Notes: generated from the letters alone by a model not told the origin. DNA of 16,207 nt from an uncultured archaeon (GCA_964447495.1 CAYUTF010000062.1:3679-19885), one strand, 5' to 3'. Counted from the first letter of the stretch, positions 1 to 16,207 are shown. Translations and numbers: made by a program.

Positions 1-1444
1 CAAATTTCTTTGCTGTTTCTTTAACTAATTCAGGATTTATCCCTCTTGAATCATATAATTCTATTAGAGTGTCTATAGAAACCGTTCCTTCTTTTAAACG
101 TTTCTCCAGGATTTTTCCGGCTTTTTTTTTATTTTCATAATACTTTTCTTTTTCCACATCTAAAATCTCTTTTATTTCACTAAGTTGTTCAGAGACTTCT
201 GGAAATAACCCTTTTAATTCTTCAGCATGCCACATACATACATCCGCTAGATCAATATTCCACTCAAAGCGATCGATAAAAGAAATAGCACGCCTAAAAA
301 TTACTCTTAAATTGTATCCACCTCCCATATTAGATGGAAGCTTTCCATCATTTATCGCAAATAATAAAGTTCGTGCATGCTCTGCGATAGAATAAAGGGC
401 GGTCATAGGTAAAATTTTGATTTTTAACTCTGCTATGGGTAACTGCAATTCATCCGCTACTTTTTGCCATGCATCATCCAAATCTTCAACTTCATCATTA
501 TTTAAATAAGCTGAATATTTAGAAAAATCGTTATAAAGATCCATATCTAATTTAACTTTTGTAAGAGCTCTTAATTTTGAGATTACATAAGGAAAAGTAG
601 CTTCATATATATTTGGAGTTCCTTGAGAGAACCATGCTACACGTTCTTGACCCATTCCCATATCAAGTACTTTTAAATTGAGTTCTTTTGGACCCTCAGC
701 AGTTTGTTCATACATTGTATAAACCTGATTGAATAACTCTACTCCTCTACTGAAGAATTCAAGACTGCATCCAAAAGATCCCCCACCTGCCCAACTATCT
801 TCATGAATTGTAATTTCTTCTTTAGCTAATCCCACACCAAGATGAATAAAATCATGAATATCTTGAAAGAATTCACCTTGATTCCATTCATCTGGTGACC
901 CGAAAAAATGTTGCCCGATCATTACAAAACCAGTATTATGTGAAAGTGTCACACCGACATTCTCAATATCGTTGAAGCGTAAACAAAACTGAGGAATTAT
1001 TAACTTTTTTGCGGGGGGTTCAACTTCTCCCGTAATAACATATGGCTGAAATGCGGATATAGAAGCTATAGTAAACTCTGAGGTAGGATTCCATCGAGCT
1101 ACGCAAGGATATCGCTTTATAGGCACATAACCTCTTGGTTCTAGCATTTCAACAATTTTTTCCCATACTCCAATGTAGGAGAGTTTTACTTTGGCAGGGT
1201 TATCATTAGTAACCTGAAATCCACCAGAGCATATGGGATCTCCGCAAACAGTTCTTCCTTTCAGGACTGTCCAAAAAAACGTACCACAACACTCACATTT
1301 TTTTCTTATATATCCAAGTTTCCTTAATTCTTTTGTAGGAAAATATTTATCAGGATTTTTTGAAGCTATTACCTTGAAAGCTTTTTTAATTTCCTTATCA
1401 CTATGAATGTCTCTGAGATCTTTTAAATCTTCATTAGAAGGCAT
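1..1444 (-). CDS. alaS: Alanyl-tRNA synthetase, archaeal type (partial; 3' end runs off the window)
   Basis: Not in the ORF track. Manual translation from the ATG at 1444 gives MPSNEDLKD...RKKCECCGTFFWT...CGDPIC...RYPCVARW...FTIASISAFQP...PQFCLRFNDIENVG...HNTGFVMIGQH...WAGGGSFG...DMGMGQER...LPSNMGGGYNLR. These are archaeal AlaRS catalytic-domain motifs, and the frame stays open to position 1. Confidence 0.96.
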   Translation of the reverse strand, partial: MPSNEDLKDLRDIHSDKEIKKAFKVIASKNPDKYFPTKELRKLGYIRKKCECCGTFFWTVLKGRTVCGDPICSGGFQVTNDNPAKVKLSYIGVWEKIVEMLEPRGYVPIKRYPCVARWNPTSEFTIASISAFQPYVITGEVEPPAKKLIIPQFCLRFNDIENVGVTLSHNTGFVMIGQHFFGSPDEWNQGEFFQDIHDFIHLGVGLAKEEITIHEDSWAGGGSFGCSLEFFSRGVELFNQVYTMYEQTAEGPKELNLKVLDMGMGQERVAWFSQGTPNIYEATFPYVISKLRALTKVKLDMDLYNDFSKYSAYLNNDEVEDLDDAWQKVADELQLPIAELKIKILPMTALYSIAEHARTLLFAINDGKLPSNMGGGYNLRVIFRRAISFIDRFEWNIDLADVCMWHAEELKGLFPEVSEQLSEIKEILDVEKEKYYENKKKAGKILEKRLKEGTVSIDTLIELYDSRGINPELVKETAKKF

Positions 1445-1597
1445 TTTAATCAATAATCATTATTTTTCTTTATGATGTATCAATATAATGAAAAATATAT
1501 CATTTCCTAAAATTTTTCGCATTATATTTAAGAAATTTCATGAATATTTATTGAGAAATTCAATTGATTATTAGAATACTAATTGAAGAAGCATAGA

Positions 1598-1605
1598 TTT
1601 AAATA
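1598..1605 (+). promoter_or_regulatory. Candidate archaeal TATA box for the 1664 gene
   Basis: TTTAAATA lies about 60 nt upstream of the ATG, with a purine-rich stretch before it and a GTGAG SD-like element at 1654-1658. The AT-rich background makes this weak. Confidence 0.3.
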
Positions 1606-1663
1606 ATATAATAGTTGATTAGAATTATTAGTAAATCCATTATTAAAAAATCAGTGAGAAGAT

Positions 1664-2035
1664 ATGACATATTATGATCCATTCGGAGCTTATGGTATAA
1701 TTCTTGTAATTATAATTGGGATAGTTTTAGTTTCATGTGTAATACAAATTGCAATTGCAGTTTGGGTGTATAAGGATGCTCGAAAACGAAATATGGAACC
1801 AACAATGTGGTTAGCAATAACTTTAATAGCGGGATGTATAGGTTGCATTATTTATTTAGTTGTAAGAGAGCCAATTCCCATGGAAGGAATCCCGATGACA
1901 AAGGAAAGACCTCCTGAACCTTTTGAGAGTCGGAGTTTTGATAATATTACAGAAAAGGGGCTTTTTTGCCCAAATTGTGGAAGTAGAATACCAGAAGGAG
2001 CTAAATTTTGCCCTTCATGCGGAAATCCTCGCTAG
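1664..2035 (+). CDS. Small membrane protein with C-terminal zinc ribbon
   Basis: Two hydrophobic segments flank VYKDARKRNM..W (PLDc_N-like hairpin), followed by a CPNCG-x9-CPSCG zinc ribbon. Confidence 0.85.
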   Translation: MTYYDPFGAYGIILVIIIGIVLVSCVIQIAIAVWVYKDARKRNMEPTMWLAITLIAGCIGCIIYLVVREPIPMEGIPMTKERPPEPFESRSFDNITEKGLFCPNCGSRIPEGAKFCPSCGNPR

Positions 2036-2039
2036 CGAT

Positions 2040-2498
2040 TTACTCCGATTCTAGATCCAATACTTGAAAACGTGAATAACCCCGTTTAATTAAATCATAA
2101 TCTAAAAATTCTATTTTATTTGGAATTATTTTTAATATTAGTTTTCTTTTACCACGCACAATTTTTTGTGCTTTTTCATATTCATTATCTCCTTCTTCCA
2201 GAAAGATTAGATTGTTATTTCCTTTTGCGGTTATTTGCATACCTTGAATCTTCCCTGTGTCTAATGGCGTGTATATCCCAATGCTCACAATAGGGTTTTT
2301 TTCTATATTTATGACCTTTCTTCCAGGAGCAAGACCTACATATATATCATAATTTTCCCTATTCTTTTCCATATAAAAATCCATGGGAGTAGCACGAGGA
2401 ATATTATTTAAACAAGTGCATAAGACTAAAACCTTTCTTTTATCCAGAAATGCCCTAATCTCCTTAATTAGCTCAACTTTAGGCATTTTTTTATTCAA
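2040..2498 (-). CDS. Pyridoxamine 5'-phosphate oxidase-like (split-barrel flavin-binding) protein
   Basis: Contains VLCT...PRATPM...GRKVINIEKNPIVSIGI, the typical K..NI..NP.VS motif. The TTG start is preceded by GGTGG; an alternative ATG is at 2486. Confidence 0.75.
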   Translation of the reverse strand: MNKKMPKVELIKEIRAFLDKRKVLVLCTCLNNIPRATPMDFYMEKNRENYDIYVGLAPGRKVINIEKNPIVSIGIYTPLDTGKIQGMQITAKGNNNLIFLEEGDNEYEKAQKIVRGKRKLILKIIPNKIEFLDYDLIKRGYSRFQVLDLESE

Positions 2499-2603
2499 AT
2501 TAATCCACCAAATATTAACTAATTGCCATCATTAAAAGAGCTTTTGATCCAATTTTAAATATAATCCTAAATGAGCCAAAGATTAGAGGTTATGAGCTAA
2601 AAT

Positions 2604-3740
2604 TTATCTCAAATTAATATTTGGAAATTCAGTATTATCAACTGCAGCTTGAACGTAGGGAGAAATTGGTCCCCTTCCCAATGCCATAATCCGTATCTTA
2701 GATCCTAAGGACGGATTCAAAGATGTGCCAAATTTTAATGACGCCTCTTTAGGAATTTCATGAGATATGGTTGATATTATTTTGTCAATTTTTGATAATG
2801 ACAATTTGTGATCTCCCGAAACAGATACAATACATTTATCAATTTTGTGTGGGTCCGGATCTAAGAGAGGATTATTTAATGCGAGTCTTGCCTTATTAAT
2901 CAAATCTGACTCGTCACCTAATGATTCAGTTATTCCAATTAGTCCACTGGGATAATTTCCACTTTTTTCAAGCACTTTTTTTACGTCAGCATAGTCAATG
3001 TTAATCAAGCCACAATTATTTATTAAATTTAGAATTTCACGTATGCATCTAATTAAGACTTCATCCATAATTTTAAATCCAGTTAAAATTGGCAATGTAT
3101 TGTTAAATTTTAATAAATTGTCATTAGGAATAGTTATTAGAGTATCTGTATTTCTTACAAGTGCTTTTAACCCTTTTTGGGCTCTTAAGTTTCTTTCATT
3201 CCCTTCAGAAGAAAACGGAATTGAACAAAATGTTACTACAGTTGCATTATTCTTTTTTGCCTCTCTTGCTATAATCGGAGCAGCTCCTGTTCCTGTTCCT
3301 CCACCTAATCCATAAGTTAAGAAAACAACATCAGCATTCAATGCTTCAGCTAATCTTTCTATATCTTCTTCCGCAGCTGAAGCCCCAATTTGAGGATCAT
3401 TACCTGAACCTAAACCATTACAGGTTTCCTTCCCGATTAGTAGTTTTTTATTAGCATTGGAATAATAAAGGTCATGGGCATCAGTATTAATGTTTAAAGT
3501 TTCAACATAATCAGACCCTAAATCCTGCATTCTAGAAACGGTGTTATTCCCTGCACCGCCGATTCCAACAACAACGGATTTTATTTTCAGAACTTTTAAC
3601 AAATCAGATAAATATTTATCGCTATCTAAATTAGCATTTTGATTGCTTACTTTATTTTGATGCGCAATTTCGTTAAATCTGGACCTTACTGATAATCTAG
3701 AATTTACTACATCTTTTAAATCAAATTCTTCTTTAGCCAT
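2604..3740 (-). CDS. ftsZ: Cell division GTPase FtsZ (archaeal FtsZ1-like)
   Basis: VVGIGGAGNN, INTDA, GLGSGNDP, the GGGTGTG tubulin/FtsZ signature, PFSSEG and the T7 loop GLINIDYADV are all present. Confidence 0.95.
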   Translation of the reverse strand: MAKEEFDLKDVVNSRLSVRSRFNEIAHQNKVSNQNANLDSDKYLSDLLKVLKIKSVVVGIGGAGNNTVSRMQDLGSDYVETLNINTDAHDLYYSNANKKLLIGKETCNGLGSGNDPQIGASAAEEDIERLAEALNADVVFLTYGLGGGTGTGAAPIIAREAKKNNATVVTFCSIPFSSEGNERNLRAQKGLKALVRNTDTLITIPNDNLLKFNNTLPILTGFKIMDEVLIRCIREILNLINNCGLINIDYADVKKVLEKSGNYPSGLIGITESLGDESDLINKARLALNNPLLDPDPHKIDKCIVSVSGDHKLSLSKIDKIISTISHEIPKEASLKFGTSLNPSLGSKIRIMALGRGPISPYVQAAVDNTEFPNINLR

Positions 3741-3934
3741 TTAAAACATCTGTTTAGAAAAGTAGTGAGTTTTATAATATGAGTATTATATCTGAATAAT
3801 ATAGCATAGTAATATGCATGTAATACCATTACTATTTATAGAATCCAAGTATGATTATGTTGTGTTATGATAAGGAAATAGGAATAAGTAATAAAATTTA
3901 TAAGAATAAATTTTCATGTTTAATATACTAAGGG

Positions 3935-4183
3935 TTGTTCGTCATGGAAATTGATTATAATAATAAAAGTAATGAAAGGTCTTCAAGTGATTTAGATAAT
4001 AGTAATCTGATTAATGTCAGAGTTATTATTAGCTGCCCTAATGGAGATTATAAGAAAAAGTTTAAAAATCAATTTCCACGAGAGCAAATGGACTTATTTT
4101 TAGTTTCTGCTCGTGTGTTCGATTGGATGACCTGTCCACTTTGCGGAGAGCTTTTAAATTGTAACTTCGAATTCAATATCTGA
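3935..4183 (+). CDS. Small putative zinc-ribbon protein (real start possibly ATG 3944)
   Basis: 82-aa ORF filling the intergenic space, with CPNGD ... CPLCG knuckles. Confidence 0.7.
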   Translation: MFVMEIDYNNKSNERSSSDLDNSNLINVRVIISCPNGDYKKKFKNQFPREQMDLFLVSARVFDWMTCPLCGELLNCNFEFNI

Positions 4184-4239
4184 TTTTGAAGATATTATCA
4201 AATGAAATAATTAGATTTAATTCAAATAACTAAAAAGAT

Positions 4240-5556
4240 TTAAGCATCTAAATCAAGTTTTATCTCACCATAAGTTCCTCCACCACCGGGAGTATAACTG
4301 ATCTCATTATTTCTCATAGCTTTAACTATACTTCCTATATTCTCATCATAATTATTAATTCTTTCGATAGGTAAATCGAGTAAAATTTCATATTCGTTTC
4401 CCAATTGAGAAATTATCTTATCATATGCATTCACCACAGTTTTACTAGTACTATTTTTCACATTCTTAATAGAGCGGATAATATCTATTAATGGGATGGC
4501 ATTAATATAAGGTGGTCTATGATCAGGATGCTTAGTATTTTTGTATGACGCAATGGTTTCGATTCTTTCACTTACACCTAACTTAATTTTGAAATTTTTA
4601 TTGAATTCTTCTTTACAAGCTGGACATATCACTTTTCCTTTGGCAACAGTACCGATGAAATCCTTTCTCGTATTTTCTGCATCATTGGAGTAGTATTTAA
4701 TGAAGTTAGGGGTAATTTGATATTGATTAAAAATAGAGGTTAAAGATTTATTACTCTTTTTAAAAATTATACGTCTTCTACATTTATTACAGAACATATT
4801 ATAATATTTTCCTAATTTTGGATGTAAACCTACATTAAGAATTATTTTACGCGAATCTTTTCTCCGTAAAGCAGATTCAATTTCTTCAAATGAAGGATTA
4901 TCTATATCAAACTTGTTAAATTCTCTTCCAAGGGAGCGTGGTGATTGAGAATGAGCATCGCTATTACTAAGAAAAGTTACATCTTGTAGGCATTCTAAAC
5001 GATCTGCTAAATCTGTATTTGCAGACAAACCTAATTCTATGAATAATACTTTTTTCACTGAATCTTGATAACATTCTTTTAGTGTAGCATATTGGTTCTG
5101 ACGAAATATAGCCTTGAAAGGAGTGAAAGCATGTGCTGGTCCGATTATTCCGCCTAAATCAGAAATAATATCCACTAATTCAGCTGGAGATAAATTTATT
5201 CTAGGTCTACCACCCCATTCATTATACAAGTTTTTGGAATGGGTTCTAAGTTTTTCTTGAGTTTCATATACTGTCTTGAAATCAGGAAGGAAAACTATAT
5301 GATGAATATTTTCTGTGTCCTCGATTTCAGTTTGTAAAAGGAAATAGAGATCTTTATACTTGAAAGCACCATCTTCTGTTCTTTGGAGGTTATTTTGCAT
5401 GTATTTTAACCATTCTGGTTGTAAAATATCTCCTGTACCTAATAAATGGAGCCCTTTCTTCTTGCAGGTAGCTATCATAGTATCTAAATTGAGAGATTTT
5501 GATACTGCAATCGAATGAGGACTATGAATATGAAGATCTGTGTTGTATAATTGCAT
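4240..5556 (-). CDS. endoQ: Endonuclease Q family protein (PHP domain plus Zn finger; TIGR00375-like)
   Basis: Motif order DLHIHS, GTGD, PAHAFTP, ELGLSA, SNSDAHS, LGRE, GLHPKLGKY, CxxC...CxxC, GVSERI, RPPY, GGGGTYG matches EndoQ. Confidence 0.88.
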   Translation of the reverse strand: MQLYNTDLHIHSPHSIAVSKSLNLDTMIATCKKKGLHLLGTGDILQPEWLKYMQNNLQRTEDGAFKYKDLYFLLQTEIEDTENIHHIVFLPDFKTVYETQEKLRTHSKNLYNEWGGRPRINLSPAELVDIISDLGGIIGPAHAFTPFKAIFRQNQYATLKECYQDSVKKVLFIELGLSANTDLADRLECLQDVTFLSNSDAHSQSPRSLGREFNKFDIDNPSFEEIESALRRKDSRKIILNVGLHPKLGKYYNMFCNKCRRRIIFKKSNKSLTSIFNQYQITPNFIKYYSNDAENTRKDFIGTVAKGKVICPACKEEFNKNFKIKLGVSERIETIASYKNTKHPDHRPPYINAIPLIDIIRSIKNVKNSTSKTVVNAYDKIISQLGNEYEILLDLPIERINNYDENIGSIVKAMRNNEISYTPGGGGTYGEIKLDLDA

Positions 5557-5631
5557 TATTATAAGAAAAACACAATTTAATATAAAATTTAATTAATATT
5601 TTTATTATTTAAGGACTTTAGAGTATAGAGA

Positions 5632-6690
5632 TTATTCATTAACTTTTATTTTACGCCATTTGTTTGCTTTTTCGTGATCATTTAATTCTTCATAACAATG
5701 AATGAGATTTTCAATGATATCATATTCATCAGGAATAAGACTGATTATTTTTTCATAATATTTGAGTGCAGAAGCAAAATCTTTTTCACAGTAATAATAA
5801 ATGATTGCAATTTTTCTCAAAATATTGACTGATTGAGGATTCAAATCAAGAGCTTTTTTATAATATTCTAATGCATTGTAATAATCTTGAAGTGCATCAT
5901 AACAGAAACCAAGATTATCATACAGGATAGGATCATCAGATTCAAGTTTCAATGCTTCTTCATAACATTCAATCGCTTTTCTATAATTTTTTTTAAAAGT
6001 ATAACATAATCCCAGATTGTTCCAAGCTTCAAGTATGTAAGGATCTAATTGTAGTGCTTTTGTAAAGGAGTCTATTGCTAAATCATAGTTAGCTGTTTCA
6101 TAAGCAACGTCTCCTAAATCATACCATAATTCAGCATTATGGGGAGCTAATTCAAGCGCTTTTTTAAAGAAGTGCATAGCATTATCATAATCCTTTTTGT
6201 CATAATATACCGCAGCGAGATTATTATATAGTATAGGGTCATCTGGGTTAATTCGAATTGCTTTTTCATAGCTTTTAATTGCATTATTAAATTCCTCGAG
6301 GTCTTTATAAATAATAGCAATATTATTTAAAACATCTGTATAACTTGGATCAAATTCCAATGACTTGTTATAATATTCTAAAGCTTTCTCAAAATCTTCT
6401 TTCTCTTCATAAACAAATCCAATATTATAATATATTACAGCGTCTTCCGGATCTAATTTAATGGCATTAAAATAAGAATCAATTGCATTATCTAATTCAC
6501 CTTTCATTGAATATGAAAGCCCTAAATTATTCCATACTTCTGAATAATAAGGATTAATATCAAGTGCTTTTTTAAAACAACTTATTGCATGATCAAAATC
6601 TTCTTCGTCGTAATAAGCGTCTCCTAAGTTTATCCAGCTGTCTAAGTCGTTAGGATCTTGTTTTATTGCTTCTTTAAATCGTTCAATCAT
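5632..6690 (-). CDS. Tetratricopeptide-repeat protein (about 9-10 tandem TPRs, no other domain)
   Basis: 34-aa periodic W/Y-x-N-L-G ... A...Y.KAL.LDP repeats span the whole length. Confidence 0.93.
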   Translation of the reverse strand: MIERFKEAIKQDPNDLDSWINLGDAYYDEEDFDHAISCFKKALDINPYYSEVWNNLGLSYSMKGELDNAIDSYFNAIKLDPEDAVIYYNIGFVYEEKEDFEKALEYYNKSLEFDPSYTDVLNNIAIIYKDLEEFNNAIKSYEKAIRINPDDPILYNNLAAVYYDKKDYDNAMHFFKKALELAPHNAELWYDLGDVAYETANYDLAIDSFTKALQLDPYILEAWNNLGLCYTFKKNYRKAIECYEEALKLESDDPILYDNLGFCYDALQDYYNALEYYKKALDLNPQSVNILRKIAIIYYYCEKDFASALKYYEKIISLIPDEYDIIENLIHCYEELNDHEKANKWRKIKVNE

Positions 6691-6768
6691 ATTAATTTAC
6701 ACATATTTCTTAAGATTGTAAATGATTAATATCTATAATCTTTTTGTAAAATTAGTAAATGATTATTT

Positions 6769-7824
6769 TTAGGTTAATACTATCATTTTATCGCATCTTT
6801 GATCACTTAACAATATTCTATAATATTCTTGTTCTTCTTTATATTGTACTTGTTCTAGTTTGCCTATGACAGTAACTATTTCATTTGTTACTGCTTGTTC
6901 GCAGAATCTTCCTCGGTAAGAATTAATTTCATGTATTCTCTTAAGTGGGAGTTTTTCTCTACTTATTATCGACTTCAGGATTTTTATTGCTTTTATTTTA
7001 TAACTACATGGCGTAAAAATTGAATTTGTAGAATCAGTTATCTCGGCCTTTATACTTATTCTTCCTAAATTCTTAAAGTTATAATCATAATAGTTGCCTT
7101 TCCAATCTTCAGGACTTTTAATATATCGAATAAAGAAGTCTCTATCCTCATACTTACCTTGATGTAGCTTTCTGCTCTCAGTTTTAAAAAAGGTTTCGTA
7201 TGGTATACCTGAGCCCCCAACTCGCCAATTATAGTGAGTTTCATAATCCTTCTTGCTATACATTCGACATTTATTTGGAGAATTATAGATTTTTTTTAAG
7301 TTTTTTTGAAAATTTAAACTAATCTGAGTTCCATATATTATTAAATCAATATCAGAATTCTGTTTGTTTAATCCGATCATCTGTGACCCAGTTATACCGA
7401 TTAAATTTTTTGGGATTTTTCCTTCATTAATAAATAATTTACATAAACTTTTTGAGATCTTTTCATTTTTAGAAAGTACTTTTTTATTATATAATGAGAT
7501 AAAATAAGTCCTTGGGGAATAAATCTTTTCTATCTCTTCATTTTTCACACATTGTAATTCCATATCCAATTCTGGGGAAAAAAAAAGATGATTTGGAAAG
7601 TGTGTTTTTAAAAACGAGTATCTTTTGTCGAGATCATATATTTTTTTATATTTTAGCCCTGCTTTTAATCGATCCCCATTTTCGTGGGGATAAAATCGTA
7701 TAAAACATATTTTCCTATCATTTGGATGATGCAATCCCTTAACATCAAAAAAAAGATGGGTCTTTTTAGTTTCTATATAATCACCCTCAATCCCTATAGG
7801 AGTTATCATAGAAATTCTAACCAA
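6769..7824 (-). CDS. Pol-beta superfamily nucleotidyltransferase (archaeal COG1665-like)
   Basis: GITGS...SDIDLIIYG catalytic motif, an N-terminal FDVKGLHHP..R...FIRFYP block and a C-terminal OB-like beta region. Start is uncertain (TTG 7824 or ATG 7809). Confidence 0.8.
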   Translation of the reverse strand: MVRISMITPIGIEGDYIETKKTHLFFDVKGLHHPNDRKICFIRFYPHENGDRLKAGLKYKKIYDLDKRYSFLKTHFPNHLFFSPELDMELQCVKNEEIEKIYSPRTYFISLYNKKVLSKNEKISKSLCKLFINEGKIPKNLIGITGSQMIGLNKQNSDIDLIIYGTQISLNFQKNLKKIYNSPNKCRMYSKKDYETHYNWRVGGSGIPYETFFKTESRKLHQGKYEDRDFFIRYIKSPEDWKGNYYDYNFKNLGRISIKAEITDSTNSIFTPCSYKIKAIKILKSIISREKLPLKRIHEINSYRGRFCEQAVTNEIVTVIGKLEQVQYKEEQEYYRILLSDQRCDKMIVLT

Positions 7825-7826
7825 AG

Positions 7827-8930
7827 TTAATATTTTGAAGGTGTTTTTGATTTTATTTTATATTTTGGTATTTCTTTTAGTTTTCTTATTTGATTCTCAA
7901 ATTCTTTCTTTTCTCTTAGAAATCGTTCTTTATCTCTTTCTAATTTATCTCTTTCTTTTTTAATTGTATTTTTTTCACTTTCAATGGAAAATTTTTCCTT
8001 TTCAATATTATTATAATGATTTTGTAAGTTTTTTAGCTTACTTTCTAAATCTTGAACATTTCGCTCTAAAGAATGATAAGTGCTTTCTGCTTTCGGAACT
8101 TTTTTATTTAATTCTTTCAGTTTTGCTTCTTCCTGTTTTCGGGATCTTTCTAAATTTCTTACCTCTTCCTCAACATTTTCTCTAAATTTTTCTAAATCTT
8201 TCTTTTTCTTATCAATATCACGAGCTTTTAGATTAAGGTTCTTTTTCTTATATTTGATTTTATCTTTATAATCTTTTAAATGTCTCTTCTCATCTTCAAT
8301 GCGATTCCTTTCATCTACGAGTTCTCTTTTATTATCATTAATTTCTTTATTTAGGTTATCCTTCTCACTTGTTAGTTGTTTTATTTCGTTTCTTAAGCCC
8401 ATTAACTTGTCTTCATGTTTTTCAATAGTTTTTTCTAAAGCATTTTCTCTTCGTTCCATACCCGGTATTTTCGTTTTAATCTCTTTAATACGATCTTCTG
8501 ATCTGCTTTTTTCTTTCTCTAGATTAATTTTTTCTTTCTCTAAATCATCTTTAATACTATTTAACTTATCTTGATATCGTTTTAAATCATTACTTTTTTG
8601 ATCTAATTCCTTCTCTTTTGTTTGGAGGGCACTTTTATGCTGTTTTATGTCATTTCTCATTGTTTCTATATCGTTTTTTAAATGATCGCGTTCCGTTAAG
8701 AGATTTCTAACTTCTAATTCTTTTTCTTTTCTCTTCTTCTCAAGATCATTTATATCATCACCATAACCTTCAACCTTTTTTATAACTTTTTCCCAATCGT
8801 TTTTCTCCTTAATTAATTTAGCTCTTTCATCTCTTATTTCTTTGAGTAACTTTTCATTTGAGATAGCATCTATTTCATCCTGGGGTGTTTTTTCTCGAAT
8901 TTGATATTTTTGAATGGGTTTATCGTTCAT
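7827..8930 (-). CDS. Long all-coiled-coil protein of unknown function
   Basis: About 330 aa of K/E-rich heptad pattern with short non-helical ends. No ATPase motif or TM segment. Confidence 0.85.
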   Translation of the reverse strand: MNDKPIQKYQIREKTPQDEIDAISNEKLLKEIRDERAKLIKEKNDWEKVIKKVEGYGDDINDLEKKRKEKELEVRNLLTERDHLKNDIETMRNDIKQHKSALQTKEKELDQKSNDLKRYQDKLNSIKDDLEKEKINLEKEKSRSEDRIKEIKTKIPGMERRENALEKTIEKHEDKLMGLRNEIKQLTSEKDNLNKEINDNKRELVDERNRIEDEKRHLKDYKDKIKYKKKNLNLKARDIDKKKKDLEKFRENVEEEVRNLERSRKQEEAKLKELNKKVPKAESTYHSLERNVQDLESKLKNLQNHYNNIEKEKFSIESEKNTIKKERDKLERDKERFLREKKEFENQIRKLKEIPKYKIKSKTPSKY

Positions 8931-9034
8931 AATAATTAAAATAGTAATCTCGTTTCTTAAGTAAATAATAATAATATATATTCTAAAGTGTTTGTGATTT
9001 GAATTTAAGATTTTTTTCCTCTGATTAGAATCTA

Positions 9035-9042
9035 TTTATATA
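9035..9042 (+). promoter_or_regulatory. Candidate TATA box for Ubl paralogue 1
   Basis: TTTATATA about 65 nt upstream of ATG 9106, with a GGTG SD-like element at 9094-9097. Confidence 0.3.
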
Positions 9043-9105
9043 ATTTACATTCTATTATTTTTATAACAAAATTATTTATTAAGCTAAGTCTATGGTGTTT
9101 AACTT

Positions 9106-9516
9106 ATGGATTTTGAAGATGAGGATGAAAAATTTGATGAGGATGAAGAATTCGATGAAGATTTGGATGAAGAGTTAGATGAGCAATTAAAAAAGCCAAT
9201 TCTCGATGATCTTGCAACTAAAACTCCAAGTAGCACAATTATTTCTGAAGCAAAGAAGATCTCAGTATATCTAATGTCAACAATAGGTCCAGGGGAAAAG
9301 AAGCAAAAATTATTAATTTATACTGGGTATAAAATTAGTGATATCAAGGAAACAGTAGCTAATATCTTTGGTTTGGACCCCGCTGACTTTCATTTATCTA
9401 CAGGGGGCGTTACTATGGATGAGGGATCAACACTGAATGATTACAACTTAAATGATGGAGATGATATTCTTTTGATTCCAGCTAGCACTGCAGGTAAAAT
9501 TAATCGAAATATTTAA
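9106..9516 (+). CDS. Ubiquitin-like modifier, paralogue 1 (long acidic N-tail; C-terminus ...IPASTAG-KINRNI)
   Basis: Beta-grasp pattern ISDIKE...FGLDP..FHL..GG..MDEG.TL.DYNL.DGD.I.L aligns with the ubiquitin core. 54/81 residues are identical to the 11356 protein by manual count. Confidence 0.9.
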   Translation: MDFEDEDEKFDEDEEFDEDLDEELDEQLKKPILDDLATKTPSSTIISEAKKISVYLMSTIGPGEKKQKLLIYTGYKISDIKETVANIFGLDPADFHLSTGGVTMDEGSTLNDYNLNDGDDILLIPASTAGKINRNI

Positions 9517-9547
9517 TGATATATAGAATTAGTAATTCATTTTTTAT

Positions 9548-10333
9548 CTATATTTTATTTCTTGAAGGAATTAGGGCAATTTCATCATCATCATCAATGT
9601 CATATTCCTTAATAAGCAAATTTTGATGCAGTAATATTCCTCCAGAAGAGAGTAAAAATTCATCGAGATTATAACCAAACATTATTGCTATCCTCTCTTT
9701 AAGATCTTTAATGAATTCGGATGACTCAATTATCAAAATTTTAGTTTTCTCTCCAGGTTCAACTAAGGATCGAACATAAACTCGGATTTTGTCTTGCATT
9801 CCTATTTTAAATGTTGGGGGATGAAAAATAATCTTTTCATTGTTCTTAGCTTCCAACATGGAATCGATTAAACTTTTTCTTTCTTCTGGATTATAATATA
9901 ATAATTCTCTAAGGAAAAATATCTTATCCATTTTAGATAGATTTAAAAGTTCTATTTTATCTAATTCTTCCTGAATAAATAATGAGAAGATAAAATCATT
10001 AAGTTTTGGTACATCTTCGTAAGAATCATCTGAGTCTGCATATTCATCAATTATTGGCATCGCTTCGAAATAATCGCTTATAAAACCAGTAGAAATTCCC
10101 TTAATGGTTTTTACCTTCAGAGGAAACTTCTTCTTTATTGTCATTTTATCAGGTTCTTTTCTAGATTCTATAATTGTATAAAGTGTGACTGTAGGCAAAA
10201 CAGAAACACTACAAATAACTAAGAATGAATTTAGAGCGAGATTATCAATTTTAAACGAAATGAAGATAATATAGATTAAAATTAATATGATATAGAGAAT
10301 GATTGTACCAAAAAATAAACGTTTTAATTTCAT
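9548..10333 (-). CDS. Membrane-anchored protein: 2 N-terminal TM helices, helical middle region, C-terminal ubiquitin-like domain without terminal Gly
   Basis: Two N-terminal hydrophobic stretches. The last 81 aa (9551-9793) align ungapped with Ubl paralogue 1 at 30/81 identities (PGEK, FG, LSSGG, LIP) and end IPSRNKI. Confidence 0.88.
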   Translation of the reverse strand: MKLKRLFFGTIILYIILILIYIIFISFKIDNLALNSFLVICSVSVLPTVTLYTIIESRKEPDKMTIKKKFPLKVKTIKGISTGFISDYFEAMPIIDEYADSDDSYEDVPKLNDFIFSLFIQEELDKIELLNLSKMDKIFFLRELLYYNPEERKSLIDSMLEAKNNEKIIFHPPTFKIGMQDKIRVYVRSLVEPGEKTKILIIESSEFIKDLKERIAIMFGYNLDEFLLSSGGILLHQNLLIKEYDIDDDDEIALIPSRNKI

Positions 10334-10417
10334 GATTTTATTTTAATACCTTCTTCTAAATTTTAAATATTATATTCAAAATATAAATTCCATTGGAATA
10401 AATTTGCAATTTCTCTT

Positions 10418-11089
10418 TTATTCCTCATTGATTAATTTTCTAACCTCAGAATATTTATCTTCATTTAAACAAAATAAAACAGTTCTATTTTGTCTTTCAA
10501 TTTTTATTAGTTTTAAATTTTGTAAAATCTTAAGATACTTTTTTGTAGTATTATAATTCTTTTTCACTCCTTTTGCGATTTCCGCGATCTTTAATTCTTT
10601 CTTTTGCCCCTGCATGAATTTAATTATTTCTTTTACCACATTTTGTTTTGAATAGAAATGCAATTCATCGAGTTTAGGATCTAAATCAAATTTGAAAAAT
10701 ACCCGTTGATTATCAATTTTTTTTGATCTTACAAATTGAAATTTTTCTAAACAAGATAGGTGCCATAAAACTTGATTACTTCCAATGTTTAGTGCTTTCA
10801 TAATTTCATTAATGTTTGATGGAGTATGTTTAATTAAATTAAAAATTTCATTTCTTACGGGATGTTCTATAATATTATTTTTCATTAATTTAGTTCCAGG
10901 AATAAGGACTCTTTTTTTAATAAGTTTCTTTATGATACATTCGATCCTATTTTTATTTATGTTCGGATTTGCCTTTACTCTGTTATTAATGAAGACCACG
11001 ATATCTTCAATTGAAAAGAATGGTTTCTTTTTTAAATATTCTTTAATCAATTCAAAAACAACATATTCGGTATTATTCGGGGAATTCAT
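10418..11089 (-). CDS. Tandem winged helix-turn-helix transcriptional regulator (ArsR/COG3398-like)
   Basis: Two wHTH units, HPVRNEIFNLIK...INEIMKALNIGSNQVLWHLSCLEKFQFV and IAEIAKGVKKNYNTTKKYLKILQNLKLI, plus a possible third N-terminal wHTH. Confidence 0.85.
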   Translation of the reverse strand: MNSPNNTEYVVFELIKEYLKKKPFFSIEDIVVFINNRVKANPNINKNRIECIIKKLIKKRVLIPGTKLMKNNIIEHPVRNEIFNLIKHTPSNINEIMKALNIGSNQVLWHLSCLEKFQFVRSKKIDNQRVFFKFDLDPKLDELHFYSKQNVVKEIIKFMQGQKKELKIAEIAKGVKKNYNTTKKYLKILQNLKLIKIERQNRTVLFCLNEDKYSEVRKLINEE

Positions 11090-11111
11090 AAGCGTCTACT
11101 TTTGTTATGTT

Positions 11112-11137
11112 GAATGATATTAATTTAATAATCATTC
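11112..11137. promoter_or_regulatory. Inverted repeat, candidate operator between the wHTH gene and the Ubl operon
   Basis: GAATGAT-ATTAA-T-TTAAT-A-ATCATTC, 12-bp arms with a single-base bulge, 22 nt upstream of the wHTH start codon. Confidence 0.45.
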
Positions 11138-11355
11138 CTTATGTCTAAAATGATATCAGTTAATTCATATTAATTATTAGCCATTTATTCAATTTATAAG
11201 TATATTTTCTTAGGCTAATAAGGATATTATTGTATTTTTCATCTTAACTTAAAAAATTTCAAAATCATTCCAAATGGTTTTATAATATCATTTTAGCTTG
11301 ATTTTATTAAGTTTAAAAATAAACTTTAAAAAATAATAAAAAGGAAGTGAATTAA

Positions 11356-11691
11356 ATGAGTTTTGAAGAGGATTTTGATGAACAACTGGAACCATTAAAG
11401 TCTAAAACGCCTGCAAGTAAGACTCCTTCAACAGGAAAGAAAGTAACTCTATATTTTATGTCAACTATCGGGCCTGGTGAAAAGAAAGAAAAGTTAACCG
11501 TAAATGACGCTAATCAAGTAAGTGATATTAAACAAACCTTAGGAAACTTATATGGTCTCGATCCTAATGAATTTCATTTATCATCCGGTGGAGTTACAAT
11601 GGATGAAAATAATCAATTAAAAGATTATAGCGTGAATGACGGAGATGACATTCTTTTGATTCCTGCGAGCACTGCGGGTAGACTTATATAA
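11356..11691 (+). CDS. Ubiquitin-like modifier, paralogue 2, first gene of the conjugation operon (C-terminus ...IPASTAG-RLI)
   Basis: Beta-grasp core VSDIKQ...YGLDP.EFHL..GG..MDE...LKDY.V.DGD, directly upstream of E1, E2, JAMM and RING genes. SD-like GGAAGTGA precedes the ATG. Confidence 0.93.
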   Translation: MSFEEDFDEQLEPLKSKTPASKTPSTGKKVTLYFMSTIGPGEKKEKLTVNDANQVSDIKQTLGNLYGLDPNEFHLSSGGVTMDENNQLKDYSVNDGDDILLIPASTAGRLI

Positions 11692-11713
11692 TTTTCTACA
11701 TAAAGTATAATAA

Positions 11714-11747
11714 GAAGGCATATAGTCCTTCATTTATTTTTTTTTTT
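11714..11747 (+). terminator. Candidate intra-operon terminator between Ubl and E1
   Basis: GAAGG-catatagt-CCTTC hairpin (11714-11731) followed by a run of 11 T (11737-11747). Confidence 0.5.
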
Positions 11748-11757
11748 ATTAATAATT

Positions 11758-12993
11758 ATGGTGATAAGATTGGAAAAAGATTCAGATTTTTTTGCTAAAG
11801 ATCTATCAGTGGAAGAACGAGACCTCTATGATCGCCAATTTCGCCTTGAAGGATGGTCGCAAATGGTAGTAAAAAATTCGAGAGTGCTAATAGCAGGTGT
11901 AGGGGGCTTAGGTTGTGAAATTGCTAAAAATTTAGCCATGTTAGGTGTGGGTCATATCGATCTTGTTGATTTGGATATTATTGAACATTCAAATTTAAAT
12001 CGACAGATTCTTTTTACTGGGGCTCAAATGGGAGAATCAAAAGCGGTTGTAGCTGCCAGAAAATTAAGAGAAGTAAATCCAAATATAACTATTAAAGGAT
12101 ATTTTACCTCTTTAGAAAGGTTAGATCCAAACATATATCAAGCTGCTAACGTTGTGATTGGGGGTCTTGATTCAATGATCGCCCGTTTAAATTTAAATGC
12201 CCAGTGTATAAGATTTCGAAAACCTTTAGTTGATGGGGGAGTATCTGGTTATCACGGACATGTATATACCGTATTTCCTTATGAGAATGCTTGTTATGAA
12301 TGCAATCCATTACCAATGGGAGAAAGTGATGAAATGGCAGCCTGCACCGTAGTAGGAGTTCCTAGAAAAAGAATCCACTGTGTGTTTAAAGGGGATATGG
12401 CTTTTAGAGAAAAATTTGATAGAGATCCAAATCCAAAAGATATGAATGATATTAAATATATTCAAATTATTGCAAATGAATTAGTAAATAAACATAATTT
12501 CTTACCTGTATATACTAAAGATGATATTGTAAAAATTATTGATAGACATGATCCAGGAATAATTACAATAAATGCCGTAATTGCTGCTTTACAATCTCAT
12601 GAGGCTATAAAAATTATTCATTGGAAAAAAGGGCATAAAGAGATTGGTGAACCAATTAAAAGTTATGTTATTTTTAATGGGATCACAATGAAATTGTACC
12701 ATATTGATAAAAAAAGAAATCCAGAATGCTCTCAATGTGGAAAAAAAGTTCGACGGGTTATAATAAATATGAAATCACAATCACCATGCATAAATATTAT
12801 ACGAATTTTGGAGAAACATGGATATACTTTAGAAGATGATTTTGAGCCCGTAATTACCTTATTGGATTTCAATAATATAAAAATGATCGATCTAGAAAAG
12901 AATGCTACGGAAAATGAGCTGCGTAACTTCGAATTTTTAATAGTTGCAGGGTTTAATGGTGGAGAAATTTATGTAACTTTAAAATTTAAATGA
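11758..12993 (+). CDS. E1 ubiquitin-like activating enzyme (ThiF/MoeB fold, UBA2/UBA3-type catalytic Cys region)
   Basis: YDRQFRL, GVGGLG, DLDIIEHSNLNRQ, Zn pairs CYEC and CSQC, and ACTVVGVPRKRIHCV (compare UBA3 CTIASMPRLPEHCI) with Cys196 at 12343-12345. The ~80-aa C-terminal domain sits in the position of the UFD. Confidence 0.95.
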   Translation: MVIRLEKDSDFFAKDLSVEERDLYDRQFRLEGWSQMVVKNSRVLIAGVGGLGCEIAKNLAMLGVGHIDLVDLDIIEHSNLNRQILFTGAQMGESKAVVAARKLREVNPNITIKGYFTSLERLDPNIYQAANVVIGGLDSMIARLNLNAQCIRFRKPLVDGGVSGYHGHVYTVFPYENACYECNPLPMGESDEMAACTVVGVPRKRIHCVFKGDMAFREKFDRDPNPKDMNDIKYIQIIANELVNKHNFLPVYTKDDIVKIIDRHDPGIITINAVIAALQSHEAIKIIHWKKGHKEIGEPIKSYVIFNGITMKLYHIDKKRNPECSQCGKKVRRVIINMKSQSPCINIIRILEKHGYTLEDDFEPVITLLDFNNIKMIDLEKNATENELRNFEFLIVAGFNGGEIYVTLKFK

Positions 12994-13070
12994 ATTTATA
13001 GTCAAAATTATTGTTTAAGATAATTTAATAATCAAAAATTATTCCAATTAAAAAATAAAGAAAAAATGGG

Positions 13071-13607
13071 TTGAAAAAAATGAGTATAAGAAGTAGTCGT
13101 ATTTCTCGAGATTTTGCGGGTTTAAAAAAGATGCTCAAGAATGGAACAATGGTTCAATTAAAACCATTTGATCCTAATAAAAAGAGTATTGATCATTTAG
13201 CAATTACTATAAAAGGTCCAAAAGGGACCGCATATGCAGGAGGTCTCTTTAAATTAGAATTGAAATTCCCTGTTCAGTATCCCAAACAACCACCGTTCGT
13301 AAGACTACATACACCAATCTGGCATCCTAATTTTTGGCCAAAACCAAGTGAATATAAAGGACAAAGAAATATTTGTTTAGCTTTAGTTGATCCTTCTTTA
13401 GTCGGTAAAAAAGGAGGTTGGAGCCCTTCTAAAACAGCAGTCACTGTTGTACAAGCAATTATTGCAATGTTAAATACTCGTGGAAAATATGTAAATCCTA
13501 CAGATGTTTTCAATAAAAAAGCTGCAATAGAAATGATGAAGGATCAAAAATTTTTTGAGAAAAAAGTCAAAAATTTAGTAAAGAAGTATGCGAAAGATAA
13601 GTGGTGA
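13071..13607 (+). CDS. E2 ubiquitin-conjugating enzyme (UBC fold; likely start ATG 13080)
   Basis: IKGPKGTAYAGGLFKLELKFPVQYPKQPP.V...TPIWHPN...ICL...WSP, with the catalytic Cys at 13374-13376. Confidence 0.96.
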   Translation: MKKMSIRSSRISRDFAGLKKMLKNGTMVQLKPFDPNKKSIDHLAITIKGPKGTAYAGGLFKLELKFPVQYPKQPPFVRLHTPIWHPNFWPKPSEYKGQRNICLALVDPSLVGKKGGWSPSKTAVTVVQAIIAMLNTRGKYVNPTDVFNKKAAIEMMKDQKFFEKKVKNLVKKYAKDKW

Positions 13608-14421
13608 ATATACAGTGAAAATCGATGAATCTGTTAATGATCCTATTAGAGAAGCAATTAAGCAAAAAATCAAAGAGAAAATAAAAAAAGAATTACTTAA
13701 AGAGATCTATTCTGAATTACAATTTGAAGAAGAAATTACAAATGAGATAACTTCTGAAATAATCAATGAACCTCTGTTAGATTATCCCGAAATCAGTGAA
13801 GATTATCTTGAGCCTATACCGATGGAACCTATAGAAACTTATGCAAAAAATGATCAATTTAAATCATCCATAACCATGAGCGTAAAATCAATCCTTAAGA
13901 TCGCCAGTCACGCACTAAAATATGCTCACTCTAAAATTCCAAGAGAAGAATGGGTAGAGGTTATAGGCTTGCTCGCTGGAAAGTTTGATAAAGATAATAA
14001 GGTATTGCATGTTGAAGATGCTTACCCGATGGGACATGGTAATGCAGTATATGCTGAAATTAAAGATTATAAAAATTATGTAAGGGCATTTAAAGATATT
14101 AAAAAAAATGAATTATTTATATGTGGTTGGTATCATTCTCATCCATCATATGGATGTTTTATGTCTAAAGAAGATTTAGGAACCCAATCGAGATATCAAA
14201 AATTATGGGATAAAGCAATAGCACTGGTAATCGATCCTTATCAGATAGATGGCAAATCGTTGGGTTTTGAAATTTATCGGGCTAATTTTAAAACGAGAAA
14301 ATGGTTTTCTGTACCTTTTGAAATTAAAGGAAATTTAGATGCGGGGATGTTACCTGAAATTCTGGATTTTATGAATCCTATTATTGAGGGTAGGCCTGCA
14401 TATTTAGAATATGATGAATAA
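13588..14421 (+). CDS. JAMM/MPN+ metalloprotease (Rpn11/CSN5-like); likely true start GTG 13615
   Basis: EVIGLL...GWYHSHPSYGCFMSKEDLGTQ...ALVIDP gives an intact E...HxH-x7-S-x2-D motif. GGTGA at 13603-13607 lies 7 nt before GTG 13615. Confidence 0.95.
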   Translation: MRKISGEYTVKIDESVNDPIREAIKQKIKEKIKKELLKEIYSELQFEEEITNEITSEIINEPLLDYPEISEDYLEPIPMEPIETYAKNDQFKSSITMSVKSILKIASHALKYAHSKIPREEWVEVIGLLAGKFDKDNKVLHVEDAYPMGHGNAVYAEIKDYKNYVRAFKDIKKNELFICGWYHSHPSYGCFMSKEDLGTQSRYQKLWDKAIALVIDPYQIDGKSLGFEIYRANFKTRKWFSVPFEIKGNLDAGMLPEILDFMNPIIEGRPAYLEYDE

Positions 14422-14441
14422 TAATGGAAGTTGATTAATCT

Positions 14442-15602
14442 ATGGTAAAAAAGAAAAAATCAATCATCATCTTTTTTATTTTTTTTTTAGTTGGCTCTAT
14501 CCATGGATTAATTTCAATGTCATTAAATATTTTTTTAACCTGGATATTTATTGGACTCTGGTTAATTTTTACAATAAAGATTTACGAAAATATAAAGCGT
14601 CATCGGGAATTTAATTCCCCCCATAATACTGCTTTTTTTGTCACAATTCCTTTATTTATAGGATTTATTTATTCGATTTGGGGTTCTTATACGGGTTTAT
14701 TAGGAGAAAATCTTATAGAGAGCTCTAATTTCTATTTTAGCTTATGGAGTTTAATTTTTGGTTTACCTTTTGTCTTATATGGAGCTTATTCATTATACCG
14801 TTGTTTTAAAAAGTATAATGTAATCTATTTTGGCACAAAATCAGTAAAAGCAAAAACGGTAGGATACTTTTTATCTTTCTCAATTATTTTGAGCATAAGT
14901 CTTTATTGGATAATTTTTTATACTATTATTGAAGTTTATAATTCTCTACTAATTCCATTCTATTTCTCTTTAGATCTTAATCTTTTATTATTATTTATAT
15001 CAACCATAGTAATACTCATTATATTTGGATTTTTAAATGCTCAAAGGCAATTACCCCCTTTAACTCGAGATTACATAGCACAACGTACTAGAAGAATAAA
15101 TTCACTAACAACACCTACATATCAAAGCCAACAAGTACGAACAACTAATAGATCTACTACTTCTCCATCAACAAGAACGATGAGGCGTACAACTAGAACT
15201 GCGACTCAATCAACTAGAACTACACCAACATCTCATAGTCATAAAACTAGAACCACAAAAACAACTCAATCTAAAAGGACAAAGACTAGTCTAAAGATTC
15301 AGAATTTAAATAATTATAGGCCAAAAGCATCGTATTTGACTGTAGAGGATTTTAAATGTATTTTCTGTTTTAATTTACCAAAATATCCTGAGGATAAAGG
15401 GAGAGGTATCATTTTGTGCCCTAATTGCAAATATCCCGCACATGCTGATGAGTTTAAAGATTGGTCAAAGACATCAAACTTATGTTCCCGTTGTAGCGCG
15501 CCAATTCCTTCTAATTTTAGAAGAAATCCTAGAATTATTAGTGTAAAAGATTACTCAATTATCTATAAGCAGTTTTTAAAAAAGAATAATACTAGATCAT
15601 AG
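14442..15602 (+). CDS. Polytopic membrane protein (~6 TM) with Thr/Arg/Ser-rich linker and C-terminal variant RING finger; putative E3 ligase
   Basis: About six hydrophobic segments in aa 8-198, then C-x2-C-x16-C-x2-C-x4-H-x2-E-x3-W-x6-C-x2-C at 15357-15494. Last gene of the Ubl-E1-E2-JAMM run. Confidence 0.8.
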   Translation: MVKKKKSIIIFFIFFLVGSIHGLISMSLNIFLTWIFIGLWLIFTIKIYENIKRHREFNSPHNTAFFVTIPLFIGFIYSIWGSYTGLLGENLIESSNFYFSLWSLIFGLPFVLYGAYSLYRCFKKYNVIYFGTKSVKAKTVGYFLSFSIILSISLYWIIFYTIIEVYNSLLIPFYFSLDLNLLLLFISTIVILIIFGFLNAQRQLPPLTRDYIAQRTRRINSLTTPTYQSQQVRTTNRSTTSPSTRTMRRTTRTATQSTRTTPTSHSHKTRTTKTTQSKRTKTSLKIQNLNNYRPKASYLTVEDFKCIFCFNLPKYPEDKGRGIILCPNCKYPAHADEFKDWSKTSNLCSRCSAPIPSNFRRNPRIISVKDYSIIYKQFLKKNNTRS

Positions 15603-15604
15603 GA

Positions 15605-16207
15605 CTATTTATTTAATCTAATAATCCTTCTTAATTCTCCAATAGTAGTTTTTAATTCAGAGTAAACATTATGAGGGTGGATGGATTCATAACTCTCAAT
15701 TGTAAATTTAACTCTACAATGGTCTTCTAGATTGGGAAAATCATATAAGATGAAATTTTTAGCCATCTCCCTTACCACATCTTCAGAAAACAAAGGTTTA
15801 AGATGAGCCATTCGAACTAATCTAGCCTCATCAGGTCGTTTCAATACCGATTGCATTTTTCCAGACATAGACTCTTCTATGATATCAATTATGTCTAGTA
15901 CATCAATTTTATGATTGTTCAAATCTTTAATTTGAACAACAATCGTTCCCATAGATCTTTGATTATGGGAACTAAAGGGTAAAATATTTAAGAGTTTTTT
16001 TATATCTTCTTCTTTTAAATTGATATCTCTTCTATTTTTTATTATTTCTTCAGCATATTCTTGACTCATTTCTTTAGCACAGGGACAAACAGTCATTCCT
16101 ACGGCGCTCGCTCCGATATAATAATTAAAATCAACATCTCCTGAGTCTCCCTTTTGTGCTTTTACAAAAGAACTTATTTTATATGATTTCTGAATATTTC
16201 TTTGTTG
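15605..16207 (-). CDS. mptA: GTP cyclohydrolase MptA/FolE2 family (partial; 5' end outside the window)
   Basis: GMTVCPCA, SHNQR, LKRPDE, FSEDVVR and ESIHPH motifs. The frame is open from 16207 (QQRNIQKSYK...GASAVGMTVCPC), so the ORF-track start at 16096 is internal. Confidence 0.92.
   Translation of the reverse strand, partial: QQRNIQKSYKISSFVKAQKGDSGDVDFNYYIGASAVGMTVCPCAKEMSQEYAEEIIKNRRDINLKEEDIKKLLNILPFSSHNQRSMGTIVVQIKDLNNHKIDVLDIIDIIEESMSGKMQSVLKRPDEARLVRMAHLKPLFSEDVVREMAKNFILYDFPNLEDHCRVKFTIESYESIHPHNVYSELKTTIGELRRIIRLNK

Follow-up and report, generated by a model that had tools for sequence, protein, structure and literature searches.

A candidate membrane-anchored RING-type E3 ends a conserved archaeal ubiquitin-like operon

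The window, meaning the whole stretch of 16,207 nucleotides that was analyzed, has a G+C content of about 29%. Genes for a ubiquitin-like protein (Ubl), an E1-like enzyme, an E2-like enzyme, a JAMM/MPN metalloprotease and a membrane protein with a C-terminal zinc finger, here called TM-RING, lie on one strand with gaps of −20 to +86 nt, the co-location known from archaeal ubiquitin operons (Table 1). Among orthologue matches of the Ubl, 43 of 68 terminated exactly at ...STAG. The E1-like enzyme also matched the NCBIfam Ube1 subfamily (E 1e-31, below the cut-off of that model). In the E2, residues H82, P83 and N84 (the HPN motif) and C99 are invariant, and most of the listed homologues are 175 aa long. 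The translated JAMM protease contains the stretch HSHPSYGCFMSKED, which we take to fit the JAMM motif H-x-H-x7-S-x2-D, and the protein is likely a Ubl-processing and deconjugating enzyme. The TM-RING ORF starts 20 nt after the JAMM gene.

Table 1. Coordinates of the operon genes and of the parts of TM-RING, counted from the first nucleotide of the window
Feature	Coordinates	Strand	Basis
Ubiquitin-like protein, 111 aa, ends ...STAG-RLI	11356..11691	+	Pfam ubiquitin E 8.3e-07, 29.1 bits (cut-off 25.4)
E1-like activating enzyme, 411 aa	11758..12993	+	Pfam ThiF E 3.6e-58
E2-like conjugating enzyme, 175 aa from ATG 13080	13080..13607	+	Pfam UQ_con E 9.8e-26
JAMM/MPN metalloprotease, 277 aa	13588..14421	+	Pfam JAB E 1.3e-15
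TM-RING gene, 386 aa	14442..15602	+	ATG start; stop codon 15600-15602; ORF list and translation
Predicted membrane domain, aa 1-200, six helices	14442..15041	+	AlphaFold2 models, hydropathy, positive-inside statistics, conservation
Juxtamembrane basic helix, aa 209-223, then disordered linker, ~aa 224-290	15042..15326	+	Composition, pLDDT
Zinc finger of probable RING/U-box fold with flanking helices, aa 296-386	15327..15599	+	
Ligand core C306-x2-C309-x16-C326-x2-C329-x4-H334-x2-E337-x10-C348-x2-C351	15357..15494	+	Conservation, motif search

The TM-RING ORF is a real, conserved gene, far beyond what chance would give. Of the 360 homologues that a word-indexed search returned at E ≤ 1e-3, the top 120 were 58-90% identical and 361-404 aa long; exhaustive phmmer comparison with 1.84 billion representatives gave 115 clusters at E ≤ 1e-3, 54 of these at E ≤ 1e-30. 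The start 'MVKKK' is common to relatives. Of 400 genomes belonging to the same phylum, 267 had a match at E ≤ 1e-5, as did 56 of the 90 high-quality genomes among them. Full-length matches were scattered across many families within the phylum, while other families gave weak matches only (E about 1e-7 to 1e-11), which covered the finger alone in the five genomes inspected in detail. All of the homologues listed were named 'hypothetical protein' and came from Asgard archaea, with source labels including Loki-, Hel-, Thor-, Hermod-, Hod- and Kariarchaeal names; the distant full-length members carried Helarchaeota and Kariarchaeaceae labels. A single-sequence search of the source genome itself found the TM-RING gene alone and no paralogue consisting of the membrane domain only. 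A first-pass annotation of this DNA had reported the ORF and quoted three basic motifs from it, all of which were found in the translation: KKKK (aa 3-6), KRHRE (aa 52-56) and RCFKK...KSVKAK (aa 120-138).

Gene order was compared across 80 related loci retained out of 160 confirmed hits. The JAMM gene lay directly upstream of TM-RING on the same strand in 79 loci, and the E2, E1 and Ubl genes were found upstream in 75, 71 and 65 loci, respectively. The full order Ubl-E1-E2-JAMM-TM-RING was present in 65 of the 80; the remaining loci were cut by contig ends, except L080, which had no Ubl match. A convergent gene for a folE2-type GTP cyclohydrolase followed TM-RING in 64 loci. Upstream, a divergent pair encoding a wHTH regulator and a membrane-anchored Ubl-domain protein was found in 55, and in most loci a second Ubl of conjugatable type adjoined this pair. 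In five distant Asgard families, with TM-RING proteins 24-42% identical to the query, the genes present kept the same order in every case; the order was complete in three, and the other two contigs ended earlier. The protein had at first been described as the operon's E3. Its place as the conserved last gene of a Ubl-E1-E2-JAMM operon stands, and the definite article does not: elsewhere in the genome there are four zf-RING_2 matches, three of them above cut-off, and a second UQ_con gene, so that TM-RING is an operon-encoded E3 candidate and not necessarily the only E3, and the operon E2 need not depend on it.

An alignment of 68 TM-RING members, 17-74% identical to the query, was used for modelling and conservation. 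The full-length AlphaFold2 model reached a mean pLDDT of 86.9, with values of about 96-97 for the membrane and C-terminal domains, and divided the protein into the three parts of Table 1: membrane domain, disordered linker and zinc finger. Helices of the membrane domain were placed at aa 2-25, 28-56, 64-80, 101-123, 137-161 and 179-198. In a Kyte-Doolittle scan with a 19-residue window and a threshold of 1.6, five segments stood out as hydrophobic, at about aa 5-32, 22-48, 63-82, 139-166 and 168-202; the fourth helix (aa 101-123) is less hydrophobic, was missed by the scan and comes from the AlphaFold2 models. Over the 68 members, the mean number of Lys and Arg residues was 1.6 at the N-terminus, 2.8 in loop 2, 5.6 in loop 4 and 6.6 after TM6, against 0.2, 0.6 and 0.4 in loops 1, 3 and 5, which are net acidic. 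By the positive-inside rule these counts are consistent with an N-in/C-in topology throughout the family, which would place the linker and finger in the cytoplasm. The AlphaFold2 helices and the family-wide Lys and Arg statistics thus bear out an earlier proposal of a six-TM domain with a positive-inside pattern, and the N-in/C-in charge pattern of the 68 members agrees with the cytoplasmic position that the same proposal had given to the linker and RING.

The best-kept features of the membrane domain are the loop-2 motif R-x2-N-S-P-x-N, a loop-4 hairpin with the pattern Y-x3-Y-x3-K, and P109 in helix 4. Loop 2 of the query reads REFNSPHN and the loop-4 beta-hairpin spans aa 127-136; both are conserved. 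In the predicted topology the motif and the hairpin lie on the cytoplasmic side, and this conserved face may be the likeliest site of contact with substrates or partners.

No relative of the membrane domain was recognized. Foldseek with the model of aa 1-225 gave no match above noise (best E 1.9), and the ESM Atlas returned no usable look-alike for the same residues. Derlin, Doa10 and MARCH chains were absent from the listed structure matches (lists of 50), which is no proof of a different fold. The Pfam family PFF1_TM matched 8 of the 68 members at E ≤ 0.05, with a best score of 27.9 bits, short of the 32.3 required; the four of these matches that were inspected (19-28 bits) covered TM5-6 together with the low-complexity linker and were for this reason treated as compositional. 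Matches to Endomucin, US29 and Selenoprotein_S fell on the linker and were likewise taken as compositional. The membrane domain thus appears, from its models, to have a confidently predicted fold without a supported relative.

That confidence, with a pLDDT of 92.4 and a pTM of 0.84 for aa 1-225 modelled alone, would also suit a protein whose functional core is the membrane domain, acting as a transporter, channel or sensor, with the RING serving only in regulation, for example by auto-ubiquitylation or by signal-driven recruitment of the ubiquitin machinery. The conserved polar motifs on loops 2 and 4 point the same way, as does a paralogue consisting of the membrane domain only, found directly downstream of TM-RING in two of the five distant genomes sampled; such paralogues indicate that the domain can exist without a RING, and their adjacency hints at hetero-oligomers. 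Against this, the RING is the best conserved part of the protein and the membrane domain the least, with P109 its only nearly invariant residue; no transporter or channel fold was matched above noise, and no membrane family in Pfam scored above cut-off, with the matches to PFF1_TM lying over low-complexity sequence. A membrane core with a subsidiary RING is considered quite unlikely.

The segment joining the two domains is rich in Thr, Arg, Ser and Gln. The 96 residues from aa 200 to aa 295 include 26 Thr, 21 Lys or Arg and a single Asp or Glu, and pLDDT fell below 50 at aa 235-240 and 244-282 of the full-length model. Both the length and the sequence of the linker vary among relatives.

In the finger, C306, C309, C326, C329, H334, C348 and C351, together with W341, are invariant over the 68 diverse members, at least 90% of which retain E337. 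The family motif C-x2-C-x(11-17)-C-P-x-C-x4-H-x2-E-x3-W-x6-C-x2-C is carried by 99 of the 116 representative hits, and the 17 misses were mostly fragments without the C-terminus. The ligand set C4-H-E-C2 is unusual, with seven Cys/His where a RING has eight, and the ligand spacing itself fits a cross-brace. The sixth position is Ala in a few relatives (P0132, L084) and His in two distant short ones. Two zinc ions would be bound, the first through C306, C309, H334 and E337; occupancy of this first site is putative because its sixth position is Glu and only seven Cys/His are available. Directly after C351, where many active RINGs have an Arg/Lys linchpin, the family members carry Ser, Asn, Asp, Gly, Glu, Thr or Ala, and R350, one residue earlier, is kept in at least 90% of members. 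The predicted E2-contact residues I307 and F308 (within C-I-F-C) and W341 are kept, in agreement with the E2-contact positions of RING domains.

Structure searches assigned the finger a RING/U-box three-dimensional fold. Foldseek on the AlphaFold2 model gave no match at E ≤ 1e-3, and its rows were dominated by RING and U-box domains, including 3lrq (probability 0.97-1.00), LubX, CHIP, Ring1b and Rad18, with the HRD1 RING at rank 27. Most of the fold matches are RINGs that form dimers and have flanking helices. In a second structure search the 50 matches listed were RING/U-box by title, except for an IFT-A zinc finger (8fh3_C). When the family profile was compared with solved structures, the RING-H2 of RNF24 (2ep4_A) was the best sequence match (E 0.0021). 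At E ≤ 0.05, 22 of the 68 members matched Prok-RING_1, 15 matched zf-RING_16 and 14 matched zf-RING_2; the best member scored 26.2 bits on zf-RING_2 against a cut-off of 27.3, which the distant short relatives P0229 and P0231 exceeded with 28.6 and 30.3 bits. For the protein of the window nothing in Pfam or NCBIfam exceeded its cut-off, no RING model in Pfam matched at E ≤ 0.1, and TM-RING was missed by a genome-wide zf-RING_2 scan at E ≤ 0.01. The C-terminal domain probably has a RING/U-box fold, as judged from its models, and the structure searches uphold the original reading of it as a RING and not another zinc finger.

The spacing C4-H-x2-(E)-C2 is, however, also PHD-like, the PHD ligand pattern being C4HC3. 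The best Pfam match on the finger of this protein was a zinc ribbon (Zn_ribbon_15, E 0.035), and the family profile also matched the C-terminal finger of WDR19/IFT144 (E 0.0096). These matches could be explained if the finger were a PHD-, FYVE- or zinc-ribbon-like reader whose ligand is a peptide, a lipid or a nucleic acid and whose presence in the operon reflects some other role such as Ubl binding. The predominance of RING and U-box domains in the second structure search, the invariance of the E2-contact residues and the predicted E2 complex described below speak against such a reader, which is regarded as very improbable.

The complex was modelled from the operon E2 (36-row alignment), two zinc ions and aa 286-386 of TM-RING (68-row alignment). 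Three runs gave E2-RING ipSAE values of 0.71, 0.58 and 0.71 (median 0.71), with a best of three of 0.00 for controls. Of 157 solved complexes, 116 reach the mark applied to ipSAE, as do 2 of 215 mismatched pairs; this calibration holds only roughly for the present job, which used its own alignments and zinc. The runs agreed in 100% of contacts, and partner pLDDT was at least 87. Residues 3, 6-7 and 10 (helix 1), 68-69, 108-112 and 115-118 of the E2 faced residues 307-311, 337, 341, 344-345, 347, 349-350 and 352 of the finger, which we take to be the canonical RING-E2 surface. RING-E2 pairs are textbook complexes and are well represented among solved structures, so that the favourable score indicates resemblance to these and not that this copy binds. 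Modelling with the E2 had been named as a check in the first-pass annotation, and it returned the canonical interface with scores well apart from those of the controls. On the strength of this model, the finger probably binds the operon E2 at the canonical surface.

Such an interface would also be predicted if the finger did no more than hold the E2. The main rival explanation, ranked so because the linchpin is missing and a ligand is Glu, is that the finger is a non-catalytic membrane anchor which tethers the E2 or E2~Ubl, much as the ER protein Cue1 tethers Ubc7 at the membrane, and that the other RING proteins of the genome, with their four RING-H2 matches (three over cut-off), are the true ligases. 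Many active RING and U-box ligases, however, have no canonical linchpin, and R350 touches the E2 in the model; conserved as it is, this residue could act as a displaced linchpin. The E2-contact Ile/Phe and Trp are moreover invariant, as they are in active RINGs in the accessible text of one archaeal study (PMC5654768). A purely anchoring finger is accordingly held to be unlikely.

The reading preferred here, and judged to be probably correct, is that TM-RING is a membrane-anchored RING-type E3, or an E3-like E2 adaptor, acting together with the products of the genes just upstream: Ubl, E1, E2 and JAMM protease. In the proposed mechanism the six-helix domain would sit in the cytoplasmic membrane with both ends inside, and the flexible basic linker of ~70 residues would let the RING sweep the membrane-proximal cytoplasm. 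On the RING, I307/F308 at the first Cys pair, the central-helix residue W341 and the loop that surrounds C348 would hold the E2 by contacting its helix 1, loop 4 and loop 7. The RING would in this way recruit E2~Ubl to substrates at the membrane and may stimulate Ubl discharge. The membrane domain would fix the place of action and probably the choice of target, substrates being membrane or membrane-associated proteins that may be picked by the conserved cytoplasmic face (the loop-2 'NSPxN' and the loop-4 hairpin). The JAMM protease would mature the Ubl, which carries the RLI extension in the window, and would probably also reverse conjugation.

A further-reaching proposal, put forward tentatively and thought doubtful at present, is that TM-RING is a dedicated, widely conserved Asgard polytopic E3 that marks membrane proteins with the operon Ubl, either to be sorted in an ESCRT-dependent manner or to be extracted and degraded by the proteasome. 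If this were so, it would be a prokaryotic counterpart, and possibly a functional forerunner, of eukaryotic membrane-protein ubiquitylation as in ERAD or endosomal sorting, built on a membrane fold without a solved relative and on a RING using a Glu ligand. An integral-membrane E3 candidate ending the operon in many Asgard lineages would suggest the membrane as a main site of action. TM-RING gives a concrete handle for testing whether ubiquitin and ESCRT sorting are linked in Asgard archaea, as has been proposed, and opens the targets of Asgard ubiquitylation, and the place where they are modified, to direct test.

Among eukaryotic ligases the closest layout is that of Hrd1 and gp78, in which an N-terminal multi-helix membrane domain is followed by a cytosolic RING and which, like TM-RING in the complex model, work with an E2 of UBC fold. 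Hrd1 has eight helices and a RING-H2. TM-RING has six helices, and its ligand set is C4-H-E-C2 where Hrd1 and gp78 have C3H2C3; its first Cys lies about 100 residues beyond TM6, whereas the RING-H2 of Hrd1 and gp78 directly follows the last helix. An initial description of the architecture as Hrd1/MARCH-like therefore holds for the layout of polytopic domain and cytosolic RING, and not for helix count and ligand set; kinship of the membrane part is not supported, Foldseek having given no supported similarity of membrane fold with Hrd1 or gp78. TM-RING is like Hrd1 in layout only. That first description had itself allowed that the resemblance to eukaryotic ligases might be convergent. True homology by descent with Hrd1/gp78 or MARCH/Doa10, membrane domain included, is considered extremely improbable. 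The function suggested at the same time, in membrane-protein quality control or as a signal-triggered ligase, may apply to TM-RING.

MARCH and Doa10 are membrane-embedded E3s, and the first half of their finger is of C4-H type, as it is in TM-RING; presumably the fingers also resemble each other in the H-x2-ligand spacing around the His and in a Trp placed four residues beyond ligand six. The RING-CH finger of MARCH and Doa10 (C4HC3) lies N-terminal to the membrane helices, in contrast to the C-terminal finger of TM-RING, and RINGv was not among the 25 most often matched of the 48 families to which the 68 members had matches. RNF24 is a single-pass membrane protein. In the alignment with 2ep4_A, residues C306, C309, C329, H334, W341, C348 and C351 were aligned and E337 fell on a ligand Cys; RNF24 has a full C3H2C3 set, and the match covers the finger only. 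The IFT-A/protocoatomer fingers of WDR19/IFT144 and IFT121, which scored weakly against the TM-RING finger, end large soluble WD40-TPR proteins, and to our knowledge fingers of this type are not known as ligases.

Full-text literature yielded no description of a membrane-integral archaeal RING ligase, although supplementary tables, for example asCOG lists, may name the family. The accessible portions of PMC5654768, PMC9192718, bioRxiv 10.1101/2023.07.25.550441, PMC10936438, PMC4571572, PMC12962969, PMC13328587 and PMC10456885 contain none. As far as these portions extend, the E3s of a catalogue of Asgard ubiquitin and ESCRT genes were found solely via InterPro IPR018611, and the Lokiarchaeota are described as having their ubiquitin and ESCRT genes in two regions (both PMC9192718). 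Archaeal ubiquitin operons with small soluble RINGs have already been reconstituted (PMC5654768; bioRxiv 10.1101/2023.07.25.550441). The cascade of Caldiarchaeum subterraneum, which was purified and reconstituted, uses a soluble small RING protein, 'srfp', with a RING-H2-like finger and a functional Arg69 linchpin; mutation of the corresponding Ile and Trp impaired ubiquitylation (available text of PMC5654768). A Helarchaeial RING E3 acts on UEV-Vps23 and was purified as a soluble full-length protein (available text of bioRxiv 10.1101/2023.07.25.550441).

According to the same portions of these two sources, the Caldiarchaeum and Helarchaeial RING E3s share with TM-RING a gene cluster with ubiquitin, E1, E2 and a JAMM/Rpn11 protease, a conserved Ile and Trp on the E2 face, and a pro-Ubl with a C-terminal extension. 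TM-RING differs from them, as far as the comparison goes by description, in its six-helix domain, its linker of ~70 residues, its C4-H-E-C2 ligands and its non-basic linchpin position. TM-RING would join a RING E3 of an archaeal operon to an uncharacterised membrane domain of six helices, and its set of ligands is non-canonical, a combination that is probably new among the systems compared.

At locus L101 and in genome G047, each from a different distant Asgard family, the TM-RING gene is followed immediately downstream by the gene of a TM-RING paralogue that is confined to the membrane domain (195-210 aa). Both the linker and the RING are absent from these proteins. A search of the window's own genome with the TM-RING sequence did not find a membrane-domain-only paralogue. 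A complete Asgard-type operon, with a TM-RING 64% identical to that of the window, was also present at related locus L024 (DATKTW010000176.1), on a contig titled as a 'Candidatus Nanopelagicaceae bacterium' MAG. The title probably stems from an error in binning or labelling and not from a bacterial copy of the operon.

Features located in the window and in other Asgard sequences (positions are those of the window unless a locus or genome is named)
Feature	Position	Strand	Basis or remark
FtsZ homologue	2604-3740	-	Upstream of the operon; Pfam Tubulin, E 2.3e-37
ORF	4240-5556	-	No Pfam family above cut-off
TPR protein	5632-6690	-	Eight repeats; within upstream block 4240-8930
ORF	6769-7824	-	No Pfam family above cut-off
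ORF	7827-8930	-	No Pfam family above cut-off
Conjugatable-type Ubl, other	9106-9516	+	Extension KINRNI after ...PASTAG
Ubl-domain protein, 261 aa	9548-10333	-	Hydrophobic N-terminal region; C-terminal ubiquitin fold, Pfam ubiquitin E 6.1e-07
Protein with two winged-helix domains	10418-11089	-	Pfam HTH_5/ArsR E 1.9e-07; HVO_A0114 E 4.5e-07
Conjugatable-type Ubl, first	11356-11691	+	Extension RLI after ...PASTAG
Membrane-domain-only paralogue	L101:4636-5223	+	Profile positions 7-184, E 1.6e-8
Membrane-domain-only paralogue	G047:C587:22029-22586	-	Profile positions 7-184, E 4.4e-12
Second UQ_con gene, window's own genome	C67:11253-11675		UQ_con match

The two-winged-helix gene is divergent from the Ubl-E1-E2 operon, which its product may regulate, and synteny is conserved across related loci. 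Together with the adjoining gene for the 261-aa Ubl-domain protein it lies on the strand opposite to the operon in 55 of 80 loci. The 261-aa protein ends in ...IPSRNKI, without an AG end, and looks like a membrane-anchored, non-conjugatable Ubl adjoining the operon.

Within the operon, the last 20 nt of the E2 gene (13588-13607) are shared with the JAMM gene as annotated, which starts with the ATG at 13588. An acidic N-terminal stretch of ∼90 residues in the JAMM protein shows poor conservation, and in many loci tblastn matches first begin at about residue 95.

Both conjugatable-type Ubls of the window lack a Gly-Gly end and carry ...PASTAG instead, followed by a short extension. Since ...STAG is the exact C-terminal end in 43 of 68 matches to orthologues of the first Ubl, the mature C-terminus of these proteins is probably Ala-Gly, with processing probably needed in some species only.

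Elsewhere in the window's own genome, four matches to zf-RING_2 (three above cut-off), four to Prok-RING_1 and the second UQ_con gene were found on contigs C35, C40, C174, C27, C93, C11 and C67. Judged from these domain matches, this organism encodes several candidate E3s, along with two proteins of the E2 fold.
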